Positions 1-64,000 of a stretch of DNA of 64,000 bases are shown in pieces. Below the pieces are notes generated by a model. The model worked only from the letters and a program-made list of their open reading frames with translations, had not been told where the DNA came from and ran no database searches. Positions within the stretch are counted from its first letter, which is position 1; every line of letters begins with the position of its first letter. The position numbers and the translations under genes were made by a program. Source of the stretch: Nitrososphaeria archaeon (lineage in GTDB: Archaea; Thermoproteota; Nitrososphaeria; Geothermarchaeales; JDFR-13); contig JALWXN010000004.1 in assembly GCA_027078545.1 (NCBI GenBank), positions 892,133 through 956,132 of the forward strand, in the 5' to 3' direction.

Positions 1-480
1 GCTGCCCCACCTGATATGGATCTCCCTCACACTATCCATCTTGTCATAACCTATCCTTGCCAGGATGTTGCTCGTCCCAGGATCGTCACCAGCACCTAGG
101 AGTAGTGAGAGACCCCTCCTCCTAACCTCCTCGTCCCACTCGAGCTCCTTCCTAGTCATCCAGTATAGGCCGCCCAGGTCTAGCATATCCCTACCAGCCT
201 TCAGCATCGCCTTTATAGCGTGGATGTTGAACTCGTACCACGCAGCGTTTATGACGTAGTCCCCCCTCCTCATCTGCTGGGCGGTCAGGTCTATATCCCT
301 TATATCACCCTTCTCAAGTATCACCTTCTCACTGCCTAGGGACTCGACGAAGGGCTTAGCGGCCTCCACGTTATAGTCTACGGCGTATATCCTACCCACC
401 TTCTCATTCCTGACGAGATCTCTAAGTATTACCCTACCAACATTCCCCAGGCCTATGAGGACGACATCGTAGCTACTCAT
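1..480 (-). CDS. saccharopine dehydrogenase-like NAD(P)-binding oxidoreductase (N-terminal part only; gene runs off the window start)
   Basis: Minus-strand translation from ATG (480-478) gives MSSYDVVLIGLGNVGRV (Rossmann GxGxxG) and LGAGDDPGTSNILA (GxDPGxxN, typical of saccharopine dehydrogenase family). No stop before the window edge; absent from ORF track because truncated. Confidence 0.55.
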   Translation of the reverse strand, partial: MSSYDVVLIGLGNVGRVILRDLVRNEKVGRIYAVDYNVEAAKPFVESLGSEKVILEKGDIRDIDLTAQQMRRGDYVINAAWYEFNIHAIKAMLKAGRDMLDLGGLYWMTRKELEWDEEVRRRGLSLLLGAGDDPGTSNILARIGYDKMDSVREIHIRWGS

Positions 481-571
481 CACGGGTCACTGGATACCCT
501 TTTAAGAGGCGATTCATTATCACCCCATGTATATAGTCAGCATCAATAAATAGGTGTAGAGCCCGGTGGGC

Positions 572-3310
572 CTAGTCCCTAGGGTTGAGTATGTTTGCCT
601 GTGCAGCCGCCAGCCTGGCGGGTATTATCCTATAGGGACTCGCACTTACATAGTCTAGCCCCGCCATATGGAGGAGGTGTATCGAGTCTGGGTCTCCACC
701 ATGCTCCCCACAGATACCTATCTCAATATTCCTCTTTACACTCCTCGCCTTCTCCACACAGATCCTTATCAGCTGGCCCACACCCTCCCTGTCAAGTGTC
801 TGGAATGGGTTTGTCTTTAGTATGCCTAGCTCGAGATACTTAGCCATAAACTTGTTCTCCACATCGTCCCTGCTGAAGCTGAAGACGGCCTGTGTAAGGT
901 CGTTTGTGCCGAAGCTGAAGAAGTCGAGCCTCTTGGCCAGCTCATCTCCGAGTAGGGCGGCTCTCACAGTCTCTATCATCGTCCCTATCTTCACGTCCAG
1001 CTCGACGCCATACTCCTCCTCAACCTCCCTGATCATTGGTCTGAGGATGTTGTCCACCACGTAGTCGACCTCCTCGGGTATCGCCACCTGTGGGATCATT
1101 ATCTCCGTCCTAGGCCTATAGCCCTCCTTGATAAGCTCGGCAGTCGCCTCGAGTATCGCCTTGGCCAGCCCCCTATAGATCTCTGGGTGGGTTATGCCCA
1201 CCCTCACACCCCTATGCCCCATCATCGGGTTTGCCTCCTCAAGGGCTGTGACACGTCTATACAGCTCCTCCAGCTCAGCGGTATCCTCACCCCTCTCCCT
1301 AGCCTCGTAGATCCTTTTGAGGAGCTCCCTAGAGTCGGGTAGGAACTCGTGGAGAGGAGGGTCTATAAGCCTGATAACCACTGGGAGGCCATCCATCACC
1401 TTGAGAACCTCCTTGAAGTCTGGCTTTATCATCTCGGCCAGCCTCTCCATGTTATGCATCCTCTCCTCCGGTGACTGGCTCAGGATTACGCTCCTAAGCA
1501 CCTCTAGCCGCTCAGGCTTCCTGAACATCCTCTCAATCCTCAGCAGGCCTATGCCCTCCGCCCCGAACCTCCTAGCCGTCTCTGCGTCCTCGGGGAGGTC
1601 TGCATTGGCCCATACACCCAGCCTCCTGAAGCTGTCAGCCCACTCGAGGAGCGTCTCCATCTCATCAGGCCATTTAGGGGTCTCCGTCGGGACCTTGCCT
1701 AGATATATGTTCCCCGTCGAGCCGTCTATGGTTATCCATTCACCCTCCCTCACAACTACCCCGTTGACCGTGAAGAGTTTCTCCTCATAGTTGATCTTGA
1801 TGGCCTCGGCACCGACTACCGCCGACTTACCCATAGCCCTAGCCACTACAGCCGCGTGGCTCGTGTTCCCACCCTTGGACGTCAGGATACCCTTGGCCGC
1901 ATAGAAGCCGTGTACATCGTCTGGGGTCGTCTCGACCCTCACAAGGATTACGTCAAGCCCCTCCCTAGCCTTCTCAATAGCAGCGTCGGGGGTGAAGACC
2001 ACCACGCCTGACACCGCTCCTGGAGATGCGGGTATCCCCCTGGCTATCGGTTTTCCATTATAGTCCTCACTTATCGATGGGTATAGGAGCTTCTCTACGT
2101 CTCTAGGGCTGACCTTCAGGACTGCCTCCTCCCTAGTTATTATCCCCTCCCTAGCCATGTCCACAGCCGTCTTGACCCTGGCCTTGGGGGTCATCTTCGC
2201 ATTCCTAGCCTGGAGGAAGTATAGCCTCCCCCTCTCCACGGTGAACTCTATGTCCTGGACATCCTTGTTGATCCGCTCAAGCCTCTTAGCCTTCGTCACG
2301 AGCTCCTCATACAGCTGGTCACTTATACTCCTGAGGTACTCGATCGGCTTCGGGGTCCTGATACCTGCCACCACGTCTTCCCCCTGCGCGTTGGGGAGGA
2401 ACTCGCCGTAGATCCTATCCTCACCCGTGGCTACGTCCCTTGTGAATACGACTCCTGTACCACTGTCCTCTCCCATATTGCCGAAGACCATGGCCTGTAT
2501 ATTTACAGCTGTGCCGTGGGCCATCTCCTCCGTGATCCTGTTTATATGCCTGTAGAAGATCGCCCTGGTGTTCATCCAGCTTCGGAAGACTGCCTTCACA
2601 GCCTCCTCAAGCTCCCTCCAGGGGTCGAGGATATCCTCTCCAAACCTCTCAACGATTATTGACCTATACCTCTCGACGAGCTCCTCCAAGCCCTCTACAC
2701 CGAGTCCACTGGGCTCCTCCGCACCATACCTACTGAGGACCTCCTCCTCAGCCTTGTTGAAGAGCTCCTTCCCTATGCCGAGGGCTATCTCGCCATACAT
2801 CTGTAGGAAGCGTCGATAGGCGTCCAGTGCGAATCGCTCGTCACCAGTCTGCCTCTTAAGACCTTCCAGCGTCTCGTCGTTGAGGCCTAGGTTGAGGATG
2901 GTGTCCATCATACCTGGCATTGAGACTGGTGCCCCACTCCTCACTGATACGAGTAGTGGGTTCTCGGGGTCGCCGAATCTACGCCCCATCCTCTCCCCGA
3001 GCAACTCCATATACTTCTTAACCTCATCCATGAGGCCCCTTGGGAGCTCGAGGCTCCTCACAAGCCTGTTGATCTCCTCCTCTATACGGCTCCTCTCCTC
3101 GGCCGTGGATGCATTCACCAACTGGTTAGCAAGTCTATCCAGCTCCTTTTTAACAGGCCTGTAGAACTCGACACAGGCCTCCGTGGTTATGGTGAAGCCT
3201 GGGGGGACGGGGAAGCCGAGCTGGGTCATCTGTGCCAGGCTACTCCCCTTACCCCCTAGGAGTTTCTTATTCTTCCAGTCCGCCTCCTCAAAGGTGTATA
3301 TGTACTTCAT
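572..3310 (-). CDS. ppdK: pyruvate, phosphate dikinase
   Basis: N-terminus KYIYTFEE...LLGGKGSSLAQMTQLGFPVPPGFTITTEAC, phospho-His motif GGNTSHAAVVARAMGKSAVVG, C-terminal FGTNDLTQ; about 912 aa. ORF track start 3388 is an upstream extension; the internal ATG at 3310 matches the conserved N-terminus. Confidence 0.85.
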   Translation of the reverse strand: MKYIYTFEEADWKNKKLLGGKGSSLAQMTQLGFPVPPGFTITTEACVEFYRPVKKELDRLANQLVNASTAEERSRIEEEINRLVRSLELPRGLMDEVKKYMELLGERMGRRFGDPENPLLVSVRSGAPVSMPGMMDTILNLGLNDETLEGLKRQTGDERFALDAYRRFLQMYGEIALGIGKELFNKAEEEVLSRYGAEEPSGLGVEGLEELVERYRSIIVERFGEDILDPWRELEEAVKAVFRSWMNTRAIFYRHINRITEEMAHGTAVNIQAMVFGNMGEDSGTGVVFTRDVATGEDRIYGEFLPNAQGEDVVAGIRTPKPIEYLRSISDQLYEELVTKAKRLERINKDVQDIEFTVERGRLYFLQARNAKMTPKARVKTAVDMAREGIITREEAVLKVSPRDVEKLLYPSISEDYNGKPIARGIPASPGAVSGVVVFTPDAAIEKAREGLDVILVRVETTPDDVHGFYAAKGILTSKGGNTSHAAVVARAMGKSAVVGAEAIKINYEEKLFTVNGVVVREGEWITIDGSTGNIYLGKVPTETPKWPDEMETLLEWADSFRRLGVWANADLPEDAETARRFGAEGIGLLRIERMFRKPERLEVLRSVILSQSPEERMHNMERLAEMIKPDFKEVLKVMDGLPVVIRLIDPPLHEFLPDSRELLKRIYEARERGEDTAELEELYRRVTALEEANPMMGHRGVRVGITHPEIYRGLAKAILEATAELIKEGYRPRTEIMIPQVAIPEEVDYVVDNILRPMIREVEEEYGVELDVKIGTMIETVRAALLGDELAKRLDFFSFGTNDLTQAVFSFSRDDVENKFMAKYLELGILKTNPFQTLDREGVGQLIRICVEKARSVKRNIEIGICGEHGGDPDSIHLLHMAGLDYVSASPYRIIPARLAAAQANILNPRD

Positions 3311-3320
3311 ATATCCACAC

Positions 3321-3372
3321 CATTTAAACGGAGAAGGCAAAGATAGTATTCCCGAGACCCTGTTATAAATCG
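3321..3372. promoter_or_regulatory. divergent promoter region between ppdK and asparaginase-like gene, with TATA-like boxes
   Basis: TTTAAA at 3323-3328 (about 15-20 nt from ppdK ATG on the minus strand) and TTATAAAT at 3363-3370 (about 27 nt upstream of ATG 3394). Confidence 0.3.
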
Positions 3373-3393
3373 ATTTTGAGGTGTACATGTAAA

Positions 3394-4296
3394 ATGTACC
3401 GGATAGTCATCCACGGGGGAGCGGGAGACTGGAGAGAGAGGAATGTGGAGGCCGCTCTGAAGAGTATAGGTGAGGCCCTGGAGAGGGGGCTGGAGATCCT
3501 CAGGAGTGGTGGCACAGCCGGCGAGGCCGTGGTAGAGGCGGTAGCGTCGATGGAGGACAGTGGATATTTCAATGCAGGTATAGGCAGCAGCCTCAACATA
3601 GAAGGGGTGAGGGAGATGGATGCTGGCTACGCAGACTCAGATGGCAATATAGGGGCGGTCTCAGGGGTCAGGAGGCCTAGGAACCCGGTCAGGCTGGCCT
3701 ACTGGGTAGCCATGGAGACTGACCACGTCCTACTGACGGGTGAAGGAGCCGACAGGATCTCCGCCTGGATCGGGCTCGAGGAGATAGGTGAGATACCGAG
3801 ACACGTCCTGAGGAGGTATCAAGACCTCATAACCCAGAGGAGGATCAGGGGTGAACGTAACAAGAGGGTGGTGGAGACCTACTATGGAGACACGGTCGGA
3901 GCGGTTGCGCTCGACGAGTATGGTAACCTGGCCACAGCCGTCAGCACCGGTGGGCTATGGCTGAAGCTCCCCGGGAGGGTTGGGGATACACCTATATATG
4001 GGGCGGGCTTCATAGCCAACAGGTACTACGCGGCAAACGCCACTGGAATAGGTGAGTATATCGTCGAGAGCCTCCTATGCAGGAGGGCCCTAGAGGAATA
4101 CATGGAGATGGGCGACATATACAGGAGCATCCAGGTCCCACTAAAGGAGCTGGGGCTTAGGAGGCCATCCTCCGCCGGCCTCATAGCAGTAGACAGGTTT
4201 GGGAACATAGCCTATGGACACAACACCCCTAGCATGGTGGTCGCCTACTACAACGGTAGAAGGGCGAAAACACTGCTTTCACGAAACAGCATTTAG
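3394..4296 (+). CDS. isoaspartyl peptidase / L-asparaginase (Ntn-hydrolase, plant-type asparaginase family)
   Basis: MYRIVIHGGAG N-terminus, GDTVGAVALD and autoproteolytic-site-like GxG region; ATG 3394 preferred over TTG 3376 given the TATA box at 3363-3370. Confidence 0.75.
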   Translation: MYRIVIHGGAGDWRERNVEAALKSIGEALERGLEILRSGGTAGEAVVEAVASMEDSGYFNAGIGSSLNIEGVREMDAGYADSDGNIGAVSGVRRPRNPVRLAYWVAMETDHVLLTGEGADRISAWIGLEEIGEIPRHVLRRYQDLITQRRIRGERNKRVVETYYGDTVGAVALDEYGNLATAVSTGGLWLKLPGRVGDTPIYGAGFIANRYYAANATGIGEYIVESLLCRRALEEYMEMGDIYRSIQVPLKELGLRRPSSAGLIAVDRFGNIAYGHNTPSMVVAYYNGRRAKTLLSRNSI

Positions 4297-4406
4297 GGAG
4301 AATCCGAATCAGATCATCAACTCATTTTCAATACAAACGTTTAACAGTTCTTTAAAATATATATTCAAGAGTAAATTGGAGTTTCGCCCCTAAAAGCCAA
4401 GTTGTA

Positions 4407-5714
4407 GTGGTCAGGAGGTCGATAAAATTGTCCATAGTGGAGAATAGAGAGGAGATACTTAAGAAGTTCTTCGAGAAGGTGGACCCCGCCAAGCTGATAG
4501 AGGAGAATGTGAGTAGGAAGGGGGACGTCCTAAACATCGCGGGGGAGAAGCTAGACCTAAGGAAGTATAGGAAGGTCTATCTACTGGCCTACGGCAAGTC
4601 GGCATACAGGATGGCTGTGGGGCTCTACCCATACATCTCGGACAAGCTGGTAGACTCATTCGTCATCGTCGACAGGAGGAGCGGGGCGAAGGACAGTAGG
4701 TTCAGGATCTTCTGGGGTAACCACCCAATACCTGACGAGGAGGTCTATACAGCCACTAGGGAGATCATCAAGAAGGTTAGGTACTCGAGGAAGAGCTTCC
4801 TCATGTTCAACCTCATATCGGGTGGAGGCTCCGCACTACTCGAGTATCCATTCGCAAACCTTAAGCCGATAGACCTCGAGCGTATGTGGAGGATCCTCCT
4901 AGACCTAGGGCTCAACATACACGAGATGAACACTGTGAGGAGGCACCTCTCCGCGGTTAAGGGTGGAAGGCTGGCCAAGCTCCTATACCCCAGCAGGGTA
5001 TTCAGCCTAGTCATAAGCGACGTGGTGGGAGACCCGATACACGACATAGCCTCCGGCCCAACCGCACCAGACCCGACGACATACAAGGATGCATGGAACA
5101 TCCTCCTTAAATACGATGTGAATAGGAAGTGGAAGGCCTCCAGACTCATCAAGAGAGGTATGCAGGGGGCCCTGGAGGATACCCCCAAGCCTGGAGACCC
5201 CGTCTTCCAGAGGGTTACGAACAAGATCATAGCCAACATACCCCTAGCAGCGAGGATGTTCGCCGAGACACTGGAGGAGTTCGGGATGAAGACTGAGCTG
5301 GTCGATACACAGGTCGAGGCCAGGCCTGAGGAGGCGGCTGACAGGATATTCAGGGAGCTAATGGATAGGCTCGAGCCTGGCAAGGCCTATATCTATGCCG
5401 GGGAGCTCTACGGCCCAGCCGGCAAGACGGGTATCGGCGGCACAGCCCACGAACTGGCTCTACAGCTATACCTACGCTTCAGGGATGCGGATGTAGAGAT
5501 AATAGCCTTCGACACCGACGGCCTAGACGGGAACTCACCCGCAGCTGGCGGGATACTCAGGACTAATGAGGTCGGCGTAGGTGTAAGGGATATACTAGCC
5601 GCTATAGAGTCTAAGGACACCTATACATTGATGCAGCAGGCAGGGCTCAGCCTCCACACAGGCTATACAGGGGTGAAGATGGGGCAGATATGGGCCCTAT
5701 ACAAGCCTGGATAG
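4407..5714 (+). CDS. glycerate 2-kinase (MOFRL family)
   Basis: Motifs ISGGGSALL, HLSAVKGGRLA, ISDVVGDPIHDIASGPT, C-terminal DTDGLDGNSPAAGG. Start uncertain: GTG 4407, TTG 4428 or GTG 4437; AGGAGG at 4413-4418 and TATA-like TTTAAAATATATAT at 4351-4364. Confidence 0.7.
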   Translation: MVRRSIKLSIVENREEILKKFFEKVDPAKLIEENVSRKGDVLNIAGEKLDLRKYRKVYLLAYGKSAYRMAVGLYPYISDKLVDSFVIVDRRSGAKDSRFRIFWGNHPIPDEEVYTATREIIKKVRYSRKSFLMFNLISGGGSALLEYPFANLKPIDLERMWRILLDLGLNIHEMNTVRRHLSAVKGGRLAKLLYPSRVFSLVISDVVGDPIHDIASGPTAPDPTTYKDAWNILLKYDVNRKWKASRLIKRGMQGALEDTPKPGDPVFQRVTNKIIANIPLAARMFAETLEEFGMKTELVDTQVEARPEEAADRIFRELMDRLEPGKAYIYAGELYGPAGKTGIGGTAHELALQLYLRFRDADVEIIAFDTDGLDGNSPAAGGILRTNEVGVGVRDILAAIESKDTYTLMQQAGLSLHTGYTGVKMGQIWALYKPG

Positions 5715-5766
5715 CCACGCCACAACAACCCCGATTTAAAGCCTAGTGGACCCGGAATAGCTAGGT

Positions 5767-6669
5767 ATGGAGATAAGTATAGTAGACGTATCTCCCAGGC
5801 CGGGTATAGAGGGAGATATCTGCCTCTACGCCATAGAGACTGGAGAGGGGCTGATCCTCGTCGAGGCAGGGCCACCCAACGGGTTCCAACGCCTCGAGAA
5901 ATGGCTGTTGGAGAGGGGATACAGCTTCAGCGACATCAAGTACGTCCTACTCACCCATATCCACCTAGACCATGGTGGTGGAGCTGGATACATTGTACAG
6001 AGGGGTGGGAGGCCAGAGATATATGTACATCCACGTGGGGCTCCACATCTTGTAGACCCCTCCAAGCTATGGAGGTCGAGCCTAGAGACGATAGGCGACG
6101 TAGCCAGGGTATATGGAGAGCCCCTACCAGTGCCGGAGGAGCTAGTGAAGATCCCGAGTGATGGGGAGATGGTGGAGCTCCTAGGCCTGGGCTTCGAGTT
6201 CATCTATACACCTGGCCATGCCAAGCACCACATGTCTATCTACCTAGAGGATGAGGACATACTCTTCACGGGCGACTCGGCAGGCCTATACCACGGAGGC
6301 ACGGTGATCCCGACCACCCCGCCTCCCCACAACGTTGAGGAGAGTATTGCCAGTATCAGGAGGATGATGTCCCTAGCCCCCGGGAGGCTGGGATATACAC
6401 ACTTCGGGATAGTTGACGACGCACTGGACTGGCTCGAGAGGTATGAAATAGTCTATAACAAGTGGGTCAACCACGTGGAGAGGGGCTATAGGGAGGGACG
6501 TGGCATAGACGAGATCTACAGGGAGCTGAGACGTGTAGACCTTGGGATAGAGGTCCAAGAGAGGTTCTTCAGGTATAGGGGGTATGGGGAGGAGGAGGTC
6601 CTACTCAGCCTCTACGGGATCTATAGCTACTACGAGTGGCTCGAGACTCGTTCCAGCTCAGGATCTTGA
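5767..6669 (+). CDS. metallo-beta-lactamase fold hydrolase
   Basis: LLTHIHLDHGGGAGY (HxHxDH zinc site), downstream TPGHAKHH and FTGDSAG. Confidence 0.8.
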   Translation: MEISIVDVSPRPGIEGDICLYAIETGEGLILVEAGPPNGFQRLEKWLLERGYSFSDIKYVLLTHIHLDHGGGAGYIVQRGGRPEIYVHPRGAPHLVDPSKLWRSSLETIGDVARVYGEPLPVPEELVKIPSDGEMVELLGLGFEFIYTPGHAKHHMSIYLEDEDILFTGDSAGLYHGGTVIPTTPPPHNVEESIASIRRMMSLAPGRLGYTHFGIVDDALDWLERYEIVYNKWVNHVERGYREGRGIDEIYRELRRVDLGIEVQERFFRYRGYGEEEVLLSLYGIYSYYEWLETRSSSGS

Positions 6670-6970
6670 GGTGGTAGATATAGACCTTCGTATCCCTAGG
6701 TAGCTCACCATAAATATCCCTAAGAATCCCCTGGAGCTCCTCCAACGACTCGAACCCATCTATAACCGCGTCCCACTCATTCAGGGTCTCCAGACTCTTC
6801 TCAACAATATCCTCAACCACCGCCTTACCATAGATCTTACCATTGGTATCAGCTATGTAGACCGTCTCCCCCAGCTCATACTTCTTCTCAAGCCTGATAG
6901 TCGTCCTCTTCCTCCCACTCCTGAGGAGCTCGAGATACTCCGGCCTAAACTTCATCTTCCTATGCCTCAT
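6605..6970 (-). CDS. ASCH domain protein (PUA-like; possible N4-acetylcytidine amidohydrolase-type RNA-binding protein)
   Basis: MKFRPEYLELLRSGRKRTTIRLEKKYELGETVYIA resembles the ASCH/YqfB N-terminus. Start ATG 6970 overlaps the tmcA 3' end by 11 nt; alternative ATG 6955 lies 4 nt after the tmcA stop. The track's longer N-terminal extension is rejected. Confidence 0.6.
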   Translation of the reverse strand: MRHRKMKFRPEYLELLRSGRKRTTIRLEKKYELGETVYIADTNGKIYGKAVVEDIVEKSLETLNEWDAVIDGFESLEELQGILRDIYGELPRDTKVYIYHLKILSWNESRATRSSYRSRRG

Positions 6971-9281
6971 CCCCCTCACCCTTGAGGACGTAGTAAAGCC
7001 TAAGCTTAGCCACAAGCTCCCTAGTCTTGTTAACCACCTCCTCCATATCCAGGTCGAAGTACATGGCAACCTTCTCCCAAGGCCTAGCCTGTAGAACCCT
7101 GTTTATCAATACATACTCCCACAGCCTGGGTATCCGGACCCTCTTATCGGGGCTCCTCATAAAGTGGGTCTTAACCACCTCCCTTATGGCGTCGTAGGCC
7201 CCTCCGAAGGCCATCCCGCCATAGATATACATCTTCAGCCTCTCCCTCTGGGCCCTGCTCAGGCTCGGCTTATAATCCATCTCGAAGGGGTCCATGGAGA
7301 GGAGCTGGTACGCAAGCTTTGGCTCAAGGTTGAAGTGGCACTCGAACAGGGTGGTCATCAAGAGCTTCTTAAACTCCTTCCTAGCCCTCCTGACAACCTC
7401 CTTCGCCCTCCTACTCAGCGGCCTTATAACCACTGTGCTGAACTCCCCTGAGACGGCGTTCCTAACAGGGCTTAGGTATAGGGGGGCGAAGCCGTTCCTC
7501 CACCAGAAGTCTAGGAGCTTATCAGTAGCCCCGAAGCTCGCGCCCACCCAGTCCATACCCATCTCCCTAGCCTCCTCCACAACCTTCTCCAACGCCTTGC
7601 TACCAACACCCTTCCTCATAACGTCTGGATGGGTCGCTATCCTCACTACCCTTATACCTCTCATCTCCGGTATGCCTTCAAGGTGTGGATAGTAGCGGAG
7701 GAGTATCGTGGGTATAACATGTCCACTGGGCGGGTCTCCAGCCAAGGTGCGCATCACGTCCTCCTCGGTCATCGCCCCCTCATAGGCGAGGTGTAGGCTA
7801 TTTATGACATGCCCCCTATACATCATCGCCCGCATGAAGTGGTGCGGAGCATCCATCAGGATCATCAGGTCGTTGGGCCTGTTCCTATAGTGTGCATAGA
7901 TGTAGATGCCGATATACTCCTTGAGGAGGTCACGCTTCTTGAATAGCCACTCCTCGGGATCCGGCTTGACGTATCGGAGTCTAGAGAGGTCTAGGTCGAA
8001 GATCTCCGCCTCACTATATGGATATGGGTCAGCGTCTAGGAAGAAGGTCTTGAAGAGCCAGTCCTCCACAGGGTCTTCAGGGGCGTATCGGATCGGCTCA
8101 TCCATATCCACCTCTATAAGCCTACCCCCGAAGACCTTCCTAACCATTGGTAGGAACCTTACCTGGAACCCCCTACCAGCACCCTCATAGCCGTGGAGGG
8201 TGCTTGAGAAGACCGACTTCTCAAACTTCTCGGCGATATGCTCTAGGATATGGGTGGGTATACCGCTGGCCTCATCCACAACTATGAGGTCCGCCTTCAC
8301 CTTGTAGCTGGTGGGCGGGTTGATATAGGCTATCTTACCCAGCGTACTATTGATCTCCACGATCACCCCGCCCTGCTTCTTAACATTATGCTTCACCCCA
8401 TGCTCCCTGAAGACCATCCTGATGAAGCTGAATATCTCCTTGGTGTTTACCGGGTCTGGAGCCGTGACATAGATCTTCAGCTTATCCTTCTTCGAGGCCT
8501 TCTTCAACATATAACCTGCAACCCCGAGGCCCACGGCGGCAGATTTGCCCCTACCCCTATCAGCCGTCACGACCACGCTTCCACGGGGCATTGAGGAGAG
8601 CTTATCGATAGCCCTGATCACCCTTACCTGGTCCTCGGTGAGGGCCCTCCTATATATCGACTCGTCGAAGGATATGTCGCTAGGTATCTCCGGGGGCCTA
8701 CGTACATAGTCCGGATACCTCACCTCCCTACCCGCCAGGCCACCATCCTCATGGAAGAAGACTCCTGGATGCTCCTCCAGGCTCTCGACGAAGTATCGCT
8801 GGAAGATCGTCTGTACATCCTCCAGGGTGAAGGGGGAGGTGACCATATCCCTGTGGAAGGGTGTCTTCATATTCTTCCACCTCTCCCTCTCAGGGGAGAG
8901 GACTATTATGTAGCCCCCGCCCCTCACAACCTCTATTACGCGGCCTACATCGTTCGGCCTCATATCCCTCCTGAGATCAACTATCAGGGCGTCCCAGGTG
9001 GTGCCGAGTATCCTGTTGAGATCCTTGAACTGGACATACTCAGGCCTCGCCCTCGAGTCGATACCCTTTGATAGTGGCTTCCACATATTGTTCTCAGACT
9101 TGGGCTCCTTACCCGCGAATAGTAGGCTGTAGGACTCCCCCCTCACCCCGTCATACCTATTCACGATGTCTAGGAGGGCCTCGGGGGAGGGCTCCTCGAT
9201 AACAATCATCCTCCTATGGAACTCCCTAAGCGCGTTCCCAAATATCTCCTCCGGCCTATATATCTCAACCTCCCTCTTCAT
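6960..9281 (-). CDS. tmcA: tRNA(Met) cytidine acetyltransferase TmcA (archaeal Nat10/Kre33 homolog)
   Basis: 773 aa; helicase-like Walker A TADRGRGKSAA, DEASGIP, HGYEGAGRGF, C-terminal GNAT acetyltransferase region. Confidence 0.85.
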   Translation of the reverse strand: MKREVEIYRPEEIFGNALREFHRRMIVIEEPSPEALLDIVNRYDGVRGESYSLLFAGKEPKSENNMWKPLSKGIDSRARPEYVQFKDLNRILGTTWDALIVDLRRDMRPNDVGRVIEVVRGGGYIIVLSPERERWKNMKTPFHRDMVTSPFTLEDVQTIFQRYFVESLEEHPGVFFHEDGGLAGREVRYPDYVRRPPEIPSDISFDESIYRRALTEDQVRVIRAIDKLSSMPRGSVVVTADRGRGKSAAVGLGVAGYMLKKASKKDKLKIYVTAPDPVNTKEIFSFIRMVFREHGVKHNVKKQGGVIVEINSTLGKIAYINPPTSYKVKADLIVVDEASGIPTHILEHIAEKFEKSVFSSTLHGYEGAGRGFQVRFLPMVRKVFGGRLIEVDMDEPIRYAPEDPVEDWLFKTFFLDADPYPYSEAEIFDLDLSRLRYVKPDPEEWLFKKRDLLKEYIGIYIYAHYRNRPNDLMILMDAPHHFMRAMMYRGHVINSLHLAYEGAMTEEDVMRTLAGDPPSGHVIPTILLRYYPHLEGIPEMRGIRVVRIATHPDVMRKGVGSKALEKVVEEAREMGMDWVGASFGATDKLLDFWWRNGFAPLYLSPVRNAVSGEFSTVVIRPLSRRAKEVVRRARKEFKKLLMTTLFECHFNLEPKLAYQLLSMDPFEMDYKPSLSRAQRERLKMYIYGGMAFGGAYDAIREVVKTHFMRSPDKRVRIPRLWEYVLINRVLQARPWEKVAMYFDLDMEEVVNKTRELVAKLRLYYVLKGEGDEA

Positions 9282-9313
9282 CTCCGCCCAATATAGGATA
9301 ATAGCTATGTGTA

Positions 9314-10456
9314 TTAAGCCTCGGCCACGGCTATCCTGGTTATCAGCTTCCCATGGAGGACCTGTAGATTCTCGAGAACCCTATATCCCGACGCCTCCAA
9401 CGCATCCCTTAGGAGGCGGTACTCACTTGTTATGGCGACTATCCTCCTGATACCGAGGCTCGAGAGCTCGTCAACCACATCTCTATATAGATCCTCCAGG
9501 ACCTTGCGCCGAGTCATCCTGATCCCATAGGGAGGGTTGAAGACGGCCACGCCACTCTCGAGGCTGGGTAGGTGGCTAGTCAGGTCACGGGCATCTACAC
9601 ACATGAACCTTATAGCCCTATCCACACCCGCCGACTCGGCGTTTCTCTCGGCGCCCGACATGTATCTGCAGGAGATATCGTTGTAGATTATCTCTGGCCC
9701 CTCCCCCGGTGGGAGCCTAGCGTTATAAGCCTCCTCACGGGCCTCTAGATATGTCTCCAATGGGTAGTATGGGATCTTAGTTATCATGTGGTTAGGCCTA
9801 TAGAGGCCCGGTGCATACCTATATCTATACAGTGCCGCCTCAATAGGAATGGTACCCCCACCGGCCATCGGGTCTATGAAGGGCTCATCCCAGAACCCGC
9901 TGAGCAGAACCATAGCAGCTGCCAGACTCGTCTTTATAGCGGCTGGGTGGTTCCACACCCTATACCCCCTTATGTGGAGGCTCTCACCCACCAGGTTAAC
10001 CCCAAATGTATACCTGTCATCAACGATCCTGAGGATATACTCCCTATCGGGGCTGGTCAGATCTACACTAACCTTATACCCAGCCCTCTCCAACGCCCTA
10101 TAGACAGCCGCCCCCACAACCCTATTGGCATCCAGGCTTGTGAAGCCGTGGCTCCCATACCTACTACTCCTGAGGGCGAAGGAGCCATCCCCACCGAAGA
10201 GCCTCAGGTCAAGAGACTCGACACGCCTAGCAATATCCTCCAGACTATTGAACACACCCTCGTCGAGTACATGTATCACCTTGTAGATAGTCCTACCCCA
10301 AAGGATCAGCCTAGGGACGGCCTCCACACCGAGCCTAACCCTAAGCGTATTCTCAGCCTGTATAGGCATAACACCAGTGATATCCCTAACCTCCTCAGCA
10401 GCCACCCTGGCTATCCCCTTCGTAATAGTGATTAGTATATCGGCATCGCCCGGCAA
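9314..10456 (-). CDS. THUMP-domain tRNA (guanine-N2)-methyltransferase (Trm14/Trm-G10 type)
   Basis: N-terminal THUMP-like region, SAM-binding DPMAGGGTIPIEAA, catalytic NPPYG motif; TTG start in track. Confidence 0.75.
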   Translation of the reverse strand: MPGDADILITITKGIARVAAEEVRDITGVMPIQAENTLRVRLGVEAVPRLILWGRTIYKVIHVLDEGVFNSLEDIARRVESLDLRLFGGDGSFALRSSRYGSHGFTSLDANRVVGAAVYRALERAGYKVSVDLTSPDREYILRIVDDRYTFGVNLVGESLHIRGYRVWNHPAAIKTSLAAAMVLLSGFWDEPFIDPMAGGGTIPIEAALYRYRYAPGLYRPNHMITKIPYYPLETYLEAREEAYNARLPPGEGPEIIYNDISCRYMSGAERNAESAGVDRAIRFMCVDARDLTSHLPSLESGVAVFNPPYGIRMTRRKVLEDLYRDVVDELSSLGIRRIVAITSEYRLLRDALEASGYRVLENLQVLHGKLITRIAVAEA

Positions 10457-10491
10457 TTTTATCCACCATATCCTCTAGTTAATATTCGGAA

Positions 10492-11328
10492 ATGGAGCTG
10501 GATAGGATTTATAGCGAGGCCAATCAAGATCCAGTAGGTAGTCTTGAATGGGTCCTTGAGAAGTGGATAGATAATTCTAGGGAGCTCCCAGGTCGTAGGG
10601 GTGGGGTGGTCTACCTCGAGGTTGATAGATGTCTAGTCATTGGCGATATACATGGGGACCTAGATACGCTCCATAGACTCCTCACAAAGACTTGGAGGGG
10701 CGAGCCACTACTCTTCCTGGGTGACTATATTGATAGGGGGTTCCAGCAGCTGGAGACCCTGAAGTATATAGCCCTCCTAATGGATGATGCAGATGTGATT
10801 ACCCTTAGGGGTAACCATGAGCCGCCTAGATGGCTACCGGTATATCCCCATGACTTCCCCCATATCCTCAGGACGCAGGGGGTGCACCACCTATACGATC
10901 TTGCCCAGGAGATGTTCGACAGCCTACCTATAGCAGCTGTGCTTAACGGTGAGGCCCTAGCTATACATGGTGGGATACCGGTCAGCATATCGAGGGTGGA
11001 GGAGCTTGAGAGGCCTAGGAGGGAGGTCTTGGCAGAAGCATTGTGGAACGACCCCTTCGAGGGCGTTGGTATAAAGCCTAGCCCAAGGGGTGTGGGCCAC
11101 CTCTATGGGATCGACGTGACGAGGAGGTTCCTAGGTAATAACGGGCTTAGATACCACCTCAGGGGGCATGAGGCGGTTGACGGCTATAAGGTCTTCCATG
11201 AGGGGATGGGGATAACCCTATTCTCACGGCTAGGCATACCATACGGAAACTCTAGGGCCGCGATATACATCTACGAGCCTGGCGGTAACCATCTCGACCC
11301 GGCAAGATTCATATACGTATTTAGATGA
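10492..11328 (+). CDS. serine/threonine protein phosphatase, PPP family (calcineurin-like metallophosphoesterase)
   Basis: GDIHGD, GDYIDRG, RGNHE motifs. Confidence 0.8.
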   Translation: MELDRIYSEANQDPVGSLEWVLEKWIDNSRELPGRRGGVVYLEVDRCLVIGDIHGDLDTLHRLLTKTWRGEPLLFLGDYIDRGFQQLETLKYIALLMDDADVITLRGNHEPPRWLPVYPHDFPHILRTQGVHHLYDLAQEMFDSLPIAAVLNGEALAIHGGIPVSISRVEELERPRREVLAEALWNDPFEGVGIKPSPRGVGHLYGIDVTRRFLGNNGLRYHLRGHEAVDGYKVFHEGMGITLFSRLGIPYGNSRAAIYIYEPGGNHLDPARFIYVFR

Positions 11329-11877
11329 TCAGCACCGGGACAACTGTCTAGACGCCTCCTCCAGGAACATCCTATAGATATCATCGGTGTATAGGACGAA
11401 GATCACCTTCTTAACACTCCCAGGATCAGTGGAGAAGTCCTTCACAGCCCTTATCATCCCCCTTGCAGAGACCTCGGGCTCCACCCTATAGACCCCGGTA
11501 GATATGGCTGGGAAGGCTATAGACTCTAGTCCCTCAGACTTCGCTAGGAGAAGGCTATTCCTAACTGCACGATATATCTTACTCTCCTCGTCACCCTCCC
11601 CCTTGATCGGGCCAACCGTATGTATCACCCACTTGGCCTTTAGCCTACCAGCCGTGGTCTTGACCGCGTCACCCACCTCTAGGGGGCCACGCTCCCTGAT
11701 AATCCTGTCCGACTCCTCCTGTATAACATATCCACCCCTCCTCACTATGGCTCCAGCCACACCGCCGCCATGCTGGAGATACTTGTTAGCCGCGTTGACG
11801 ATAGCATCGGCCTCCACCTCTGTGATGTCCCCCTTGATGAATATGATCTCAAGCCCCCCACACCTGAACCTCTCCAT
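11329..11877 (-). CDS. macro domain protein (ADP-ribose binding / O-acetyl-ADP-ribose deacetylase-like)
   Basis: GDITEVEADAIVNAAN...GGGVAGAI and ISTGVY motifs; internal ATG 11877 preferred (TATA-like box at about 11909-11925). Confidence 0.8.
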   Translation of the reverse strand: MERFRCGGLEIIFIKGDITEVEADAIVNAANKYLQHGGGVAGAIVRRGGYVIQEESDRIIRERGPLEVGDAVKTTAGRLKAKWVIHTVGPIKGEGDEESKIYRAVRNSLLLAKSEGLESIAFPAISTGVYRVEPEVSARGMIRAVKDFSTDPGSVKKVIFVLYTDDIYRMFLEEASRQLSRC

Positions 11878-11950
11878 AGCCAGCACCCCGCGACAGTAAT
11901 ACCATCCCCTTAAATCCGTTAAAACGGGATTCAATGGTGGTGCCTAGGAG

Positions 11951-13555
11951 ATGAAGGTATACGAGGCCATAGCCGATGCATTGGTCAGCCTAGGATATAG
12001 GAGGGCCTATACTATACCCGGGACACACATATATCATTTGAACCACGCCCTGGGAGACAGGATTCACCAGACGGTTTTCAGGCATGAGATGGGCGCCACC
12101 TTCGCGGCCGATGCATATGGAAGGGTCACAGGTACTCCAGGCCTAGCCATAGTGACGGCCGGCCCTGGCATACTAAACGGGTTATCAGGGCTTGGACAGG
12201 CATATGCAGAGGCATCACCACTCCTATACATAACCGGCGAGGTCGCCAGGGGCGAGAGGTACGGCTTCCACGGAGTTGATGACCCCCTAGCCGTCACCTA
12301 CTCATCCATACCAGTGGCTAAACGCGTATACCTCGTCGAGGATCCAGGCAGCATATGGAGCGTAATGGGTGAGGCTCACTACACAGCACTCACAGGTAGG
12401 AGGGGACCCGTACATGTATCTATCCCCTATGACGTACTGCAGAGCGAGGTTGGTGAGGGGAGGCTGGAGCAGAGGGAGACGGATGGTATAGCTAGATGTG
12501 TAGATGTTATCAATGAAGGACTTAGAGACGGTGTGAGGGGCGTCCTGGTAATCGGTATGGAGCTATACCCAGAGCTGGCGGATAGGCTACTAGACCTCTT
12601 TGAGACATGGCCCTACATAGCCACGGTAGGCCAGATAGGCATGGCTCGGCTTAGGAGGGATAGATATGCAGGCCATATAGAGAAGAAGTTCCAGATCCAC
12701 CCAGTAGCCAAGGAGATCCTTAGGGAAGCTGAATATATACTCGCAGTCGGGATACCGCCAGACTCACCAGAGGCGGAGCATATCTCAATGCTAAGCAAGG
12801 ATGCCAGGATAGACTTCCTAAGGCCTAGCGAGGCCGGGTGCAGCGTGGAGAGGATAGGTAAGGGCTACCATGTAGAGGCACCCCTCAGCGAGGCGATTGA
12901 CCTCCTAAGCCCCGGAGAAAGCGGCCTAGACCATGACGTGGAGAAGATGATGAGAGAGCGTCTTGAATGGGCTAGAGAGACTGTCTACTCCGAGAAGGGG
13001 CCAAGGATACACCAGGGAGTGGCTGCACACATGATATCCCAGCTAGAGATAGATGGCTACACAGTCACCTGTGACACTGGCGGGAATGAGCAATGGATAA
13101 GGGAGTTCATACCACCCACCCGCGACGTCAGATATCTATACTCAGGGGGCTTCGGATCAATAGGGTATAGCCTACCAGCATCCATAGGAGCCTACGACGC
13201 TGAGCGGGAGGTACTAGCCGTCACTGGGGACGGGAGCCTGATGATGAGTCTGGGCGAGCTCAAGACTATAGTGGAGCATGGATATAGGGTGAAGATAGCG
13301 GTATTCAACGACTCTACCTATGGAATACTAGAGATGCTGAGTAGGAGCGATATAGGTGAGGAGATCGAGGGAGGGATAGGGAGCGTCGACTTTGCAAAGG
13401 TTGCGGAGGCACTGGGTATGGAGTCCATGGCTGTAGAGACATATGAAGATCTTGAGGAGGGGCTTGAAGAGCTCATGGATAGTACCGGGCCATTCCTCCT
13501 AGACATCAGGTGTAGCCCGGAGGAGGTCCCTACACTACTGAGGAAGAGTGATTAA
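11951..13555 (+). CDS. thiamine pyrophosphate-dependent enzyme (acetolactate synthase large subunit-like)
   Basis: 534 aa; N-terminal TPP Pyr domain (GPGILNGLSGLGQAYAEASPLLYITG) and C-terminal TPP-binding GDGS motif (VTGDGSLMMSLGEL). Confidence 0.7.
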   Translation: MKVYEAIADALVSLGYRRAYTIPGTHIYHLNHALGDRIHQTVFRHEMGATFAADAYGRVTGTPGLAIVTAGPGILNGLSGLGQAYAEASPLLYITGEVARGERYGFHGVDDPLAVTYSSIPVAKRVYLVEDPGSIWSVMGEAHYTALTGRRGPVHVSIPYDVLQSEVGEGRLEQRETDGIARCVDVINEGLRDGVRGVLVIGMELYPELADRLLDLFETWPYIATVGQIGMARLRRDRYAGHIEKKFQIHPVAKEILREAEYILAVGIPPDSPEAEHISMLSKDARIDFLRPSEAGCSVERIGKGYHVEAPLSEAIDLLSPGESGLDHDVEKMMRERLEWARETVYSEKGPRIHQGVAAHMISQLEIDGYTVTCDTGGNEQWIREFIPPTRDVRYLYSGGFGSIGYSLPASIGAYDAEREVLAVTGDGSLMMSLGELKTIVEHGYRVKIAVFNDSTYGILEMLSRSDIGEEIEGGIGSVDFAKVAEALGMESMAVETYEDLEEGLEELMDSTGPFLLDIRCSPEEVPTLLRKSD

Positions 13556-13560
13556 AAAGG
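13553..13560 (-). terminator. oligo-T tract downstream of the protease operon (candidate archaeal terminator)
   Basis: Minus-strand T5 run (plus-strand A5 at 13554-13558) about 17-21 nt after the stop of the 1413-aa gene; convergent with the TPP-enzyme stop. Confidence 0.25.
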
Positions 13561-13574
13561 GGGAGGGGTTTGGA

Positions 13575-16500
13575 CTAGTCCTCAAGCCTAGTCCCACAGC
13601 TCATGCAGAACTTGGCAGTAGGCCTATTCACATGTCCACAGCTGGGGCAGACCTTGCCAGCCCTCTCCACCCTTGTAGGCCTCGTGGGCCTCGGGATCTG
13701 TGGCTTTGGTAGGCCTCCCATGCCACGTCTATAGAGGAGGAAGCCCGTTATACCGAGCCCTATGATAATCACTATGGTGATACCCAGCGAGGCGGGTGTG
13801 AACATTACCCCTATCTCTAGGCTGGTGGCTCCCCTCCCGAGTGAGGCTGTACTCGTCGTCACGAAACCGGTCTCTAGGACTAGATCCCTATCTGGTAGTA
13901 GGAGTGTGAACCTCCCTGAGCCGTCGGTCTGAGTGGTGGCCACCACCTCGCCTGTAGACGGGTTCACCGCCCTTACCTCTGCAGAGCCTAGTGGTAGGCC
14001 AAGGAAGTCCCTGACAGTCCCAGTCACCCTCTTCACCTCTGTGGATATAGTGACAGTGGAGTCGGAGGCTAGGCCGACCTCCTGGGTACCCACGGTGTAG
14101 CCTAGGTATCCGATCTCCACCCTATAGCTTCCTGCGGGCAGATTGTTCAGAACCGCCTCTCCACCAGCCTCTCCAGCTATTACGCTCCCATTGGGGTGGT
14201 ATACCTTGTAGCTGAAACGCTCGAGAGCCTCCCCATCCATCGTCTCGGGCCTGATGACCAGGTCGTAGATAGCCAGCTGGATAGTCTTCTCACCGGGGGA
14301 CGACTCGGCGGAGTATGTTGTTGGGAGTAGTACTCCCTGGTAGACGATGTTTGTTATCGAGATCGTCCCCTTGGGCAGGAGGAGCTGTGGATTATCCACT
14401 GGGAACTCCCTACCCTGTATCGAGAGGGTGAAGGAGACCTTCCCGAAGGGTATCTCCTCCCCATCTGCATCGACGAATCTTAGGCTGACGCTGTATACAG
14501 CCGCCTTGATTGAGAAGGACTGGTCCCCACCCGTGAACTGGATCGTCCTCTCACTTGGGAGGACGTCGAAGCCCCTCCAGCTTAGGCTCTCTATGGTATA
14601 TGTACCTATGACCGCGTACTCAAGGACGAGGCTACCCGTGACCGTATACCTCTTACCACCCGGACCGATCAGAACAGCCTCCACATCGTCCAGGACTATT
14701 GATCCTGAGGAGTCGGATACGCTTATGCCAAGCCTACCCACTGGGAGCTCAACCTGTACATCCCTGTTACCATCTAGCTGTACATCGATGCCTAGGCCAT
14801 ACTCCACACCATCGATATAGACGGCCTCTACACGCCAGAGCCCCTTCACAGCCTGTTCAACAGTCAGTCCACCGGTGAAGGTTATGGTGGATCCGTTGGG
14901 GTGTCTAAGCACGAGCCTGAAGTCTAGGCCAGAGCTGGATAGATCCCTTCCGAGGGTGTCCCTGGCGTCTAGCCTAAGCCTATAGACAGCGAGGCCCACC
15001 TGCATAGAGACGTCTCCATCGACCTGTATCGAGACGGGGCTGGGCAGTACGTTTACACCCTCCATGTAGACACCGATAAGTCTATGTGTACCCCTGGGCA
15101 TCTGGTAGGCGGCTCCCCTAGCCTCGAGGCTTATGATCCTACCAGCCACGTCCAGCTCTATCCGGAGAGCCCTGTCTATAGCCCCTCCATTGGCGTCTCT
15201 AAATGCCAGGCTGAGGTGGTAGACCTCGAGGTTAACAACAACCTCACCAGGACCATCGACGTTGAAGCTGTTCTCACTGGGCGTCACGTCCACACCTAGG
15301 TAGACCACCCTCTCAATGGTTATCGTGCCAGGCACGAGGGCGACTCCGTCAGGCGAGTATACCAGGCTGCCAAGCCGGTCATGCCTGATACTAACCTCCT
15401 CAGGCGGAGTGGTAAGGGGCTCGCCATCCCTATCCCTGAATACGAGGTTTATCCTGAATACACTGGTCTCAACAGTCCTGACCCCGCTGCTCGTCTCCCT
15501 GAAACTGGTGTTCGCCACCTCGACACCCGACCATATAACCCTTATCCTATAGTCCCCCCAGGGCGCACGGTCAACCGTTATTCTACCAGCCTCGTCGGTC
15601 CTGAAAGTCCTTACCGTGCCGTTTGGATATGTGACCTCCACATCTACATTGGGGAGTGGCTGCCCAGTCTGATCCACAACGGTGTAGCTGAGGCTTAGGA
15701 GGTAGTCCTCCACGTTGAAGGTCACGTTACCCATATTCTTGTATGCGTCGAGGGCGTTGGAGAGGGCGTTCTCATAGTTGCCAGCCCCGGACTTTATGAT
15801 GTTTATCGCGGTGGATAGGCTCTGGTTATACTGGCCAACCTGGCTCCATACATCGTCTGGTATAATGGTGAAGCCGTACCGCTTGAAAGGCTCAAGAGCC
15901 GTGTCGAGCTTACCATATGCCTTGTCGATATAGTAGAGTGCATAGAGCATACTCGCCTGCTCGATCTGGAAGACATCGTTCCTACCCCAGCTATGGAGGT
16001 AGGTCATGTATCCCCAGGTCATGCTCCAGAGCCAGAAGACATCAAGAGCCCGGCTAGGGTTACGTGTAGCCATCAACTCCCTCCAATTAATCCCGTTGTG
16101 GGGATGGTTTAGGGAGAAGATATGTCCTGCCTCGTGTACAAGTAGGGTGGTAAGCCCTAGCCATGGCGGTACCTTACTAAGTATTGTTATGTTAACGTAG
16201 GTGTCAAACCACTCGTTGTTCTGGACGAGGACTACATATGTATCCCCGATGCCACGGGGCTGGACACGGGCGTTTACCACCCCATTAAAGGTCTGCCGAT
16301 ATATGGGTGTGGGGCTACCACCGTCTAGGAACTCCCTATACCCTGCACCATCTAGAACTATTATATCCACCTCTCCGAATGTGAAGCCCTGTATAACTAT
16401 CTCCCCACCAGTGACCTTGGGGAATATTGGCACAGGTTGAGCCGCTATCTGGAAGGCGGGTAGATAGCCTATCAACGGTTCGGAGGGGATATACCCGCCG

Positions 16501-17816
16501 ATAAGTGCAGGTGTCTGTAGGACGGCTATGATATGGGATGGGATGGTGTTCTCATCGGTAAGGGCGATCCCGCCTGCATACGCTATCCTCACATCGAGGA
16601 AGATGAACATGGGGACTTCATAGACTGGGTCGGGATCCCTAAACCTATCGATATTCTCCATGATCCAGTTATGGACGACTTCCAGTGGCGCTCCCTGGCC
16701 AAAATACATATTGTAGAGAATCTCATCCCTCAGGTCGGGGAAGTCGTCAAGGGTATACAGACCCTTATCCTCATAGGTTATGTTCAACGCTCCGCCGAAG
16801 AGGTTCCTTAGCTCTGATAGGAAGACCTCAGGTGTGAAGTAGTTCCTAGGGTCTAACTGGGTGCCGTTGACTATGTAGTAAGCCTCGAAGGATATGTTGA
16901 GGGCGGGTATAGGTGGGTAGACAGCGGTGTGTACAAACTTGAAGATTACTGCAGAATCGATAACCCTAGCGAGCTGCTGGTTCAAAAGCTGCTTATCACC
17001 GGGTAGACTCAGGAACCTCATCGGCCTTATCTCGACCGATACGTTGTTGAAGGAGGTGGGGCCGGCGCTCAGGTCGAAGAAGATCAGCCTCGTCGAGCCT
17101 CCACCAGCCACCGATTGCATAGAGTCCTTCCTTAGGTAGACGTTCCACCCCTGGTCAGGGTCTGGGAGCGTTATGTTGTAGAAGTATAGGTATGAGATGT
17201 CGGGATACGTGTTTATGATAACCAGTGTATACTTCCCCTCGGTCTCGGGGAACTCCTGCCTAACCCTGTTTACGAGCCACTCCTCGAACTCCATGGCGTT
17301 GATGTAGGCGGCGTCCCTCTCACCAGTCTCGAGCTGGGCTCTGAATGGAGCTTCTCCCCAGACTCGATTATTATTGATGTAGCTGACTATATCGCTCTTC
17401 AACTGGCTAGATGCATATAGGAACCGGTAGTTCAGGGTGAAATTGATATAGATATATGCCTCACCCTTCTCCAGGATCCTCTGTAGATCAGCCCTTGCAT
17501 ACCACTTGTGTACATTCGAGAGTATATACTCCTCATCGACAAGATCTTGGCCAAGGCCTACGAAGACCACATAGATATCCAGCGGCACCCCATTAAACAG
17601 ATCCCGTAGGGTGCCCGAGACCCACTCCAGCTTCCTAAGACTAGTCGCCATCTCATCGCCCTGGGCAACCAGGTCTAGGAAGCTGTTGGCAGTATACTCA
17701 GACCCTGCACCACCAACATATCCAGATAAGTCTATAGATGGTGGTATCGGTACGGCAAGGAAGACTAGAAGGGTAAAAAGTAGTGGGAGTGGGGATCTCC
17801 TCGGCCCAACACCCAA
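13575..17816 (-). CDS. giant surface protein: signal peptide, metzincin-like zinc-protease motif, multiple beta-sandwich repeats, C-terminal TM helix and cytoplasmic zinc ribbon
   Basis: 1413 aa. N-terminal signal peptide RRSPLPLLFTLLVFLAVPIP; HEAGHIFSLNH (HExxHxxxxxH, codons at about 16104-16136); repeated carboxypeptidase-regulatory-like segments (e.g. VTGTVRDFLGLPLGSAEVRAVNPSTGEVVATTQTDGSGRFTL); C-terminal TM GITIVIIIGLGITGFLLY then CPSCGHVNRPTAKFCMSCGTRL. TTG start 6 nt after the upstream gene stop. Confidence 0.7.
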   Translation of the reverse strand: MGVGPRRSPLPLLFTLLVFLAVPIPPSIDLSGYVGGAGSEYTANSFLDLVAQGDEMATSLRKLEWVSGTLRDLFNGVPLDIYVVFVGLGQDLVDEEYILSNVHKWYARADLQRILEKGEAYIYINFTLNYRFLYASSQLKSDIVSYINNNRVWGEAPFRAQLETGERDAAYINAMEFEEWLVNRVRQEFPETEGKYTLVIINTYPDISYLYFYNITLPDPDQGWNVYLRKDSMQSVAGGGSTRLIFFDLSAGPTSFNNVSVEIRPMRFLSLPGDKQLLNQQLARVIDSAVIFKFVHTAVYPPIPALNISFEAYYIVNGTQLDPRNYFTPEVFLSELRNLFGGALNITYEDKGLYTLDDFPDLRDEILYNMYFGQGAPLEVVHNWIMENIDRFRDPDPVYEVPMFIFLDVRIAYAGGIALTDENTIPSHIIAVLQTPALIGGYIPSEPLIGYLPAFQIAAQPVPIFPKVTGGEIVIQGFTFGEVDIIVLDGAGYREFLDGGSPTPIYRQTFNGVVNARVQPRGIGDTYVVLVQNNEWFDTYVNITILSKVPPWLGLTTLLVHEAGHIFSLNHPHNGINWRELMATRNPSRALDVFWLWSMTWGYMTYLHSWGRNDVFQIEQASMLYALYYIDKAYGKLDTALEPFKRYGFTIIPDDVWSQVGQYNQSLSTAINIIKSGAGNYENALSNALDAYKNMGNVTFNVEDYLLSLSYTVVDQTGQPLPNVDVEVTYPNGTVRTFRTDEAGRITVDRAPWGDYRIRVIWSGVEVANTSFRETSSGVRTVETSVFRINLVFRDRDGEPLTTPPEEVSIRHDRLGSLVYSPDGVALVPGTITIERVVYLGVDVTPSENSFNVDGPGEVVVNLEVYHLSLAFRDANGGAIDRALRIELDVAGRIISLEARGAAYQMPRGTHRLIGVYMEGVNVLPSPVSIQVDGDVSMQVGLAVYRLRLDARDTLGRDLSSSGLDFRLVLRHPNGSTITFTGGLTVEQAVKGLWRVEAVYIDGVEYGLGIDVQLDGNRDVQVELPVGRLGISVSDSSGSIVLDDVEAVLIGPGGKRYTVTGSLVLEYAVIGTYTIESLSWRGFDVLPSERTIQFTGGDQSFSIKAAVYSVSLRFVDADGEEIPFGKVSFTLSIQGREFPVDNPQLLLPKGTISITNIVYQGVLLPTTYSAESSPGEKTIQLAIYDLVIRPETMDGEALERFSYKVYHPNGSVIAGEAGGEAVLNNLPAGSYRVEIGYLGYTVGTQEVGLASDSTVTISTEVKRVTGTVRDFLGLPLGSAEVRAVNPSTGEVVATTQTDGSGRFTLLLPDRDLVLETGFVTTSTASLGRGATSLEIGVMFTPASLGITIVIIIGLGITGFLLYRRGMGGLPKPQIPRPTRPTRVERAGKVCPSCGHVNRPTAKFCMSCGTRLED

Positions 17817-17822
17817 TCCGGG

Positions 17823-19520
17823 TCACCCCTCAAGCTTGGTTCCACACTTGACGCAGAACTTGGCGCCAGGCTTATTTGGATGCCCACAGCTCGGGCAGTA
17901 TAACGCACCCTCCACCGGCTCAGGCGGAGCCTTCCTAGGTACCTTGACCCCTACTCCTCCCCTCTTGAGGAATATGTAGGCGCCGACGCCTATTAGAGCC
18001 AGTACTGGTAGGGCGATCATCCATAGTGGTATGCCTGGTGAAGCCACCTTTACCGTGAGGGTGCTCGACGCAGGGTTGAAGTCATCGTCCCCAACAAAGC
18101 TGGCTGTGACCACGAGGTCTCCACCAGTAGATGGGGTGTATGTAAGGCTGAAGGTGTTGTCCTCACCGACCCTCACGGTACGTGTCTCGGTGTTGCCCCC
18201 AAGCTGTATGGTTATATCCACCAATACGTCTTTGAAGGAGACGTCTACGCCTAGTGGGTTGGGCCCATCATAGCTCAGCGACCCAGTTATAGTCACTGTC
18301 TCACCAGCATTCACCTCGGTGGCATTTGCCTGCAGCGATAGCGTGACGTCGCTCTTAGCACCCTCGGCCAGCTTCGACTGGGCCTTCTGGATCATGTACG
18401 ACGCGTACCAGTTGAAGGGGTAGAGGTTCCTAACATCCTCGAAGACCTTCTTGGCCCTTGAGTAGAGCCCTGCATAGAAGTATCCAACACCCTCCTCCCA
18501 CATCTGGTCGACAGGCCCACGTGTATTGTAGCTCACACCCTGCTCAGCCAGATATTGTTTAAGCACGTCACCCGGTATGAAGAAGTTGAACCCCGCTACA
18601 GGCTCTAGATTCTCATCTACAGAGGCCATATTGGCTACACCTATGACTTCACCCCTCTCGTTAACCACTGGCCCACCACTATTGCCTTTACTAATGTCCA
18701 CATTCGTCTGTATAGCCCTTACATCCGTGATCGTCCTCCTCTCACCACTGATGATACCGTTTGTATATGAGGGGAAGAGCAGAGTGTCCTCACTCAGCAT
18801 AGTGTGGAAGTTGACCACACCTGGATAGCCGAACGCGTATATCGTCTGGCCAGGCTGATACTCATCTACCTCGCTAATCTTGAGTGAAGGGGTATTCGCC
18901 ACATCAATCTTGAGTACGGCGAGGTCCCTACCCACTAGGAACGGATCGGGAGTACCTACGACCCTAGCGATTATACCATCCTCCCTAATCTTTCCTCCGC
19001 TTGACTCGCCGACCAGGACATAGACTATCCGGATGGCGTTCCTCACCTCACCATAGGTAAGGACATGGTTTATAATGAACTCTATGTCCTCCTGGGTAAT
19101 ATTATAGCCGCTCTCTATAAGGTTGTTGATGATGTCGATAGCTGCACTCCTAACTAGCTCCGTCTTCACGAAAATATCCTCGAGATAGTCCGAATGGGTC
19201 ATGGCGAAGACTACATGCCCATTGGTCACTATGTAGCCATCGTTATTAACGAAGAATCCGCTCCCAATACCCCCTATCATCGAGGTGACGGTGAAGAAGT
19301 CGGCTGTGGGGCGTCCATACCTATCCACATATGGAACCTTTATCTCGGCCTCTATAATCGTAACTATGAAAACGACTCCGGGCAGGACTAGGTCGTAGAT
19401 AGCCTCTGGACTGATAGCCTCCTGAGCCGCCACAGGCTCCACGACGGGCGTGTATGGATTAGCTGTCGGGCCGAGGAGTATTCCCAGCAGGATCAATACG
19501 ATTATCCCATTCCTAACCAT
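17823..19520 (-). CDS. membrane-anchored trypsin-like (S1/HtrA-like) serine protease with Ig-like domain, C-terminal TM helix and zinc ribbon
   Basis: Signal peptide MVRNGIIVLILLGILLG; catalytic triad context TNGHVV, DLAVLKI, GNSGGPVVN (Ser codons at about 18669-18686); C-terminal TM IPLWMIALPVLALIGVGAYIFL then CPSCGHPNKPGAKFCVKCGTKL. SD-like AGGTGA overlaps the upstream stop. Confidence 0.7.
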   Translation of the reverse strand: MVRNGIIVLILLGILLGPTANPYTPVVEPVAAQEAISPEAIYDLVLPGVVFIVTIIEAEIKVPYVDRYGRPTADFFTVTSMIGGIGSGFFVNNDGYIVTNGHVVFAMTHSDYLEDIFVKTELVRSAAIDIINNLIESGYNITQEDIEFIINHVLTYGEVRNAIRIVYVLVGESSGGKIREDGIIARVVGTPDPFLVGRDLAVLKIDVANTPSLKISEVDEYQPGQTIYAFGYPGVVNFHTMLSEDTLLFPSYTNGIISGERRTITDVRAIQTNVDISKGNSGGPVVNERGEVIGVANMASVDENLEPVAGFNFFIPGDVLKQYLAEQGVSYNTRGPVDQMWEEGVGYFYAGLYSRAKKVFEDVRNLYPFNWYASYMIQKAQSKLAEGAKSDVTLSLQANATEVNAGETVTITGSLSYDGPNPLGVDVSFKDVLVDITIQLGGNTETRTVRVGEDNTFSLTYTPSTGGDLVVTASFVGDDDFNPASSTLTVKVASPGIPLWMIALPVLALIGVGAYIFLKRGGVGVKVPRKAPPEPVEGALYCPSCGHPNKPGAKFCVKCGTKLEG

Positions 19521-19524
19521 CTAA

Positions 19525-19956
19525 TCACCTCTTGAAGATCTTCTTGACACCCCCTAGGAGACCCTCGTCCTCCACCAGCTTGGCGCCACAATTCTCACAG
19601 AACCTACTACCAGCCGCGTTTGGATGCCCACACTCGGGGCAGTAGATAATGTTACCGGTATGGCTATGCCTAGCCGGAGTCGTAGAGGTAGGCTCCGCCT
19701 GTTGTGTCTGCTGGGCCGGCGGCTGGCTCGAGACACCTCCAGACCCGCTTAGCCCACTGGTCTTCAGGAGAACCACGTCCCCAACGGCCTGGATATTGCT
19801 GAAGAAGACATAGTTCTGCTCCTCACCCTCGCCGATGACCATCACTAGGTTGCCCTTCAGGTCGAAGCCTATGTCACTGACCTTCCCGAGGATCTTCCCG
19901 TTGGCGTCGATTACGGTCTTACCGACTACATCCTCCCTTCGGAAGAAGGAAGTCAT
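19525..19956 (-). CDS. PRC-barrel domain protein with C-terminal zinc ribbon
   Basis: N-terminal PRC-barrel-like GKTVIDANGKILGKVSDIGFDLKGNLV, low-complexity linker, C-terminal CPECGHPNAAGSRFCENCGAKL. ATG 19956 preferred over TTG 19977. Confidence 0.65.
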   Translation of the reverse strand: MTSFFRREDVVGKTVIDANGKILGKVSDIGFDLKGNLVMVIGEGEEQNYVFFSNIQAVGDVVLLKTSGLSGSGGVSSQPPAQQTQQAEPTSTTPARHSHTGNIIYCPECGHPNAAGSRFCENCGAKLVEDEGLLGGVKKIFKR

Positions 19957-19984
19957 GCTATCACGAAATACAATCAATCCACAA

Positions 19985-19998
19985 ATTTATATAACTAG
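19985..19998 (-). promoter_or_regulatory. TATA-like box for the PRC-barrel / protease operon
   Basis: Minus-strand TTATATAAAT about 30-38 nt upstream of ATG 19956, in an AT-rich intergenic region. Confidence 0.3.
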
Positions 19999-20068
19999 TA
20001 TTTTCTGTGAGGAGGGGTTTGGAGGCCAGGCATTTCCATATGCTTAGAAACTTAAAAGACTCTATTCC

Positions 20069-20449
20069 CTAGATTTCTACACCGTGTTCCTTCAACATTT
20101 TTGAGAGTTTTGAAACCGTGTTGATGATATAGTCGACAGCTCTATCCATATCGATTATCCTTACTAGGAGCCTATGTCGCCAGAGGATCCTCTGGTTATT
20201 ATGGTCTATGAAACGTGTGAAGACCCTTTTAAGCTCGTCGGGAACCTGGATATCATTCTTCTTTAGGAAGAAGTCTACGTAGCACCATGTATAGGCATCC
20301 TCCTTATAGTCACTGGCATGGGCCAGGTCGAAGGATATGTAGAAGGGTATCCCGTTGGAGACGGTTATCCTATCCTCACTCCCCTCTATGGGGAACTCGA
20401 CCTCCTTGAGGCCATAGCCCTTGAGGTCGTTCCTGACTAGGAACTCCAC
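20069..20449 (-). CDS. hypothetical protein
   Basis: 126-aa ORF with no recognisable motif; divergent from the 563-aa gene. Confidence 0.4.
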   Translation of the reverse strand: MEFLVRNDLKGYGLKEVEFPIEGSEDRITVSNGIPFYISFDLAHASDYKEDAYTWCYVDFFLKKNDIQVPDELKRVFTRFIDHNNQRILWRHRLLVRIIDMDRAVDYIINTVSKLSKMLKEHGVEI

Positions 20450-20636
20450 AATAGCCCTTCGCCGCTTCTTATTCAGCTCTGCTAGATTCGAAATCGCCCC
20501 TCCCCTCCCGACTCACTGGGATCTCCATATTAGCCCGGTATTACCAATATCTAACTATATGGTTAATATATTACAAAAACACCCACCTTGACATATATAG
20601 CGCCCAAGAGGGGATGATGAGGGAGCGGTGCATATC

Positions 20637-22319
20637 ATGTCGCAGGAGATAACCCTCAACAACCTTGTGAAGGAGTATTTCTCCAGCCTCCTACAGATAT
20701 ATCCCCATCTAGGCCTAGACCTAGACATCAATATCAGCACCGAGCTTCCCGACATGTCTATAGACGTCATAGAGAGGGAGAAGGGGCTCATAAAGCTGAC
20801 CCTGGAGAGGCTGGAGGACATAAGCTTCGAGGATCTAAGCCTGGATGGGAAGGTACAATACCTAAGTTTTAGGGACTATCTCAGGCTTAGGCTCTTCTTC
20901 ATAGAGGACTGGCAGCTATGGCGTATGTATCCCGAGTCCCTCGACATACTCATCAAGATCCTGACATACATCCTATACAACCCGAAGATAAGCCTGGAGG
21001 AGAAGGTCGTACAGATAGCCGAGTATCTAGACGATCTACACCGCTTCCTAGAGCTTAGTAAGCAGAGGATTAGGAGGCCCCTGAAGCTGCTTGTGGAGCT
21101 GGGCCTCCTCATGGTGACGTATCTCAAGCAGCTACTGACATATATCGAGGAGGAGGCGGGTAAGGATCCGAAGGCTGCAAAGGTTTTCAGCAAGTATAAG
21201 CAGAGGTTCGACAGGGCGATGGACTACCTCGACGACTATAAGAACTGGCTAACCAACCTTAGGCAGAGGGAGCTCTTCGACATATCGATGGGTGAGCAGC
21301 TCCTAGAGAAGCTTATAAGGGTTAGGAAGCTGGGCTCAAGTGTCAAGAGGATTCAGAACATATTGAAGGCAGACATCCTGAAGATAGAGGAGGAGATCGA
21401 GAGGAAGCTCGCGGTCATGAACATGTCCAGCCTCAGGGACTACCTAGAATCGGTGAGGGAGGTAACGTATAAGGATCCATACATGATCTCCTCGAGGTAT
21501 GAACAGGTATTCGTCGATACTAGAAGGCTACTCCTCGAGAACAACCTACTAGAGCTGCCAGAGATAGAGCTCGACATCAACATAGTCCCCTTCAGGGCAT
21601 ACTACGTAACCCCTATATTCAGCTATAGAACAAATGTGCTCGATGGTAAGCTGAAGATAGAGATCTACATCAGGGTGAAGGACGAGGAGGACGCTAAGTG
21701 GCACAACGAGTTCGAGAGCCAGCTGAGAATCGTCAGGGACATCATACCGGGCTCAGCCCTAATAAGCTACTACCTCAAGAAGTCTGGTAACCTGCTGCAG
21801 AAGATCCTCGACATCCCCGAGTACCAGGTGGGCTGGGGATACTTCGTACAGGACATGATGGTCGATGTAGGTATACTCAGCGGCGAGGATATGGAGCTCC
21901 TAAACCTGGTGGAGAAGTATAAACTAGCACTCCTCGCAAAGATGGATCTAGAGATGAATCTGGGGAAGATAACCCATGTACAGGCGGCCAAGTTCCTGAA
22001 GCAGGCCGACGGAGTCTTCAGCGACGACGAGGTGATAATAGGGACGATGGAGATCATGACAACCCCGACTATGCACCTATCAAACTACCTCGCATACAAG
22101 TTCTACAAAAGGATGATCAGGATACTCAGGGGCATCTCAGACGAGGGGCCCTACGCAGCGGACAGGGATGCGGAGAAGGAGAGGGAGTCGAAGATCTTCA
22201 ACTATAGATGGTTCGCCGAAAAGATCTTCAAGTATGCCGTGACCCCACATAGATACCTGGAGAGCCTACTCCTAAGGGACTATGCTTCGGACAAGATAGA
22301 TAGGGAGTTTAGAGGCTAG
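20637..22319 (+). CDS. hypothetical protein, large and predicted alpha-helical (possibly DUF885-like; very uncertain)
   Basis: About 560 aa, no catalytic motif recognised (no HExxH). ATG 20637 preferred over GTG 20628; TATA-like ACATATATAG at 20591-20600. Confidence 0.5.
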   Translation: MSQEITLNNLVKEYFSSLLQIYPHLGLDLDINISTELPDMSIDVIEREKGLIKLTLERLEDISFEDLSLDGKVQYLSFRDYLRLRLFFIEDWQLWRMYPESLDILIKILTYILYNPKISLEEKVVQIAEYLDDLHRFLELSKQRIRRPLKLLVELGLLMVTYLKQLLTYIEEEAGKDPKAAKVFSKYKQRFDRAMDYLDDYKNWLTNLRQRELFDISMGEQLLEKLIRVRKLGSSVKRIQNILKADILKIEEEIERKLAVMNMSSLRDYLESVREVTYKDPYMISSRYEQVFVDTRRLLLENNLLELPEIELDINIVPFRAYYVTPIFSYRTNVLDGKLKIEIYIRVKDEEDAKWHNEFESQLRIVRDIIPGSALISYYLKKSGNLLQKILDIPEYQVGWGYFVQDMMVDVGILSGEDMELLNLVEKYKLALLAKMDLEMNLGKITHVQAAKFLKQADGVFSDDEVIIGTMEIMTTPTMHLSNYLAYKFYKRMIRILRGISDEGPYAADRDAEKERESKIFNYRWFAEKIFKYAVTPHRYLESLLLRDYASDKIDREFRG

Positions 22320-23172
22320 CAAGTATAACGGCCACGGTATAGACTACGAAGAGGTATGGACTCGTAATCTTGAAGAGCGTCCATACATCCCTCATATTGG
22401 GCCGGGTAACCACGCGGTAGGAGTAGTATAGCACCAAGATGTTAAGCGCCGCCAGGGTCCCTAGGAAGGCTGGATGGGTATATATACCACCTGCAAAGGG
22501 GAGGAGTAGGCTAGAGACCGCCAGTGCAACAGCGGATAGGCCTATGACCTTGATACTACGGTCCTCATCAAGTATAGAGGTGTACATAGGCACACCAGCC
22601 CTCCTATAGTCATCCCTATAGACGAGGGCCAATGTCCATATGTGAAGGGGAGTCCATATCACGACTAGGAGGAATAGGAGCCAGGCATCGAGCGGGATAG
22701 TCCCATCATAAGCGGCGTAGCCGATGAGTGTGGGTACACCCCCTGAGGGGGCGCCCAGAATAATGTTTAGTGGGGTCCTCCTCTTACTCCATAGGCTATA
22801 TACAACCACGTTGTCGAAGAGGCCTATAGCCATCAGGATGGCTGAGAGGGGGTTTAGGAGGAGGGCAAGGGTTATGCTCGATATGGATAGGAGGAGGCCA
22901 TAATACAGTGCATATCCAGGGTCGAGCCTCCCACTAGGGATAGGCCTCTTCATAGTCCTCTTCATAACAGCGTCTATATCCCTATCGATATACCCAGTCA
23001 ATGTGTTCGCCCCACCCGTCCCCAGGATGAGAGCTATGGTTAGGATGAGGAGCCTAGTATCTATAGAGCCACGAGAGGCTATCAGGTATCCAGCCACACC
23101 TGTATAGACCAGGAGGGACCATATACGTGGCTTAGTAACCTCGATATACTCCCTAAGCCCCATTACAATCAA
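22309..23172 (-). CDS. ctaB: protoheme IX farnesyltransferase (heme O synthase), UbiA family
   Basis: EVTKPRIW N-terminus, YIDRDIDAVMKRTMKRPIPSG (DxxxD prenyltransferase motif), multiple TM segments. Confidence 0.8.
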   Translation of the reverse strand: MIVMGLREYIEVTKPRIWSLLVYTGVAGYLIASRGSIDTRLLILTIALILGTGGANTLTGYIDRDIDAVMKRTMKRPIPSGRLDPGYALYYGLLLSISSITLALLLNPLSAILMAIGLFDNVVVYSLWSKRRTPLNIILGAPSGGVPTLIGYAAYDGTIPLDAWLLFLLVVIWTPLHIWTLALVYRDDYRRAGVPMYTSILDEDRSIKVIGLSAVALAVSSLLLPFAGGIYTHPAFLGTLAALNILVLYYSYRVVTRPNMRDVWTLFKITSPYLFVVYTVAVILASL

Positions 23173-23241
23173 GTATTAAAGTCGGGCCTACAACCGTTAA
23201 ATTGGGGTCGTATAATAGGATATATATTGGCCTCCCGGGGG

Positions 23242-24303
23242 ATGGGGCCCTTGCTAAACACGGTCTTCAACAAACAGGTATTCAGACCCGGCGAGACGAT
23301 AAAGGCATACATAACGTTGAATATCCCCGACAGGATAGAGGTGGAGTATGGCCAGCTAGATCTTAAATATATCTTCCGATCCCGGGAGGTCGACGGAGGG
23401 TTCAAGAAGATCTATATCGATGAGAGCCTAGGCTTCATGAAGCCCGGCCCCTACAACCCAGGCGTCTATAGCTACAACGTGACATATACGATCCCCACCA
23501 ACGTCCCCCCATCCTTCAGGGGGAGGATACTGGAGGGGGTGCTTCGATACGAATGTATAGTGAAGGCTAGGGGAGGCTTCTCACTCAGGAGGACGGGCGA
23601 ACTCATCATCACCAAGGGGTATGAATCGCCTAGCCAGGAGACGCTATACTCCATCTCCTCAGGCGATATACACCTCACCCTACTCCTCGACAGGCCGGTC
23701 AAGGGGAGGATACTGAGGGGTGTACTCACCATCGAGGAGGGTAGGGAGCTGGTCAGGAGGATATTCCTAGACCTATGTATCTACGAGGGCTACAGGGTGC
23801 AGAAACTCCTATTCCTGAAGAACTTCAGGGAGACGAGTAGATGTATAACGATCCACTCTATAGGGGTGGATAGGCGTGGAATGGGGAGCTACCCCTTCAG
23901 GGCCGACCTATCAAGGATGCTTGGGGGTAGGGCGATATATACAGCCCCCTATGCAGACGGCGATATCCGTTTCCAGACATACCTGAGGCTCAGGATGATA
24001 ACAAGGGAGGGTATGAGGACATACTACCAGCCCATAGAGTGGTATCCATATGAGGAGAGTGAGGATACCCAGGTAGAGACAGAGGTCCTCACCATGGAGG
24101 AGAGGATTAGGAGGGCGATCATAGAGTTTTTCGAGGTGAACCTAGAGGGGGACATCATAGATATCCAGGAATACCTTGAGGTGAAGGGCTTCAGCGTAAA
24201 TATCCACATGCTGGAGAGGATGATCAGGGGGCTGATAGAGGAGGGCGTCCTACAGGAGGCCGATAACAACCCGATACTGAAGAAATATAGGCTCAGGGGC
24301 TGA
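23242..24303 (+). CDS. hypothetical protein (possible arrestin-like/SpoOM-like beta-sandwich with C-terminal winged-helix-like tail)
   Basis: Beta-rich N-terminal region, helical acidic/basic C-terminus; ATG 23242 preferred over TTG 23227. Fold assignment is a guess. Confidence 0.4.
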   Translation: MGPLLNTVFNKQVFRPGETIKAYITLNIPDRIEVEYGQLDLKYIFRSREVDGGFKKIYIDESLGFMKPGPYNPGVYSYNVTYTIPTNVPPSFRGRILEGVLRYECIVKARGGFSLRRTGELIITKGYESPSQETLYSISSGDIHLTLLLDRPVKGRILRGVLTIEEGRELVRRIFLDLCIYEGYRVQKLLFLKNFRETSRCITIHSIGVDRRGMGSYPFRADLSRMLGGRAIYTAPYADGDIRFQTYLRLRMITREGMRTYYQPIEWYPYEESEDTQVETEVLTMEERIRRAIIEFFEVNLEGDIIDIQEYLEVKGFSVNIHMLERMIRGLIEEGVLQEADNNPILKKYRLRG

Positions 24304-25210
24304 GCCTCCTATAGACCGTATAGGCAAGGTAGCCATCCTGTACAGCGGTGCCCACACTCTTGAATATCGTCAGCTCATCACTAGACTCCCTACCAGCTAC
24401 ACGCCCAAGCAGGAGCTCCGAGAAGAGATGTACATCACCCCTGGATACCAGGCCCTCCCTAATAGCGAGTCCAACCTCACCCACTTCATAGAGGTCGGGA
24501 CTATCTATGAACACCTTGTCAGCCGACGCCACTAGCCGTGGATCCAGCTCGGCACTATCCCTACCCATATAGCCCATACTAGCTATGTGCCTACCCCTAG
24601 GCGAGGAGTCTATAACAGGCTCACTACTCGTAGTAGCTGTGATGACCACCTCAGCTCTCTCCACGACCTCGCCTGGTGAGGACACTACATATGCCTCTAC
24701 ACCCCTCCTACCCAGCTCCTCAGCATACTTCACGGCCTTCCCAACCCTCCTGTTATGGAGATATACACGCCTAACCCCTGGGAACCACTCTAGATGCATC
24801 TCTAGGCTCGCCCTCCCTATACGGCCCACCCCAATAAGCCCAATAGTCTCCGGCTCCCCGTAGAGCTCGATCGTCGATACTAGGGCCATACCAGCTGTAC
24901 GTAGAACGGTTATAGAGACACCGTCGACGAGGCATAGCGGCTCCATAGACCCCAGGTCGTATACAAAGACATATGCATTGAAGGGCCTACCGTCGAAGGG
25001 ATAGTCCACAACCTTCAGCGTATAGACCCCATACTCCCTGATGTGGCATGGCATAGCCCCTAGGAAGCGTGACCCACCCTCTATCAGGAGCTCAGACCTG
25101 GGGGGCTGGTCGACACCCGGGTCTAGGAAGCCTCGGAACGCCCTGTACACAGACTCTACGACATCCCTGAGGGGTAGAGACTCAACCTCCTCCCTACCTA
25201 TCACCCTCAT
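24293..25210 (-). CDS. ornithine cyclodeaminase / mu-crystallin family protein (archaeal alanine dehydrogenase-like)
   Basis: NAD-binding GLIGVGRIGRASLE, family-typical TIFKSVGTAVQD. Confidence 0.75.
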   Translation of the reverse strand: MRVIGREEVESLPLRDVVESVYRAFRGFLDPGVDQPPRSELLIEGGSRFLGAMPCHIREYGVYTLKVVDYPFDGRPFNAYVFVYDLGSMEPLCLVDGVSITVLRTAGMALVSTIELYGEPETIGLIGVGRIGRASLEMHLEWFPGVRRVYLHNRRVGKAVKYAEELGRRGVEAYVVSSPGEVVERAEVVITATTSSEPVIDSSPRGRHIASMGYMGRDSAELDPRLVASADKVFIDSPDLYEVGEVGLAIREGLVSRGDVHLFSELLLGRVAGRESSDELTIFKSVGTAVQDGYLAYTVYRRLSP

Positions 25211-26142
25211 GGCTCCTCTACACCCACATACTCCATGATTAGAGCCCTATACCTATCGGGATCCTCTACATAGCCCATATACATGCCCTGACCACCTCCA
25301 CCCCGGCCTCCACACTCACCCCTTATCCTAGCCTTAAGACCCTCTATATCCACACCAGAGCTGGCTAGGAAGACCCTATGCCTCTCGCCATCCCAGCTGA
25401 GTACCGAGAGGATATCTACTCCACGCTCATCCATAACGTGTCTAGCCCGGCTAGTAACCCTCTTCATATCGAGGTGGGGAAGCTCTATAGCTAGGAGGCT
25501 ATACCTACCCCTCAGCAACGGCCACCTCGAGAGGGCAGTGTCGACCACCATCCTCGAAGCCTTCTCCAACCTATCCTCAAGCTCCTTAAGACCCTCTACA
25601 CGGCTATAGAGATCCTCTAGGGACGAGCCTAGTAGGCGTGACATGCTATACATGTTGGAGGCGCTCTCAAGGGCATACTCGACGGCCCTCTCCCCAGTAT
25701 AGAACTCCAGCTCATAGAGCCCGGAGCGGACCCTCCTAAGCAGCCTAGGTACCACTAGCCGTACTTCTGACGCCCTCTCCACATGAGGGTTTATACATGC
25801 CGAGGCGTCGTAGTCACCTATCCTGACCACCCTTATAAACTCCTTATCACCCAGCCTCTCCTCATATGCCCTGAGGCCGGGATACCTTGCCCTAGCCTCC
25901 TCAAGGCTCCCGAAGACCTCCACGTGGAACGGCAGGTCATCAGTGATAGCCCTGTTAGCCATCCTCGCAGCCTCCACAACAGTCTCCCAATCAATATCGC
26001 CGTCATACCTGAGGAACGCCTTGTCCACACCTGTATCTTCATGGACTACCCTCACCACCTTGAGCCCGGGCACTAGCTTGTATAGACTACCCACGAGGAG
26101 ATGCTCCCCCGAGTGTCTAACCCTTATATCCCTGTTCTCCAC
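25207..26142 (-). CDS. alaX: alanyl-tRNA editing protein AlaX-like (AlaRS editing domain homolog)
   Basis: Zinc-binding HSGEHLL (HxxxH) and CINPHV (CxxxH); C-terminal glycine-rich CGGRGGGGQG resembling the AlaRS C-terminal motif. Confidence 0.65.
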   Translation of the reverse strand: MENRDIRVRHSGEHLLVGSLYKLVPGLKVVRVVHEDTGVDKAFLRYDGDIDWETVVEAARMANRAITDDLPFHVEVFGSLEEARARYPGLRAYEERLGDKEFIRVVRIGDYDASACINPHVERASEVRLVVPRLLRRVRSGLYELEFYTGERAVEYALESASNMYSMSRLLGSSLEDLYSRVEGLKELEDRLEKASRMVVDTALSRWPLLRGRYSLLAIELPHLDMKRVTSRARHVMDERGVDILSVLSWDGERHRVFLASSGVDIEGLKARIRGECGGRGGGGQGMYMGYVEDPDRYRALIMEYVGVEEP

Positions 26143-26216
26143 CTCGAGACACCCCGTGGGGACAAGCCATTATAAACACCCCAAGCCGGAATAATTATTT
26201 TAACACGCTCCGAGGG

Positions 26217-28910
26217 GTGGTCATTATTGAATACAACCTCAGGATCGGCCTCGAGGTACACATCCCACTCTCAACAGTAGAGACCAAGCTGTTCTGCACC
26301 TGCCCAAACCCGTTCAGACATCCTCCTGAGAGGCCTAACCAGTACGTATGCCCCACATGCCTAGGCCTACCCGGAGCCCTACCCAGCCCCAATATGGAGG
26401 CTATTAGGAAGGCGATAATCCTAGCGAAGGCCCTGAAGATGGAGATACCCAGGAAGATACAGTTCTATAGGAAGCATTATCTATACCCAGACCTACCCAA
26501 GGGATACCAGATAACCCAGTACATGGCTGGTGGAGACCTCCCAATAGGGATTAGGGGAGGGATGCTCTTCAGGGAGAGGTATATAGGGATAAGGAGGATA
26601 CAGCTGGAGGAGGATCCAGCCAAGCTGGAGCACCCAGGGGGGCTAGGCGAGTCGAGCAGGACGCTTATCGACTATAACAGGTCTGGCGCCCCACTGATAG
26701 AGCTTGTTACTGAGCCCGAGCTATACAGCCCTAGGGAGGCTAGGATATTCATAGAGGAGCTGACCAGACTCCTGGTCACCACGGGCATAATAGCTGAGGA
26801 TACACAGCCAAAGGTGGATGCAAACATATCTATCGAGGGTGGGCCTAGGGTAGAGATCAAGAACATATCCTCCCCAAGGGATGTGGAGAAGGCCCTGAGC
26901 TACGAGGCAATGAGGATGGCTAGATACATGGAGCAGGGTGTAAGGATCAGACGGGAGACGAGGCACTGGGACGATAGGAGGAGGGTCACGATACCCCTTA
27001 GGGAGAAGGAGTATGAGGAGGAGTATAGATACATACCCGATCCCAACCTCCCACCGATAGACATATCCGACATGATAGCCGAGGTCGAGGAGCCGGAGAC
27101 CCCCCTGAAGATCCTGGAGAGACTCATCAGGGATGGGGTCGATGTATACCCGGCCAAGATCATAGCCTCGGACAAGAGGCTCCTAAGAATCTACGAGGAG
27201 GCCTCGGAGGGTCTTGGTAAAAAGGCTAGGATGGAGCTGGCGAAGACACTTGTAAACGAGGCTAAACACATGCTCAACACAGGGAAGACTGTGGAGGAGC
27301 TCATAGAGACTATGAAGCCCCTATACCAGCTGGTGGATAAGGGCATCATCACCCCGGCAGAGGCGAGGAAGAAGCTCCTAGGGAGGAGGGGGCTGAGACA
27401 GGCCGACACAGGGGAGATACTCAAGACGCTTGAGGAAGTCCTCAGAGAGGTGGATCCAAGTAGGAGGAGGAGCCTAGACTACGTGGTCGGCACCGTGCTC
27501 AGGAGGCTCAGGGAGAGGGGGCTCGACGCAGATCCAAGGATTATTGCTGAGTATGCCCGTGGAAAGATCGAGACTGCTAGGAAGATAGAGGTTAGGAGGG
27601 CTAGGGCTGGAGGGGAGAGGGTGTATAAGGGCGCCGTGGAGGCCCCTAGGCCGCTGGATCCCAGCCAGCTACCCAGCCTGGTTGGCTCAGAGGCGGTCAT
27701 AGGCGGCTGGATAGAGACTCGGGCATACGTGGGGGACAAACTATTCCTAAGGCTCAGGCATTGGAGGGGCACTATACAGGTGGTGGCCCATGGGGATATC
27801 CGGGCCTACCAATACCTGTCGAGCCTCCCGAGAGAGGCATACATAGTCGTTAGGGGAAGGGTAGTCAGGGACTCCAGAGCCCCAGGCGGGCTAGAGATCC
27901 ACGCATCAGAGGTAATCCCCATAGGTACATCCACCGACCCACCAATGACGCTGATGGACCTGGCCAGGTCAAGTCTCCCAACCAGGGTCAGGCATAGATA
28001 CCTAGACATTAGGAGGCGTAGGGTAAGGGCTGTCCTATACATAAGGGCGAGGCTACTAGAGATCGTTAGGAGCCTCCTAACCAGGAAGGGCTTCGTGGAG
28101 ATACAGACACCCACGATAATAGCCTCGGCCACGGAGGGAGGGGCGGAGCTATTCCCACTGATATACTATGGTAGGGAGGCCTTCCTAGCCCAGAGCCCCC
28201 AGCTATATAAACAGATGGCTATAAACGCCTTCGAGAAGGTCTTCGAGATCGATAGCTACTACCGCGCCCAGAAGTTCGACACCCCACGCCACCTAGCGGA
28301 GTTCTGGTCCCTAGACGTCGAGGTCGCCCACCATGGGCTGGATGATCTGATCAGCCTAGCCAGGGAGATACTCCTAGAGATACATGGGACGCTCCCCTCA
28401 AAGGCGGGTGACGAGCTCATGCTCCTAGGGGTTGAACTTGAGCCAGGGCCTAGCTTCGCGGAGATGAGTTATGACGAGGCTGTGGAGATATCGGGGACGA
28501 GGTATGGCGAGGACATCTCTGCAGAGGCGTTGAGAGAGGTGTATAGGGAGGCGGGCGCTAGATACCTGTTCATAACCCACTGGCCAGAGGAGACCAGGGC
28601 CTTCTACTACCGCTCGATAGACGGTATAACCAAGAGCTTCGACCTCGTAGGACCCTTCACAGGGACGCCTATAGAGCTCGCCAGTGGCGGGGAGAGGATA
28701 AACAGCTATGACGAGCTCGTCAGGAGCATAAGGAGGAGGGGTCTGAGGGAGGAATCGTATGGATGGTACCTAGAGATGTTTAGGTATGGAATGCCCCCAC
28801 ACGGAGGCTTCGGGCTGGGGATAGACAGGCTACTAGCATCCCTCCTAGGCCTCGACTCAGTGCTGGAGGCCACTCTAGTGCCCAGGACGCCCAAGTACTA
28901 CATCCCATAG
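26217..28910 (+). CDS. gatB-aspS: apparent fusion protein: aspartyl/glutamyl-tRNA amidotransferase subunit B (N-terminal ~470 aa) joined to a complete class II aspartyl-tRNA synthetase (C-terminal ~420 aa)
   Basis: GatB part: GLEVHIPL, KLFCTCPNPF, CPTCLGLPGALPSPN, RKHYLYPDLPKGYQITQ, IDYNRSGAPLIELVTEP, EYRYIPDPNLPP, YqeY-like tail. AspRS part: OB-fold GGWIETRAYVGDKLFLRLRHWRGTIQVV, motif 1 GFVEIQTPTI, QSPQLYKQ, motif 2-like YYRAQKFDTPRHLAEFWSLDVE, motif 3 GGFGLGIDRLLASLLG. One frame, no stop between; GTG start with TATA-like boxes at 26170-26176 and 26190-26204. Confidence 0.8.
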   Translation: MVIIEYNLRIGLEVHIPLSTVETKLFCTCPNPFRHPPERPNQYVCPTCLGLPGALPSPNMEAIRKAIILAKALKMEIPRKIQFYRKHYLYPDLPKGYQITQYMAGGDLPIGIRGGMLFRERYIGIRRIQLEEDPAKLEHPGGLGESSRTLIDYNRSGAPLIELVTEPELYSPREARIFIEELTRLLVTTGIIAEDTQPKVDANISIEGGPRVEIKNISSPRDVEKALSYEAMRMARYMEQGVRIRRETRHWDDRRRVTIPLREKEYEEEYRYIPDPNLPPIDISDMIAEVEEPETPLKILERLIRDGVDVYPAKIIASDKRLLRIYEEASEGLGKKARMELAKTLVNEAKHMLNTGKTVEELIETMKPLYQLVDKGIITPAEARKKLLGRRGLRQADTGEILKTLEEVLREVDPSRRRSLDYVVGTVLRRLRERGLDADPRIIAEYARGKIETARKIEVRRARAGGERVYKGAVEAPRPLDPSQLPSLVGSEAVIGGWIETRAYVGDKLFLRLRHWRGTIQVVAHGDIRAYQYLSSLPREAYIVVRGRVVRDSRAPGGLEIHASEVIPIGTSTDPPMTLMDLARSSLPTRVRHRYLDIRRRRVRAVLYIRARLLEIVRSLLTRKGFVEIQTPTIIASATEGGAELFPLIYYGREAFLAQSPQLYKQMAINAFEKVFEIDSYYRAQKFDTPRHLAEFWSLDVEVAHHGLDDLISLAREILLEIHGTLPSKAGDELMLLGVELEPGPSFAEMSYDEAVEISGTRYGEDISAEALREVYREAGARYLFITHWPEETRAFYYRSIDGITKSFDLVGPFTGTPIELASGGERINSYDELVRSIRRRGLREESYGWYLEMFRYGMPPHGGFGLGIDRLLASLLGLDSVLEATLVPRTPKYYIP

Positions 28911-28919
28911 GTGGTGCAT

Positions 28920-30338
28920 ATGCTGAAGCTACTAGACCTCTTCGAGGCGGACGACCCGATAAGCCTGAGCGAGAAGTACTATGAAAGGTTAAAGAGATGG
29001 GAGGAGAGGATAAACATCTTCATAACACTGAGGGAGTGGGGGGAGATCCAGCTTGTCCACGAGCCTGGTAAGCCCCTCTCAGGAGGCCTGATACCCGTCA
29101 AGGACAACATATCAACAAGGGGGGTGAGAACCACCTGTGGAAGCAGGATACTCGAGAACTACATACCCCCCTATGACGCCTATGCCGTGGAGAGGCTGGG
29201 GGAGATAGGCCTAAAAGTGGTTGGGAAGACCAATATGGACGAGTTCGGGATGGGGAGCACCGGGGAGAACAGCGGGTATGGACCGACACGTAATCCATGG
29301 AACACCAGCCACGTCCCCGGGGGAAGCAGCTCAGGGAGCGCAGCAGCTGTAGCGGTGGCTGGCGGGACTTCCCTCGGGAGCGATACTGGTGGTAGTGTCA
29401 GGCTACCAGCTGCATACTGCTACGTACTGGGTTTGAAGCCGACATACGGCCTGGTGAGCCGCTACGGACTAGTATCCTACGCCGATAGCCTGGAGCAGAT
29501 CGGGATACTCGCTAGATACCCGGAGGACATGGCCTACATACTATACCACATATCCAAGCTCGATAAGAGGGACATGACCATGCCACGTACAGAGGATAGG
29601 GAGGAGCTTAGGGAGAGGCTTATAAACCTCTACACCGGAGGAGCCGATGGGCTGGAGGGGTTGAGGATAGGCTACTCCCCAGAACTGATAGAGATGGCCG
29701 ACGATGCCGTGGCGAGGGAGGCATACCGGGCGCTGAATAAGCTGGTCGAGCTGGGGGTAGAGACCCTTGAGATAGACCTGGGATTCATGGAGGCAGGCCT
29801 ACCCACCTACTACGCCATAGCTATGGCCGAGGCATCCTCGAACCTGATGAGGTACGACGGCGTCCTATACGGCTACATGGAGAGGGAGGGGGAATACTGG
29901 AGCAGCGTATATAGGACACGGGCGCTGAGGCTTGGAGAGGAGGTTAAGAGGCGCATCGTCTACGGCTCCCTAATAACCTCTGCAGGCTACAGTGGGAGGT
30001 ACTACATAAAGGCGCTCAGGATAAGGAGGTGGATAAGGGACATGATGATAGATAGGCTTAGGAGGGTCGACGCCGTGCTGATGCCAACATCACCATCCAC
30101 ACCGCCCAGGCTCGGCGAGGTTGAGGGTGTGGACATGTATGCCCTAGACCTATACACAGTGATACCCAACCTAACAGGCCATCCAGCCATAAACATCCCA
30201 GCCGGATTCGTGGGCGGCCTACCAGTGGGGATACAGCTTGTAACCAGTTATTTCAACGACGACCTATTGATAAGGATCGCCAAGGGGCTCGAGGGAGTCC
30301 TATACGACCCTTCAAAGGAGGTGGATACCGATGGATAG
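28920..30338 (+). CDS. gatA: aspartyl/glutamyl-tRNA amidotransferase subunit A (amidase signature family)
   Basis: Amidase signature GGSSSGSAAAVAVAGG...GSDTGGSVRLPAA; alternative GTG start 28911 abuts the stop of the upstream ORF. Confidence 0.85.
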   Translation: MLKLLDLFEADDPISLSEKYYERLKRWEERINIFITLREWGEIQLVHEPGKPLSGGLIPVKDNISTRGVRTTCGSRILENYIPPYDAYAVERLGEIGLKVVGKTNMDEFGMGSTGENSGYGPTRNPWNTSHVPGGSSSGSAAAVAVAGGTSLGSDTGGSVRLPAAYCYVLGLKPTYGLVSRYGLVSYADSLEQIGILARYPEDMAYILYHISKLDKRDMTMPRTEDREELRERLINLYTGGADGLEGLRIGYSPELIEMADDAVAREAYRALNKLVELGVETLEIDLGFMEAGLPTYYAIAMAEASSNLMRYDGVLYGYMEREGEYWSSVYRTRALRLGEEVKRRIVYGSLITSAGYSGRYYIKALRIRRWIRDMMIDRLRRVDAVLMPTSPSTPPRLGEVEGVDMYALDLYTVIPNLTGHPAINIPAGFVGGLPVGIQLVTSYFNDDLLIRIAKGLEGVLYDPSKEVDTDG

Positions 30339-30597
30339 GGAGGATGTGGAGAAGGCCTTAAGACTAGCCGGTATAGGGGACGACCCTGAGAAATATATTG
30401 AGCAGCTGGAGAAAGTGGAGAGGCTCTTCAGCCAACTCGACAAGTGGCTCGACGAGGCTCCTGAGAGGCCTCTCTACCATCCCCTCGACATCAATACAGA
30501 GCCAAGGAGGGACGAGCCCAAAACCAGCGACACTAGCACCTGGATAGAGGGGGATGAGGAGGGCTATGTAGAGGCCCCACCCCTAAGACGTAGATAG
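30331..30597 (+). CDS. gatC: aspartyl/glutamyl-tRNA amidotransferase subunit C
   Basis: 88-aa helical protein, start overlaps gatA stop by 8 nt; position and size fit GatC. Confidence 0.6.
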   Translation: MDREDVEKALRLAGIGDDPEKYIEQLEKVERLFSQLDKWLDEAPERPLYHPLDINTEPRRDEPKTSDTSTWIEGDEEGYVEAPPLRRR

Positions 30598-31062
30598 GCT
30601 CCCCAAGAGACTCTCAACATACCCCTCCTTAACACCCTCGGATACGATGTTGAGTATGAGCCTAGTATGGGTCCGGTCGACATACTCGATCCTCTGAACC
30701 TCCTTTATGAAGCTGTCCAGCTCACTCCTGGTGCGGAACCATGCATAGAGGGTTATGTCATACTCACCAGTAATGTCATACACGGCCTGGACATTAGGCA
30801 TCGATGCCAGTCGCTCCTCAACCTCCCTCAGGAAGCCGCCCCTAACCTTCACATCGATCATCACTGGGAAGATGTATCCAAGCTTCTCCAGGTCGATATC
30901 CACGGTATACCTCCTAATAACCCCCATGTCCTCAAGCCTCTTCCTCCTCGCCTCCACAGTTCCCACGGAGACGCCCAGCCTCCTAGAGAGTTCACGGCTA
31001 CTTATACGCCCCTCCCTCAGGAGGATCGAGAGGATCTTGAGGTCCAGCCTATCCAGCTCCAT
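30583..31062 (-). CDS. lrp: Lrp/AsnC family transcriptional regulator
   Basis: HTH LDRLDLKILSILLREGRISSRELSRRLGVSVGTVEARRKRLEDMGVIRRYTV followed by RAM domain; internal ATG 31062 used, the track's 73-aa N-terminal extension rejected. Confidence 0.8.
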   Translation of the reverse strand: MELDRLDLKILSILLREGRISSRELSRRLGVSVGTVEARRKRLEDMGVIRRYTVDIDLEKLGYIFPVMIDVKVRGGFLREVEERLASMPNVQAVYDITGEYDITLYAWFRTRSELDSFIKEVQRIEYVDRTHTRLILNIVSEGVKEGYVESLLGSLSTS

Positions 31063-31064
31063 AT

Positions 31065-31207
31065 GTATCTCTATATGCACCGCCCTACATAAACAAATGT
31101 CCAGTTTAGAGTCGACTAGATGGATGAACATTAAACATGTGTCTAGATCCGTTTTATGACTGACCCGTGAGAAGCTCTTTACATATACATCCATGGGGTG
31201 GTAATCC
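31065..31207. promoter_or_regulatory. divergent lrp / glnA promoter region
   Basis: TATA-like CTTTACATATACA at 31177-31189 (about 20-30 nt upstream of glnA TTG 31208) and minus-strand TTTGTTTATGTAG at 31087-31099 (about 25-35 nt upstream of lrp ATG). Confidence 0.3.
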
Positions 31208-32611
31208 TTGGACGAGGTTGTCGAGAAGGTATTCGAGGATATGGAGCTGAACAAGGTGAGGTGGGTAACACTCACCTTCACAGACCTAAGGGGCTACCAG
31301 AAACAGGTCACGATCAAGAGAAAGCCAGAGAAGGAGTGGCTCGAGAAGCTCTTCAAACGGGGGGTGGGGAAGCTTGACGGGAGCAGTATCGAGGGGTTCC
31401 AAGACATATCGGAGAGCGACCTGATGCTGAGGCCCGACCCCACGACCTACGCGATACTCCCGTGGGCCGGGGACACCGCCAGGCTAATATCCAACATATT
31501 GATCAGGGGTGAGGACTATCCAAAGGACCCCAGGGGAGCCCTAGCCAAGACCGTGGAGAAGATGGGTCCATACATACCATTGATGGGTGCAGAGGTAGAG
31601 TTCTTCATACTCAACGGAATATCCACGGTTGTCAACGACCTGGAATATACATTCCTGACAAGCCTGGAGACGCTCGAGGCACCAGTTACACAGGGATATC
31701 CCTACAGGCCGAAGACCGGGTACTACATGGAGTGGGGCCTCGACACTGTGATAGGCTTTAGGAGGAGGCTGGTAGAGGTGCTGGAGGGCTGGTTCGGGAT
31801 GGAGGTCGAGAGCCACCACCACGAGGTGGCCATAGCTGGGCAGAGCGAGATAAACATCAGGTATGGAGACCCCGTCTCCACGGCGGACAACGTGATGACC
31901 CTGAAATACGTGGCCCGTGTACTGGCTAGGGAGGAGTATGGGGGCATAACACCCCTCTTCATGCCTAAACCCATACCTACCGATAACGGCTCAGGCCTAC
32001 ACATGCATATAAGCCTCGTGAGGGATGGTAGGAACATCTTCTACGACCCAGACGACGAGTATGCACATCTAAGCCAGGAGGCCAGGTACTTCATAGGTGG
32101 GCTGCTCGAGCATGGACGGGCATTGTCAGCACTGGTCTCCCCAACAGTCAACAGCTACCATAGACTAGTCCCAGGCTACGAGGCACCGATATACCTGACA
32201 TGGGGAAGGTCCAACAGGAGCGCGGCTGTCAGGGTACCATTCTACGACCCCGAGAGTAGGAATGCGAAGCTGGAGTATAGACCCCCAGACCCGTCATGCA
32301 ACCCATACATAGCCATGGCAGGGATACTCGCGGCTGGCATGGACGGATTAAAGAAGAAGAGGGATCCAGGGCCACCGGTCGATGAGAACGTTTATAAAAT
32401 GCCTAAGCAGAGGGTTAGGGAGCTGGGTATAAAGACCCTACCAGCCAGCCTACTAGAGGCTCTGGAGGAGCTGGAGAGCGACATGACATTCCTCGAGAAG
32501 TATATCCCGAGGGAGCTCCTAGAGAGCTATATAGAGCTCAAGAGGGAGGAGGCCAAGACACTGGCTAAGTACCCATCCCCCGCCGAGTTCCAGCTATACT
32601 CATCCCTATAG
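31208..32611 (+). CDS. glnA: glutamine synthetase, type I
   Basis: VRWVTLTFTDLRG N-terminal beta-grasp, GAEVEFF, HHHEVAIAGQSEINIRYG, NGSGLHMHISL, SPTVNSYHRL, RVP. Start TTG 31208 or ATG 31241. Confidence 0.85.
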   Translation: MDEVVEKVFEDMELNKVRWVTLTFTDLRGYQKQVTIKRKPEKEWLEKLFKRGVGKLDGSSIEGFQDISESDLMLRPDPTTYAILPWAGDTARLISNILIRGEDYPKDPRGALAKTVEKMGPYIPLMGAEVEFFILNGISTVVNDLEYTFLTSLETLEAPVTQGYPYRPKTGYYMEWGLDTVIGFRRRLVEVLEGWFGMEVESHHHEVAIAGQSEINIRYGDPVSTADNVMTLKYVARVLAREEYGGITPLFMPKPIPTDNGSGLHMHISLVRDGRNIFYDPDDEYAHLSQEARYFIGGLLEHGRALSALVSPTVNSYHRLVPGYEAPIYLTWGRSNRSAAVRVPFYDPESRNAKLEYRPPDPSCNPYIAMAGILAAGMDGLKKKRDPGPPVDENVYKMPKQRVRELGIKTLPASLLEALEELESDMTFLEKYIPRELLESYIELKREEAKTLAKYPSPAEFQLYSSL

Positions 32612-32730
32612 CCGGCCTACCCACACACTTTTTAAACACTACATTCCTAGAGAGATCCCTGGGAAGCCTTATTTATAGAGTAGGCCCCGTATAATCTTGT
32701 TAGTCCACATCCAAGGAGTTGAAGGAGGAG

Positions 32731-33168
32731 ATGCCGAACGTATTCGTCTTCAACAGCCTGATGAGTACCTACCGCCACCCCTGGCGAGAGAGCGTGGAGG
32801 ACGGGAAGCTGAAGATACTGCTGGGGGCCTACAGGAGGAGCGTAGGCGTACTCGACGAGTACATAATAGTCTGGAAGAGGGACAGCTCCTACCCATACCT
32901 AGTCAGGGACCCCGAGGGCCTAGTAATAGGAGAGGTGATATTCGACGTACCCCAGGACGTTATAGGCGTCCTAGACGAGTATGAGATGAGTCCGAGGAAG
33001 AACTATAGGGTGGAGGAGCAGATACGCCTACCCGATGGACAGGTCGTAGACGCGTTTGTATATGTATGGAAGGGAGAGGACACCCATGAGAAGGATGAGG
33101 AGTTCAGGACACTCCTACCCGCGGATAAGATACCTGAGGAGCTGAAGAGCGAGGTAAAGACCGACTAG
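32731..33168 (+). CDS. gamma-glutamylcyclotransferase-like (AIG2/GGCT fold) protein
   Basis: N-terminal VFVFNSLMS resembles the YGSL motif of AIG2-like proteins; ATG 32731 preferred over TTG 32719. Confidence 0.5.
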   Translation: MPNVFVFNSLMSTYRHPWRESVEDGKLKILLGAYRRSVGVLDEYIIVWKRDSSYPYLVRDPEGLVIGEVIFDVPQDVIGVLDEYEMSPRKNYRVEEQIRLPDGQVVDAFVYVWKGEDTHEKDEEFRTLLPADKIPEELKSEVKTD

Positions 33169-33170
33169 AG

Positions 33171-34163
33171 ATGCTACGTAGGATAATCGAGACAGTGGGT
33201 ATAACCATACTCCTACTATTTATCCTAATAGTCCTGGGAGCCATAACCTTCTCCATAATAGAGGGGAGGAACCTACTAGACTCCCTCTACTACATGATAA
33301 CCGTCCTAACCACCGTGGGCTTCGGAGACATAACACCCCAGACCGAGCTTGGGAAGATACACTTCATGATAACCATCTTCCTAGGCCTAGCACTATTCGG
33401 ATACTTCATATCCAGCGTATCCTCAATACTTTCTGAGGATAGGCTGGCCAAGCTATTCCCCGGCCTGATCGGATATGGAGTGGAGGGGGAGAAATTGAAG
33501 AACCACGTGATAATCATAGGGTGGAACGAGTTCGCCAGCAACGCCTACCAGGAGGCGACGCTCAACGGCATCGAGGTGGTCGTCCTAGTCACCAGTGAGG
33601 ACCAGGCTAAGACACTGGCGAGGGAGGGGATAACCACCTACCCAGGCAGCCTAGACGACCCAAAGACATATGAGGAGCTGAGGATGGAGGAGGCGAGGGG
33701 GATAATACTTACCGAGCCAGACCCGACGAGGCTCATCATAGACATCCTGAAGATCAGGAAGAGGGTTAAGGAGACCCCGATAACCGTGCTTGTATATAGC
33801 TCAGAGCTGGAGGACGTCCTGAAGCAGGCGGGAGCCAACTTCGTCCTAAACATAGCCGAGGTGGGTGGGAGGCTACTAGCCAACAGCGTGATAGAGCCTA
33901 GGGCGACACATATAGAGATAGACATGCTGAAGAGGGGCGGCCTAGACATCATGGAGTACGAGGTGAAGGAGAACCTGACAGGCAAGACCATGGGCGAGGT
34001 GGAGGAGGAGATCGGGAGTGATATACTGGCGCTAGTCAGGGGCGACGAGTATATCCTCAAGCCGGACAGGAACACGAGGCTGAAGCCGGGGGACAGGATA
34101 ATACTGATGGGCTACAGCGACCAGATGCAGAGGGATATGGATAAGCTGGATAGGAAGGGGTAG
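33171..34163 (+). CDS. potassium channel with cytoplasmic RCK/TrkA domain (MthK-like)
   Basis: Two TM helices flanking pore helix and selectivity filter TVGFGD; RCK Rossmann-like HVIIIGWNEF and C-terminal TrkA-C-like region. Confidence 0.85.
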   Translation: MLRRIIETVGITILLLFILIVLGAITFSIIEGRNLLDSLYYMITVLTTVGFGDITPQTELGKIHFMITIFLGLALFGYFISSVSSILSEDRLAKLFPGLIGYGVEGEKLKNHVIIIGWNEFASNAYQEATLNGIEVVVLVTSEDQAKTLAREGITTYPGSLDDPKTYEELRMEEARGIILTEPDPTRLIIDILKIRKRVKETPITVLVYSSELEDVLKQAGANFVLNIAEVGGRLLANSVIEPRATHIEIDMLKRGGLDIMEYEVKENLTGKTMGEVEEEIGSDILALVRGDEYILKPDRNTRLKPGDRIILMGYSDQMQRDMDKLDRKG

Positions 34164-34252
34164 GGCCGTCACGGGCTATACGGATCGGGCGGAACACTTT
34201 CACACTACACATCACCTGGATGATATACACCTAGGCAGTCCATACACTATTG

Positions 34253-34894
34253 ATGAGGAGCACCGGCGTATGGTTCCTAGACGAGGTATTCGGCGGTATA
34301 AGGCCTGGGAAGACTTATGAGGTGGACGGCTATCCATGGAGCCTCCTAAAGGAGGTTATGCACCGTGTGGTGGCCCACCTCTCCATGGAGAGCCGCGTAG
34401 TCATCATATATGGACAGTACTTCGACGGGCTTGATCCATACCTCCTGATAAGGATTGGGCGTGAAGAAGGGCTAGACACGGGCCTCCTGAAGAGGAATAT
34501 AAGGCTCGCCCGCTGCTTCAAGGGGGAGGACATGGCGACGAATATCAGGAGGGGTGTTAGGACGGCTGGATACCTATTGGTGGTCGACCCCTACCTACAC
34601 ACCTACATGACTGGTAGGGCCGATCTCTATCCCATGATAGCCTCCGAACTATACAGGGCCAAGATGAGGGGTAGGGGGATACTCATCTTCAACAGGATAA
34701 GGTGGGATGGGAAGCCCCTAGGCGGAAACCTCCATCGACACTCCCTCGACTATGTAGCCAGGCTCGTTATGATGGATAGGCTTATACATGTGGAGCTGGT
34801 GAAGGCACTGGACAGGCCATCCATAAGCTTCGCCATCGACTCCTCAAACCCCTGGAGAAGGGGGATACAACACCTCCTCGACAGGTGGATATGA
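34253..34894 (+). CDS. RecA-superfamily protein with degenerate Walker A (RadA-paralog-like; function unknown)
   Basis: FLDEVFGGIRPGKTYEV resembles the RadA/RecA LDxxLGGGxxxG region but a canonical P-loop is not evident; tightly coupled to downstream genes. Confidence 0.45.
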   Translation: MRSTGVWFLDEVFGGIRPGKTYEVDGYPWSLLKEVMHRVVAHLSMESRVVIIYGQYFDGLDPYLLIRIGREEGLDTGLLKRNIRLARCFKGEDMATNIRRGVRTAGYLLVVDPYLHTYMTGRADLYPMIASELYRAKMRGRGILIFNRIRWDGKPLGGNLHRHSLDYVARLVMMDRLIHVELVKALDRPSISFAIDSSNPWRRGIQHLLDRWI

Positions 34895-34895
34895 G

Positions 34896-35162
34896 ATGGG
34901 GAGGTCTATACCCAGCCCAACCAGGCATATAGACCGTGAGATAAGGAGGATTAGGAGGCTGGCCAGGAGATACCCGATGTATAGAGAGGGGCTCGAGAGG
35001 CTGGCGAGGATACTGAGGAGGCGGAGGAGCATAGTATACCTCCTAACCGACCCTGAGGACGTGGCCGACCTACCATACCTAGTCGCCGCATCGGTGCTAC
35101 AGGGTGGTGAGGATGGGGACGGGCTGGATACTCAGGGTATTGAGAGACCTAGAGAGGGATAG
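34896..35162 (+). CDS. small arginine-rich hypothetical protein
   Basis: 88-aa ORF starting 2 nt after the upstream stop and overlapping the polB2-like start by 59 nt; Arg-rich N-terminus, acidic C-terminus. Could be spurious. Confidence 0.3.
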   Translation: MGRSIPSPTRHIDREIRRIRRLARRYPMYREGLERLARILRRRRSIVYLLTDPEDVADLPYLVAASVLQGGEDGDGLDTQGIERPREG

Positions 35163-37116
35163 ATACGTACTCGTCATCAGGGAGTTTAGTGGTAGGAAGA
35201 TCCTCAGGGACCTAGTGCACCACCCCTCGATATACGTCAGCGGGGATAGGGAGGACCTGAGGGAGCTGCTTAGGGGGCTGGAGGCCTCGGACTACCTAGT
35301 CGACTATGTATATGAGGAGTGGCTCCTCCCACCCTGGTATAGGAGGAGGGGGAGGATACTTAGGATAGACCTGCCAGGCCCTAGGGAGTATGACGAGGTC
35401 CTTAGACACCTTAGGCTGGACGGGAGGTATAGGCTGTGGAACACCTATCCAAGCGACACCCAGATGACGATGTATAGGATGGGGATAGCCCCCTCACTAC
35501 TCCTCAGGACAATGGATCTCCACCCAATAGACAATCCATGGGACATGAACTATCTAGAGCCCAGGTTCAGAAGGGTGGTCATAAGGCTCCTAGACTGGTA
35601 CGGAGAGGTGGTGAATCCATGGGCTAAGGAGCCGACGATCTACGAGGTGTCCTACAACCTGGATGGCTACTGGGACGAGGCTATCTATAGAGGGCTGGAC
35701 AGCCTCATAGACGACCTGAGGGAGTACGACCCCGACGTGGTGGAGTTCACCTCATCATCCGCATATATATGGCTGAGGGAGAGGGATGAGTTCTTCAGAG
35801 ACACTTCGAGGGCATATATAGACTATGAGAGGAACGTCCTGGAGCCCCATGAATACCACGGCTTCATAGAGCTCAGCAGGCTCAGCAGGACGGATATACA
35901 CGAGGTATCAAGATACAGCATAGGGAAGATACTCACCACGATAGAGGCCTACGAGGCACTATCAATGGGCCGCGCCATACCTGAGGTGAGGACTGAGTGG
36001 GAGGGCTTCAAGGACATCAGGCTCCTAAGCAGGGTCGACAGGGGTGGATACATAGCCAGCCCGAGGCCCGGGCTATACTGGAACGTGGCCCAGTGCGACT
36101 TCACAAGCCTATACCCCTCCATAATCGTGAGGTACAACATTGGTAACGAGACCGTCAATAGGCCTGGCTGCAGCAGGGAGATAAGGGTTCCCGAGGCTGG
36201 GCACAGGATATGCCTAGACACTAGATCCGTCGTGGCAAGCACGCTGGAGAAGCTCTTGAAGAGGAGGGTCAGGCTTAAAGACATGGCTAGGGAGACTGGC
36301 AACCCCATCCTGAATAGTCGGCAGAACGCCTTGAAATGGATACTCGTCACATGCTTCGGATACCTAGGCTATAGGAACGCCCGGTTCGGGAAGATCGAGG
36401 CCTATGAATCGGTGACCTCCTACGCGAGGCAGATAATGTATAGGGCTGCAGAGATAGCCAGGGAGATGGGGCTGGAGGTGATCCACATACTGGTGGACAG
36501 CATATGGGTATCCGGCGGAGACGAGGAGACCTATAGGAAGTACTGTATGAAGGTAACCCTAGAGACGGGGTTCAGGATGGAGCTCGAGGCCCTCTACAGG
36601 TGGCTATACATACCCCCCAACAGGTCGGGCATGGGTGAGGCGGCGATAAACAGGTATGTAGGCGGACTGATGGAGGGTGGCTACAAGGCCAAGGGTGTAG
36701 AGATGGTTAGGAGCGATGTCCCCAGGATAGTAGCCGAGTTCCAGCGCTACGCACTCGCACTACTAGCAACCGCTAAGACCCCTGAGGAGCTTGAACACAT
36801 GGCCAGTAAGATCCCAGTGCTGATAGATAAGTTCAGAGCCGCCATGTTAAGCGGGGAGGTAGAGCTGGAGGACCTCGTAGTAACACGTAGACTCTCCAAG
36901 AAGCCGGGTGAATACCTGTCTAGACAGCCACATGTAGAGGCGGCCAAGAAGCTTGGTAGATGGGTGGGCAAGGTGAAGTATATACTCACATCCAGGGGGC
37001 CGGTGCCGGTGGAGCTATGGAGACCCTCGATGGGCTACGACGTCGATAAATATGTCGAGATGATGGTTAGGAGCCTAGCCAGCCTACCAGTACCACTAGA
37101 GAGGCTGGGCCTATAA
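35104..37116 (+). CDS. family B DNA polymerase, PolB2 (Dpo2)-like, no exonuclease motifs and degenerate motifs B and C
   Basis: Motif A DFTSLYPSII intact; motif B region NALKWILVTCFGYLG diverged from KxxxNSxYG; motif C position reads HILVDSIW instead of YGDTDS; 670 aa. GTG 35104 or ATG 35113. Confidence 0.75.
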   Translation: MVRMGTGWILRVLRDLERDRYVLVIREFSGRKILRDLVHHPSIYVSGDREDLRELLRGLEASDYLVDYVYEEWLLPPWYRRRGRILRIDLPGPREYDEVLRHLRLDGRYRLWNTYPSDTQMTMYRMGIAPSLLLRTMDLHPIDNPWDMNYLEPRFRRVVIRLLDWYGEVVNPWAKEPTIYEVSYNLDGYWDEAIYRGLDSLIDDLREYDPDVVEFTSSSAYIWLRERDEFFRDTSRAYIDYERNVLEPHEYHGFIELSRLSRTDIHEVSRYSIGKILTTIEAYEALSMGRAIPEVRTEWEGFKDIRLLSRVDRGGYIASPRPGLYWNVAQCDFTSLYPSIIVRYNIGNETVNRPGCSREIRVPEAGHRICLDTRSVVASTLEKLLKRRVRLKDMARETGNPILNSRQNALKWILVTCFGYLGYRNARFGKIEAYESVTSYARQIMYRAAEIAREMGLEVIHILVDSIWVSGGDEETYRKYCMKVTLETGFRMELEALYRWLYIPPNRSGMGEAAINRYVGGLMEGGYKAKGVEMVRSDVPRIVAEFQRYALALLATAKTPEELEHMASKIPVLIDKFRAAMLSGEVELEDLVVTRRLSKKPGEYLSRQPHVEAAKKLGRWVGKVKYILTSRGPVPVELWRPSMGYDVDKYVEMMVRSLASLPVPLERLGL

Positions 37117-37212
37117 ACCCCTCCAAACATATCCGCCCCGGTATAGACCGAATCTCTGAATATATATTCAATAAGCAATATACAATGGGGACACAGATGG
37201 GTATGATGCCTC

Positions 37213-39291
37213 TTGAACCGATACCTCTACCTACTATTATCCATACCAATACTCCTCCTACTGCCACAGACAGTGGTGACGGCTAACACCTATATAGTGC
37301 CGATAGACTACCCCACCATACAGGACGCGGTGGACAACGTACCGCCAGGATCCACGATAAGGATACTCGGAACAGTGGTGGAGAACGGGATAGTGATAGA
37401 CAAGACCCTGACAATAGAAGGCGGAGTGGTGGACTATGGAGATGACTGGGGCTTCTACATAAGGCGGGGAACAACCACCTTTAGGGACATCACACTCAGG
37501 GCCAGGTATCTCTGGTACAACAGTATAATCCCGCCGACATTCACATACTCAGCCTCGGCGGGCATAATAGCGATGGACTCCGAGGTAGTTATAGACAACG
37601 TCACTATCCATACCGATGGCCGTATCCAGGATAGGTCGGAGAAGATCTCCTACTACTACGGCATAGTCGGTAGGGACAGGAGCATAGTCAGGGGCGACGG
37701 GCTCAACATATCCGAGATGGATATAGGGATAGAGATGAGCGACACCCAGAAATCTATCACGCCCCAATGCTACCTGATATACACCGCATATACGAAGTGC
37801 CTAGTAGGCGGTGTCGACAAGAGTGTTACCCTAGACGTCTCTAACGTAACTATCCAGAGCGAGGTAGGCGTAGCCATATTCAGCATGTATCCAAATGACT
37901 ACTACAGGGTTAGGGACTTCAACATCACCGGTGAGATCCCCATCTATATAAGGAACACATTCAAGGACACTAGCAAGACCGACTTCTCCACATTCATCTT
38001 CGCCGGGGGAGAACTGAGGAGCATACCCGACGAGGGAAAGTTCATTCAGCCCTATGGAACAGGGGTATACATAGTATCGATGGGGATGACCGACTTCACG
38101 CTCAGTGACGCCCTGGTATATGGCGAGAGGTATGGAGTACAGCATCAGGAGGCGGGTGGAGAGGTCAAGTATACACGTTGGCGAATAGCGGTTGAGAGGA
38201 GCAGCATACTGGCATATACAAATGGGTTTAGGTATGACTCGGCCCAACCAAAGGCAACAGTATCTAACGATGTAGACGTCTTTATCAGGGATACGTTGAT
38301 AAACTCTTATGCCAGTACTGTCAGTGAGGGAATATTTATAACATCGACAAACCCGTTGCGGAACTATCTACATGTAGAGGTGATCAACACAAATATCAGC
38401 GGCTTTTATATAGGCCTATCATTCAGGTTCGACAGGATAAACATGTTCAACTTAACGATGCACCGTCTATTCTTCCTAAACCCGAGTGGATATGGACTCA
38501 GCGTATGGACAGTAACCTTCGAAAAGGGATATTTATGGGCAGGATATAGCCTACTATACAGCATAATAGTAATGACAGAGACAGACTACCCCTTCTACCT
38601 CTATGAGACGGTCTATGACGAGAAGAACTCCCTGATCTGGGGCAAGATAGAGATAGAGGTCTGGTGGACACTCCTGACAGAGGTATTCAGCAGTCTAACC
38701 AACAACCCGATCCAGGGAGCCACGGTAACCTATAACTGGGACATAGGCACAGCCTCAGGCCTCACCGACTCCGCTGGAAGATATACCTACCAGTTCCACT
38801 ACAAGTATGGAAACGGGCCTAGATATGGGCCGGGATATACCTTTGTAAACACCATATGGGTGGGCGCCAACTACTACGGAGTATCAGCGTCGACTACGCA
38901 TCTAACATACTTTGGAGACACATTGACGAGTCCCAGCTGGTATAGACACATAGACTTCTACCTACCCGCCCTGATCCTCAAGGTCCTAGGCTTCAGCCAC
39001 GACATGGGGACTACATACCTAGTCATAAGGGGTCTTGAGGGGGCCTTCATAGGCTACTACAGCTATACACCTGACGAGATAAGGGTTCCGCCGAGTATCC
39101 AAGACCTCTCCACAGGGTATAGGAAGTACCCCCTGAGGATAGCCTCGATAATCTTCCAGGGAGCCTATACAAGGGTCGATGCACAGATATTCTACGATGG
39201 CTATTGGCAGCCGACCACGATATATATTGGACGGGTAACCGGGATGGTCTGGAGCCCAGGCCCGGTAGACTTCAGGGGCTGGCTAGGATAG
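37213..39291 (+). CDS. secreted protein with predicted right-handed beta-helix repeats
   Basis: TTG start then signal peptide MNRYLYLLLSIPILLLLPQTVVTA; repetitive Gly/Asn/Thr-rich beta segments typical of parallel beta-helix surface proteins. Confidence 0.55.
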   Translation: MNRYLYLLLSIPILLLLPQTVVTANTYIVPIDYPTIQDAVDNVPPGSTIRILGTVVENGIVIDKTLTIEGGVVDYGDDWGFYIRRGTTTFRDITLRARYLWYNSIIPPTFTYSASAGIIAMDSEVVIDNVTIHTDGRIQDRSEKISYYYGIVGRDRSIVRGDGLNISEMDIGIEMSDTQKSITPQCYLIYTAYTKCLVGGVDKSVTLDVSNVTIQSEVGVAIFSMYPNDYYRVRDFNITGEIPIYIRNTFKDTSKTDFSTFIFAGGELRSIPDEGKFIQPYGTGVYIVSMGMTDFTLSDALVYGERYGVQHQEAGGEVKYTRWRIAVERSSILAYTNGFRYDSAQPKATVSNDVDVFIRDTLINSYASTVSEGIFITSTNPLRNYLHVEVINTNISGFYIGLSFRFDRINMFNLTMHRLFFLNPSGYGLSVWTVTFEKGYLWAGYSLLYSIIVMTETDYPFYLYETVYDEKNSLIWGKIEIEVWWTLLTEVFSSLTNNPIQGATVTYNWDIGTASGLTDSAGRYTYQFHYKYGNGPRYGPGYTFVNTIWVGANYYGVSASTTHLTYFGDTLTSPSWYRHIDFYLPALILKVLGFSHDMGTTYLVIRGLEGAFIGYYSYTPDEIRVPPSIQDLSTGYRKYPLRIASIIFQGAYTRVDAQIFYDGYWQPTTIYIGRVTGMVWSPGPVDFRGWLG

Positions 39292-39381
39292 CCCCAAAAC
39301 CTATATTTTTTAACCATAGCCCCAAGACACTCCTCCAAAGCCACACCATTTAATCCCCATCATACAGGGATTATTATCCAC

Positions 39382-41295
39382 ATGGAGATGCTTTGGCACC
39401 CGCCCCAGGAGCTCGTCGAGAACAGTAATGTGATGAGGGTTATTAGGGAGCTTGGGCTGGACAGCTATGAAGACCTACTCAGGAGGAGTATAGAGGACCA
39501 TGAATGGTTCTGGGGATGGCTCCCAGAACTCCTAGGAATAGAGTGGTTCAGACCCTTCGACAAGGTCGTCGACTATAGCGAGGGCGTCGAGTGGGCTAGG
39601 TGGTACATAGGCGGCCTGATCAACGCTACATACAACGTGCTGGATAAACATATGGATAGCGAGGTGGAGAGGAGAACCGCCTTCATATGGCAGGGTGAGG
39701 ACGGATCGGTGGTGGAGTATAGCTATAGGAGGCTCTACAGCGAGGTCAACAGGCTAGCATCAGCCCTTAGGAGGAGGGGTGTGGAGAGGGGGGAGACCAT
39801 AGCCATGTATATGCCGATGATGCCGGAGACCGTGGTCGTCCTACTAGCAGCTATGAGGATCGGGGCGGTGCCCACACCCATATTCTCCGGCTTCGGTAAG
39901 GAGGCCGTTAGAACCAGGGTGGAGGACGCCCACTCCAGACTCATATTCACAACCGATGTTGGGTATAGGAGGGGGCGTAGGATAGACCTCCTAACAACCC
40001 TTAGAGAGGCGGTCGAGGGCCTAGACTATGTGGAGGACATCATAATAGTTAAGAGGGCCGGCTCAGATGGGACGGACTATAGAGACTTTATAGCCGAGGG
40101 CGGGTCATACCAGAGGCCCGAGGAGCTAGACCCCAACCACCCCGCCCTACTCCTATACAGCTCCGGAACAACTGGTAAGCCCAAGGGAATAGTGATCTCA
40201 CACATAGGCGCTTTGATCCAGCCGAGCAAGGAGATATACTTCAACCTAGACCTCAAGCCGGAGGACCTCTTCATGTGGATAACCGATATTGGCTGGATGA
40301 TGGGGCCATGGCAGATAATCGGTGTTGGAAACCTAGGGGGGACCCACGCAATCATGGAGGGGGCTCCAGACTATCCCGGGCCGGACAGGATATGGAGGTT
40401 CGTGGCTGAGCACAGGGTGACGATTCTAGGCGGCTCGGCAACACTCTTCCGGATGTTCAAGAAGTATGGGAGGAGATATGTCGAGATGCACGACACATCC
40501 TCTATAAGGATACTCGGGAACACGGGTGAGCCGATAGACGAGGACACCTGGAGATGGGTGATGGAGGTTATCGGGAGGTGGAGAGCCCCCATGATAAACC
40601 TGAGCGGGGGGACAGAGATATTTGGATGCCTAGTCCTACCCTCCCCCACAGTCCCCCTGAAGCCCTCAACCGTCTATGGACCCGGCCTAGGGATGGATGT
40701 AGACGTATTCAACGACGATGGGGAGCCCGTCAGGGAGGAGGTTGGATACCTAGTCTGCAAGACCCCAGTACCATCCATGACCAGGGGCTTCTGGCGAGAC
40801 CCGGAGAGATACCTCGAGACCTACTGGACCAGGTGGGAGGGCATCTGGTACCACGGCGACTGGGCCTACATCGACAAGGACGGCTACTGGTTCCTACTGG
40901 GTAGGGCCGACGACGTGATCAAGATAGCTGGGAAGCGCCTAGGCCCAGCTGAGGTAGAGACAATACTCAACTCACACCCCATGGTCGCCGAGTCCGCCTG
41001 TATAGGCGCCCCAGACCCGTTGAAGGGTGAGAAGCTGGTCTGCTTCGTAAAGACCGTTGGTGAGCCCGGGCCTGGACTAATAGATGAGCTAAGGGATATG
41101 GTGGGGGAGAGGCTCGGGAAGCCCTTCAGACCGGAGGAGATCTACATAGTCCCAGACCTACCCAGGACGAGGAGCGGCAAGATTATGAGGCGGGTTCTTA
41201 GGGCTATATATACGGATAGCCCGGTCGGCGACGTATCAACCCTGGAGAACCCGGAGGCACTCGAGGGGGTCAAGGAGGCTCTAGGACGCGCCTGA
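39382..41295 (+). CDS. acs: AMP-forming acyl-CoA synthetase (acetyl- or propionyl-CoA synthetase)
   Basis: AMP-binding YSSGTTGKPKG, adenylate-domain motifs, C-terminal PRTRSGKIMRR; 637 aa. Confidence 0.85.
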   Translation: MEMLWHPPQELVENSNVMRVIRELGLDSYEDLLRRSIEDHEWFWGWLPELLGIEWFRPFDKVVDYSEGVEWARWYIGGLINATYNVLDKHMDSEVERRTAFIWQGEDGSVVEYSYRRLYSEVNRLASALRRRGVERGETIAMYMPMMPETVVVLLAAMRIGAVPTPIFSGFGKEAVRTRVEDAHSRLIFTTDVGYRRGRRIDLLTTLREAVEGLDYVEDIIIVKRAGSDGTDYRDFIAEGGSYQRPEELDPNHPALLLYSSGTTGKPKGIVISHIGALIQPSKEIYFNLDLKPEDLFMWITDIGWMMGPWQIIGVGNLGGTHAIMEGAPDYPGPDRIWRFVAEHRVTILGGSATLFRMFKKYGRRYVEMHDTSSIRILGNTGEPIDEDTWRWVMEVIGRWRAPMINLSGGTEIFGCLVLPSPTVPLKPSTVYGPGLGMDVDVFNDDGEPVREEVGYLVCKTPVPSMTRGFWRDPERYLETYWTRWEGIWYHGDWAYIDKDGYWFLLGRADDVIKIAGKRLGPAEVETILNSHPMVAESACIGAPDPLKGEKLVCFVKTVGEPGPGLIDELRDMVGERLGKPFRPEEIYIVPDLPRTRSGKIMRRVLRAIYTDSPVGDVSTLENPEALEGVKEALGRA

Positions 41296-41802
41296 AGCCA
41301 AGAACCTGGAGGCCTCCCTCCTAGCTACGACCCTATCCAGTAGGAGGAGGGCCACACCTATACCCATTATCGGACCCCCAAAGACAATGGTAAAGTCGTA
41401 GTCAGGCTCAACCAAGATGTCCAGCAGCAACCTCGGCCTAGAACCATTCACCAACTCCTTGGTCGGCACCAGCTCGATATAGACATAGTAGGAGCTGGGA
41501 ACATCAGCCGTATACTCAAACTTCTCCAAACCCTCGACAACCCCTTCAAACAGCTTCTCAGGACCACCGCCAAACACACTCCTATAGATAGTTACGTAGG
41601 CCTCAGCCTCACTGATGATGCTTATCCTAACAACACCAGAGGTTAGCGAGACGTAGTTAACACCCTTCTCAGGGATTATCTCGTGGAACTCGTAGAGGAA
41701 GCTCTCCGAGATAGGCTCCTGAACACCCCCCAACACCCCCATTAGGACTATGGCTACACCGATGACGATGAAATATATCGCCAATACCCTCAACCAGATC
41801 AA
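41281..41802 (-). CDS. hypothetical membrane protein (third gene of ABC-2 operon)
   Basis: N-terminal TM helix IWLRVLAIYFIVIGVAIVLMGVL and C-terminal TM; 4-nt overlap with upstream permease. Confidence 0.45.
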   Translation of the reverse strand: MIWLRVLAIYFIVIGVAIVLMGVLGGVQEPISESFLYEFHEIIPEKGVNYVSLTSGVVRISIISEAEAYVTIYRSVFGGGPEKLFEGVVEGLEKFEYTADVPSSYYVYIELVPTKELVNGSRPRLLLDILVEPDYDFTIVFGGPIMGIGVALLLLDRVVARREASRFLASGAS

Positions 41803-42758
41803 TCCACCTCAACCCTCCTCAGGAAATAAGCAGCTAGGAGGATAACCATGAGGGATAGGCCAAGGATGACAAGGAGATAGACGGATAGGGCAACCAGGGA
41901 TCCGGGGGCATCCACATAGGGAGGAATTCCATAGGGGCTCATCATCAAGCCTCCTAGGAAACCCTCCCTCTCGAGTTCATCCAGTATGCCTAGTAGTGCT
42001 ACATAGCCAATGAATGGTGATGCTGTGGGCTCACCAAATTGAGGATTACCACTCCTTGTGAGCCATCTCTCAATATGTATGACAAGCTGTGTAAAGACCA
42101 TGTAGAGCACTGCACTCGAGAGTATGAAGGCAGGTATCTCCCTCCTCACGACCAAAGCGACGGAGAATGCTATGGATGACATCAGTATCAGCTCGGGGAG
42201 ACCCATTATAGACGCTAACAATAGAGAGGAATCGGGACGATAGAAGATGCTACCCACAACGAAGTAGGTCGAGGTCACGTAGAAAGCCACCATAACGACG
42301 TTGAAGAGAATCCTTCCAACGAAATACTCATCCCTGGTTATCGGTAGAGTCATATACCTCTTAAACACACCAGGCCTCAGCATCGACGAAGCCTCCATAG
42401 ACACATAAGCCGCGACCCCAAGTATCAGGAACATAGGCTCAATAGATACTCTCCAGACGGTCAGTAAGTGATGCGTAAAGCCGAAGATACCACTACGAAC
42501 CAAGATGTAGAGCTTCCTCTCAAGATATGCCAATCTATTCAGATTCATAACCACTTCATCGCCAGTGATTAGAGGGTCTCCGGATACCAAGATCTCTTCT
42601 AGACTTATTCTACTCCCTATACTTATCAAGCCACTTGTAACCAGTGGATAGAACATCAGTATCGTCGAGCCTACGAGAATCAGGAGATTGAGGAGGTTCA
42701 GCTGGCCTATCTCCATCCTCATAACCCTAAGTACAGCCCTAAGCCTCATCCCCACCAC
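41799..42758 (-). CDS. ABC transporter permease (ABC-2 type)
   Basis: Multi-pass membrane protein directly downstream of, and overlapping, the ABC ATPase gene. Confidence 0.6.
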   Translation of the reverse strand: MVGMRLRAVLRVMRMEIGQLNLLNLLILVGSTILMFYPLVTSGLISIGSRISLEEILVSGDPLITGDEVVMNLNRLAYLERKLYILVRSGIFGFTHHLLTVWRVSIEPMFLILGVAAYVSMEASSMLRPGVFKRYMTLPITRDEYFVGRILFNVVMVAFYVTSTYFVVGSIFYRPDSSLLLASIMGLPELILMSSIAFSVALVVRREIPAFILSSAVLYMVFTQLVIHIERWLTRSGNPQFGEPTASPFIGYVALLGILDELEREGFLGGLMMSPYGIPPYVDAPGSLVALSVYLLVILGLSLMVILLAAYFLRRVEVD

Positions 42759-43683
42759 CCAGCCGGAAGAACACCTGGGTCAAAGGATCCGGATAGAGGG
42801 AGACCTCCCAAACAGAGACCCCTAGATCACGGCAGAGCTCAAGAACCTCCATCAACGACTTACGTGGATCCCTCAGGAATATGTGGAGGCCAAGCTCATC
42901 TATATGATACTCCTCCACACCCCCTATTGTTGAGAGGCCTTCAACCAAGCCCTCCACATCACCATCCAGCCTGAAGAGGTAGTGGAACCTATCTAGACGT
43001 GAGAGGAGCTCCCTAAAGCCTCCAGACGCTACTATCCGTCCACTCCTTATGAAGACGAAGTTGTCGCAGATCGGTAGGAGGTGTGGCAGTATATGGGACG
43101 CTATGATAAAGCTCTTACCACTCCTGGACAGCTCCCTAATCAGGCCGACAAAGGTGATTATACTCTCTACATCCACGTTTGAGAAGGGCTCGTCAAGGAT
43201 GTAGAGGTCGACATCAGGGTTTAGAAGAGTTCTAGCCATCAGGAGTCTCTTAAACATACCCGTCGAGTAGCCTCCAACCCGCATCCCCAATGCCCAGTCA
43301 ATCCCGACCATCCTAGCAAGCTCGAGGATACGCCCCTCATGATCATCGATACCCATGGCCTGAGCCTCCACTTTCAACAGCTGATAGCCAGTCAGCCAAC
43401 CTGGAAACCCGATCTCATCAGGCATGACACCCATCCTGCTAAAAACCTCAGCCCTCTCCAACCAGGGGTCAAAGTCGAAAACCCTCACTACACCACTATC
43501 AGGCCTGATAAACCCACTAACAATATTGATCGTAGTAGTCTTACCAGCCCCATTAGGCCCTATAAAACCAAGGACACCCCCACCAAACTCCAGGGACAAC
43601 CCGTCCAGAGCCCTGACCTCACCAAAGCTCTTATACACATCCCTAAGCAGAAGAATCAAATGAAACCACCCCATCAAGACCAA
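42739..43683 (-). CDS. ABC transporter ATP-binding protein
   Basis: Walker A GPNGAGKTT, signature-like YSTGMFKR, Walker B LYILDEP, H-loop ASH. Confidence 0.85.
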   Translation of the reverse strand: MVLMGWFHLILLLRDVYKSFGEVRALDGLSLEFGGGVLGFIGPNGAGKTTTINIVSGFIRPDSGVVRVFDFDPWLERAEVFSRMGVMPDEIGFPGWLTGYQLLKVEAQAMGIDDHEGRILELARMVGIDWALGMRVGGYSTGMFKRLLMARTLLNPDVDLYILDEPFSNVDVESIITFVGLIRELSRSGKSFIIASHILPHLLPICDNFVFIRSGRIVASGGFRELLSRLDRFHYLFRLDGDVEGLVEGLSTIGGVEEYHIDELGLHIFLRDPRKSLMEVLELCRDLGVSVWEVSLYPDPLTQVFFRLGGGDEA

Positions 43684-43827
43684 TACTGCTCATGACAAAA
43701 TAAATCATCCATTAAAGACCTAACAAAAATGTATCTATGGAGACTATACCACAAACTACAAGTATATACAAAAAAGGCAGGGATAAGTACACAAACAAAT
43801 AAGTTATATGGGATTTAATTACATATC

Positions 43828-44349
43828 ATGAGAACCCTGATTATACTAGTGACAATAATATTAAGCCTACTAATCATAGGCAACATCTATGTACAGGGAA
43901 GGACAGCTCCAGAGTCCATCGACCCTAGATATGATGAGGACATGTATTATACGACGAGATACTTTCATTATACACCTTACTATATGTATGGAAAAGTCGT
44001 TGGATGGTACGTACCCAGGGATTCCGGCTACTTTAGGACTATACACGCTGGATCCGGTGCAGATCGATATAACAGAACACTGAGTTATTATAACCATATA
44101 GTTATGCTTCGTTTATGTGGAAGGGCCTTCGACTCCAATGGAAACATGATTGCCAATCCCTGCGTTACTGAAACCGCCACCCGCCAAGATCGGTATTTAT
44201 ATGAGGTGATTACCGTTGACTATGGAGCTGTAAGGGCGGTCAAGGCCCAGACCTATGTTTATGCCGTCTTCCACCATTATCATGATAGTACATTCGTAGT
44301 GTCATTTTCAGATAGCATTCCGTACAGCTACGTAGAGGTTAACTACTAG
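43828..44349 (+). CDS. small secreted Tyr-rich hypothetical protein
   Basis: Signal peptide MRTLIILVTIILSLLIIGNIYVQG; gene is markedly AT-richer than its surroundings. Confidence 0.5.
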   Translation: MRTLIILVTIILSLLIIGNIYVQGRTAPESIDPRYDEDMYYTTRYFHYTPYYMYGKVVGWYVPRDSGYFRTIHAGSGADRYNRTLSYYNHIVMLRLCGRAFDSNGNMIANPCVTETATRQDRYLYEVITVDYGAVRAVKAQTYVYAVFHHYHDSTFVVSFSDSIPYSYVEVNY

Positions 44350-44354
44350 GCGAG

Positions 44355-45218
44355 ATGAGGGGCCTAGCTATATCCCTCACCCTCCTATTTTTATTTATAC
44401 AGCCACACCCATACTTGATACCCCTCGACGATGAAGGCATATATATGAAATACTCTGGATTCTTCGGGCTTTACACTCCACTTTACGGGGTTTATAGTGG
44501 AGAGCCCCTTGAGCCAGAAATACTGGACGCTACCCCCTTTGTCGAAGGTGAATTGTTGGTAAGGCTCGATAAAAACTATATTGAATATGCCATCTACACC
44601 ATAGAGATCAGGTTTAAGGGGAGTTACGAGGCCCTTGAGAGGCTGGGCCTAGGCACCAGGTTCACTGTCTCTGTAAAGGTTTACAGGGAAGGGGGCATGA
44701 TAGACTTCCTGGGCCATCGCATCCCCTTCCTATTCGTAGCCGATCTTGACTATCTCTCCAATGGCCCCCATGAGATTCGAATATCTATAAACGGGACCTC
44801 CAACATCTCGATCAGTTTGCTGGAGCTTGAGGATAGGGTTGAGGAGATTGTTCTGAAGGGAGCATACTCTGTCCAGACCTTCGGATTGGACAATGGCCAC
44901 AAGTATCTGGCTGGTATATTTAATGACAAGGATAAGAGGATACTCGCCACTTATTCATATCGTGGATACGCCAGATTCTACAACTTCTTGGTTACGCCAC
45001 TGCTGAGGATGGGTATAGTCATCACCTTCCATGGCAACCTAGTAGATACTAATCTAGAGGGGGTTCAGAAACAGCCAAGCCCACTAGAGATGTATAGATC
45101 ACTACTATCCTCACTATTTGGGCCATTCGGGAGTGTCCTCTACTATACCAGCCTCATCACACTTTTAGGTCTGGTGATAGTGGCACTAGCTAAGCTAATT
45201 AGGAGGCTCAGAGGATGA
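44355..45218 (+). CDS. secreted hypothetical protein with C-terminal TM anchor (tandem paralog 1)
   Basis: Signal peptide MRGLAISLTLLFLFIQP; C-terminal TM LITLLGLVIVALAKLIRRLRG; clear similarity to the following ORF (e.g. LPFLLVIDMDYIS vs IPFLFVADLDYLS). Confidence 0.55.
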   Translation: MRGLAISLTLLFLFIQPHPYLIPLDDEGIYMKYSGFFGLYTPLYGVYSGEPLEPEILDATPFVEGELLVRLDKNYIEYAIYTIEIRFKGSYEALERLGLGTRFTVSVKVYREGGMIDFLGHRIPFLFVADLDYLSNGPHEIRISINGTSNISISLLELEDRVEEIVLKGAYSVQTFGLDNGHKYLAGIFNDKDKRILATYSYRGYARFYNFLVTPLLRMGIVITFHGNLVDTNLEGVQKQPSPLEMYRSLLSSLFGPFGSVLYYTSLITLLGLVIVALAKLIRRLRG

Positions 45219-45283
45219 GGAGATCAAGCCCTTGTTCATGATACCCCTCGCCCTAATAGTAACGAGTATAGCCGGGCCCCCAC

Positions 45284-46096
45284 ATGCTACCGCTACATGA
45301 CGAGGATACATTCTTCAGATATGAAGGATATTTCAGTGTTTATGAACCGCTTGGGGGGTTGTATGACTTGGATATTAATATTTCCTGGATCGATTTTAAG
45401 GGGTCGTTACTCGTGACTGTTGAGAAGAATTTTGTGGACTATGTGGTGTATGGCCTAGTTGTTGAGCCGTATGAAGAGATCCCTCCTGAGCTGGAGATGT
45501 TGATAGGTGTTAAGACTCTCGTAAAGGTCTCTAGGGTGGGTGGGAACATCTATATCGATGGTCAGGAGCTACCCTTCCTCCTAGTCATAGACATGGACTA
45601 CATCTCCAACGAGAACCCAGTTTATAACGTATCATTTGACGGCCTCACAAACTATACTATTTCCAACCTACGGCTGGTGGAGTCGGAAGGGGGGCTGATT
45701 CTAGAGACGAATCTCAGCATGCTATCTACGATCGTCCCAATAGGCCATGGATACCCATTCTCAATAACTTCACAGGGGAAGTATACCACCCGGATCGGTG
45801 TATATTCCCGGTATGGCTATGCAGTGAGTTACTCATATCTCATGATCCCCTTTTTCGAGAAGGGGCTCGCGATAGACTTTGTTGGTTGGCTCGTAGATAC
45901 CAATGCTGAGAGGGAGCCCGTGAATATGGTGGCGGTTCTCCTCGAGGGCTACCTTAGGTTCCTGGTGTTCAGCCTTGGGCCTCTGGGCATCGCGATATAC
46001 TATGGCACTATGATTCTCGCCGCTGGTCTAGTAGCCGCCTTTGTCTACTGGCTTGTCAGGAGGCTTAGGTGGGGTTTTGGCGTGGCCGCCACCTAG
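45284..46096 (+). CDS. secreted hypothetical protein with C-terminal TM anchor (tandem paralog 2; signal peptide encoded in a different frame, possible frameshifted pseudogene)
   Basis: Paralogous to 44355-45218 but lacks an in-frame signal peptide. A signal-peptide-like ORF MIPLALIVTSIAGPPHATAT lies at 45238-45300 in the -1 frame; C5 run at 45277-45281 is the likely shift site. Confidence 0.45.
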   Translation: MLPLHDEDTFFRYEGYFSVYEPLGGLYDLDINISWIDFKGSLLVTVEKNFVDYVVYGLVVEPYEEIPPELEMLIGVKTLVKVSRVGGNIYIDGQELPFLLVIDMDYISNENPVYNVSFDGLTNYTISNLRLVESEGGLILETNLSMLSTIVPIGHGYPFSITSQGKYTTRIGVYSRYGYAVSYSYLMIPFFEKGLAIDFVGWLVDTNAEREPVNMVAVLLEGYLRFLVFSLGPLGIAIYYGTMILAAGLVAAFVYWLVRRLRWGFGVAAT

Positions 46097-46970
46097 ATAG
46101 TCTCCTGTCGAACTCCTCGTACTCCTCGTATCCTATTAGTCTGTAGAACTCCCTCCTCTCCATCAGCCTGTCTAGGAAGGGTTTCTGCGTCCCGTGCTCC
46201 CTGAGGGCCTGGTATATCTCCAACGCGTTCTTGGCGTTGGCCCTGAATACGGTGACTGGGAAGACGACGAACTTCACCCCTACACTCCTAAATTCCTCGT
46301 AGCTGATGTATGGCGTCCTCCCAAACTCCGTCATATTGGCTAGGATGGGTGCGTCGACCTCCTCGACGAAGACCCTATACTCCTCTAGAGTCTCCAGGGC
46401 CTCCGGGAATATTATGTCCGCCCCGGCCTCCACGTATAGCTTGGCCCTCCTCAGAGCCTCCTCCAGCCCATATACATTCCTCGCATCAGTCCTCGCCACT
46501 ATCAGGAAGTCCCTACTCCTCCTAGCCTCCACAGCCGCCCTGATCTTCCTGGCCATATCTATAGGGTCCACCAGCTCCTTCCCGGAGAGGTGTCCACACT
46601 TCTTGGGGAGGACCTGGTCCTCGATCTGTATAGCGGCTGCCCCCGCATCCTCCAGCTCCCTCACGGCTCTAGCAACGTTTAAGACCTCCCCAAAACCTGT
46701 GTCGGCATCGACTATCAGTGGGATACCTACGACCTTAGTGATCAGCCTTGTGAAGAATACGAGTTCGGAGAGGGTGATAAGCCCTAGATCAGGCATGGCT
46801 AGGCTCCCGGTCAGGGCAGCCCCGCTCAGATATATAGCCCTATAGCCCACCTTCTCAGCCAGCAGGGCTGTGAAGGGGTTGTATACACCGGGGACTATAT
46901 AGGCCTCCCCATCCTCCACCAGCTCCCTCAGAAGCGGCTTTACGTCACCAGTGGGTAGGAGATGCCTCAT
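46065..46970 (-). CDS. prpB: 2-methylisocitrate lyase (isocitrate lyase/PEP mutase family)
   Basis: Family motifs IVDADTGFG and KKCGH, TIM-barrel length about 300 aa; adjacent to prpD. Confidence 0.8.
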   Translation of the reverse strand: MRHLLPTGDVKPLLRELVEDGEAYIVPGVYNPFTALLAEKVGYRAIYLSGAALTGSLAMPDLGLITLSELVFFTRLITKVVGIPLIVDADTGFGEVLNVARAVRELEDAGAAAIQIEDQVLPKKCGHLSGKELVDPIDMARKIRAAVEARRSRDFLIVARTDARNVYGLEEALRRAKLYVEAGADIIFPEALETLEEYRVFVEEVDAPILANMTEFGRTPYISYEEFRSVGVKFVVFPVTVFRANAKNALEIYQALREHGTQKPFLDRLMERREFYRLIGYEEYEEFDRRLSRWRPRQNPT

Positions 46971-46971
46971 A

Positions 46972-48354
46972 CTAGATCACCAGTAGCTCGAGGAGCTCGT
47001 AGTAGTTGTGCTTCTCGAAGTTCATCGTGACCTCTATAATCTCCTCTATCACGTCTTCGGGGTAGTAGGGCCTGAGTAGTCGGAAGACCTTCTCCCTCAG
47101 TAGGTCGTCGACGTTGTGGCCGGAGCCTGGGTATCCCCTCGGCCTTGTGACGAGGCTCTCTAGGACGGTGCCATCCCTAAGCCTGACAACCACCCTGTTC
47201 GGCACCTCCCTCGGATAGAGCCTATCGAGCTCCGGGTCGACCTTGACATCCATCTTGGCCATAACCCTCTTGATATCCTCGTCCCTAAGCTTATCGTCGC
47301 TATAGGCGTCTAGCCAGATATCGCCGTGTAGAAGGGTGTATGCCACTATATATGGGAGGCTGTGGTCAGCCGTCTCCCTATTCTCCGGCCTCCACTTCTC
47401 GGGATGCTTAACTATTATGTCGTAGGTAGCCTGCACAGTATAGACCTCCACCCTCTCAATCTCCTCCGGCCTGAGGGGCCTACCACCAAGGAGCTCGAGC
47501 ACTGCGTCGACAGCCGACTGGGCGTGATACTCCACCGGGTGGAACTTCATATACGTCCTCAGTATACCGGTGGGCTCAGGCCTCTCCCTAAGCTCCTTTA
47601 TAGGGCCCGGGTCGAACTCTATACCCAGCTGGTTAATAAACCCCATCTCACCCGTGAAGGGCTCCGCAGGCCCCTCATAACCCGCCCTAGCCAGGTATGT
47701 CGCGTACATCGCGTGTCTACATGCATCGGCGGCTGCCGAGGCCTTCCACATCGTGATCCTACCCGCACGGGTCTGCCTCAGAGCTATGTGGGGGACGGTC
47801 GCTATGGCCAATGCCTCTGCAGCCATCTCCTTAGAGAGTTTTAATAGGTTTGAGAGGGCGGCCACAGCTGCTATCATGGTGAAGTTGACGTGGTCCCACC
47901 CCTTCACACGGAGGGAGGCAGAGTCGCATAGACGGACACCCACCTCATAACCAACTGCTATAGCCGTCAATAGATCGGCCTCCGGACTCCCAGACTCCTC
48001 CAACGCGGCAGCCAAGACACCTATCATGTCGCTGGGGTGTAGGGGCTCCTTCGATAGGTAGGTATCGTTGAAGTCGAGGGCCCGGGTCATGGTGCTGTTT
48101 AGGAAGCCGGCATACTCTGGGAGGGTTGTGAAGTGGGTGAACCATATTGTCGAGCCGAGCTCCAAGGGGTATAGGCCTATGAACGCCTTCCTCAAGACCT
48201 GGACGGGCTTGAAGGGTAGAGAGGCTGCCGAGACGGCTATGGAATCTAGGAGGCGCCTCTTAGCCTCCAGTACAGCCTCTATAGGTATGTCCTCCCAGGA
48301 TATGCTCGTTGCATACTCCGCGATAGCCTCCTGTATATAGTCGTACCGACTCAT
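46972..48354 (-). CDS. prpD: 2-methylcitrate dehydratase (MmgE/PrpD family)
   Basis: MmgE/PrpD-like N-terminus SWEDIPIEAVLEAKRRLLDSIAV and overall length; internal ATG 48354 used, upstream extension in track rejected. Confidence 0.8.
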   Translation of the reverse strand: MSRYDYIQEAIAEYATSISWEDIPIEAVLEAKRRLLDSIAVSAASLPFKPVQVLRKAFIGLYPLELGSTIWFTHFTTLPEYAGFLNSTMTRALDFNDTYLSKEPLHPSDMIGVLAAALEESGSPEADLLTAIAVGYEVGVRLCDSASLRVKGWDHVNFTMIAAVAALSNLLKLSKEMAAEALAIATVPHIALRQTRAGRITMWKASAAADACRHAMYATYLARAGYEGPAEPFTGEMGFINQLGIEFDPGPIKELRERPEPTGILRTYMKFHPVEYHAQSAVDAVLELLGGRPLRPEEIERVEVYTVQATYDIIVKHPEKWRPENRETADHSLPYIVAYTLLHGDIWLDAYSDDKLRDEDIKRVMAKMDVKVDPELDRLYPREVPNRVVVRLRDGTVLESLVTRPRGYPGSGHNVDDLLREKVFRLLRPYYPEDVIEEIIEVTMNFEKHNYYELLELLVI

Positions 48355-48430
48355 GTAAACAGAATCCCAGAGAGCGTTATATGAATAGTGGCTATCGAGG
48401 AATATTTGTAAAAGAGGGGGAGAATAGTGG

Positions 48431-49144
48431 CTATGCACTGAGCCCGCTTAGGAACTCGCTGAGCGGGACATCCCTCACCTGGGAAGCCCAGCTGGGTACT
48501 GGAACGTCACCCGCAAAGGGTTTGAGGCTAACTCTCCCATCCTCCACCTTGAAGACTAGTAGGTCTGGGATGTATACCGGCTTATCCCTGAGGAGGCCGG
48601 CCATAAACGCCATATTGGATGGTATACCCTCAGGACCCATCCTCCCGTTTATCGCTATTATGACCGTCTCCCCAGGCCTGTATAGCACGTCCGTACTCTT
48701 CACAGCCATCTTCCCAGTATCGGGGTCGTAGCCATATGACCAGAGGAAGATGTAGAACCTATCCTCTGGGAACTCGCCCCTGAGAACCTCCTTCACCTCC
48801 AGGAGTACAAGTGTATTCAAACGCTTGACCTCCCGTGAGCCCAGCCTCTCAACAGTTATGTAGGTGCTCAGCTCCCTAACCTCAGCCAATACGAGGGCTA
48901 TACCCCTATCATTCAGAAACTCCTCAAGATCCTCTGGGAAGACGTCATGCCTAATCAGCGGCTCCGTAGTTACCACATACTCGCTTGGTAGGGGGCTCTC
49001 ACCCAAGGGTCTAGGCCCCTCTCCAGGGACATGTTGATAGACGGTGACGCTGGGAATATCCTGCTGGAAGAGGGATACGCCCGGGAATAATAGGATCAAC
49101 GTGACAGTCACTAGGACCACCGCTATAAGTGGGAGGCCCTTCAT
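48431..49144 (-). CDS. hypothetical membrane-anchored protein
   Basis: N-terminal TM/signal anchor MKGLPLIAVVLVTVTLILLF; no recognisable domain; sits between prpC and prpD. Confidence 0.45.
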   Translation of the reverse strand: MKGLPLIAVVLVTVTLILLFPGVSLFQQDIPSVTVYQHVPGEGPRPLGESPLPSEYVVTTEPLIRHDVFPEDLEEFLNDRGIALVLAEVRELSTYITVERLGSREVKRLNTLVLLEVKEVLRGEFPEDRFYIFLWSYGYDPDTGKMAVKSTDVLYRPGETVIIAINGRMGPEGIPSNMAFMAGLLRDKPVYIPDLLVFKVEDGRVSLKPFAGDVPVPSWASQVRDVPLSEFLSGLSA

Positions 49145-49230
49145 CTAATCCCCATCATGCACCTATTTCTAGCAAAGTATATTAGTTTAGAGATTTGTAC
49201 ACCGATAATTCTAGGGTAGATCGTTAATGG

Positions 49231-50466
49231 ATGGTTAAGCCATTCCCCAAAACAGTTGTCGACATAGCCTATACCCCGGAATATATCGCCGGCCTAGGGA
49301 TGAATATCTACATGGCGGAGGAGAGGGTGTCTATCTATAGGGGGTTGAAGAACGTCTATGTGGCTGAGTCGAGGATCTGCCTGATCGACCATGAGAGGGG
49401 GAAGATCTACTACTATGGATATGACCTGGATGAGCTGGCCCAGAAGAGTAGTTATGAGGAGGTCCTCTACCTACTCCTCCATGGAAGGCTACCCACAAGG
49501 AGGGAGTATCAGGAGTTCCTGGATAGGATAAGGGGGTCATTGCGGCTAGAGCCTGAGATCCTAGACGTTATGAGACGGATCCCAAGGGATATCGATATGA
49601 TGGAGGCCCTACGAACAGTGGTCTCATACATCGGTAACCTCCGGAGCCGGGATCCGGAGTATACGAGGGATGATGTAGTGGACTACACCGTCGACCTCGT
49701 GGCAAAGATGCCCAGCATAATAGGGGGGCTATACAGGATGTGGAGGGGTTTGGAGCCCCTCGAGCCCAGGGAGGATCTAAGCCTCGCCGCCAACCTCCTA
49801 TACCTCATAACCGGGAGGGAGTATGACGAGAGGGATGTTAGGGGCCTAGACATGAGCCTAATCCTCTATGCAGAACACGGCATGAACGCATCCACCTTCG
49901 CAGCCGTAGTGGTCGCATCAACAGGTAGCGACTACTACTCCTCCATAGTCGCGGGTATAGGGGCGCTGAGGGGCCCACTACATGGGTACGCCAACACCGG
50001 TGCATTGGAGCAGTTCCTAGAGATAGACGACCCCTCAAATGTGGAGAGGTGGTTCAAGGAGAATATCGAGAGTAGGAGGAGGCGGCTCATAGGGTTTGGC
50101 CACAGGCTATACAGGATACACGACCCGAGGGCGAAGCACTACAGGAGGTGGCTAGAGGAGAATAGGGAGAGGTTTGACGAGGAGACCCGGCGGGTATACG
50201 AAACAGCTATGAAGCTATACAACGTGGCTATGAACAGCTTCCTAGCGGAGAAGGGGATATACCCCAACTGCGACTACTGGAGCGCACTACTATACTACGC
50301 CCTGAAACTCCCAAAGGAGGTCTACACACCAATATTCGCAATGTCACGAATAGCCGGGTGGAGCAGCCACATAGCTGAGTACCGAGAGGACAACATACTG
50401 ATAAGGCCGAAGGCATACTACGTCGGCGAGAGAGACAAAAAGTACGTGCCCCTTGATGAGAGGTAG
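49231..50466 (+). CDS. prpC: citrate synthase family protein (likely 2-methylcitrate synthase)
   Basis: Citrate synthase motifs LHGYANTGA (catalytic His region), GFGHRLY, MSRIAGWSSH; divergent from the prpD-prpB unit. Confidence 0.85.
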   Translation: MVKPFPKTVVDIAYTPEYIAGLGMNIYMAEERVSIYRGLKNVYVAESRICLIDHERGKIYYYGYDLDELAQKSSYEEVLYLLLHGRLPTRREYQEFLDRIRGSLRLEPEILDVMRRIPRDIDMMEALRTVVSYIGNLRSRDPEYTRDDVVDYTVDLVAKMPSIIGGLYRMWRGLEPLEPREDLSLAANLLYLITGREYDERDVRGLDMSLILYAEHGMNASTFAAVVVASTGSDYYSSIVAGIGALRGPLHGYANTGALEQFLEIDDPSNVERWFKENIESRRRRLIGFGHRLYRIHDPRAKHYRRWLEENRERFDEETRRVYETAMKLYNVAMNSFLAEKGIYPNCDYWSALLYYALKLPKEVYTPIFAMSRIAGWSSHIAEYREDNILIRPKAYYVGERDKKYVPLDER

Positions 50467-50470
50467 ACAG

Positions 50471-51697
50471 TTATAGCTTAACCAAGACTATTTTGGAGGA
50501 GCCAATCTGGGCCTTATACAACACTACATATACTTCTCCATTATTCTCAACAAGGCCTAGCAGTCTATAGCTCTCACTGATGACCTCGTTGTCAAGCACC
50601 CCGCCACCAGGTATCTTCACCAGTGCCAGATAGGTATCGGCGAAACGCTGTCCAACCAGCAGATAATTATCACCTCCTATGTGTATCATGCTCGTTATCA
50701 GTACTGCCTCCTCAAAGGGACTTGGTAGGATTCCGACTGCCGGGGATAGGGCCTCGAGATCTATGAACTGGACCTCGCTACTTTGATCGGCATAGATCAC
50801 CGTGAAGAATATCTTTCCATCGGCGGCTCCCAGGGGAAGTACGTTTACGACGGGTGTCTCCCCACCCTGTATAGGGTATTCGAAGACTGTCTTGTTCTCA
50901 ACTATGTTATACACCATGACCTTGAAGCTGGACCCGTATCTAGTTACCGCGATAAAGTGGTCACCCACTACCCTGAACCTTATGGCACTATCAATCCTAG
51001 TTAGGAACTTCTTCCCCGAGTCATCCACAAGGTATATCTCGTCATAGGGATATAGGGTCACGACCCTAACCAGCAAATCATCACCAAAACGATATAGGCT
51101 TATAGGGGAGATACCGAAGTAGTAGGATCCTTCTACGACCAGCTCACCATCTACTAGACGTATAATACTAACATTACCATCGACCACAGCGATGATACGA
51201 TCCTCCACGACAAAGACTCTCGGGAAGGCACCGCCATCCAGTGTAATAGATGCCACTAACTCCCAGTCAATTCCATATACCCCGATCCATAGCTCGCTCT
51301 CCAAGTCGTTTGATATTAGGGCTGGTACCACCACCATATCGTCTAGGAACCGGGGCTCCAGAAATCCCAGTCTCGAATATTCGAGATGGGTGGGAAAACT
51401 CTCTAGAGTGCGGGTATCTACCTGACCATCACGTAGCTCGACGAGTACTGGATACCCCCCGGGTTCACCATCCAGACCCACGATATATAGTTTACCGTCA
51501 ACACTCCCAACGTCGCTTGGGAAATTAAGGGTTTTAACAACGATACTCTCTAGAGTTATCCCCGACACGGGAGGCCCAGTAGCTGGTATGCCAGGGAATA
51601 TTGGGAGCCAGCCCATCAACACTATCAGGATGACTATCAGACCCATGGCCACGAAGGCAGCGATTGGGAGCCTCCTATACCGATGATTTTCACCCAC
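50471..51697 (-). CDS. hypothetical membrane-anchored beta-rich protein
   Basis: N-terminal TM LPIAAFVAMGLIVILIVLMGWL, beta-strand-rich remainder, no motif recognised. Confidence 0.4.
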   Translation of the reverse strand: MGENHRYRRLPIAAFVAMGLIVILIVLMGWLPIFPGIPATGPPVSGITLESIVVKTLNFPSDVGSVDGKLYIVGLDGEPGGYPVLVELRDGQVDTRTLESFPTHLEYSRLGFLEPRFLDDMVVVPALISNDLESELWIGVYGIDWELVASITLDGGAFPRVFVVEDRIIAVVDGNVSIIRLVDGELVVEGSYYFGISPISLYRFGDDLLVRVVTLYPYDEIYLVDDSGKKFLTRIDSAIRFRVVGDHFIAVTRYGSSFKVMVYNIVENKTVFEYPIQGGETPVVNVLPLGAADGKIFFTVIYADQSSEVQFIDLEALSPAVGILPSPFEEAVLITSMIHIGGDNYLLVGQRFADTYLALVKIPGGGVLDNEVISESYRLLGLVENNGEVYVVLYKAQIGSSKIVLVKL

Positions 51698-51832
51698 GCC
51701 TATCTTTACCTCCTTACTGAAATTCTATCTCATTAAGGTGTGTAAATAATCTATGCTGATGTTATTGCTATACCGAATAGTGATGAACCATATTTAAGAT
51801 CGGCTGTGGATAGGCCAGCAACTCCTAATAAA

Positions 51833-53065
51833 CTATGTGCCTCTTGGCAGTCCTAGTACGTGTCTCGCTATGTAGTTCAGGGCGAGTTGCTGGGTTACCG
51901 GTGCTAGTCTGAGTAGGTTTATCTCTCTCCACCACCGCTCTACATCGAACTCCCTTGCATAGCCGTAGCCTCCGAAGGTCTGCATAGCCCAGTACACCGC
52001 CTCTATCCCCGCCTCTATAGCTACGTACTTCGCTATGTTGCTGTTCCTCCCAACCTCTGATAGGCCTGTAGACCTCGAGACGACCTCGTCAAAGCTCTTC
52101 GGATCCCTCGGCGGGGGCAGCCTGTCATAGGTTGCCGCGGCTCTATATGCTAGGAGGCGTGCCCCCTCGAGCATGGCGTAGGACCTGGCTAGTGGGTGCT
52201 GGACAGCCTGGTAGGAGCCTATTGGCCGGTCGAAGACGACCCTGTTCTTGGCATACTCGACAGCCCTTGACAAGGCTAGGTATCCGATGGCAACAGCACC
52301 TATTGAGAAGCCTATCCTCTCAGGGTTGAGTATGTCGAGGAGGACGTACCAACCAGCGTCGAGTGGGCCTAGGAGGTTCTCCTCGGGTATCCTTAGATCC
52401 TCTATGTAGACCTCGCAGGACTTGCTATAGTTTATCCCATGCTTAGGGATGGGGCTATACCTCACATTCTTATTCGGCATATCCACTATGAAGAGTGATA
52501 GGCCGAGGCTCCTCCTCCCAGCCTCCTCGGGGGTCTTAGTGCGGGCGACGAGTATGAAGGCCCGAGCCCTATCTATCCCGCTTATGAAGACCTTCCTCCC
52601 ATTAACGACGTACTCGTCACCCTCCTTCACGGCTGTCGTCTTTATCGATAATGTGTTTGACCCTACGTCCGGCTCGGTAAGGGCTAGGGCCCCCTCGATC
52701 CTCCCCTCCGCTATGCCTGGGAGATACTTCTCCTTCTGCTCCTTAGTACCGAACCTAGCTATGGGCAGTGCCAGGAATATCTCGGTAAGCATTATGTACC
52801 ATACACCGGCCATCCCCGCACCTCCCCTCACGAGGCCCTCTATAGCGACGGCCAGCTCCTCCAGTCCATAGCCGCTCCCCCCATACTCCTGGGGTATAAC
52901 GATACCCATGAACCCCTGCTCGGCTATCGCCCTGAAGAACTCCTCCGCAAACTCCTCCCTAAGATCCTTCTCCCTCCAGTACTCGGGTGGGAACTGGCTT
53001 GAGACCTCGTAGGCCGTCCTGTATATAAGCTCCTTATCCCCTGATAGGTCGGGAGGTATCTCCAT
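51833..53065 (-). CDS. acyl-CoA dehydrogenase
   Basis: ACAD N-, middle- and C-domains (ALTEPDVGSN, GRKVFISG, C-terminal helical domain with QTFGGYGY). Confidence 0.85.
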   Translation of the reverse strand: MEIPPDLSGDKELIYRTAYEVSSQFPPEYWREKDLREEFAEEFFRAIAEQGFMGIVIPQEYGGSGYGLEELAVAIEGLVRGGAGMAGVWYIMLTEIFLALPIARFGTKEQKEKYLPGIAEGRIEGALALTEPDVGSNTLSIKTTAVKEGDEYVVNGRKVFISGIDRARAFILVARTKTPEEAGRRSLGLSLFIVDMPNKNVRYSPIPKHGINYSKSCEVYIEDLRIPEENLLGPLDAGWYVLLDILNPERIGFSIGAVAIGYLALSRAVEYAKNRVVFDRPIGSYQAVQHPLARSYAMLEGARLLAYRAAATYDRLPPPRDPKSFDEVVSRSTGLSEVGRNSNIAKYVAIEAGIEAVYWAMQTFGGYGYAREFDVERWWREINLLRLAPVTQQLALNYIARHVLGLPRGT

Positions 53066-53098
53066 AGGAGACTATATCCAGCCCGGATGATTTAAGCC

Positions 53099-53461
53099 CT
53101 AGGGGGCGAGGGCGAGTAGGAGTAGCTGATAAGCCACAAACAATATGGTCAGGGGGATCAAGAGATACTTAAGACTCTCTAAGATACCCCTGTACTCCCT
53201 CATGGCTAGGAATGCTAGGTATGCCCCAACACCCAGGAGGAATATCATGACGAGTATATCCCCATCGACCCCAAAAGTATCCATGACCCACCTCCCGAAG
53301 AGGGTATATATGATGAATAGTATGGAGAAGTGGACGGCCAGCATAGCGCCCTTCCTAGCCCCACCAGCCTCTGAACCCCTATAGATGGTTATCCACCCCC
53401 TGGGAGCCCCAACAATATACATTGTACAATTTAGATGTGGATATAAGGCCCCAGCACCCAA
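53099..53461 (-). CDS. hypothetical small membrane protein
   Basis: Three predicted TM helices; no motif. Confidence 0.35.
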   Translation of the reverse strand: MGAGALYPHLNCTMYIVGAPRGWITIYRGSEAGGARKGAMLAVHFSILFIIYTLFGRWVMDTFGVDGDILVMIFLLGVGAYLAFLAMREYRGILESLKYLLIPLTILFVAYQLLLLALAP

Positions 53462-53600
53462 CTATATAGCCGTTGACCAAAGACCGTCTATGGATGGCTC
53501 ACCACACTCTGATTAGACGGTTTCCGGATAGAAAAGGGTAGCTTGATACTGGTGACTCTAAATATGTATGTGGTGGATAGGATGATCAGGGTGGGTCTCC

Positions 53601-53765
53601 ATGATGATCCAGATTAGTTTCGACGATGAGGCGAATGCACTATATGTAAAGTTGAGGGAGGATGCTGTTGAAGAGTCTAGGGAGGTCGCTCCAGGAGTCA
53701 TAATAGACTTTAATAGGGAGGGGAGGGTTGTCGGTATAGAGGTTCTGAGGGATATAAGTGGGTAA
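53601..53765 (+). CDS. small DUF2283-like protein (not in ORF track because under 60 aa)
   Basis: 54-aa ORF MMIQISFDDEANALYVKLREDAVEESREVAPGVIIDFNREGRVVGIEVLRDISG; pattern fits the short DUF2283 family. Confidence 0.45.
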   Translation: MMIQISFDDEANALYVKLREDAVEESREVAPGVIIDFNREGRVVGIEVLRDISG

Positions 53766-53795
53766 CGCCTCGGCTCCCGATGGCTGGTAAGCGCT

Positions 53796-54248
53796 CTATA
53801 CTGGGATTATCGCTACATAGTGATACCCCTCAGGCTCCCTCTGCCTAACCTCGAGCCTCACCTCAATATCCGGCTTCAGTGAGTCGAAATCACCCTCCAC
53901 TAGGCCTAAGACCTTGAAGCCGTCGATCTCGGCTACGCCCACTATGTAGTCTGGGTAGTGGCTATGTGTCTTCGGCTTAACATTTATCTCAGTATATGTC
54001 ACAAGCCTGCCCACCCCCTCTATCCTCCTCTCCTCCAGATCCCTAGAGCCGCAGCTCCTACATATGGGGCCGGGTGGGTACTGCCTATACCCACAGGCCC
54101 TACATATCTGTCCAAGTATTACGCCCTCCTCCAGCATCCTATAATACTTCTCCAGGCCGCCTAGTGAGCTCCTCAGGCTCAGTGGGAAGACCCTCTGATC
54201 CTCGAGGACCGGCATACCAGTCTTCTCATCCCTTGATATCCTACCCAT
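53796..54248 (-). CDS. DUF35 zinc-ribbon/OB-fold protein (thiolase-associated)
   Basis: CRACGYRQYPPGPICRSCGS rubredoxin-like zinc ribbon followed by OB-fold region; immediately downstream of the thiolase gene. Confidence 0.75.
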   Translation of the reverse strand: MGRISRDEKTGMPVLEDQRVFPLSLRSSLGGLEKYYRMLEEGVILGQICRACGYRQYPPGPICRSCGSRDLEERRIEGVGRLVTYTEINVKPKTHSHYPDYIVGVAEIDGFKVLGLVEGDFDSLKPDIEVRLEVRQREPEGYHYVAIIPV

Positions 54249-54254
54249 AACGCC

Positions 54255-55418
54255 TCACCTCGATAGGATCGATACATAGGCGTACTGCCCAACACCACCT
54301 ATGTTGTGGGTCAGGCCTACACCCCTCCTTATAACGGCCTGCCTACCCCTCTCCGCTTCACCACGTAGCTGCTTAACAATCTCCACGTACATCGCCACTC
54401 CGGTGGCCCCGACTGGGTGGCCCTTCGCCTTCAAGCCGCCGTCGAGGTTGACCTGCACCTCTCCCCCCACATATGTCTGCTCCTCCCTGATAAGCTCCAC
54501 GCCACGCCCCCTATCGGCGAAGCCTAGATCCTCATAGGCCAGGATCTCCGCAATGGTGAAGCAGTCATGGACAGTGGCCACGTCTATCTCCGCCCTGGGG
54601 TCCTCTATCCCCGCAGCCTTATATGCCTTCTCAGCCGCCCTCCTAGCAGACTCTATCGAGGTGTAGTCGGCCCTACCCGTCAGGCTGGCCGGCATCGATG
54701 AGTAGCCTATCCCCCTTATCCATATAGGGGTATCGACTCTTAGCTCCCTGATCGACTCCTCACTACTTATGACCACCGCTGCTGAGCCGTCGGTGATCGG
54801 GCTACAGTCATAGAGCTTTATCGGCCTAGCTATATACCTACTCCCCATACACTCCTCGAGGCTTATCTCCCTCTGGTACTGGGCCTTAGGATTCCTGGCA
54901 CCGTAGAAATGGTTCTTCACAGCCACTCGGCAGAAGTCCTCCTCCGTAGCCCCATACTCATGCATATACCTCGTCATGAATAGGGCGTAGTAGCCTGGGA
55001 ATGTTATGCCGTAGTCCCTAACCTCCCAGAAGTATGAGCCCAGCCTAGCTAGATACTCAACGGCACCCGGAGTCCCGAACTCATTCATCTTCTCCAGCCC
55101 AATGACGAGTACGTTCTTGGCGGCCCCACTCCTAACCATGTTGTAGGCGGTGTAGATCCCAGCACTACCCGAGGCGCAGGCCGCCTCTACCCTATGAACA
55201 GCTATTGGGTTAAGCCCTAGATGCTCGATATAGACCCCTGCAGGGCTGAACTCTGGTGTGAAGCCCGTGCTCGTGAAGACGATATAGTCTATATCCTCAG
55301 GCGATACGTAGCCCTCGTCCCAGACCTCCCTCACAGCCTCCTCGACAAGCTCGAATATGTTGACGTCAGTCCTCCTACCGAAGCGTGACATGCCTATCGA
55401 CGCTACTCCTACCCTCAT
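54255..55418 (-). CDS. thiolase (acetyl-CoA C-acyltransferase, SCP-x-like archaeal type)
   Basis: Active-site Cys context HRVEAACASGSAG, C-terminal GHPVGATG and catalytic His/Cys region; ATG 55418 (MRVGVASIG) preferred over 55430. Confidence 0.85.
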   Translation of the reverse strand: MRVGVASIGMSRFGRRTDVNIFELVEEAVREVWDEGYVSPEDIDYIVFTSTGFTPEFSPAGVYIEHLGLNPIAVHRVEAACASGSAGIYTAYNMVRSGAAKNVLVIGLEKMNEFGTPGAVEYLARLGSYFWEVRDYGITFPGYYALFMTRYMHEYGATEEDFCRVAVKNHFYGARNPKAQYQREISLEECMGSRYIARPIKLYDCSPITDGSAAVVISSEESIRELRVDTPIWIRGIGYSSMPASLTGRADYTSIESARRAAEKAYKAAGIEDPRAEIDVATVHDCFTIAEILAYEDLGFADRGRGVELIREEQTYVGGEVQVNLDGGLKAKGHPVGATGVAMYVEIVKQLRGEAERGRQAVIRRGVGLTHNIGGVGQYAYVSILSR

Positions 55419-55460
55419 CCCAATCCACATGATTGTATAGGGGGTTTACAATCCATAAGT

Positions 55461-55895
55461 CTATACTGTGAATATCCCTCCATACCCCAGGTACGCCAGG
55501 CCTAGTAGGAGGAGTATACCCAGTAGGAAGCCCAGCCTCCTACCCGTGAGGAGCATAAGCCCCGAGGGGATATGTATAGCCCCCAGCAGGGGGAGAACCA
55601 TGAACCATTCAACAGGCTCGAGGGGCATCAATAAGGTGTATATGATTGGGGTGGCCAGCAGTATTGATCCGAGGATCTTGGCTAGGGCTCCGTCTCCACG
55701 TATCGATATGCTCCCAACCAGGATTAGGATCGACGAGAATAGGTATATGGCTCCTCCTATCAGGGCGAGTACTAGGAAGAGGCCTATGGCTCCAAGCCCA
55801 CCCTTGAAGTCCGTCAGCTCCCTCAGGAGGTACCACCCAACTATAGATAGGAGCTCGCCGGAGAGTATTAGGAGGATCCCTAAGCGACGCGACAC
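55461..55895 (-). CDS. hypothetical membrane protein
   Basis: Four predicted TM helices, Gly/Leu-rich; no motif. Confidence 0.35.
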   Translation of the reverse strand: MSRRLGILLILSGELLSIVGWYLLRELTDFKGGLGAIGLFLVLALIGGAIYLFSSILILVGSISIRGDGALAKILGSILLATPIIYTLLMPLEPVEWFMVLPLLGAIHIPSGLMLLTGRRLGFLLGILLLLGLAYLGYGGIFTV

Positions 55896-55931
55896 ACCTA
55901 GTAAATGGGTTGGGAGGGATAAATTAATGGG

Positions 55932-57161
55932 CTATCCCCTGATATACTCCCTCCCTATATAGTCCCTGGCGATGATGATCTTCATGATGTTCTGGCCGCC
56001 CTCAGCCCCTACGAGGTAGCTGAGTATACCTAGCCATCCACGGTATACGTTGGACTCCTTCATATAGCTATAGGCACCCATCCACTTCATAACCTCCTCA
56101 TATATCCTGGCCGCAGCCTCAGGCCCCTTATACTTCGCCAGGGCGACTGGGATATTCAGGTCCTTAGGGTTTAGGGTAGGGTCGCCCTCACGGTATATCC
56201 TGTCAACCATCCAGGCAGCCCTGAGTGTGAAGAGCCTAGCCGCCTCCAGCTCGGCGTAGAGCTCTGAGAACCTCATGTATATCCCCTGGAATGAGGAGAG
56301 CCTCCGTCCATTGAAGAGCCTCCTATTACGTATCCACTCGACACCCTGGTCCAATGCCCACCTGGCACTCCCTACACAGGCGGCTGCCACGAGGATCCTG
56401 GCTATGTTGAAGCCCTCCATCAGGATGTAGAAGCCCTTCCCCTCCTCACCAACCCTATACCTATCCTCGATGGGGAAGCCCTCGACCTTGAAGCCCCCTG
56501 TTGAGAGGCCGCCCCTACCAATCTCCTCGAATATCGTGTAGTCTATCTCGCCCAGGAGCTCACCATCCCTCCTGGGTAGGAAGGCGAAGGTCGTTATATT
56601 CCTATGCCCATAGTCGAGGCTCCCAGTCTTGGATACGAGGAGCCAACCACCACCATCGAGCTGCTCCAACACCTCCCGGACACCGCTTATATAGATCTTC
56701 TCGCCACTCACCCTCCAAACACCATCACCCTTCTCGGCGAAGGTTTTTATACCAGCCACGTCGGAGCCTCCATGGGCCTCTGTAGAGGCTATCCCGAAGA
56801 AGTACTCGCCCCTCACTACCCTGGGCAGCACCTCGGCCTTCACATCGTCATTGGCATAGAGCTGTAGCAGGTATGGCCACCCATTGTTGAGGAGTACGTA
56901 TACAGCTATAGCTACGGCCGGGTCGTGGTATGCGAGCTCCTCTATCGCTAGGGCCGTCCTGAGATATGTCTCCCCCAGGCCTCCATACTCCTCGGAGATC
57001 GGCATACCTAGGAGGCCCTGCTCCCCCATCCTCCTGATGAGGTCCGTGGGTATCACGCCCGACTCGTCGATCTCCACCCACCTAGGCTCTATATACTCCT
57101 TGGCAAACTCGGCTACATTCCTCTTGAAGAGCTCATCCTCCCTGGATAGGCTGAAGTCCAT
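55932..57161 (-). CDS. acyl-CoA dehydrogenase
   Basis: ACAD-type N-terminus MDFSLSREDELF, STEAHGGSD, C-terminal helical domain; internal ATG 57161 used. Confidence 0.85.
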   Translation of the reverse strand: MDFSLSREDELFKRNVAEFAKEYIEPRWVEIDESGVIPTDLIRRMGEQGLLGMPISEEYGGLGETYLRTALAIEELAYHDPAVAIAVYVLLNNGWPYLLQLYANDDVKAEVLPRVVRGEYFFGIASTEAHGGSDVAGIKTFAEKGDGVWRVSGEKIYISGVREVLEQLDGGGWLLVSKTGSLDYGHRNITTFAFLPRRDGELLGEIDYTIFEEIGRGGLSTGGFKVEGFPIEDRYRVGEEGKGFYILMEGFNIARILVAAACVGSARWALDQGVEWIRNRRLFNGRRLSSFQGIYMRFSELYAELEAARLFTLRAAWMVDRIYREGDPTLNPKDLNIPVALAKYKGPEAAARIYEEVMKWMGAYSYMKESNVYRGWLGILSYLVGAEGGQNIMKIIIARDYIGREYIRG

Positions 57162-57210
57162 CTCAGGACACCTAGGTATTAGATCCCGGATCCCCGTATT
57201 TATTGCCGGC

Positions 57211-58101
57211 CTACTCCCCACGCCTCCTATATGGCATGCCCAGAGTCCTAGGCGCCCCGACCAGCCTCCTCAGCCTAGGTATGTGGAGCATGGTTAGGAA
57301 GATTATCGTCGCTATGTAGGGCGTGGTAGAGGCTAGGCGGGAGTCTATCGGGATGCCCAGAACCTGAACCAGTATACCCGCCTGTGTCAATAATCCGAAG
57401 AGGTGTGACACGGGCAGAGCAAGTAGGGGGTTCCACAGGGAGGTTATCACCAGTGCAAGGGCTATCCATCCCCTTCCACCGGATACGCCGAAGCTCCATA
57501 CAGGGATTAGGGAGAGGGTGAGCTTGGCACCCGCCAAGCCTACTATGAAGCCACCAATAACTACAATGTAGAGCCTAAGCCTATAGACGTCGTAGCCCAG
57601 GTAGTCCAGCCCCTCAGGATTATCCCCGAGACCCCTGATGACTAGGCCGGTCTTCGTCCTACTCAGTATGATGTATAGGGTCGGGGCTAGGAGATAGGCC
57701 AGTAGTGTCAGGATATCCAGCATCGGGAGGAGCTGTGGGAGCTTCTCAACCTCAATACCTGTGAACCCACTACCCAGTGCACTGCTTAGGCCCAGGCCTA
57801 TGAAGAGGACGGCCAGCCCACTCAGGACCTGGTCGCCCCGCAGGTATATGCTTAGGAAGCCATGGATAGATGCTAGGAGCGACCCTGCCAGGCCGGCTAG
57901 TAGGATGGCCAGGAGGTGGCTCCCAGTTGTGATGTAGACAGCGACCGCTGTGAGGGCGGATAGTGATATGATCCCCTCGACGCCCAGGTTTAGTATACCC
58001 GCCCTCTCCTTCAACAGCTCCCCAAGCGACGCGAGCAGTAGTATGGTGGAGGAGTCTATAACTAGCTGGACTATAGCCTCCTGGCCAGCCATCCTATCCA
58101 C
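57211..58101 (-). CDS. ABC transporter permease (BMP/nucleoside-type)
   Basis: Multi-TM protein with family-typical LNLGVEG segment; overlaps neighbouring permease. Confidence 0.75.
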   Translation of the reverse strand: MDRMAGQEAIVQLVIDSSTILLLASLGELLKERAGILNLGVEGIISLSALTAVAVYITTGSHLLAILLAGLAGSLLASIHGFLSIYLRGDQVLSGLAVLFIGLGLSSALGSGFTGIEVEKLPQLLPMLDILTLLAYLLAPTLYIILSRTKTGLVIRGLGDNPEGLDYLGYDVYRLRLYIVVIGGFIVGLAGAKLTLSLIPVWSFGVSGGRGWIALALVITSLWNPLLALPVSHLFGLLTQAGILVQVLGIPIDSRLASTTPYIATIIFLTMLHIPRLRRLVGAPRTLGMPYRRRGE

Positions 58102-59099
58102 CTCTCCAGGTACTGGGTAGAGACGAGCATAGCGAGGAGGAGGCCAGTCATCAGGTATGTAGCCTCCGTAGGGATGTCAGCCACTATGGCTAGGGTATAG
58201 GAGCCGTACAGGAAACCCGCAAAGAGTATAGACGCTATGGGGACTAGCAGGGGGTGGTTAGAGGCTAGTAGTGCTACTATAATAGCCGTGTATCCGAGGC
58301 CGGAGGAGAACCTCGGCATAAGCCTGTAGTAGCTCCCGAGGAAGTCGCCAGCACCCGCCAGGCCAGCCAGGAAGCCGCTTATGAAGAGGCCGCTCACTAT
58401 GATCATCCTCCTGTCATATCCAGCATACTCAGCCGCCTCACGGTTAAGGCCGTAGACCCTCAATTTGAAGCCATACCTCGTGTGGAAGAGGAGGTGGTAC
58501 AGCACAGGCGCCAGTAATAGCATGATAGCCAGGCCCCCCACGAACCCCCCTATCTCAGGAAGCCTATAGAGACTGGGTATCTCAGGCGTGACGGGGAACC
58601 CGGTCTGGGGATCCCTCCAGACACCGTAGACCACGTAGTAGAGGAGGTATAGAGCCACGTAGTTCAACATGAGGGTTGTGAGCACCTCGTTAACCCCTAG
58701 CCTCCACCTCAACACCCCTGGGAGAGCCGCGTATAGACCACCTATCAACGCACCCATTAGGAGGGGGACTACAGGCCCTCCACCGTGGAGGCTAAGGATA
58801 TATACTACATATCCAGCAGCCAGCCCTCCAAGGACATACTGCCCCTCGGCACCTATGTTCCAAAGACCCGCCCTGAAGACTATGGATAGGCCCAGCGATA
58901 TTATCCCTAGGGCCGCCGCAAGCCTCATCGTCTCCCTCAGACCGTAGGGGTCTAGGAAGGCGTTCCTAAACATCTTGAGGTAGGCCTCAACAGGGTCTCC
59001 ACCATATAGGATGATCACACCACTATAGGCGGCGACGGCTATAGATACTGCTAGTAGAGTGGCCAATCCCCTGTATAGCTGCATAGGGCTCAGCTCCAC
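58071..59099 (-). CDS. ABC transporter permease (BMP/nucleoside-type)
   Basis: Multi-TM protein with LWNIGAEGQ segment; overlaps ATPase and second permease. Confidence 0.75.
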   Translation of the reverse strand: MELSPMQLYRGLATLLAVSIAVAAYSGVIILYGGDPVEAYLKMFRNAFLDPYGLRETMRLAAALGIISLGLSIVFRAGLWNIGAEGQYVLGGLAAGYVVYILSLHGGGPVVPLLMGALIGGLYAALPGVLRWRLGVNEVLTTLMLNYVALYLLYYVVYGVWRDPQTGFPVTPEIPSLYRLPEIGGFVGGLAIMLLLAPVLYHLLFHTRYGFKLRVYGLNREAAEYAGYDRRMIIVSGLFISGFLAGLAGAGDFLGSYYRLMPRFSSGLGYTAIIVALLASNHPLLVPIASILFAGFLYGSYTLAIVADIPTEATYLMTGLLLAMLVSTQYLERWIGWLARRL

Positions 59100-60406
59100 C
59101 CGATCCCGGACATAAGCATCTTGAGACGGTCTACATCTGCCTTATCAGCGGGCACCGGCTCGGATACCCGGCCCCTATAGACTACAGAGACTAGACCCCC
59201 CAGCATAAGGGCCTCCTCAATATCCTCCGTGAAGTATATCACCTCACAGCCCCTCTCAACCGCCTCCCAAACCCTCCTATGTAGGAGGGCCATGCTCCTC
59301 ATGTCAAGGCCCCTGGTTGGATACATGAGGACACACCTATCCTGGGAGAGCTCCACCTCCCTACCTACTATGAACCTCTGCATATTCCCACCGGATAGAC
59401 GGTCTATAGGGGTATAGATATCCTTGGCGACCACCTCATAAGACCTCACGATCCTAAGTGTAAACTCCTCATAATCCACATCCCTCTCGAGAACCCTGAA
59501 CCTGACATTGTCCACCAGTGACATACCCGGTACCACAGCCCGGTAAGGATTGCCCGGCACATAGCCCGTGAAGCCCCTCGAACCCGATAGATACATGTTA
59601 GCCAGCTCCTCCTGACCATTACCCTCGATCCCCAGGTAGACCCTAAGCAGATCGGTCCCCCCACCACCATGCCTGTCCCCAAGGAACTCCTCCCCCCTGA
59701 ACATCAGTCTATAGAGCCTATCCACGTCATCAACACCACCTGTATAGGCTACCTGCCCATCCCTAAGGACGGTGACCCTGTCACATATCTCGACGACCTC
59801 GTCCAGCCTATGGGATATAAATATGAAGGAGAATCCAGCACCCCTGAGAGCCCTTAGAAGCCGGGCCAGGTCCTCCACCTCGACGGGCGACATGACGGAG
59901 GTGGGCTCATCAAGTATAACTATCCTGGCGCCGGTGGATAGAGCCCTCAGTACCTCTATCTTCTTAACCATACCCCTCTCAAGCCTCTCTACAGGCGTCT
60001 CCAGGTCTACCTCCAGACCCAGCTCATCAACTATCCTGTGGACCCTCTCCACAGCCCCTTTTCCATTGGATAGGCGTATATTCTCGATCCCTGTGAGGCT
60101 GGGTATCAATACGTTGTGCTGTGGAACCATGAATATCCCGTGTCTCCGGGCGTCCTGGGGACTCGATATCCGTGTCTTGACACCCCTTATAGATATCTCG
60201 CCGGCCGAGGGCCTCACCACGCCGTAGAGTACATGGACGAAGCTCGTCTTACCAGCCCCATTCTCACCGACCAGGCCGTGTATCTCCCCCTCGTAGAGGG
60301 TTAGGGATACCCCCTTATTCGCAACCGTCCCGTCGCTATAGACCACCCAGATATTCCTAGCCTCTAGGAGTGGGCTACTCCTCCCCTGGGAGGTCACCCA
60401 CCACAC
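59090..60406 (-). CDS. ABC transporter ATP-binding protein (two nucleotide-binding regions)
   Basis: Walker A GENGAGKTS, Walker B VILDEPTS, second ABC region with LSGGNMQR signature. Confidence 0.85.
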   Translation of the reverse strand: MWWVTSQGRSSPLLEARNIWVVYSDGTVANKGVSLTLYEGEIHGLVGENGAGKTSFVHVLYGVVRPSAGEISIRGVKTRISSPQDARRHGIFMVPQHNVLIPSLTGIENIRLSNGKGAVERVHRIVDELGLEVDLETPVERLERGMVKKIEVLRALSTGARIVILDEPTSVMSPVEVEDLARLLRALRGAGFSFIFISHRLDEVVEICDRVTVLRDGQVAYTGGVDDVDRLYRLMFRGEEFLGDRHGGGGTDLLRVYLGIEGNGQEELANMYLSGSRGFTGYVPGNPYRAVVPGMSLVDNVRFRVLERDVDYEEFTLRIVRSYEVVAKDIYTPIDRLSGGNMQRFIVGREVELSQDRCVLMYPTRGLDMRSMALLHRRVWEAVERGCEVIYFTEDIEEALMLGGLVSVVYRGRVSEPVPADKADVDRLKMLMSGIGWS

Positions 60407-61514
60407 CCTCTAGGAACCACTTCATACTGAGCAGCTCAGACTTGGTCAGCTGCCTACCAGGCTCCGCCCTAACCCTTCCACGCCTATCGACTAGGGGGCC
60501 TGTGAAGGGTTCATAGCTATTCTCAGCCATCAACTCCCTAATCCTCATTATCTCCTCCCTTACATCCTCGGGGACCACGTCCGATATAGGGGAGATCTCT
60601 ACAGCCCCCTCGTAGAAGCCCCACCAATAGTCCTTACTCTCCCAGACACCTGTGTATGCCCTTATAAGTACATCCTCATAGATCACACCCCAGTTAGCCA
60701 GGTGACCAGTCAGGTGGGCGTTGGGGCCATACTTAGACATGTCGCTATAGTGGCTGAAGCTATAGACACCATTCTCCTCAGCCACCTGGAGAACGGTGGG
60801 CGTATCCTCGGTGAAGGCTAGGACGTCGCAGCCAATGCCTATCAACTGCTCAGCAGCTGCACGGGCGGCCTCTGGGTTGAACCATGCGTTTATCCATATC
60901 ACATGGGTCTCAACATCGGGGTTCACCCTCCTAGCCCCGAGGTGGAAGGCGTTGATATGCCTTATGACCTCAGGGATCGGGTGGGCAGCCACATATCCAA
61001 GCTTGTTAGACTCGGTAACGGCACCTGCAGCCATACCGTTGAGGTAGAAGGGCTGATACATACGTATGAAGTATGTACCCACATTCTCCCTCCTCTTGAA
61101 GCCGGAGCAGTGCATGAATATCCTGTCGGGATACCGCCTACCAGCCTCTATAGTGTCGTCCATGTAGCCGAAGCTGGTCGTGAATATGACCTCATACCCC
61201 TCATTGACTAGCTGGGTAATCACGGGTAGAGACTCATTCTCAGGCACAGACTCCACATACTCCGTCTCGAGGAAGTCCAGCCTCTCAGCCACATATCGCC
61301 TACCAAGGTCATGTGCATATGTCCAGCCGAAGTCCTCGACATTGGAGATGTATATCCAGGCGGCCCTAAGAACATCCCTCTCTCCGCCAGGGGTGGCAGC
61401 CTCCTGAGCATCCCCACCAGCGGATAGCCTACCCGCCAGGAAGCCACCGGCTAGGCCTGCAACACCAGCCCCAAACACCTTAACGAACTCACGCCTATCG
61501 CTCATGTTTGACAC
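60375..61514 (-). CDS. BMP-family ABC transporter substrate-binding protein with twin-arginine signal
   Basis: N-terminal Tat-like SDRREFVKVFGAGVAGLAGG; periplasmic binding fold of the basic-membrane-protein (PnrA-like) family. Confidence 0.75.
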   Translation of the reverse strand: MSNMSDRREFVKVFGAGVAGLAGGFLAGRLSAGGDAQEAATPGGERDVLRAAWIYISNVEDFGWTYAHDLGRRYVAERLDFLETEYVESVPENESLPVITQLVNEGYEVIFTTSFGYMDDTIEAGRRYPDRIFMHCSGFKRRENVGTYFIRMYQPFYLNGMAAGAVTESNKLGYVAAHPIPEVIRHINAFHLGARRVNPDVETHVIWINAWFNPEAARAAAEQLIGIGCDVLAFTEDTPTVLQVAEENGVYSFSHYSDMSKYGPNAHLTGHLANWGVIYEDVLIRAYTGVWESKDYWWGFYEGAVEISPISDVVPEDVREEIMRIRELMAENSYEPFTGPLVDRRGRVRAEPGRQLTKSELLSMKWFLEGVVGDLPGEE

Positions 61515-61620
61515 CTTGACAAAAATGTTTAAAACATGGGACTTGAATAAAAATAAATTTTAAGTGTTTATGTAAAGTATGGCATATAAGGGGTCAAGGG
61601 TTTAACGATATGCTTAAATA

Positions 61621-62403
61621 ATGTGGGGTGGATTATTTAGAGAGACCAGCGAATTTAAAGGGTTGTTTAAAATGAAGATGAAGTATGGATACATTGTCAA
61701 GACGATGTATTTCAGGGAGCTCCTGAGGCAGGCCAAGAAGCTCTATAGCTGGGAGCAGATAAGGGAGAGGACTGGGATAGCCCCCTCCACACTCAGCAGG
61801 TATCTACATGGCAGGATAATCCCGAGTCCCGAGAGGCTCGACAGCCTGATAACAATCCTCGAGGAGATGGTGGATATTAGGGAGCTTATACTAAACTACC
61901 TCGCCACGGATAGGTATGGATACCTCAACAACCAGAGGATCATAAGCGACATAGGACTCCTCAAGTTCATAGCCATCAAGACCAGCGTGAAGTATGGAGG
62001 CACACCCGACGTCGTCCTGAGCCCCGCCACGGACGGGGTTCCATACGCAACCCTAGTGGCGGAGTATCTAGGGACACCACTGGTTATAGCTAAGGATAGG
62101 AAGGAGGTGGGTGTCCAGAGGCATATCGAGGCATCAGTGATAAACGAGGATGGGAGTGTGAGGACGCTCTACATAGCCCGTGGCCTCATAAACAAGAACT
62201 ATAGGGTCCTGATAGTTGATGACGTGATAAGGACTGGGGAGACCCATAGGGCGTTGCTACAACTGGTGAAGAAGGCTGGTGCAATACCCATAGGGATCCA
62301 CGTCATAGTAGCGGTTGGCGAGAGGTGGAGGAGCCTGGTGGAGGAGCATGGCGTGGAGGTGGATGCTATCGTCCAGATAGGTTCGCGGCTCGGACAAGGC
62401 TGA
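61621..62403 (+). CDS. HTH-domain / phosphoribosyltransferase-domain protein (putative PRPP-sensing transcriptional regulator)
   Basis: N-terminal HTH-like region (IAPSTLSRYLHG) and C-terminal type I PRTase fold with PRPP-binding VLIVDDVIRTGET; alternative ATG at 61672. Confidence 0.6.
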   Translation: MWGGLFRETSEFKGLFKMKMKYGYIVKTMYFRELLRQAKKLYSWEQIRERTGIAPSTLSRYLHGRIIPSPERLDSLITILEEMVDIRELILNYLATDRYGYLNNQRIISDIGLLKFIAIKTSVKYGGTPDVVLSPATDGVPYATLVAEYLGTPLVIAKDRKEVGVQRHIEASVINEDGSVRTLYIARGLINKNYRVLIVDDVIRTGETHRALLQLVKKAGAIPIGIHVIVAVGERWRSLVEEHGVEVDAIVQIGSRLGQG

Positions 62404-62585
62404 ATACGTCATCCCCCGGGGTAGGTCAGCTCCGGGTAGTGTCGTCATAGCCACTCATCAATATTTACAGATCATCCTGATAAGGCTTCTACTCATTTCT
62501 GATACTGAATATAGATACGCCGGGTCGATACATGCATAGCTTGGTCCACCGTTAAATCCCTTCTACGCCCTACTATCTCTATGCG

Positions 62586-63194
62586 ATGAGGAGGAGTAAG
62601 TATATCGCCCTCACCTCAGTCTTCGGTGGACTCGCAATCCTAACATCTATATCCGGCCTATCCAGGGTATTGGTCTACCCACTAGTCCCATACCTGAAGT
62701 TCGATCCGGCCGAGATCTTCATAGTAATAGCATACCTGATAGGGGGTCTACACGTAGGGCTCACCACATCGCTTATACACCTGGCCGGACTGATGCTCCT
62801 GGCTGACGAGCCTATAGGCCCGGTTATGAAGTTCCTAGCCGTCGCCTCGATGCTCCTAGGGCTGGAGATAAGCGGTAGGCTCGGCCTGGACAGGCTGAAG
62901 AGATACGTATTGACGACGGGGCTCAGGGTCTCCGTGATGACCCTTGTCAACGCTGTGGTCCTATACTTCCTATTCCCAGGCTTCCTAGAGTTCTTCAATG
63001 GATACGTCTCCAGCCTTGGGCTCGAGGGGGCGCTCGCCGCGCTATTCCTAGCTTTGATACTCACAGGGGTCTATAACGCCATCCATACAGTCTTCACCCT
63101 CCTACCCTCCGAGGCTGTGGTTGCCAAGATACTCCCCATCATATCTCCTGTATCACCCTTACGACATCGAGGCGACGAGCCTTTAGATAGTTGA
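62586..63194 (+). CDS. membrane protein (possibly ECF-transporter S-component-like)
   Basis: About 200 aa with 5-6 predicted TM helices; assignment tentative. Confidence 0.4.
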   Translation: MRRSKYIALTSVFGGLAILTSISGLSRVLVYPLVPYLKFDPAEIFIVIAYLIGGLHVGLTTSLIHLAGLMLLADEPIGPVMKFLAVASMLLGLEISGRLGLDRLKRYVLTTGLRVSVMTLVNAVVLYFLFPGFLEFFNGYVSSLGLEGALAALFLALILTGVYNAIHTVFTLLPSEAVVAKILPIISPVSPLRHRGDEPLDS

Positions 63195-64000
63195 CCAGGT
63201 AGACAACACCAAGAACCAGTAGGAATACGATGAGGATGTTCTCGCTGAATAGAGAGGCTATAGGCCTCAAAGGCTCGACGTAGCCAATAGCCGTGGCTCC
63301 ACTCCTAGAGATAAGGTCTGCGAGGAGCATCCCAACGCCTAGGGCCAGGGGCGCGGCTATCGGGAGTATAACCACCAACTGTAGGACGCTGAGCCCCGCT
63401 ATCAAGCCGTTCCCCATACCCAGGCTCTTCATTATGGCGAGCTCCTTGTTACGGGCCTCCGAGTCCACGGAGTAGATCGATGATAGGCTTATAAGGCTGG
63501 CTATTAGGAGGGCAAATACTATGCCCGTGTTGAGCCCCAGTATGAAGTTCATCATGAACTGTATATTATCGATGATCTCCTCCTTCGTGACGTAGTCAAC
63601 GGAGACCAGTGGGTTCTCCTCAATGGCCTCCTTTACCTGCTCAGAGACCTCCTCAGGGTCTCCGGAGACGTCGAGATAGGCGACTAGGGAGCGTCTACCA
63701 AGCTCATCCTCAGGTGTATCAGTCATGAGTATGTACTGCTCCTGGGTCACGAGGAGGTAGTACCCATTATTAAGCCTCGAGATGGAGATACCCACCACCT
63801 TCAGCCTATATATGTCCCCATCAACCGCCGCCTCAATATAGTCACCCACATCTACACCCTTGAGTAGGGCCAGGCTCCTAGATATGACAGCCTCACCTAG
63901 GGCACTAGGGTATCTACCCCTCTCCAGTGGGAAGGCCACACCGGGGTCTCCTGCTAAGCCAGTCACGATCTGTGAGACCTCTACCTGGCCGAAGACGTCT
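63139..64000 (-). CDS. FtsX-like ABC transporter permease (C-terminal part; 5' end probably beyond window)
   Basis: Extracytoplasmic domain followed by three C-terminal TM helices (MacB/FtsX architecture); reading frame stays open to the window edge upstream of the first Met at 63966. Confidence 0.5.
   Translation of the reverse strand, partial: DVFGQVEVSQIVTGLAGDPGVAFPLERGRYPSALGEAVISRSLALLKGVDVGDYIEAAVDGDIYRLKVVGISISRLNNGYYLLVTQEQYILMTDTPEDELGRRSLVAYLDVSGDPEEVSEQVKEAIEENPLVSVDYVTKEEIIDNIQFMMNFILGLNTGIVFALLIASLISLSSIYSVDSEARNKELAIMKSLGMGNGLIAGLSVLQLVVILPIAAPLALGVGMLLADLISRSGATAIGYVEPLRPIASLFSENILIVFLLVLGVVYLVNYLKARRLDVVRVIQEI

What the first reader, a model, noticed from the sequence alone, without database searches (positions are those of the whole stretch)
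6605..9281. ASCH-domain gene overlapping the 3' end of tmcA: ac4C writer paired with a candidate eraser
TmcA installs N4-acetylcytidine on tRNA. The gene immediately downstream (start overlapping or 4 nt after the tmcA stop) encodes an ASCH domain, the fold of E. coli YqfB, which is an N4-acetylcytidine amidohydrolase. A co-transcribed writer/eraser pair for an RNA modification would be notable. The next gene upstream on the same strand is a THUMP tRNA methyltransferase, making this a small tRNA-modification cluster.
Basis: partly seen in the sequence, partly recalled or inferred. Interest (0 to 1): 0.6.

Follow-up and report, generated by a model that had tools for sequence, protein, structure and literature searches.

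The report
YqfB-type ac4C deacetylase gene coupled to tmcA
A small gene whose start overlaps the end of the RNA cytidine acetyltransferase gene tmcA encodes a close structural relative of the E. coli N4-acetylcytidine deacetylase YqfB, and this gene pair is conserved across many archaeal lineages, but two 2026 preprints already describe the pairing and the enzyme activity.

Summary
On the minus strand lie a Trm14-like THUMP methyltransferase (10456-9314), tmcA (9281-6960) and a 121-aa ASCH gene (6970-6605). The ASCH start overlaps the tmcA stop by 11 nt.

The ASCH protein belongs to the YqfB (GKTR) clade. It carries G19, K21, T24 and R26 at the same residue numbers as YqfB, and D71 aligns with YqfB E74. 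YqfB is the best solved-structure match both by fold (E 8e-8) and by profile (E 8e-11).

The linkage is real and old:
- 18 of 80 archaeal tmcA loci carry this ASCH subfamily downstream, 17 of them abutting or overlapping the tmcA stop.
- They span Geothermarchaeota, Bathyarchaeia, Nezhaarchaeales, Methanomethylicota and Alkanophaga.
- Four more subfamily members (including Korarchaeota MAGs) looked up from the ASCH side are also tmcA-linked.
- No other neighbour is conserved, so the THUMP gene is a local neighbour only.

It is not new. An August 2026 preprint states that YqfB-clade ASCH genes form a conserved operon with TmcA. A February 2026 preprint shows that ASCH proteins, archaeal ones included, deacetylate tRNA. 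Whether this protein erases ac4C in RNA or salvages free ac4C remains open.

The parts
6960..9281 (-). tmcA: RNA cytidine N4-acetyltransferase (TmcA/NAT10 family), 773 aa
   Evidence: Pfam TmcA_N, NAT10_TcmA_helicase and GNAT_acetyltr_2. The GRGKS and HGYEGAGRG motifs are invariant in an alignment of 17 archaeal TmcA. It is 96% identical to the TmcA of a Ca. Geothermarchaeota MAG.
6605..6970 (-). ASCH-domain gene, 121 aa, YqfB (GKTR) clade; candidate N4-acetylcytidine amidohydrolase
   Evidence: PF04266 E 1.8e-14. AF2 model pLDDT 84.8. The best PDB fold match is YqfB 9kyh/9kyf. The subfamily profile hits YqfB at E 8e-11.
6960..6970 (-). 11-nt overlap of the ASCH start codon region with the tmcA stop codon, in a different frame; implies translational coupling
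   Evidence: Sequence. Overlaps of 4-59 nt occur at the inferred starts in 15 of 17 other linked loci scored; L014 and L017 have gaps and L008 had no start assigned. Called genes also overlap.
6971..6980 (-). Purine-rich Shine-Dalgarno-like GGTGAGGGGG directly 5' of the ASCH ATG, inside the tmcA coding sequence
   Evidence: Read directly from the sequence. Its function is inferred.
6893..6916 (-). ASCH octapeptide GRKRTTIR (G19, K21, T24, R26), the YqfB-type catalytic motif
   Evidence: Translation. Invariant in 19 tmcA-linked ASCH. Aligned to YqfB GRKTITIR.
6755..6760 (-). D71-G72; D71 aligns with the proposed general acid E74 of YqfB
   Evidence: Translation. Alignments. Asp in 17 of 19 linked ASCH and in 136 of 150 nearest representatives.
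6608..6643 (-). Disordered basic C-terminal tail (residues 110-121, SRATRSSYRSRRG), overlapping the 3' end of the convergent MBL-fold gene
   Evidence: pLDDT below 50 for residues 110-121. Lys/Arg-rich tails recur in several homologues. Overlap with ORF 5767-6669(+).
9314..10456 (-). Trm14-like THUMP/UPF0020 RNA methyltransferase, 32 nt upstream of tmcA; a lineage-specific neighbour and not part of the conserved module
   Evidence: Pfam and NCBIfam. Present beside tmcA only in the window's own family.

Best explanation
The 121-aa protein is a YqfB-clade ASCH amidohydrolase that hydrolyses the N4-acetyl group of N4-acetylcytidine made by TmcA. It is produced from the same transcript as TmcA by coupled translation.

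Proposed mechanism, by homology to YqfB: K21 and T24 activate a water molecule that attacks the amide, R26 stabilises the oxyanion, and D71 acts as the acid.

Two features suggest action at the RNA or nucleotide level close to TmcA. This subfamily is basic, with Lys/Arg-rich termini, and its start/stop overlap with tmcA is kept over long evolutionary distances. I therefore think it most likely removes acetyl groups from RNA-embedded or RNA-fragment ac4C, as an eraser or proofreader that sets the steady-state level and site selectivity of acetylation. It is probably also able to clear free ac4C.

Shown here: domain, fold, catalytic-residue conservation, the conserved operon, and co-inheritance of the two genes. 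Inferred: the enzyme activity, the substrate form, and any physical complex with TmcA.
For: Identity and clade:
- ASCH domain.
- The only NCBIfam match is the YqfB model.
- Foldseek's top three PDB hits are YqfB chains (apo 9kyf and the ac4C complex 9kyh; E about 1e-7, TM 0.85-0.87 normalised to the target, rmsd about 2 A).
- The profile of 19 linked ASCH hits YqfB at 8e-11, against 1.5e-3 for the next ASCH structure.
- G19, K21, T24, R26 and Y87 are invariant and D71 nearly so.
- 135 of the 150 nearest representatives carry GKTR.

Linkage:
- 18 of 80 archaeal tmcA loci carry this ASCH downstream on the same strand, 17 of them abutting.
- Only tmcA and ASCH are shared between those loci.
- Four more ASCH homologues, from MAGs labelled Korarchaeota and Methanomicrobia and two unnamed sources, are all tmcA-linked with unrelated flanks.
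- TmcA and ASCH distances co-vary (r = 0.82, Mantel p <= 2e-4).

RNA-level hint:
- pI is 7.9-11.3 in linked ASCH against 4.7 in YqfB.
- Basic N- and C-terminal tails are common.

Literature:
- ASCH proteins, including archaeal GKTR ones, remove ac4C from tRNA in vitro and in E. coli (bioRxiv 10.64898/2026.02.27.708502).
- A YqfB-clade/TmcA operon is reported in bioRxiv 10.64898/2026.08.01.741249.
Against: - No biochemistry exists for this protein or for any tmcA-linked member.
- It scores 21.7 bits against the YqfB equivalog cut-off of 93 and shares only about 24% identity with YqfB.
- The acid residue is Asp rather than Glu, and it is Ala in one linked homologue.
- E. coli delta-yqfB shows no change in RNA ac4C (Meng et al. 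2025, as cited).
- The EOLA1 study argues that ASCH deacetylases act on free ac4C and not on intact RNA.
- Making a writer and an eraser of the same RNA sites together would be a futile cycle costing ATP and acetyl-CoA.
- The core of the window protein (residues 1-104) has a pI of only 6.7.
- A high pI is common in small archaeal proteins.
Confidence: 0.45

Rival explanations
1. Salvage only. The protein is an ac4C amidohydrolase that acts on free ac4C nucleoside or nucleotide released by turnover of acetylated RNA. It regenerates cytidine so that pyrimidine salvage can proceed. It sits with tmcA because any cell that makes ac4C needs to recycle it. It does not touch intact RNA.
For: - It has the same catalytic evidence as the best explanation.
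- YqfB was characterised on the free nucleoside, and E. coli delta-yqfB leaves RNA ac4C unchanged.
- The EOLA1 preprint shows free-ac4C salvage and reads the TmcA/YqfB-clade operon as the enzyme operating on ac4C generated by the acetyltransferase.
- This model avoids a futile cycle when the two proteins are made together.
Against: - A metabolic salvage step would not need start/stop overlap with the writer to be kept across many lineages.
- E. coli yqfB is not near tmcA.
- The linked subfamily is basic with Lys/Arg-rich tails, unlike acidic YqfB.
- No salvage gene such as a cytidine deaminase is conserved beside the pair.
- YqfB-type and archaeal GKTR ASCH proteins do deacetylate tRNA in vitro.
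Confidence: 0.33
2. Non-catalytic partner. The ASCH domain serves as an RNA- or ac4C-binding subunit (a reader or adaptor) that helps TmcA find or release substrates, as other PUA-like domains bind modified bases, with no hydrolysis taking place.
For: - The tight translational coupling and co-evolution with TmcA fit a protein complex.
- The protein is basic.
- Some ASCH proteins, such as TRIP4, bind nucleic acid.
Against: The full YqfB catalytic set (K21, T24, R26 and an acidic residue at 71) is invariant or nearly so in the linked subfamily, which a pure binder would not need. All 19 ASCH proteins tested in the February 2026 preprint were catalytically active on tRNA ac4C.
Confidence: 0.1
3. 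Different substrate. The enzyme hydrolyses another N4-acyl or related modified cytosine, or another small amide, and the link to tmcA reflects a shared regulon rather than a shared molecule.
For: - YqfB accepts various N4-acylcytosine derivatives.
- The score is below the equivalog cut-off.
- Relatives are fused to carbamoyltransferases, which hints at other N4 groups within the clade.
Against: The only gene conserved beside it is the ac4C writer. The substrate-facing motif is identical in type to that of YqfB.
Confidence: 0.07

Closest known systems
E. coli YqfB, N4-acetylcytidine amidohydrolase (PDB 9KYF/9KYH, 1TE7)
   Same: - Single ASCH domain of about 100-120 aa.
- GxKxxTxR octapeptide with K21, T24 and R26 at identical residue numbers.
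- Conserved Tyr (Y87 here, Y89 in YqfB) and an acidic residue at the E74 position.
- Best structural and profile match.
   Different: - About 24% identity and below the NCBIfam equivalog cut-off.
- Asp instead of Glu at the acid position.
- Basic (pI 9.3; the subfamily ranges 7.9-11.3) against acidic YqfB (4.7).
- Basic N-terminus and a disordered basic tail.
- Encoded overlapping tmcA, whereas E. coli yqfB lies between trhA and bglA, not next to tmcA.
The conserved TmcA/Nat10 plus YqfB-clade ASCH operon noted by Relier et al. (bioRxiv 10.64898/2026.08.01.741249)
   Same: This is exactly that arrangement: a YqfB-clade ASCH gene on the same strand next to a TmcA orthologue.
   Different: The preprint mentions it in one sentence and a supplementary figure for 'several prokaryotes'. 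This analysis adds the archaeal distribution, the retained start/stop overlap, the co-inheritance and the basic character. No experiment on a linked pair is reported there.
Archaeal GKTR ASCH proteins tested as tRNA ac4C deacetylases (Afu2ASCH, Afu3ASCH, Pku2ASCH, Pku4ASCH; bioRxiv 10.64898/2026.02.27.708502)
   Same: They are archaeal, carry the threonine-type octapeptide and have a high pI. They have demonstrated ac4C removal from tRNA and from the nucleoside.
   Different: Afu3, Pku2 and Pku4 carry a C-terminal HTH domain that binds tRNA. The window protein has only a short basic tail. That paper does not discuss a tmcA linkage. I could not test whether any of the tested proteins belongs to the tmcA-linked subfamily.
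Human EOLA1 (free-ac4C salvage deacetylase)
   Same: An ASCH-fold ac4C deacetylase.
   Different: It belongs to the TRIP4-like (GKER) clade. It is only a weak structural match here (5y7d, E 2.6e-3).

Membership tests
ASCH superfamily (Pfam PF04266) | Profile match above the gathering threshold | tested here: met
   54.7 bits against a cut-off of 21.2, E 1.8e-14, profile positions 1-100 of 103.
ASCH superfamily (Pfam PF04266) | PUA-like beta-barrel with helices | tested here: met
   AF2 model with pLDDT 84.8. The 17 Foldseek PDB hits at E <= 1e-3 are chains of seven ASCH-fold proteins.
ASCH superfamily (Pfam PF04266) | Octapeptide GxKxx[E/T/S]xR | tested here: met
   GRKRTTIR at residues 19-26.
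YqfB-type ac4C amidohydrolase (GKTR clade) | Catalytic Lys21, Thr24 and Arg26 | tested here: met
   They sit at the same positions in the MAFFT and HMMER alignments to YqfB and are invariant in 19 linked homologues.
YqfB-type ac4C amidohydrolase (GKTR clade) | Acidic residue equivalent to Glu74 | tested here: met
   D71 aligns with E74. It is Asp rather than Glu. Position 71 is Asp in 136 and Glu in 13 of the 150 nearest representatives.
YqfB-type ac4C amidohydrolase (GKTR clade) | Closer to YqfB than to other ASCH clades | tested here: met
   The profile hits YqfB at E 8e-11 against 1.5e-3 for the next ASCH structure. YqfB is the Foldseek top hit. NF003443 is the only NCBIfam family hit for the window protein and the only one shared across the subfamily, by 13 of 19 members.
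YqfB-type ac4C amidohydrolase (GKTR clade) | NCBIfam equivalog score (NF003443, 93 bits) | tested here: not met
   21.7 bits. It is therefore a clade relative and not an orthologue by NCBI's criterion.
YqfB-type ac4C amidohydrolase (GKTR clade) | Hydrolysis of N4-acetylcytidine | not testable with these tools
   Requires an enzyme assay.
TmcA/NAT10 RNA cytidine acetyltransferase | TmcA_N, helicase and GNAT domain architecture with the Walker A motif | tested here: met
   GRGKS and HGYEGAGRG are invariant.
Conserved tmcA-ASCH operon | YqfB-clade ASCH directly next to tmcA on the same strand in several lineages | tested here: met
   18 of 80 tmcA loci, 4 of 4 further ASCH homologues, and the close relatives.
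Conserved tmcA-ASCH operon | Co-transcription | not testable with these tools
   Inferred only from the 11-nt overlap. No transcript data are available.
Trm14 (THUMP tRNA m2G6 methyltransferase) | THUMP plus UPF0020 methyltransferase domains; equivalog score | tested here: inconclusive
   The domains are present. NF040721 scores 244.7 bits against a cut-off of 280.

The most novel reading that the evidence does not exclude
TmcA and its overlapping ASCH partner form a physical writer-eraser unit on RNA. The deacetylase continuously proofreads or trims TmcA's acetylation, so that the steady-state ac4C pattern on archaeal tRNA and rRNA is set by the balance of two co-made enzymes, for example as a function of temperature. 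On this reading the lineages that lack the partner (Thermococcales, Desulfurococcales, Sulfolobales) run an unopposed writer.
Probability: 0.25. Interest if true: 0.65.

Novelty: new member of a known kind. Interest (0 to 1): 0.35.

Why it matters
ac4C is a conserved RNA modification. In hyperthermophilic archaea it becomes more abundant at higher growth temperature. Whether it is actively removed is a live question, with two 2026 preprints disagreeing on RNA erasure versus free-nucleoside salvage.

A deacetylase gene locked to the writer gene by start/stop overlap across much of the Thermoproteota is the natural system in which to settle that question. It gives a defined protein pair to express together and to assay on RNA and on nucleosides.

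The finding itself does not open a new idea. It adds a well-delimited archaeal subfamily and its distribution to an association already on record.

Tried and rejected
- A single-sequence PDB search did not find YqfB; the best hit was PH0355 at E 0.18. Only the subfamily profile and the fold search did.
I used the search for homologous proteins plus look-up of encoding contigs instead.
- The cluster look-up of the nearest representatives gave almost no organism names.
- A 'tRNA-modification cluster' that includes the THUMP gene is rejected as a conserved unit. Trm14, Macro, the MBL-fold gene, DUF4147 and the TPP enzyme are found beside tmcA only in the window's own family and not even in Scotarchaeum JdFR-13.
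- I looked for a replacement gene downstream of tmcA in ASCH-less loci. The downstream genes are unrelated: PHO4 transporter, thioredoxin, NYN, MFS and PEP synthase.
- The more distant ASCH P0296 (E 2e-8) lies next to an M23 peptidase-like gene and not tmcA, so the linkage ends at the subfamily boundary.
- A read-through fusion of TmcA and ASCH is rejected because the two genes are in different frames (coordinates).
- The sigma-70 and terminator scans gave counts at chance level and do not apply to archaeal promoters.
Full report
**What is in the window**

On the minus strand, the ORF listing gives three consecutive genes.
- A 380-aa ORF at 10456-9314.
- A 773-aa ORF at 9281-6960.
- A small ORF that ends at 6605.

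Pfam assigns these as follows.
- The 773-aa protein has TmcA_N, the NAT10/TmcA helicase domain and GNAT_acetyltr_2.
- The 380-aa protein has THUMP plus the UPF0020 methyltransferase domain.
- The small protein has a full-length ASCH domain (E 1.8e-14).

NCBIfam places the methyltransferase nearest to archaeal Trm14, just below its cut-off.

The small gene starts at ATG 6970.
- All six close homologues begin MR[HYF]RK.
- Three of them have Leu where the window has its second Met.
- The start therefore overlaps the tmcA stop codon (6962-6960) by 11 nt, in another frame.
- A GGTGAGGGGG stretch lies just 5' of the ATG.

The 3' end of the ASCH gene overlaps a convergent MBL-fold hydrolase gene (5767-6669) by 65 nt. 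The overlapped codons encode a basic tail that the structure model leaves disordered.

The window comes from a Ca. Geothermarchaeota genome. A MAG contig, WAKB01000001.1, carries a TmcA that is 96% identical.

**What kind of ASCH it is**

- The only NCBIfam family that the small protein touches is the YqfB N4-acetylcytidine amidohydrolase model. The score is weak: 21.7 bits against a cut-off of 93.
- I took E. coli YqfB from the MG1655 record and aligned it with the window protein and its tmcA-linked relatives.
  - The octapeptide GRKRTTIR lines up with YqfB GRKTITIR.
  - G19, K21, T24 and R26 have the same residue numbers in both proteins.
  - D71 lines up with YqfB E74 (translations).
- In 19 tmcA-linked sequences, G19, K21, T24, R26, G72, L79, L83 and Y87 are invariant, and D71 is present in 17.
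- A profile of these 19 finds YqfB in the PDB at E 8e-11. The next ASCH structure, P. furiosus PF0469, scores 1.5e-3.
- Thirteen of the 19 hit the YqfB NCBIfam model individually.
- An AlphaFold2 model (pLDDT 84.8) has YqfB as its three best Foldseek matches in the PDB. One is the ac4C complex 9KYH. The values are E about 1e-7, TM 0.85-0.87 normalised to YqfB, and rmsd about 2 A. ZmASCH, PH0355, TTHA0113, EOLA1 and TRIP4 rank lower.
- Among the 150 nearest 50%-identity representatives in 1.8 billion proteins, 135 carry G-K-T-R, and nearly all carry K, T and R. Position 71 is Asp in 136 and Glu in 13.

The protein is therefore a member of the threonine-type, YqfB-like clade of ASCH domains. It is not an orthologue by NCBI's score criterion.

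The published roles of these residues are summarised in the February 2026 preprint. Lys21, Thr24 and Glu74 were proposed as the catalytic triad, and Arg26 as the oxyanion hole. The later crystal structure assigns Thr24 to activating the water molecule.

**Is the linkage to tmcA conserved?**

Close relatives (62-93% identical ASCH) keep the whole neighbourhood, which says little.

I then scanned one genome per GTDB species with an alignment of 17 archaeal TmcA proteins and kept the 80 best loci. Their six-frame ORFs were searched with an HMM of the ASCH subfamily and with a broader HMM built from 150 representatives plus YqfB.
- Eighteen loci have this ASCH downstream of tmcA on the same strand.
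- In 17 of them it abuts tmcA, mostly overlapping the stop codon by 4-59 nt. One Undinarchaeota locus has it 2.2 kb away.
- The linked loci come from Geothermarchaeota, Ca. Scotarchaeum JdFR-13, seven Bathyarchaeia, two Nezhaarchaeales, Methanomethylicota, Ca. Alkanophaga and unclassified Thermoproteota.
- None of the loci from Thermococcales, Desulfurococcales, Acidilobaceae, Sulfolobales, Thermofilaceae or Thermoproteaceae has it.
- In the ASCH-less loci sampled, the gene after tmcA is unrelated in each case.

Several further checks point the same way.
- Clustering all flanking ORFs of the 18 linked loci shows that tmcA and ASCH are the only real families shared widely. The other clusters are antisense shadows of tmcA, or genes shared by three related genomes.
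- None of the window's other neighbours is found beside tmcA outside its own family.
- In a neighbour-joining tree of the 80 TmcA proteins, the linked loci fall into one large clade with a few losses. The arrangement is therefore old and mostly inherited vertically.
- TmcA and ASCH pairwise distances correlate (r = 0.82, Mantel p <= 2e-4).
- From the ASCH side, four further subfamily members all sit overlapping the end of tmcA, with unrelated flanks. Two are from MAGs labelled Korarchaeota and Methanomicrobia, and two are unnamed.
- A more distant ASCH (E 2e-8) is not linked.

The count of independent origins is small. What matters is that the pair, and its overlap, persisted while everything around it changed.

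**How it most likely works**

The conserved catalytic set makes a hydrolase far more likely than a mere binding domain. The only conserved neighbour being the ac4C writer makes ac4C the likely substrate.

Two published views exist on what ASCH deacetylases act on.
- Statkeviciute et al. show that 19 ASCH proteins remove ac4C from tRNA in vitro, and mostly also in E. coli. The set includes archaeal threonine-type proteins from A. fulgidus and P. kukulkanii.
- Relier et al. show that human EOLA1 clears free ac4C for nucleotide salvage and leaves RNA ac4C unchanged.
- E. coli delta-yqfB has unchanged RNA ac4C (Meng et al. 2025, cited).

For this subfamily I lean towards action on RNA or RNA fragments, possibly in complex with TmcA.
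- The overlap with tmcA is retained over great distances, which is more typical of partners needed in fixed ratio than of a salvage step.
- The proteins are basic (pI 7.9-11.3, against 4.7 for YqfB). They have a basic N-terminus and often Lys/Arg-rich tails.
- No salvage gene accompanies the pair.
- 33 of the 150 nearest representatives are 171-215 aa with an HTH-like C-terminal extension. This is the architecture that the February preprint shows to bind tRNA tightly. That these extensions are the same domain is my inference.

Against this reading:
- Making a writer and an eraser together is wasteful.
- The window protein's core is near neutral (pI 6.7).
- Nothing here measures activity.

I put the RNA-level reading at 0.45, salvage only at 0.33, a non-catalytic partner at 0.10 and a different substrate at 0.07.

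**Comparison with what is known, and novelty**

The idea is already on record. Relier et al. [quoted passage not shown] The deacetylase activity of ASCH proteins on tRNA was reported in February 2026.

What this analysis adds:
- A delimited archaeal subfamily.
- Its distribution: present across Geothermarchaeota, Bathyarchaeia, Nezhaarchaeales, Methanomethylicota, Korarchaeota and Alkanophaga, and absent beside tmcA in the classical hyperthermophile orders.
- The retained start/stop overlap and the co-inheritance with TmcA.
- The contrast in charge with YqfB.

The THUMP methyltransferase upstream is real but is only a local neighbour. The window gene is a new member of a known kind.

**Verdict**

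The finding is correct but is anticipated by recent literature. It has moderate value as a test system for the eraser-versus-salvage question.

Noticed in passing
window 6605-6669: The 3' ends of the ASCH gene (minus strand) and a convergent MBL-fold hydrolase gene (5767-6669, plus strand) overlap by 65 nt. In relatives the overlap is 31 nt. The overlapped ASCH codons encode a disordered basic tail.
   Followed up: partly
window 11329-11934 (-) and 10492-11328 (+): A Macro-domain gene lies upstream. In relatives at about 65% identity, Macro, THUMP methyltransferase, TmcA and ASCH are all on one strand (L001, L003). In the window a metallophosphoesterase gene on the other strand lies between Macro and the THUMP gene. 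Neither gene is conserved beside tmcA elsewhere.
   Followed up: partly
window 9282-9313: The 32-nt gap between the Trm14-like gene and tmcA holds an AT-rich stretch (ctattatcctatatt) and GGCGGAG just before the ATG. Whether tmcA and the ASCH gene have their own promoter or are read through from the THUMP gene is undetermined.
   Followed up: no
proteins P0230, P0177, P0226 (representatives): GKTR-clade ASCH domains are fused to the C-terminus of NodU/CmcH-type carbamoyltransferases (P0230, P0177) and to a LigD 3'-phosphoesterase domain (P0226). The first fusion is another 'writer plus ASCH' architecture and could point to N4-carbamoyl or similar groups as substrates.
   Followed up: no
L088 and L089, 6351-7118 (-): In a Methanomicrobia-labelled MAG a SIR2-family deacetylase gene lies about 2 kb beyond the tmcA-ASCH pair, after an intein-containing RFC gene. 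This was seen in one lineage only. It is curious because a sirtuin, SIRT7, has been proposed as an rRNA ac4C eraser.
   Followed up: no
representatives P0129, P0133, P0139, P0142, P0145, P0146 and others: 33 of the 150 nearest representatives are 171-215 aa, with an ASCH domain followed by a C-terminal segment of about 85 aa that looks like an HTH. [quoted passage not shown] Pfam finds nothing in that segment for the two scanned, P0129 and P0133.
   Followed up: partly
L011, L083: Within the otherwise ASCH-linked TmcA clade, Nitrososphaeria and Wolframiiraptor loci have a PHO4 phosphate transporter gene directly after tmcA in place of the ASCH gene. This looks like a shared loss or replacement.
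   Followed up: partly

What the first reader, a model, noticed from the sequence alone, without database searches (positions are those of the whole stretch)
26217..30597. Single ORF fusing a complete GatB to a complete AspRS, followed by gatA and gatC
The 897-aa ORF has every GatB hallmark in its first ~470 residues and, after a short linker (about 27600-27680), a full class II AspRS (OB-fold anticodon-binding domain, motifs 1-3, QSPQLYKQ) in the same frame with no stop. gatA and gatC follow with overlapping or abutting starts. In organisms using the indirect route, a non-discriminating AspRS and GatCAB cooperate in a transamidosome to make Asn-tRNA(Asn); a covalent GatB-AspRS fusion would hard-wire that complex. 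The gene order B-A-C is also atypical. I cannot tell from memory whether this fusion is already annotated in related genomes.
Basis: partly seen in the sequence, partly recalled or inferred. Interest (0 to 1): 0.8.

Follow-up and report, generated by a model that had tools for sequence, protein, structure and literature searches.

The report
Natural GatB–AspRS fusion enzyme operon
One gene in this archaeal genome fuses the enzyme that loads aspartate onto the asparagine tRNA to a subunit of the enzyme that then converts it to asparagine; the fusion is conserved across a whole archaeal lineage and I found no paper describing it.

Summary
Window 26217-28910 (+) is one uninterrupted 897-aa ORF. 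Residues 1-~455 are a full GatB (cradle, helical and remodelled tail domains). A ~30-residue charged tether follows, then a full archaeal-type class IIb AspRS. gatA (28920-30338) and gatC (30331-30597) follow in a translationally coupled operon.

It is not an assembly artefact. Thirty-two protein clusters (36-93% identity) from independent assemblies share the architecture, including Geothermarchaeota, Caldarchaeum and Baldrarchaeia MAGs. Both halves keep their conserved motifs.

The fused AspRS forms its own clade with no standalone members. It keeps the Asp-specific QSPQLYKQ and the L1-loop proline of non-discriminating enzymes.

Other lineages encode the same partnership as separate adjacent genes: aspS-gatC-gatA-gatB, or gatA-gatB-aspS only a stop codon away from fusion. 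Independent GatB::AspRS (bacterial type), GatA::AspRS and AspRS::GatC fusions also exist.

Best reading: a covalently tethered Asn-transamidosome, (GatB::AspRS)2·GatA2·GatC2.

Unresolved: whether this is the genome's only AspRS or one dedicated to tRNA(Asn).

No paper in the searchable library describes the fusion, and NCBI labels one member simply "aspartate--tRNA(Asn) ligase". It is a new variant of a known kind, of moderate to high interest.

The parts
26143..26216 (.). 74-nt divergent intergenic region between the AlaX-like gene and the fusion gene, with two AT-rich TATA-like boxes (about 26168-26177 and 26190-26204) in otherwise GC-rich DNA
   Evidence: Read directly from the sequence. 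No promoter test was done, so the function is inferred.
26217..28910 (+). gatB::aspS fusion ORF, 897 aa, GTG start, TAG stop
   Evidence: The same 897-aa gene call appears in three independent assemblies of a 93%-identical relative. The exact protein is in the public collection on a 1,142,610-bp contig.
26241..27077 (+). GatB cradle (catalytic) domain, aa 9-287
   Evidence: Pfam GatB_N 2.3e-81. All 29 columns that are invariant across 70 GatB-containing sequences, about 34 of them standalone GatBs, are retained. pLDDT is mostly above 85.
27099..27449 (+). GatB helical domain, about aa 295-411
   Evidence: NF004012 matches aa 5-403, equal to profile positions 3-411 of 481. AF2 predicts helices at 296-388. 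Domain limits are taken by analogy with S. aureus GatB (PMC2811023).
27450..27581 (+). GatB tail (YqeY-like) domain, remodelled, about aa 412-455; contains '...LDYVVGTVLRRLRERGLDADP'
   Evidence: Aligns with canonical GatB tails, with a 9-aa deletion upstream and a 3-aa insertion in the basic loop. G425 is invariant in 70 sequences. Full-length GatB chains align over about 493 columns. PF02637 is not detected.
27582..27680 (+). Inter-enzyme tether, about aa 456-488, charged and poorly conserved
   Evidence: The family has 51-73 residues between the tail 'DP' and the OB 'GW', against about 39 expected from standalone termini. This is the lowest-confidence stretch of the AF2 model (aa 461-468 below 50). 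The frame is open and the other frames are closed.
27681..27926 (+). AspRS anticodon-binding OB-fold domain, aa 489-570; 'GGWIE' and L1 loop 'RAPGG'
   Evidence: Pfam tRNA_anti-codon aa 494-569. Alignments to 1wyd, 1n9w and 3nel. Signature table.
27981..28889 (+). AspRS class II catalytic core, aa 589-891: motif 1 (P632), 'QSPQLYKQ', motif 2 'YYRAQKFDTPRHLAEFWSLDVE', 'SGGER', motif 3 'GGFGLGIDR'
   Evidence: Pfam tRNA-synt_2 1.3e-70. NF003483 390 bits, above the 353 cut-off. Family-invariant columns. TM 0.84-0.85 to S. tokodaii AspRS.
28920..30338 (+). gatA (472 aa from ATG 28920; the ORF is open from GTG 28911), preceded by GGTGGTG
   Evidence: Pfam Amidase 3e-117. TIGR00132 gatA 473.8 bits, just under the 481.1 cut-off. 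Gene calls in relatives. Sequence.
30331..30597 (+). gatC (88 aa); the start overlaps the gatA stop and is preceded by GGAGGTG
   Evidence: Weak GatC hits alone. hhalign of 7 orthologues against 8 canonical GatCs gives 98.1%, E 7e-14. Sequence.
30583..31104 (-). Lrp/AsnC-family regulator, a conserved neighbour
   Evidence: Pfam and NCBIfam. Synteny is conserved out to Geothermarchaeota loci L010-L012 and L014.
31208..32611 (+). glnA, type I glutamine synthetase, a conserved neighbour that could supply the amide donor
   Evidence: TIGR00653 485 bits, above the 429 cut-off. Conserved synteny. The functional link is inferred.
25207..26142 (-). AlaX-L-like protein (AlaRS editing plus C-terminal region), divergently transcribed conserved neighbour
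   Evidence: Matches archaeal AlaRS profile positions 595-892 of 902 and weakly tRNA_SAD. Found upstream of the fusion in L001-L004, L010, L014, L015 and L093, and upstream of unfused aspS in Nitrososphaera loci.

Best explanation
This is a genuine, evolutionarily fixed gene fusion. One polypeptide carries a complete GatB, the kinase/transamidase subunit of the tRNA-dependent amidotransferase. A flexible charged tether of about 30 residues joins it to a complete archaeal-type aspartyl-tRNA synthetase.

With GatA and GatC from the two downstream, translationally coupled genes, it should assemble around the obligate AspRS dimer as (GatB::AspRS)2·GatA2·GatC2. That would be a permanently assembled Asn-transamidosome.

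Proposed mechanism (inferred):
1. The AspRS half binds the tRNA(Asn) anticodon and attaches Asp.
2. The 3' end then swings into the tethered GatB site.
3. There Asp is phosphorylated and amidated with ammonia channelled from GatA, giving Asn-tRNA(Asn) without releasing the mischarged intermediate.

Most likely the same AspRS also makes Asp-tRNA(Asp), which the GatB tail rejects. That step is inferred and the alternative was not excluded.

The fusion probably arose by loss of the stop codon between adjacent gatB and aspS genes, an arrangement still seen unfused elsewhere. In this clade the operon was later rearranged to B::S-A-C.
For: Shown:
- A single open frame with both domains above curated equivalog cut-offs.
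- Conserved columns of both families are retained.
- The Asp-specific QSPQLYKQ and the L1-loop Pro shared with the non-discriminating S. tokodaii and Thermus AspRS2 enzymes.
- A confident per-domain AF2 model that matches full-length GatB and AspRS structures, including chains of the 3kfu transamidosome.
- gatA and gatC immediately downstream with overlapping or SD-preceded starts.
- 32 fused clusters at 36-93% identity from independent assemblies. Stop-to-stop verification in L001-L015.
- Core-clade monophyly of both halves: GatB 94%, AspRS 100%.
- No standalone member of this AspRS clade in an exhaustive search: 378-450 bits for fused proteins, then 288 bits for the best standalone.
- No closely related standalone GatB among the best hits, so the GatB half is probably the partner of the adjacent GatA and GatC.

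Context:
- aspS-gatC-gatA-gatB and gatA-gatB-aspS clusters of separate genes in many archaea.
- A tRNA-Asn(GTT) gene between gatB and aspS in one Micrarchaeia locus.
- Independent fusions of AspRS to GatB (bacterial type), to GatA (P0226) and to GatC (NCBIfam NF009460).
- The junction carries 12-34 extra unconserved charged residues, consistent with a tether.
Against: - No biochemical or structural data exist for this protein. Complex formation, stoichiometry and channelling are inferred.
- AF2 inter-domain geometry is unreliable (pTM 0.52), so I could not check that the tether spans the required distance.
- The AspRS half is a divergent member: 390 bits against 506-596 for canonical neighbours. 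It falls below the TIGR00458 cut-off (321.9 against 368.4).
- Motif 2 reads RAQ, not RAE, and the position that is His in the two solved non-discriminating enzymes is Glu.
[quoted passage not shown] That fits a sole non-discriminating AspRS less comfortably. The register was not mapped onto S. aureus numbering.
- Whether another aspS or asnS exists in the genome is unknown.
Confidence: 0.75

Rival explanations
1. The architecture and complex are the same, but the fused AspRS is dedicated to tRNA(Asn). It would be the counterpart of the tRNA(Gln)-specific GluRS2 of H. pylori, or of the extra AspRS2 of Thermus and Deinococcus. A second, canonical AspRS elsewhere in the genome would then make Asp-tRNA(Asp), and GatB would no longer need to discriminate between tRNAs.
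For: - The fused AspRS clade is strongly diverged from every standalone AspRS (42% identity or less; score gap).
- It has clade-specific changes: motif 2 RAQ, 'GWxE', and AsnRS-like 'VGxK.F', 'EFW' and 'PRTP'.
- In NJ trees it groups with AsnRS and not with the Nitrososphaeria/Bathyarchaeia AspRS group (68% bootstrap).
- The GatB tail has lost 9 residues near the proposed variable-loop-reading motif, and PF02637 is no longer detectable in the core clade.
- A standalone AspRS is labelled as coming from a Geothermarchaeales MAG (P0409).
Against: - No second aspS was found in the 64-kb window or in the flanks of any related locus.
- Searches seeded with the best candidates returned no protein on the fingerprint contigs of fusion-bearing genomes.
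- P0409 has one close relative only and otherwise sits among Desulfurococcales-type enzymes on a 7.6-kb contig, so it may be mis-binned or transferred.
- The assemblies carrying P0409 or P0433 differ from those carrying the fusions that were checked.
- The residue at the 'GWxE' position varies widely among ordinary archaeal AspRS.
- These tests have low power.
Confidence: 0.22
2. One half is a catalytically dead appendage. Either the GatB part serves only as a tRNA-binding module for AspRS (as the YqeY/GatB-tail domain does for Deinococcus GlnRS), or the AspRS part serves only as an anticodon-reading module for GatCAB.
For: - There is a precedent for aaRS enzymes borrowing GatB-derived tRNA-binding domains (PMC1865053 abstract).
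- The AspRS half has an unusual motif 2 (RAQ) and a low family score.
Against: - Every column invariant across 70 GatB-containing sequences is kept.
- All AspRS substrate and ATP motifs are invariant within the family: motif 2 Arg, QSPQLYKQ, GGER and motif 3 GxGxGxxR.
- The whole GatB is retained, not only its tail.
- gatA and gatC sit next to the fusion with no other gatB nearby.
- No close standalone GatB or AspRS relatives turned up that could supply the missing activity.
Confidence: 0.03
3. Assembly or sequencing artefact: a lost stop codon or an indel has merged two adjacent genes.
For: Adjacent, same-frame gatB and aspS genes separated by a single stop codon do exist in other lineages (Methanofastidiosum 'TAA ATG'). 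One error could therefore mimic a fusion in a single assembly.
Against: - The same open frame is found in 32 clusters at 36-93% identity from NCBI, ENA, JGI and Logan assemblies.
- The junction carries extra linker residues, not abutting termini.
- The alternative frames are closed.
- The fused AspRS clade has no standalone members.
Confidence: 0.005

Closest known systems
Asn-transamidosome of Thermus thermophilus (PDB 3kfu: archaeal-type non-discriminating AspRS2 + GatCAB + tRNA(Asn))
   Same: The two enzymes and the chemistry are the same. The fusion's AspRS half matches 1n9w/3kfu AspRS2 (253 bits; TM 0.85) and its GatB half matches 3kfu GatB (243 bits). The Thermus particle is described as stable through the whole catalytic cycle (PMC3367201).
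   Different: The Thermus complex is non-covalent and held together by tRNA. Here GatB and AspRS are one polypeptide, which fixes a 1:1 GatB:AspRS ratio. The AspRS belongs to a separate clade and the GatB tail is remodelled.
NCBIfam NF009460 'bifunctional aspartyl-tRNA synthetase / amidotransferase subunit C' (AspRS::GatC)
   Same: A curated family in which AspRS is covalently fused to a GatCAB subunit, so the same idea of hard-wiring the pathway.
   Different: The partner subunit is different (GatC, at the C terminus of a bacterial-type AspRS). The window protein scores 111 bits against a cut-off of 1379, so it is not a member.
Bacterial-type GatB::AspRS fusions with a GAD domain (P0041, P0044, P0082, P0116, P0120; locus L008)
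   Same: The order of the parts is the same (GatB N-terminal, AspRS C-terminal), and the gene ends a gatC-gatA-gatB::aspS operon.
   Different: The AspRS is bacterial type with a GAD insertion, the GatB tail is canonical (PF02637 detected), and the proteins are 1108-1171 aa. They are only 28-31% identical to the window protein overall and serve as outgroup in the trees, so this is an independent fusion. They also appear to be undescribed.
GatA::AspRS fusion (P0226, 963 aa)
   Same: An archaeal-type aspartate--tRNA(Asn) ligase fused behind an amidotransferase subunit. Both halves are above their equivalog cut-offs.
   Different: The partner is GatA, not GatB. Its AspRS part branches with canonical AspRS, away from the window's clade.
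Unfused archaeal operons aspS-gatC-gatA-gatB (Nitrososphaerales, Bathyarchaeia) and gatA-gatB-aspS (Methanofastidiosum, Micrarchaeia)
   Same: The gene set and presumably the pathway are the same. Methanofastidiosum is one stop codon from a fusion.
   Different: The genes are separate. Their AspRS is canonical (506-596 bits on NF003483), and in Methanofastidiosum it carries the 'GWVH' seen in the two solved non-discriminating enzymes.
Deinococcus radiodurans GlnRS with a C-terminal YqeY/GatB-tail-like domain (PMC1865053)
   Same: An aminoacyl-tRNA synthetase covalently joined to a GatB-derived module that helps bind tRNA (abstract; PMC2811023).
   Different: Only the tail module is borrowed and there is no amidotransferase activity. 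That enzyme belongs to the direct pathway.

Membership tests
GatB (Asp-tRNA(Asn)/Glu-tRNA(Gln) amidotransferase subunit B) | Whole-protein score above the curated equivalog cut-off | tested here: met
   NF004012 scores 384 bits against 338. TIGR00133 scores 334.8 against 314.8.
GatB (Asp-tRNA(Asn)/Glu-tRNA(Gln) amidotransferase subunit B) | Cradle domain with the family's invariant residues | tested here: met
   GatB_N 2.3e-81. All 29 columns invariant across 70 sequences, about 34 of them standalone GatBs, are present. I did not map them onto the catalytic residues of S. aureus GatB.
GatB (Asp-tRNA(Asn)/Glu-tRNA(Gln) amidotransferase subunit B) | C-terminal helical plus YqeY-like tail domain that binds the tRNA core | tested here: inconclusive
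   PF02637 is not detected, and the NCBIfam match ends at profile position 411 of 481. However, the tail aligns with canonical tails ('VG..L...ADP', G425 invariant), and full-length GatB structures align over about 493 columns. It carries a 9-aa deletion near the Lys-rich motif region.
GatB (Asp-tRNA(Asn)/Glu-tRNA(Gln) amidotransferase subunit B) | Partner subunits GatA and GatC are present | tested here: met
   gatA: Amidase 3e-117; TIGR00132 473.8 bits, marginally below the 481.1 cut-off. gatC: hhalign 98.1%. Both lie directly downstream.
Archaeal-type aspartate--tRNA(Asn) ligase (non-discriminating AspRS) | Whole-protein score above the curated equivalog cut-off | tested here: inconclusive
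   NF003483 scores 390 bits against 353, so that test is met. TIGR00458 aspS_nondisc scores 321.9 against 368.4, so that one is not. The protein is a divergent member.
Archaeal-type aspartate--tRNA(Asn) ligase (non-discriminating AspRS) | Class IIb architecture: N-terminal OB anticodon-binding domain plus a catalytic core with motifs 1-3 | tested here: met
   Pfam. Alignments to 1wyd, 1n9w and 3nel. TM 0.84-0.85. Motif 2 has Gln where other AspRS have Glu (RAQ).
Archaeal-type aspartate--tRNA(Asn) ligase (non-discriminating AspRS) | Aspartate-specific signature QSPQ(L/F)YKQ; AsnRS has QSAQLYLE or QLYAE | tested here: met
   Invariant in all 28 aligned fused proteins. The AsnRS models score lower (238 against 390 bits).
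Archaeal-type aspartate--tRNA(Asn) ligase (non-discriminating AspRS) | Anticodon-domain determinants of relaxed tRNA specificity. From my own recollection of T. kodakarensis mutagenesis (W26H and K85P relax specificity): Pro in the L1 loop and His after 'GWV'. | tested here: inconclusive
   The L1-loop Pro is present ('RAPGG', as in S. tokodaii, Thermus AspRS2 and AsnRS; T. kodakarensis has 'KAKLG'). The His position is Glu. That position is highly variable among archaeal AspRS found in gatCAB operons: S, V, Q, E, R.
Archaeal-type aspartate--tRNA(Asn) ligase (non-discriminating AspRS) | [quoted passage not shown] | not testable with these tools
   This needs aminoacylation assays. No tRNA genes occur in the window.
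Transamidosome (AspRS·tRNA(Asn)·GatCAB particle) | Physical association of AspRS with GatCAB and hand-over of Asp-tRNA(Asn) without release | not testable with these tools
   Covalent linkage of AspRS to GatB is shown by sequence. Binding of GatA and GatC, stoichiometry and channelling are inferred. AF2 pTM of 0.52 gives no reliable inter-domain geometry.
NF009460 bifunctional AspRS/GatC | Score above the curated cut-off; a GatC domain fused to a bacterial-type AspRS | tested here: not met
   111.5 bits against a cut-off of 1379. GatC is a separate gene here.
Asparaginyl-tRNA synthetase (AsnRS) | Score above the AsnRS equivalog cut-off and an AsnRS amino-acid signature | tested here: not met
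   NF003037 scores 238 bits against 414; TIGR00457 scores 229 against 342.6. The Lys of QSPQLYKQ is present. Genuine AsnRS genes from Asgard loci score 484-490 bits.

The most novel reading that the evidence does not exclude
The fused enzyme is not a general AspRS. It would be a tRNA(Asn)-dedicated aspartyl-tRNA synthetase that co-evolved with its tethered GatB, with tRNA selection moving from the GatB tail to the synthetase's anticodon domain. That would explain the deletion near the GatB variable-loop-reading motif.

Its AspRS clade sits next to the root of AsnRS in the trees. On this reading it would be a living analogue of the intermediate from which asparaginyl-tRNA synthetase evolved: an AspRS already committed to tRNA(Asn), needing only a change of amino-acid specificity.
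Probability: 0.15. Interest if true: 0.85.

Novelty: new variant of a known kind. Interest (0 to 1): 0.6.

Why it matters
The indirect route to Asn-tRNA(Asn) depends on never releasing the mischarged Asp-tRNA(Asn). Known organisms manage this with transient or tRNA-glued complexes whose stability varies (PMC3367201). A lineage that has made the partnership covalent matters in four ways.

1. It is natural evidence that substrate hand-over between the two enzymes is under selection. The case is stronger because AspRS has been fused independently to GatB (twice), to GatA and to GatC.
2. It offers an intrinsically stable, thermostable particle for structural work on an archaeal transamidosome. I know of no solved archaeal Asn-transamidosome, though I did not check this systematically.
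3. It fixes the stoichiometry and so constrains models of how the tRNA 3' end flips between the two sites.
4. This AspRS clade lies near AsnRS in crude trees and its GatB tail is remodelled. It therefore bears on how tRNA discrimination is shared between the two enzymes and on how AsnRS originated.

On the practical side, current annotation names such proteins only 'aspartate--tRNA(Asn) ligase'. Pathway reconstructions for these MAGs would therefore wrongly score GatB as missing.

Tried and rejected
1. Artefact hypothesis. Rejected on recurrence in independent assemblies and on closed alternative frames.

2. I first read the full-length matches in Methanofastidiosum, Micrarchaeota and Parvarchaeota as fusions. 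A stop-to-stop test showed they are adjacent same-frame genes separated by a stop codon, or by a tRNA gene. Their high rank is probably because tblastn can align through a single stop.

3. I considered the Glu at the 'GWxE' position a possible specificity marker. I dropped that because the position is highly variable among ordinary archaeal AspRS.

4. Search for a second AspRS or AsnRS in the same genome.
- tblastn of the window and all loci found none.
- The contig-length 'fingerprint' trick was validated. Searches seeded with a composition-matched standalone AspRS (P0173) and with a 'Geothermarchaeales' standalone AspRS (P0409) found no protein on fingerprint contigs.
- Assembly accessions did not overlap.
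- The result is negative but of low power, so this is unresolved rather than rejected.

5. Organism identification. There is no rRNA or tRNA in the window. Cluster look-ups returned no names.

I therefore could not take transamidosome geometry from the P. aeruginosa structure paper.

7. Literature. Six searches and five papers examined gave no description of a GatB-AspRS fusion. Subscription-only papers are not covered.

8. The first tree attempt timed out and was redone with vectorised distances. The trees are NJ with Kimura distances and are only indicative at deep nodes.

Full report
**1. Observation**

The ORF table shows one 897-aa ORF at 26217..28910 (+) starting with GTG. A gatA-sized ORF follows (28911/28920..30338), then an 88-aa ORF (30331..30597).

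Pfam finds GatB_N (aa 9-287, 2.3e-81), an OB anticodon-binding fold (aa 494-569) and the class II D/K/N catalytic core (aa 589-891, 1.3e-70) in the same polypeptide. NCBIfam equivalog models pass their curated cut-offs for both enzymes: GatB NF004012 at 384 bits against 338, and aspartate--tRNA(Asn) ligase NF003483 at 390 against 353.

The junction is in frame, and both other frames carry several stops.

**2. Not an artefact**

A homology search with the whole protein returned 32 clusters (at 90% identity) with the same three-domain architecture. They are 36-93% identical, 671-956 aa long, and come from NCBI, ENA, JGI and Logan assemblies. The exact window protein is in the collection on a 1,142,610-bp contig.

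Three independent assemblies of a 93%-identical relative, and a 60%-identical relative from another sequencing run, have the same 897/909-aa gene call followed by gatA and gatC. A stop-to-stop test on the DNA confirms a single open frame in L001-L015.

**3. Anatomy of the GatB half**

The NCBIfam match stops at profile position 411 of 481, and PF02637 (GatB_Yqey) is not detected. So I tested whether the tail domain is really there.

- In an alignment with canonical GatBs, the region aa ~395-455 aligns with their tails ('...LDYVVGTVLRRLRERGLDADP' against '...LNYLVGLVVKR-CGGRADP').
- The core fused clade has a 9-residue deletion just upstream and a 3-residue insertion in the basic loop.
- G425 in this stretch is invariant across 70 GatB-containing sequences. 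So are 28 other columns of the cradle domain, all retained here.
- An AF2 model (mean pLDDT 85.7; pTM 0.52) predicts helices at 398-411, 419-433 and 440-466.
- Foldseek aligns about 493 columns to full-length GatB chains 3ip4_B and 3al0_B.

According to the S. aureus GatCAB structure paper (PMC2811023), the tail's hydrophobic pocket (VGxxM...GxAxP) fits the tRNA D-loop. [quoted passage not shown]

The pocket residues are kept in the fused clade. The deletion lies just upstream of them, about where canonical GatBs carry that motif, though I did not map the register onto S. aureus numbering. GatB is therefore complete but remodelled.

**4. Anatomy of the AspRS half**

The best solved relatives are S. 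tokodaii AspRS (1wyd, 300 bits) and Thermus AspRS2 (1n9w/3kfu). The latter is the non-discriminating archaeal-type enzyme of the crystallised transamidosome. The model superposes on 1wyd with TM 0.84-0.85.

Within the fused family the following are invariant:
- the motif 2 Arg;
- 'QSPQLYKQ';
- 'SGGER';
- motif 3 'GGFGLGxxR'.

A signature table shows the Asp-specific Lys-containing QSPQLYKQ in every fused member, where AsnRS has QSAQLYLE or QLYAE. It also shows the L1-loop Pro ('RAPGG'), where the discriminating T. kodakarensis enzyme has 'KAKLG'.

Clade-specific oddities:
- Motif 2 is 'YRAQ', not 'FRAE'. The two P0028-group sequences (P0028 is the Baldrarchaeia-named one) keep RAE.
- Glu replaces the His of the two solved non-discriminating enzymes after 'GW(I/V)'. 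That position proved variable among ordinary archaeal AspRS, so I give it little weight.

The half scores 390 bits on NF003483, against 506-596 for canonical neighbours. It is below the TIGR00458 cut-off, so it is a divergent AspRS. The AsnRS models score far lower (238 bits).

**5. The tether**

Across 28 fused proteins there are 51-73 residues (median 58; 56 here) between the GatB tail 'DP' and the AspRS 'GW'. Standalone proteins contribute about 16 + 23 = 39. The extra 12-34 residues are unconserved and rich in K, R and E. They coincide with the lowest-confidence stretch of the model (aa 461-468).

**6. Partners and operon**

- gatA is a clear GatA-type amidase: Amidase 3e-117, and TIGR00132 473.8 bits, marginally under the 481.1 cut-off.
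- The 88-aa ORF is only a weak GatC hit alone. A profile of seven orthologues matches a profile of eight canonical GatCs with 98.1% probability (E 7e-14, 80 columns).
- The fused ORF ends in TAG. GGTGGTG precedes the gatA ATG at 28920. GGAGGTG precedes the gatC ATG, which overlaps the gatA stop.
- The block [gatB::aspS]-gatA-gatC, then a divergent Lrp/AsnC regulator, then glnA (type I glutamine synthetase, 485 bits against 429) is conserved out to Geothermarchaeota loci at about 50% identity.
- An AlaX-L-like gene lies upstream of the fusion in most of those loci, and upstream of the unfused aspS in Nitrososphaera loci.

**7. Distribution and origin**

It still returned fused genes in three Ca. 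Geothermarchaeota MAGs, Ca. Geothermarchaeum rappei JdFR-14, a Ca. Caldarchaeum subterraneum MAG and a 'Thermoprotei' MAG. All have the B::S-A-C order.

A Baldrarchaeia MAG has gatC-gatA-[gatB::aspS]. Another lineage has the fusion gene alone.

Many archaea encode the same set as separate adjacent genes:
- aspS-gatC-gatA-gatB in Nitrososphaerales and Bathyarchaeia;
- gatA-gatB-aspS in Methanofastidiosum, where only 'TAA ATG' separates the two genes;
- gatA-gatB-tRNA(Asn)-aspS in one Micrarchaeia MAG.

In NJ trees the core fused clade is monophyletic for both halves: GatB 94% and AspRS 100%. That argues for one fusion event followed by co-evolution. P0032's GatB half groups with Asgard GatBs, so it may be a separate event.

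An exhaustive HMMER search of 1.84 billion representatives with the AspRS half shows fused proteins at 378-450 bits. The score then drops to 288 bits (42% identity) for the best standalone enzyme. This AspRS clade therefore appears to exist only in fused form.

Independent covalent solutions also exist:
- bacterial-type GatB::AspRS with a GAD domain, at the end of a gatCAB operon;
- GatA::AspRS (P0226, both halves above cut-off);
- the curated AspRS::GatC family NF009460.

**8. How it most likely works**

*Shown:* one polypeptide with intact GatB and AspRS sequence determinants, adjacent coupled gatA and gatC, and deep conservation.

*Inferred from established knowledge* of class II AspRS (obligate dimers) and of transamidosomes (PMC3367201, PMC2811023, PMC9499178): the particle is (GatB::AspRS)2·GatA2·GatC2. 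AspRS binds the anticodon of tRNA(Asn) and aspartylates it. The CCA end then flips to the tethered GatB site, where it is phosphorylated and amidated with GatA-derived ammonia. The mischarged intermediate is never released.

The fusion enforces 1:1 stoichiometry and permanent proximity, which may be an advantage at high temperature where aminoacyl esters are labile. Adjacent glnA could supply the amide donor (inference).

**9. The open question**

Is this the only AspRS of the cell (non-discriminating, also serving tRNA(Asp)), or an enzyme dedicated to tRNA(Asn)?

- I found no second aspS or asnS in the window or in any flank.
- Two targeted searches, using contig length as a genome fingerprint, found none on fusion-bearing contigs.
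- A standalone AspRS labelled Geothermarchaeales (P0409) sits on a short contig. It has one close relative and otherwise groups with Desulfurococcales enzymes. Its assembly differs from those of the fused genes I checked.

By analogy with the unfused operons, I favour the sole non-discriminating enzyme. However, three things keep the dedicated-enzyme reading alive at about 0.2: the clade's divergence, its 68% NJ grouping with AsnRS, and the deletion in the GatB tail.

**10. Novelty**

The transamidosome is well known, and aaRS-amidotransferase gene clustering and an AspRS::GatC fusion are already recognised in NCBIfam. The GatB::AspRS protein is present in public databases, but where a name is given it is only 'aspartate--tRNA(Asn) ligase'.

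Six full-text searches and five papers examined, including two recent reviews of archaeal indirect aminoacylation and the AARS Online paper, gave no description of it. Subscription literature was not searchable.

I classify it as a new variant of a known kind, with interest 0.6. It is a clean, conserved and experimentally attractive natural 'hard-wired' transamidosome. The surprise is moderate, not categorical.

Noticed in passing
L017:7381-7454 (Micrarchaeia MAG JBMFIM010000008.1): A tRNA-Asn(GTT) gene sits between gatB and aspS, so the locus reads gatA-gatB-tRNA(Asn)-aspS. All macromolecular components of the Asn-tRNA(Asn) pathway are in one cluster.
   Followed up: yes
L031, L044, L046, L055, L057, L063 (Asgard: Promethearchaeota/Hermodarchaeota MAGs), e.g. 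L044:3160-4407: The class IIb synthetase directly upstream of gatC-gatA-gatB in these Asgard loci is a bona fide AsnRS (NF003037 484-490 bits against a cut-off of 414; 'QLYAE' signature), not an AspRS. An asnS-gatCAB cluster is unexpected, because AsnRS makes the Asn branch of GatCAB redundant.
   Followed up: partly
P0226 (963 aa; also fragment P0305): A GatA::AspRS fusion: GatA scores 566 bits (cut-off 481) and aspartate--tRNA(Asn) ligase 541 bits (cut-off 353). Its AspRS part branches away from the window's clade, so it is an independent fusion to a different amidotransferase subunit.
   Followed up: partly
P0041, P0044, P0082, P0116, P0120; L008:5001-8354 (GCA_031553035.1): Bacterial-type GatB::AspRS fusions of 1108-1171 aa, with a GAD domain and a canonical GatB tail, at the end of a gatC-gatA operon. 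This is a second, independent GatB-AspRS fusion. The organisms were not identified.
   Followed up: partly
L016:7372, L018:5353, L019:7372 (Methanofastidiosum): gatB and aspS are in the same frame and separated only by 'TAA ATG', one stop codon away from a fusion. This looks like the pre-fusion state. I saw no sign of recoding, but the stop context was not analysed further.
   Followed up: partly
window 25207-26142 (-); also L001-L004, L010, L014, L015, L093, and L061, L067, L081, L088, L089: An AlaX-L-like gene (AlaRS editing plus C-terminal region, 311 aa) is a conserved neighbour of the fusion operon. It also lies about 1 kb upstream of the unfused aspS-gatCAB operon in Nitrososphaera. A trans-editing factor repeatedly linked to the transamidation genes is unexplained.
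   Followed up: partly
window 30583-31104 (-) and 31208-32611 (+): An Lrp/AsnC-family regulator and type I glutamine synthetase directly follow gatC. They stay there in relatives down to about 50% identity (L004, L010-L012, L014), which suggests co-regulation of the amide donor supply with tRNA-dependent Asn synthesis. The mechanical ORF for the regulator (232 aa, to 31281) is longer than the gene calls in relatives (159-173 aa).
   Followed up: partly
P0220, P0303, P0298, P0175 (hits): Other unusual AspRS architectures turn up among the nearest relatives: AspRS with a C-terminal YbaK-type tRNA_edit domain (P0220, P0303), cytidylyltransferase-AspRS (P0298), and a 914-aa protein with two class II core matches (P0175).
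   Followed up: no
L090:4887-6815 and L091:3001-4925: The standalone AspRS labelled Geothermarchaeales (P0409) and its relative P0433 are each followed by two tiny genes (71-79 aa) consisting only of the AsnC/Lrp ligand-binding domain.
   Followed up: no
window 1-64000: ARAGORN finds no tRNA gene and Rfam finds no family at gathering threshold anywhere in the 64-kb window. GC content is 47-57%. The proteins are very Arg-rich, with R/(R+K) about 0.72 in the five proteins sampled.
   Followed up: no
P0169 (421 aa standalone): The closest standalone relative of the fused AspRS half has a hybrid signature: 'QSAQLYKQ' (AsnRS-like Ala with AspRS-like Lys), plus 'FRAEKSRTRKHLTEFW' and a 'PRTP' C-terminus. 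It branches with AsnRS in the NJ tree, so it may be a transitional AspRS/AsnRS form.
   Followed up: no

What the first reader, a model, noticed from the sequence alone, without database searches (positions are those of the whole stretch)
34253..37116. PolB2-like family B polymerase with degenerate catalytic motifs, co-transcribed with a degenerate RecA-like protein and an Arg-rich small ORF
The 670-aa polymerase retains motif A (DFTSLYPSII) but has diverged motif B and has VDS where motif C YGDTDS should be, and shows no exonuclease motifs. This is the pattern of crenarchaeal PolB2/Dpo2, long considered inactive and more recently linked to damage tolerance. It is preceded, with 2-nt and overlapping junctions, by a RecA-fold protein lacking a canonical P-loop and by an 88-aa Arg-rich ORF, suggesting a dedicated DNA-damage operon.
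Basis: partly seen in the sequence, partly recalled or inferred. Interest (0 to 1): 0.55.

Follow-up and report, generated by a model that had tools for sequence, protein, structure and literature searches.

The report
Known archaeal PolB2 damage-tolerance operon

Summary
Three co-oriented, tightly packed ORFs lie at 34250/34253–37116. They are a 214-aa Rad51/RadA-fold protein without a P-loop, an 88-aa Arg-rich helical protein starting MGRS, and a 667/670-aa family B polymerase. The polymerase has motif A intact, motif B diverged, and motif C reduced to LVD. No exonuclease domain is recognisable. This trio is the iRadA–PPB2 (arCOG07300)–PolB2 operon, first noted in 2013–2014 (PMC4104785) and modelled as a heteropentameric "PolB2 mutasome" in 2025 (PMC11791011). 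Among 79 related PolB2 loci, nearly all with enough upstream DNA carry both partner genes beside the polymerase. All share the window's motif signature (DRGG; KWxLVxxFGYLGY; HxΦxDS). "Degenerate" does not mean dead: the two metal-binding aspartates (D332, D465) are kept, and Sulfolobus Dpo2, which has the same substitution, is an active exonuclease-free mismatch extender. Two further points emerged. iRadA ends in a PCNA-binding-type motif (QHLLDRWI). An ANTTTC element, the Orc1-2 damage-response site of Sulfolobales, sits about 55 nt upstream of the start codon; it recurs at that position in 12 of 41 iRadA lineages. The nearest relative is a Candidatus Geothermarchaeota MAG. Verdict: an ordinary member of a known system, of low interest.

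The parts
34196..34201 (+). ACTTTC, an ANTTTC-type element (candidate Orc1-2 DNA-damage-response element) within the conserved block GGAACACTTTCACACTACACATCACC
   Evidence: It lies 52–57 nt upstream of ATG 34253. A.TTTC falls in −75..−40 upstream of iRadA in 24/65 loci and 12/41 dereplicated lineages, against about 2.2 of 65 loci expected. Intergenic conservation with L001 starts exactly here. The motif and its position in S. islandicus are described in PMC6061795.
34222..34229 (+). TATA-box-like GATATACA, about 25 nt upstream of the iRadA start; this implies a leaderless or near-leaderless transcript
   Evidence: Read directly from the sequence. The equivalent region is conserved in L001. Function is inferred, not tested.
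34250..34894 (+). iRadA: a 214-aa inactivated RadA/Rad51 homologue with no N-terminal HhH domain, no Walker A motif, and a C-terminal PIP-like QHLLDRWI
   Evidence: The family profile hits PDB RadA at E=2.7e-21. The AlphaFold2 model has pLDDT 80 and pTM 0.81. Foldseek places RAD51/RadA/DMC1 on top with TM 0.70–0.76. A PIP-like tail occurs in 22/61 homologues.
34896..35162 (+). PPB2 (arCOG07300 family): an 88-aa Arg-rich helical protein starting MGRSIPS; its C-terminal 16 residues overlap the polB2 start
   Evidence: A local HMM finds homologues beside PolB2 in 65 loci. G2 and R3 are invariant in alignment A4. Three helices are predicted, but at low confidence (pLDDT 59).
35113..37116 (+). PolB2 (Dpo2-type family B polymerase), 667 aa from ATG 35113 (the ORF is open from GTG 35104). 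Features: D(K/R) motif D312-R313, motif A D332, motif C L463-V464-D465, no exonuclease active site
   Evidence: Pfam PF00136 hit at 3e-29. PDB alignments. Motif table across 79 syntenic homologues. Start inferred from the homologue consensus MxxGWIL and an SD-like GGTG at 35103–35106.

Best explanation
The locus is a chromosomal iRadA–PPB2–PolB2 operon, the archaeal "PolB2 mutasome".

Shown here:
- The three proteins belong to these three families.
- The gene trio is conserved across many archaeal (and some bacterial) genomes.
- The polymerase keeps both metal-binding aspartates (motif A D332, motif C D465) but has lost the first motif C Asp and any recognisable exonuclease site.
- iRadA is a Rad51-fold protein without an ATP-binding loop.
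- iRadA ends in a PCNA-interaction-type motif.

Inferred from published work on homologues:
- PolB2 is an active, proofreading-free polymerase that extends mismatched or lesion-paired primer ends during translesion synthesis.
- It works in a complex with one iRadA and a PPB2 trimer. iRadA docks on a Rad51-oligomerisation-like loop just before the D(K/R) motif. The MGR(S/T) arm of PPB2 inserts between PolB2, iRadA and DNA.
- The complex is brought to the sliding clamp through the iRadA C-terminus.

Inferred here:
- The three genes are transcribed as one unit from a TATA-type promoter about 25 nt upstream of the first start codon.
- Translation is coupled through the 1-nt gap and the 50-nt overlap.
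- An upstream ANTTTC element makes the operon inducible by DNA damage through an Orc1-2-type regulator.
For: - ORFs and junctions.
- PolB identity and motifs.
- Synteny: local HMM searches of the 79 loci found with the PolB alignment detect iRadA in more than 60 and PPB2 in 65, next to the polymerase; most are in the same iRadA–PPB2–PolB2 order.
- iRadA: profile hit to RadA/Rad51/DMC1 structures down to 2.7e-21, 10/24 family members hit Pfam Rad51, and the fold search is topped by RAD51/RadA.
- PPB2: invariant G2/R3, the MGR(S/T)xPS motif, and three predicted helices.
- PIP-like tail QHLLDRWI on iRadA, with none on PolB2. This matches the published pattern that the clamp motif is usually on one partner only (PMC11791011).
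- Published biology: the operon and its predicted complex (PMC4104785; PMC11791011); Dpo2 is active, lacks exonuclease activity and extends mismatches (PMC8764526); dpo2 induction depends on Orc1-2, and ANTTTC is the Orc1-2 site (PMC6061795).
- ANTTTC enrichment and position.
Against: - No experiment exists for this organism; activity, complex formation and induction are all extrapolated.
- The PPB2 model was made from a single sequence and has low confidence (pLDDT 59).
- The complex could not be modelled with the tools available.
- The window polymerase does not reach the curated cut-off of the best NCBIfam model (282 against 516 bits). Six other syntenic PolB2s, including Sulfolobales MAGs, also fail it.
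- The nearest non-identical relatives break the pattern. L002–L005 have PPB2–PolB2 without an adjacent iRadA, and L010 has neither within ±6 kb. The partnership is therefore not obligatorily in cis.
- ANTTTC is only a 5-specified-base motif, and no orc1/cdc6 gene was found among the 20 window genes scanned.
Confidence: 0.85

Rival explanations
1. The polymerase is a catalytically dead pseudo-enzyme. On this view the three proteins form a non-catalytic complex that regulates replication or handles stalled forks, which was the original 2014 reading of PolB2.
For: The first Asp of motif C is lost, motif B is diverged and the exonuclease motifs are gone. iRadA has also lost its ATPase site. Makarova et al. 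raised this possibility (PMC4104785).
Against: The two metal-ligand aspartates D332 and D465 are invariant across all aligned homologues. S. islandicus Dpo2 has the same kind of substitution (IID) yet shows robust polymerase activity and is required for damage-induced mutagenesis (PMC8764526; PMC11791011).
Confidence: 0.07
2. The RecA-like protein and the small ORF act independently of the polymerase, for example as a RadA-paralogue recombination mediator, and are only neighbours by chance or through shared regulation.
For: In L002–L005 and L010 the polymerase is not next to an iRadA gene, so physical linkage is not absolute. RadA paralogues with mediator roles exist in archaea (general knowledge, not tested here).
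Against: The trio is adjacent in the large majority of the 79 loci, across Desulfurococcales, Sulfolobales, Bathyarchaeia and Geothermarchaeota, and in a few records labelled bacterial. The genes here are 1 nt apart or overlapping. Published AlphaFold-Multimer models of 40 such trios gave confident heteropentamers, whereas PolB2 with genuine RadA scored poorly (PMC11791011).
Confidence: 0.05
3. The polymerase belongs to a mobile element (a casposon or other protein-primed or plasmid-borne PolB) rather than to a cellular repair system.
For: Divergent family B polymerases are common on archaeal mobile elements (PMC4104785).
Against: GC content is unremarkable across the locus. The flanking genes are housekeeping: glutamine synthetase, a K+ channel, acetyl-CoA synthetase-like and GatCAB genes. 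No integrase or cas1 was seen. The same gene order occurs in the related MAG L001. The best relatives are all syntenic PolB2s.
Confidence: 0.01

Closest known systems
iRadA–PPB2–PolB2 operon / PolB2 mutasome (S. islandicus Dpo2 with F0NED7 and F0NED5; Makarova 2014, Timinskas 2025)
   Same: Same three protein families, same gene order (iRadA–PPB2–PolB2) and same strand. The first motif C Asp is lost (LVD here, IID in S. islandicus). The D(K/R) motif precedes motif A. There is no exonuclease site. iRadA lacks the N-terminal domain and Walker A motif. PPB2 has the N-terminal MGR(S/T) arm. The PIP-type motif is on iRadA and not on PolB2. An ANTTTC element lies upstream.
   Different: The host lineage differs (closest to Candidatus Geothermarchaeota). 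The iRadA is very divergent: no Pfam hit and only 4 word-level homologues. PPB2 has Thr9/Arg10 rather than Arg9 and a 16-residue acidic tail encoded in the 50-nt overlap with polB2. No biochemical or expression data exist for this lineage.
E. coli Pol V mutasome (UmuD'2C–RecA)
   Same: The working logic is shared: a damage-inducible translesion polymerase that needs a small dimeric or trimeric accessory protein and one RecA-family subunit (PMC11791011).
   Different: Pol V is a Y-family polymerase, uses active RecA taken from a filament, and is under LexA control. It is analogous, not homologous.
Eukaryotic Pol ζ (Rev3–Rev7)
   Same: A family B polymerase without proofreading that specialises in extending mismatched or lesion-paired termini (PMC8764526).
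   Different: The accessory subunits are different and unrelated (Rev7, Pol31/Pol32). There is no Rad51-fold subunit and no operon.
Archaeal PolB3-type polymerases (KOD, Pfu, Tgo, P. calidifontis PolB)
   Same: These are the best solved-structure matches. Palm, fingers and thumb align over residues about 245–645 at E as low as 4e-62 with the family profile.
   Different: PolB3 enzymes have an intact exonuclease domain, a canonical motif B (KxxxNSxYG) and motif C DTD, and are not linked to iRadA or PPB2.

Membership tests
PolB2 (Dpo2-type family B polymerase) | Family B polymerase catalytic domain | tested here: met
   PF00136 hit at E=3e-29. Aligns to KOD/Pfu over residues 255–625 at E=6e-36.
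PolB2 (Dpo2-type family B polymerase) | First Asp of the motif C DxD replaced, second Asp retained (true of most PolB2) | tested here: met
   L463-V464-D465 aligns to KOD D540-T541-D542. All 79 syntenic homologues have (I/L)(V/T/I)D.
PolB2 (Dpo2-type family B polymerase) | Exonuclease active site lost or domain decayed | tested here: met
   No PF03104 hit at E≤1. The N-terminal 245 residues do not align significantly to any solved PolB. In the marginal alignment, Exo I DIE aligns to IRL and Exo II NSNGFD aligns to SSSAY. The residue-level mapping is weak.
PolB2 (Dpo2-type family B polymerase) | Conserved D(K/R) motif in the loop before motif A | tested here: met
   D312-R313 within DRGG. D312 is invariant and R313 is ≥90% conserved in A1. 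The spacing to motif C is 151–153 residues, against 148–150 in S. islandicus.
PolB2 (Dpo2-type family B polymerase) | Genomic association with iRadA and PPB2 | tested here: met
   Both genes lie immediately upstream here and beside the polymerase in most of the 79 related loci.
PolB2 (Dpo2-type family B polymerase) | Placement inside the PolB2 clade in a PolB1/PolB2/PolB3 phylogeny | not tested
   No reference PolB1 or PolB3 sequence set could be obtained. Indirect evidence only: every close relative is a syntenic PolB2, and PolB3-type structures score better than Sso PolB1.
PolB2 (Dpo2-type family B polymerase) | Polymerase activity without 3'-5' exonuclease; efficient mismatch extension | not testable with these tools
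   Known only for S. islandicus Dpo2 (PMC8764526).
NCBIfam NF004416 (type B DNA polymerase, equivalog) | Score at or above the curated cut-off (516 bits) | tested here: not met
   This is the best-scoring model, but at 282 bits. Six other syntenic PolB2s score 220–358, also below the cut-off. The model is therefore narrower than the PolB2 family.
iRadA (inactivated RadA of PolB2 operons) | Rad51/RadA ATPase-core fold | tested here: met
   Profile A3 hits P. furiosus RadA at E=2.7e-21. The AlphaFold2 model (pLDDT 80) matches RAD51/RadA/DMC1 with TM 0.70–0.76.
iRadA (inactivated RadA of PolB2 operons) | N-terminal helical (HhH/oligomerisation) domain absent | tested here: met
   The protein is 214 aa. 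The alignment starts at residue 112 of full-length RadA 1pzn (349 aa).
iRadA (inactivated RadA of PolB2 operons) | ATPase site (Walker A) lost | tested here: met
   RadA GEFGSGKTQ aligns to DGYPWSLLKE. The GGIRPGKT string at residues 15–22 is out of position and not conserved.
iRadA (inactivated RadA of PolB2 operons) | C-terminal PCNA-binding motif (present in many members, not all) | tested here: met
   QHLLDRWI lies at the extreme C-terminus. The same pattern occurs in 22/61 homologues. Binding itself was not tested.
PPB2 (arCOG07300) | About 90-aa protein with a conserved N-terminal MGRT-type arm | tested here: met
   The protein begins MGRSIPSPTR. G2 and R3 are invariant in 20 sequences. 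A local HMM links it to 65 PolB2-adjacent ORFs.
PPB2 (arCOG07300) | Three-helix fold | tested here: inconclusive
   The single-sequence AlphaFold2 model gives helices 8–25, 27–45 and 53–69, but with mean pLDDT 59 and pTM 0.38.
PPB2 (arCOG07300) | Forms a trimer and joins PolB2 and iRadA in a 1:1:3 complex | not testable with these tools
   No multimer prediction was available. The complex is itself only an in silico prediction in PMC11791011.
Orc1-2 DNA-damage regulon (Sulfolobales) | ANTTTC element in the promoter, −23 to −55 from the ATG | tested here: met
   ACTTTC at −57..−52 from ATG 34253, about 20 nt upstream of a TATA-like box. It is positionally enriched upstream of iRadA in 12/41 lineages. 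It sits at the outer edge of the published range.
Orc1-2 DNA-damage regulon (Sulfolobales) | An Orc1-2 orthologue in the genome and damage-inducible transcription | not testable with these tools
   Only 64 kb of the genome is available. No Orc1/Cdc6 domain was found in the 20 window proteins scanned.

The most novel reading that the evidence does not exclude
The Orc1-2-type damage-response element (ANTTTC, about 55 nt upstream of the start codon and about 20 nt upstream of the TATA box) may control the PolB2 operon well beyond Sulfolobales. Candidate lineages include Desulfurococcales, this Geothermarchaeota-like lineage and possibly some Bathyarchaeia. That would imply an ancient, widely shared archaeal SOS-like regulon with the PolB2 mutasome as a core target. 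In the searchable literature the element is described only for Sulfolobales.
Probability: 0.4. Interest if true: 0.45.

Novelty: already known. Interest (0 to 1): 0.2.

Why it matters
The PolB2 mutasome is the main route of damage-induced mutagenesis in the one archaeon where it has been tested. It is a striking analogue of bacterial Pol V and eukaryotic Pol ζ. This locus adds another clean, complete example from a deep-branching, uncultured thermophilic lineage, but it does not change what is known. The one useful by-product is the fixed-position ANTTTC element upstream of iRadA in many non-Sulfolobales genomes. That gives a cheap, testable handle on whether the Orc1-2 damage response is ancestral in this part of the archaeal tree.

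Tried and rejected
- Pfam and NCBIfam scans of the 214-aa and 88-aa proteins gave nothing useful. The only hit was a chance-level IntS14_C match (E=0.17), which I rejected.
- The word-based homologue search for the 214-aa protein returned only 4 proteins. The family became visible only through synteny-guided local HMMs.
- I checked the literal GxxxxGKT match at iRadA residues 15–22 and rejected it as a P-loop.
- The NCBIfam equivalog NF004416 was tried as a way to name the polymerase. Its cut-off is not met by this or by other syntenic PolB2s, so it is not a usable membership test.
- The bacterial-type promoter and terminator scan was uninformative for an archaeon.
- The fold search against AFDB50, meant to find Sulfolobus iRadA F0NED7 directly, failed because the library was unavailable.
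- The PPB2 model was too weak to justify a fold search.
- I looked for orc1/cdc6 or other repair genes among 20 window genes and found none.
- A mobile-element origin was considered and rejected on context.
- The third large homologue search and the representative-library search were not used, because the answer did not depend on them.
Full report
**What is there.** Three co-oriented ORFs occupy 34250–37116 on the + strand.
- A 214-aa ORF runs 34250–34894 (TTG at 34250, ATG at 34253).
- An 88-aa ORF runs 34896–35162. It has 18 arginines.
- A 670-aa ORF runs 35104–37116 from a GTG.
- One nucleotide separates the first stop codon from the second ATG.
- The second and third ORFs overlap. Homologues of the polymerase begin MxxGWIL, and a GGTG string lies 6 nt before ATG 35113. 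The polymerase therefore most likely starts at 35113, giving 667 aa and a 50-nt overlap.
- GC content is unremarkable.
- The surrounding genes are housekeeping: GatCAB-type genes, an Lrp regulator, glutamine synthetase, a γ-glutamyl cyclotransferase-like protein, a TrkA-type K+ channel, an unannotated secreted protein and an acetyl-CoA synthetase-like enzyme.
- The closest public locus, at 93% protein identity and with the same gene order, is a Candidatus Geothermarchaeota MAG.

**The polymerase.** It hits Pfam DNA_pol_B (3e-29) and no exonuclease model.
Motif A DFTSLYPSII is intact. Motif B is KWILVTCFGYLGY where PolB3 has KILANSLYGYYGY. Motif C is HILVDS where PolB3 has YSDTDG.
- The substitution removes only the first Asp. 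D465, which aligns to KOD D542, and D332 of motif A are invariant in every homologue aligned. From general knowledge of family B enzymes, these two are the metal-ligand carboxylates.
- A family profile aligns to solved PolBs only from about residue 245 onward. In the one marginal N-terminal alignment, Exo I DIE aligns to IRL and Exo II NSNGFD to SSSAY.
- The loop before motif A carries D312-R313 in an invariant DRGG. This is the D(K/R) motif reported as typical of PolB2.
- The best NCBIfam model, NF004416, is not reached (282 against 516 bits). Six other syntenic PolB2s, including Sulfolobales MAGs, also fall short. That model is therefore too narrow to decide membership.

**The RecA-like protein.** On its own it hits no Pfam or NCBIfam model, and it had only four word-level homologues.
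- A profile built from synteny-identified relatives hits the P. furiosus RadA ATPase core at 2.7e-21, followed by DMC1 and RAD51. Ten of 24 family members hit Pfam Rad51.
- An AlphaFold2 model (pLDDT 80, pTM 0.81) matches RAD51, RadA and DMC1 structures with TM 0.70–0.76.
- The alignment begins after RadA's N-terminal domain and places DGYPWSLLKE where RadA has GEFGSGKTQ. Both the N-terminal domain and the P-loop are absent.
- Residues 15–22 (GGIRPGKT) form a literal GxxxxGKT string. This string lies before strand β1, aligns to RadA GGGIETQAIT, and reads GRT in an 83%-identical homologue. I reject it as a P-loop.
- The protein ends in QHLLDRWI, which is PIP-box-like. The same pattern ends 22 of 61 homologues, and the window polymerase has no such tail.

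**The small ORF.** It begins MGRSIPSPTR.
- In an alignment of 20 PolB2-adjacent small proteins, G2 and R3 are invariant and MGR(T/S)xPS is the consensus. This matches the published MGRT arm of PPB2.
- A single-sequence structure prediction gives three helices, but at low confidence.
- The disordered acidic tail, roughly residues 70–88, covers the part encoded in the overlap with polB2.

**Synteny.** A genome-collection scan with the polymerase alignment returned 79 loci.
- Local iterative HMM searches found an iRadA homologue in more than 60 of them and a PPB2 homologue in 65, next to the polymerase. They are usually in the order iRadA–PPB2–PolB2 and sometimes divergently oriented.
- The loci span Desulfurococcales, Sulfolobales, Acidilobaceae, Bathyarchaeia, Geothermarchaeota, Hadarchaeota and a few records labelled bacterial.
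- There are exceptions among the nearer relatives. L002–L005 have PPB2–PolB2 preceded by a membrane protein gene, and L010 has neither partner within 6 kb.
That test is clearly not met.

**What is already known.**
- The association of PolB2 with arCOG07300 and inactivated RadA was reported in 2013–2014 (PMC4104785).
- It was analysed in depth in 2025 (PMC11791011). That work named the partners PPB2 and iRadA and modelled a PolB2:iRadA:PPB2₃ heteropentamer. It showed that iRadA binds a Rad51-oligomerisation-like loop of PolB2, and it found clamp-binding motifs mostly on iRadA.
- S. islandicus Dpo2 carries IID in motif C. It is an active polymerase without exonuclease activity that extends mismatches (PMC8764526), and it is required for damage-induced mutagenesis.
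- Its induction depends on Orc1-2, which binds ANTTTC in damage-response promoters (PMC6061795).
- The window locus matches every sequence-level feature of this system that I could test.

**Regulation (inferred).** The 86-nt region upstream of iRadA contains two candidate elements.
- ACTTTC lies at 34196–34201, which is −57..−52 from the ATG.
- A TATA-like GATATACA lies at 34222–34229, about 25 nt before the start codon. This suggests a leaderless transcript.
- A.TTTC falls within −75..−40 of the iRadA start in 24 of 65 loci, against 2.2 expected from the background frequency.
- After dereplication at 60% identity, the motif is present in 12 of 41 lineages.
- Control ORFs show 7.9%, a figure inflated because it includes the iRadA genes themselves.
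- In Desulfurococcales the surrounding sequence (AATAGTTTCGGCGTACTCTC) matches the 20-bp S. islandicus consensus at 19 of 20 positions. The window matches it at 14 of 20.
- Between the window and L001, intergenic conservation begins exactly at GGAACACTTTCAC.
- In the searchable literature the motif is described only for Sulfolobales.
- No orc1/cdc6 gene was found among the 20 window genes scanned.
- This part remains a hypothesis and is the only modestly new element.

**Verdict.** The system is already known. "Degenerate" should not be read as inactive. Interest is low.

Noticed in passing
window 26217-28910 (+); also L003 1053-3692 (-) and L005 1047-3635 (-): A continuous 897-aa ORF combines a GatB/GatE catalytic domain (residues 9–287, 2e-81) with a complete class II Asp/Asn/Lys-type tRNA synthetase: the OB anticodon domain (494–569) plus the catalytic core (589–891, 1e-70). 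GatA-like and GatC-like genes follow directly (28911–30338 and 30331–30597). The same fusion architecture occurs in two other MAGs from independent assemblies. No GatB YqeY tail domain was detected. This looks like a covalently fused transamidosome (AspRS + amidotransferase B subunit). One literature search turned up no description of such a natural fusion.
   Followed up: partly
L002-L005 about 4460-6020; L010 3000-6000: The nearest non-identical relatives of the window PolB2 (45–57% identity) do not have iRadA next to PPB2–PolB2. In L002–L005 a 377–378-aa multi-pass membrane protein gene sits there instead. L010 has neither partner within 6 kb and is preceded by a metal-regulator-like gene. 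I could not check whether iRadA is encoded elsewhere in those genomes or has been lost.
   Followed up: partly
L014, L016, L017, L031, L074: about 85-92 nt upstream of the iRadA start: Several further loci carry ACTTTC or A.TTTC upstream of iRadA but outside the −75..−40 counting window. The enrichment figure is therefore conservative. The spacing to the start codon appears to fall into two classes, about 55 nt and about 88 nt.
   Followed up: no
window 37213-39291 (+): A 692-aa ORF lies immediately downstream of polB2. It has an N-terminal signal-peptide-like hydrophobic segment and no Pfam match. It is conserved in the same position in L001 (8112–10190).
   Followed up: no
window 19525-19977 (-) and 44355-45218 (+): Among window ORFs of at least 150 aa, only these two besides iRadA have an A.TTTC within −75..−40 of their longest-ORF start. 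Neither is an obvious repair gene. This is probably chance.
   Followed up: no
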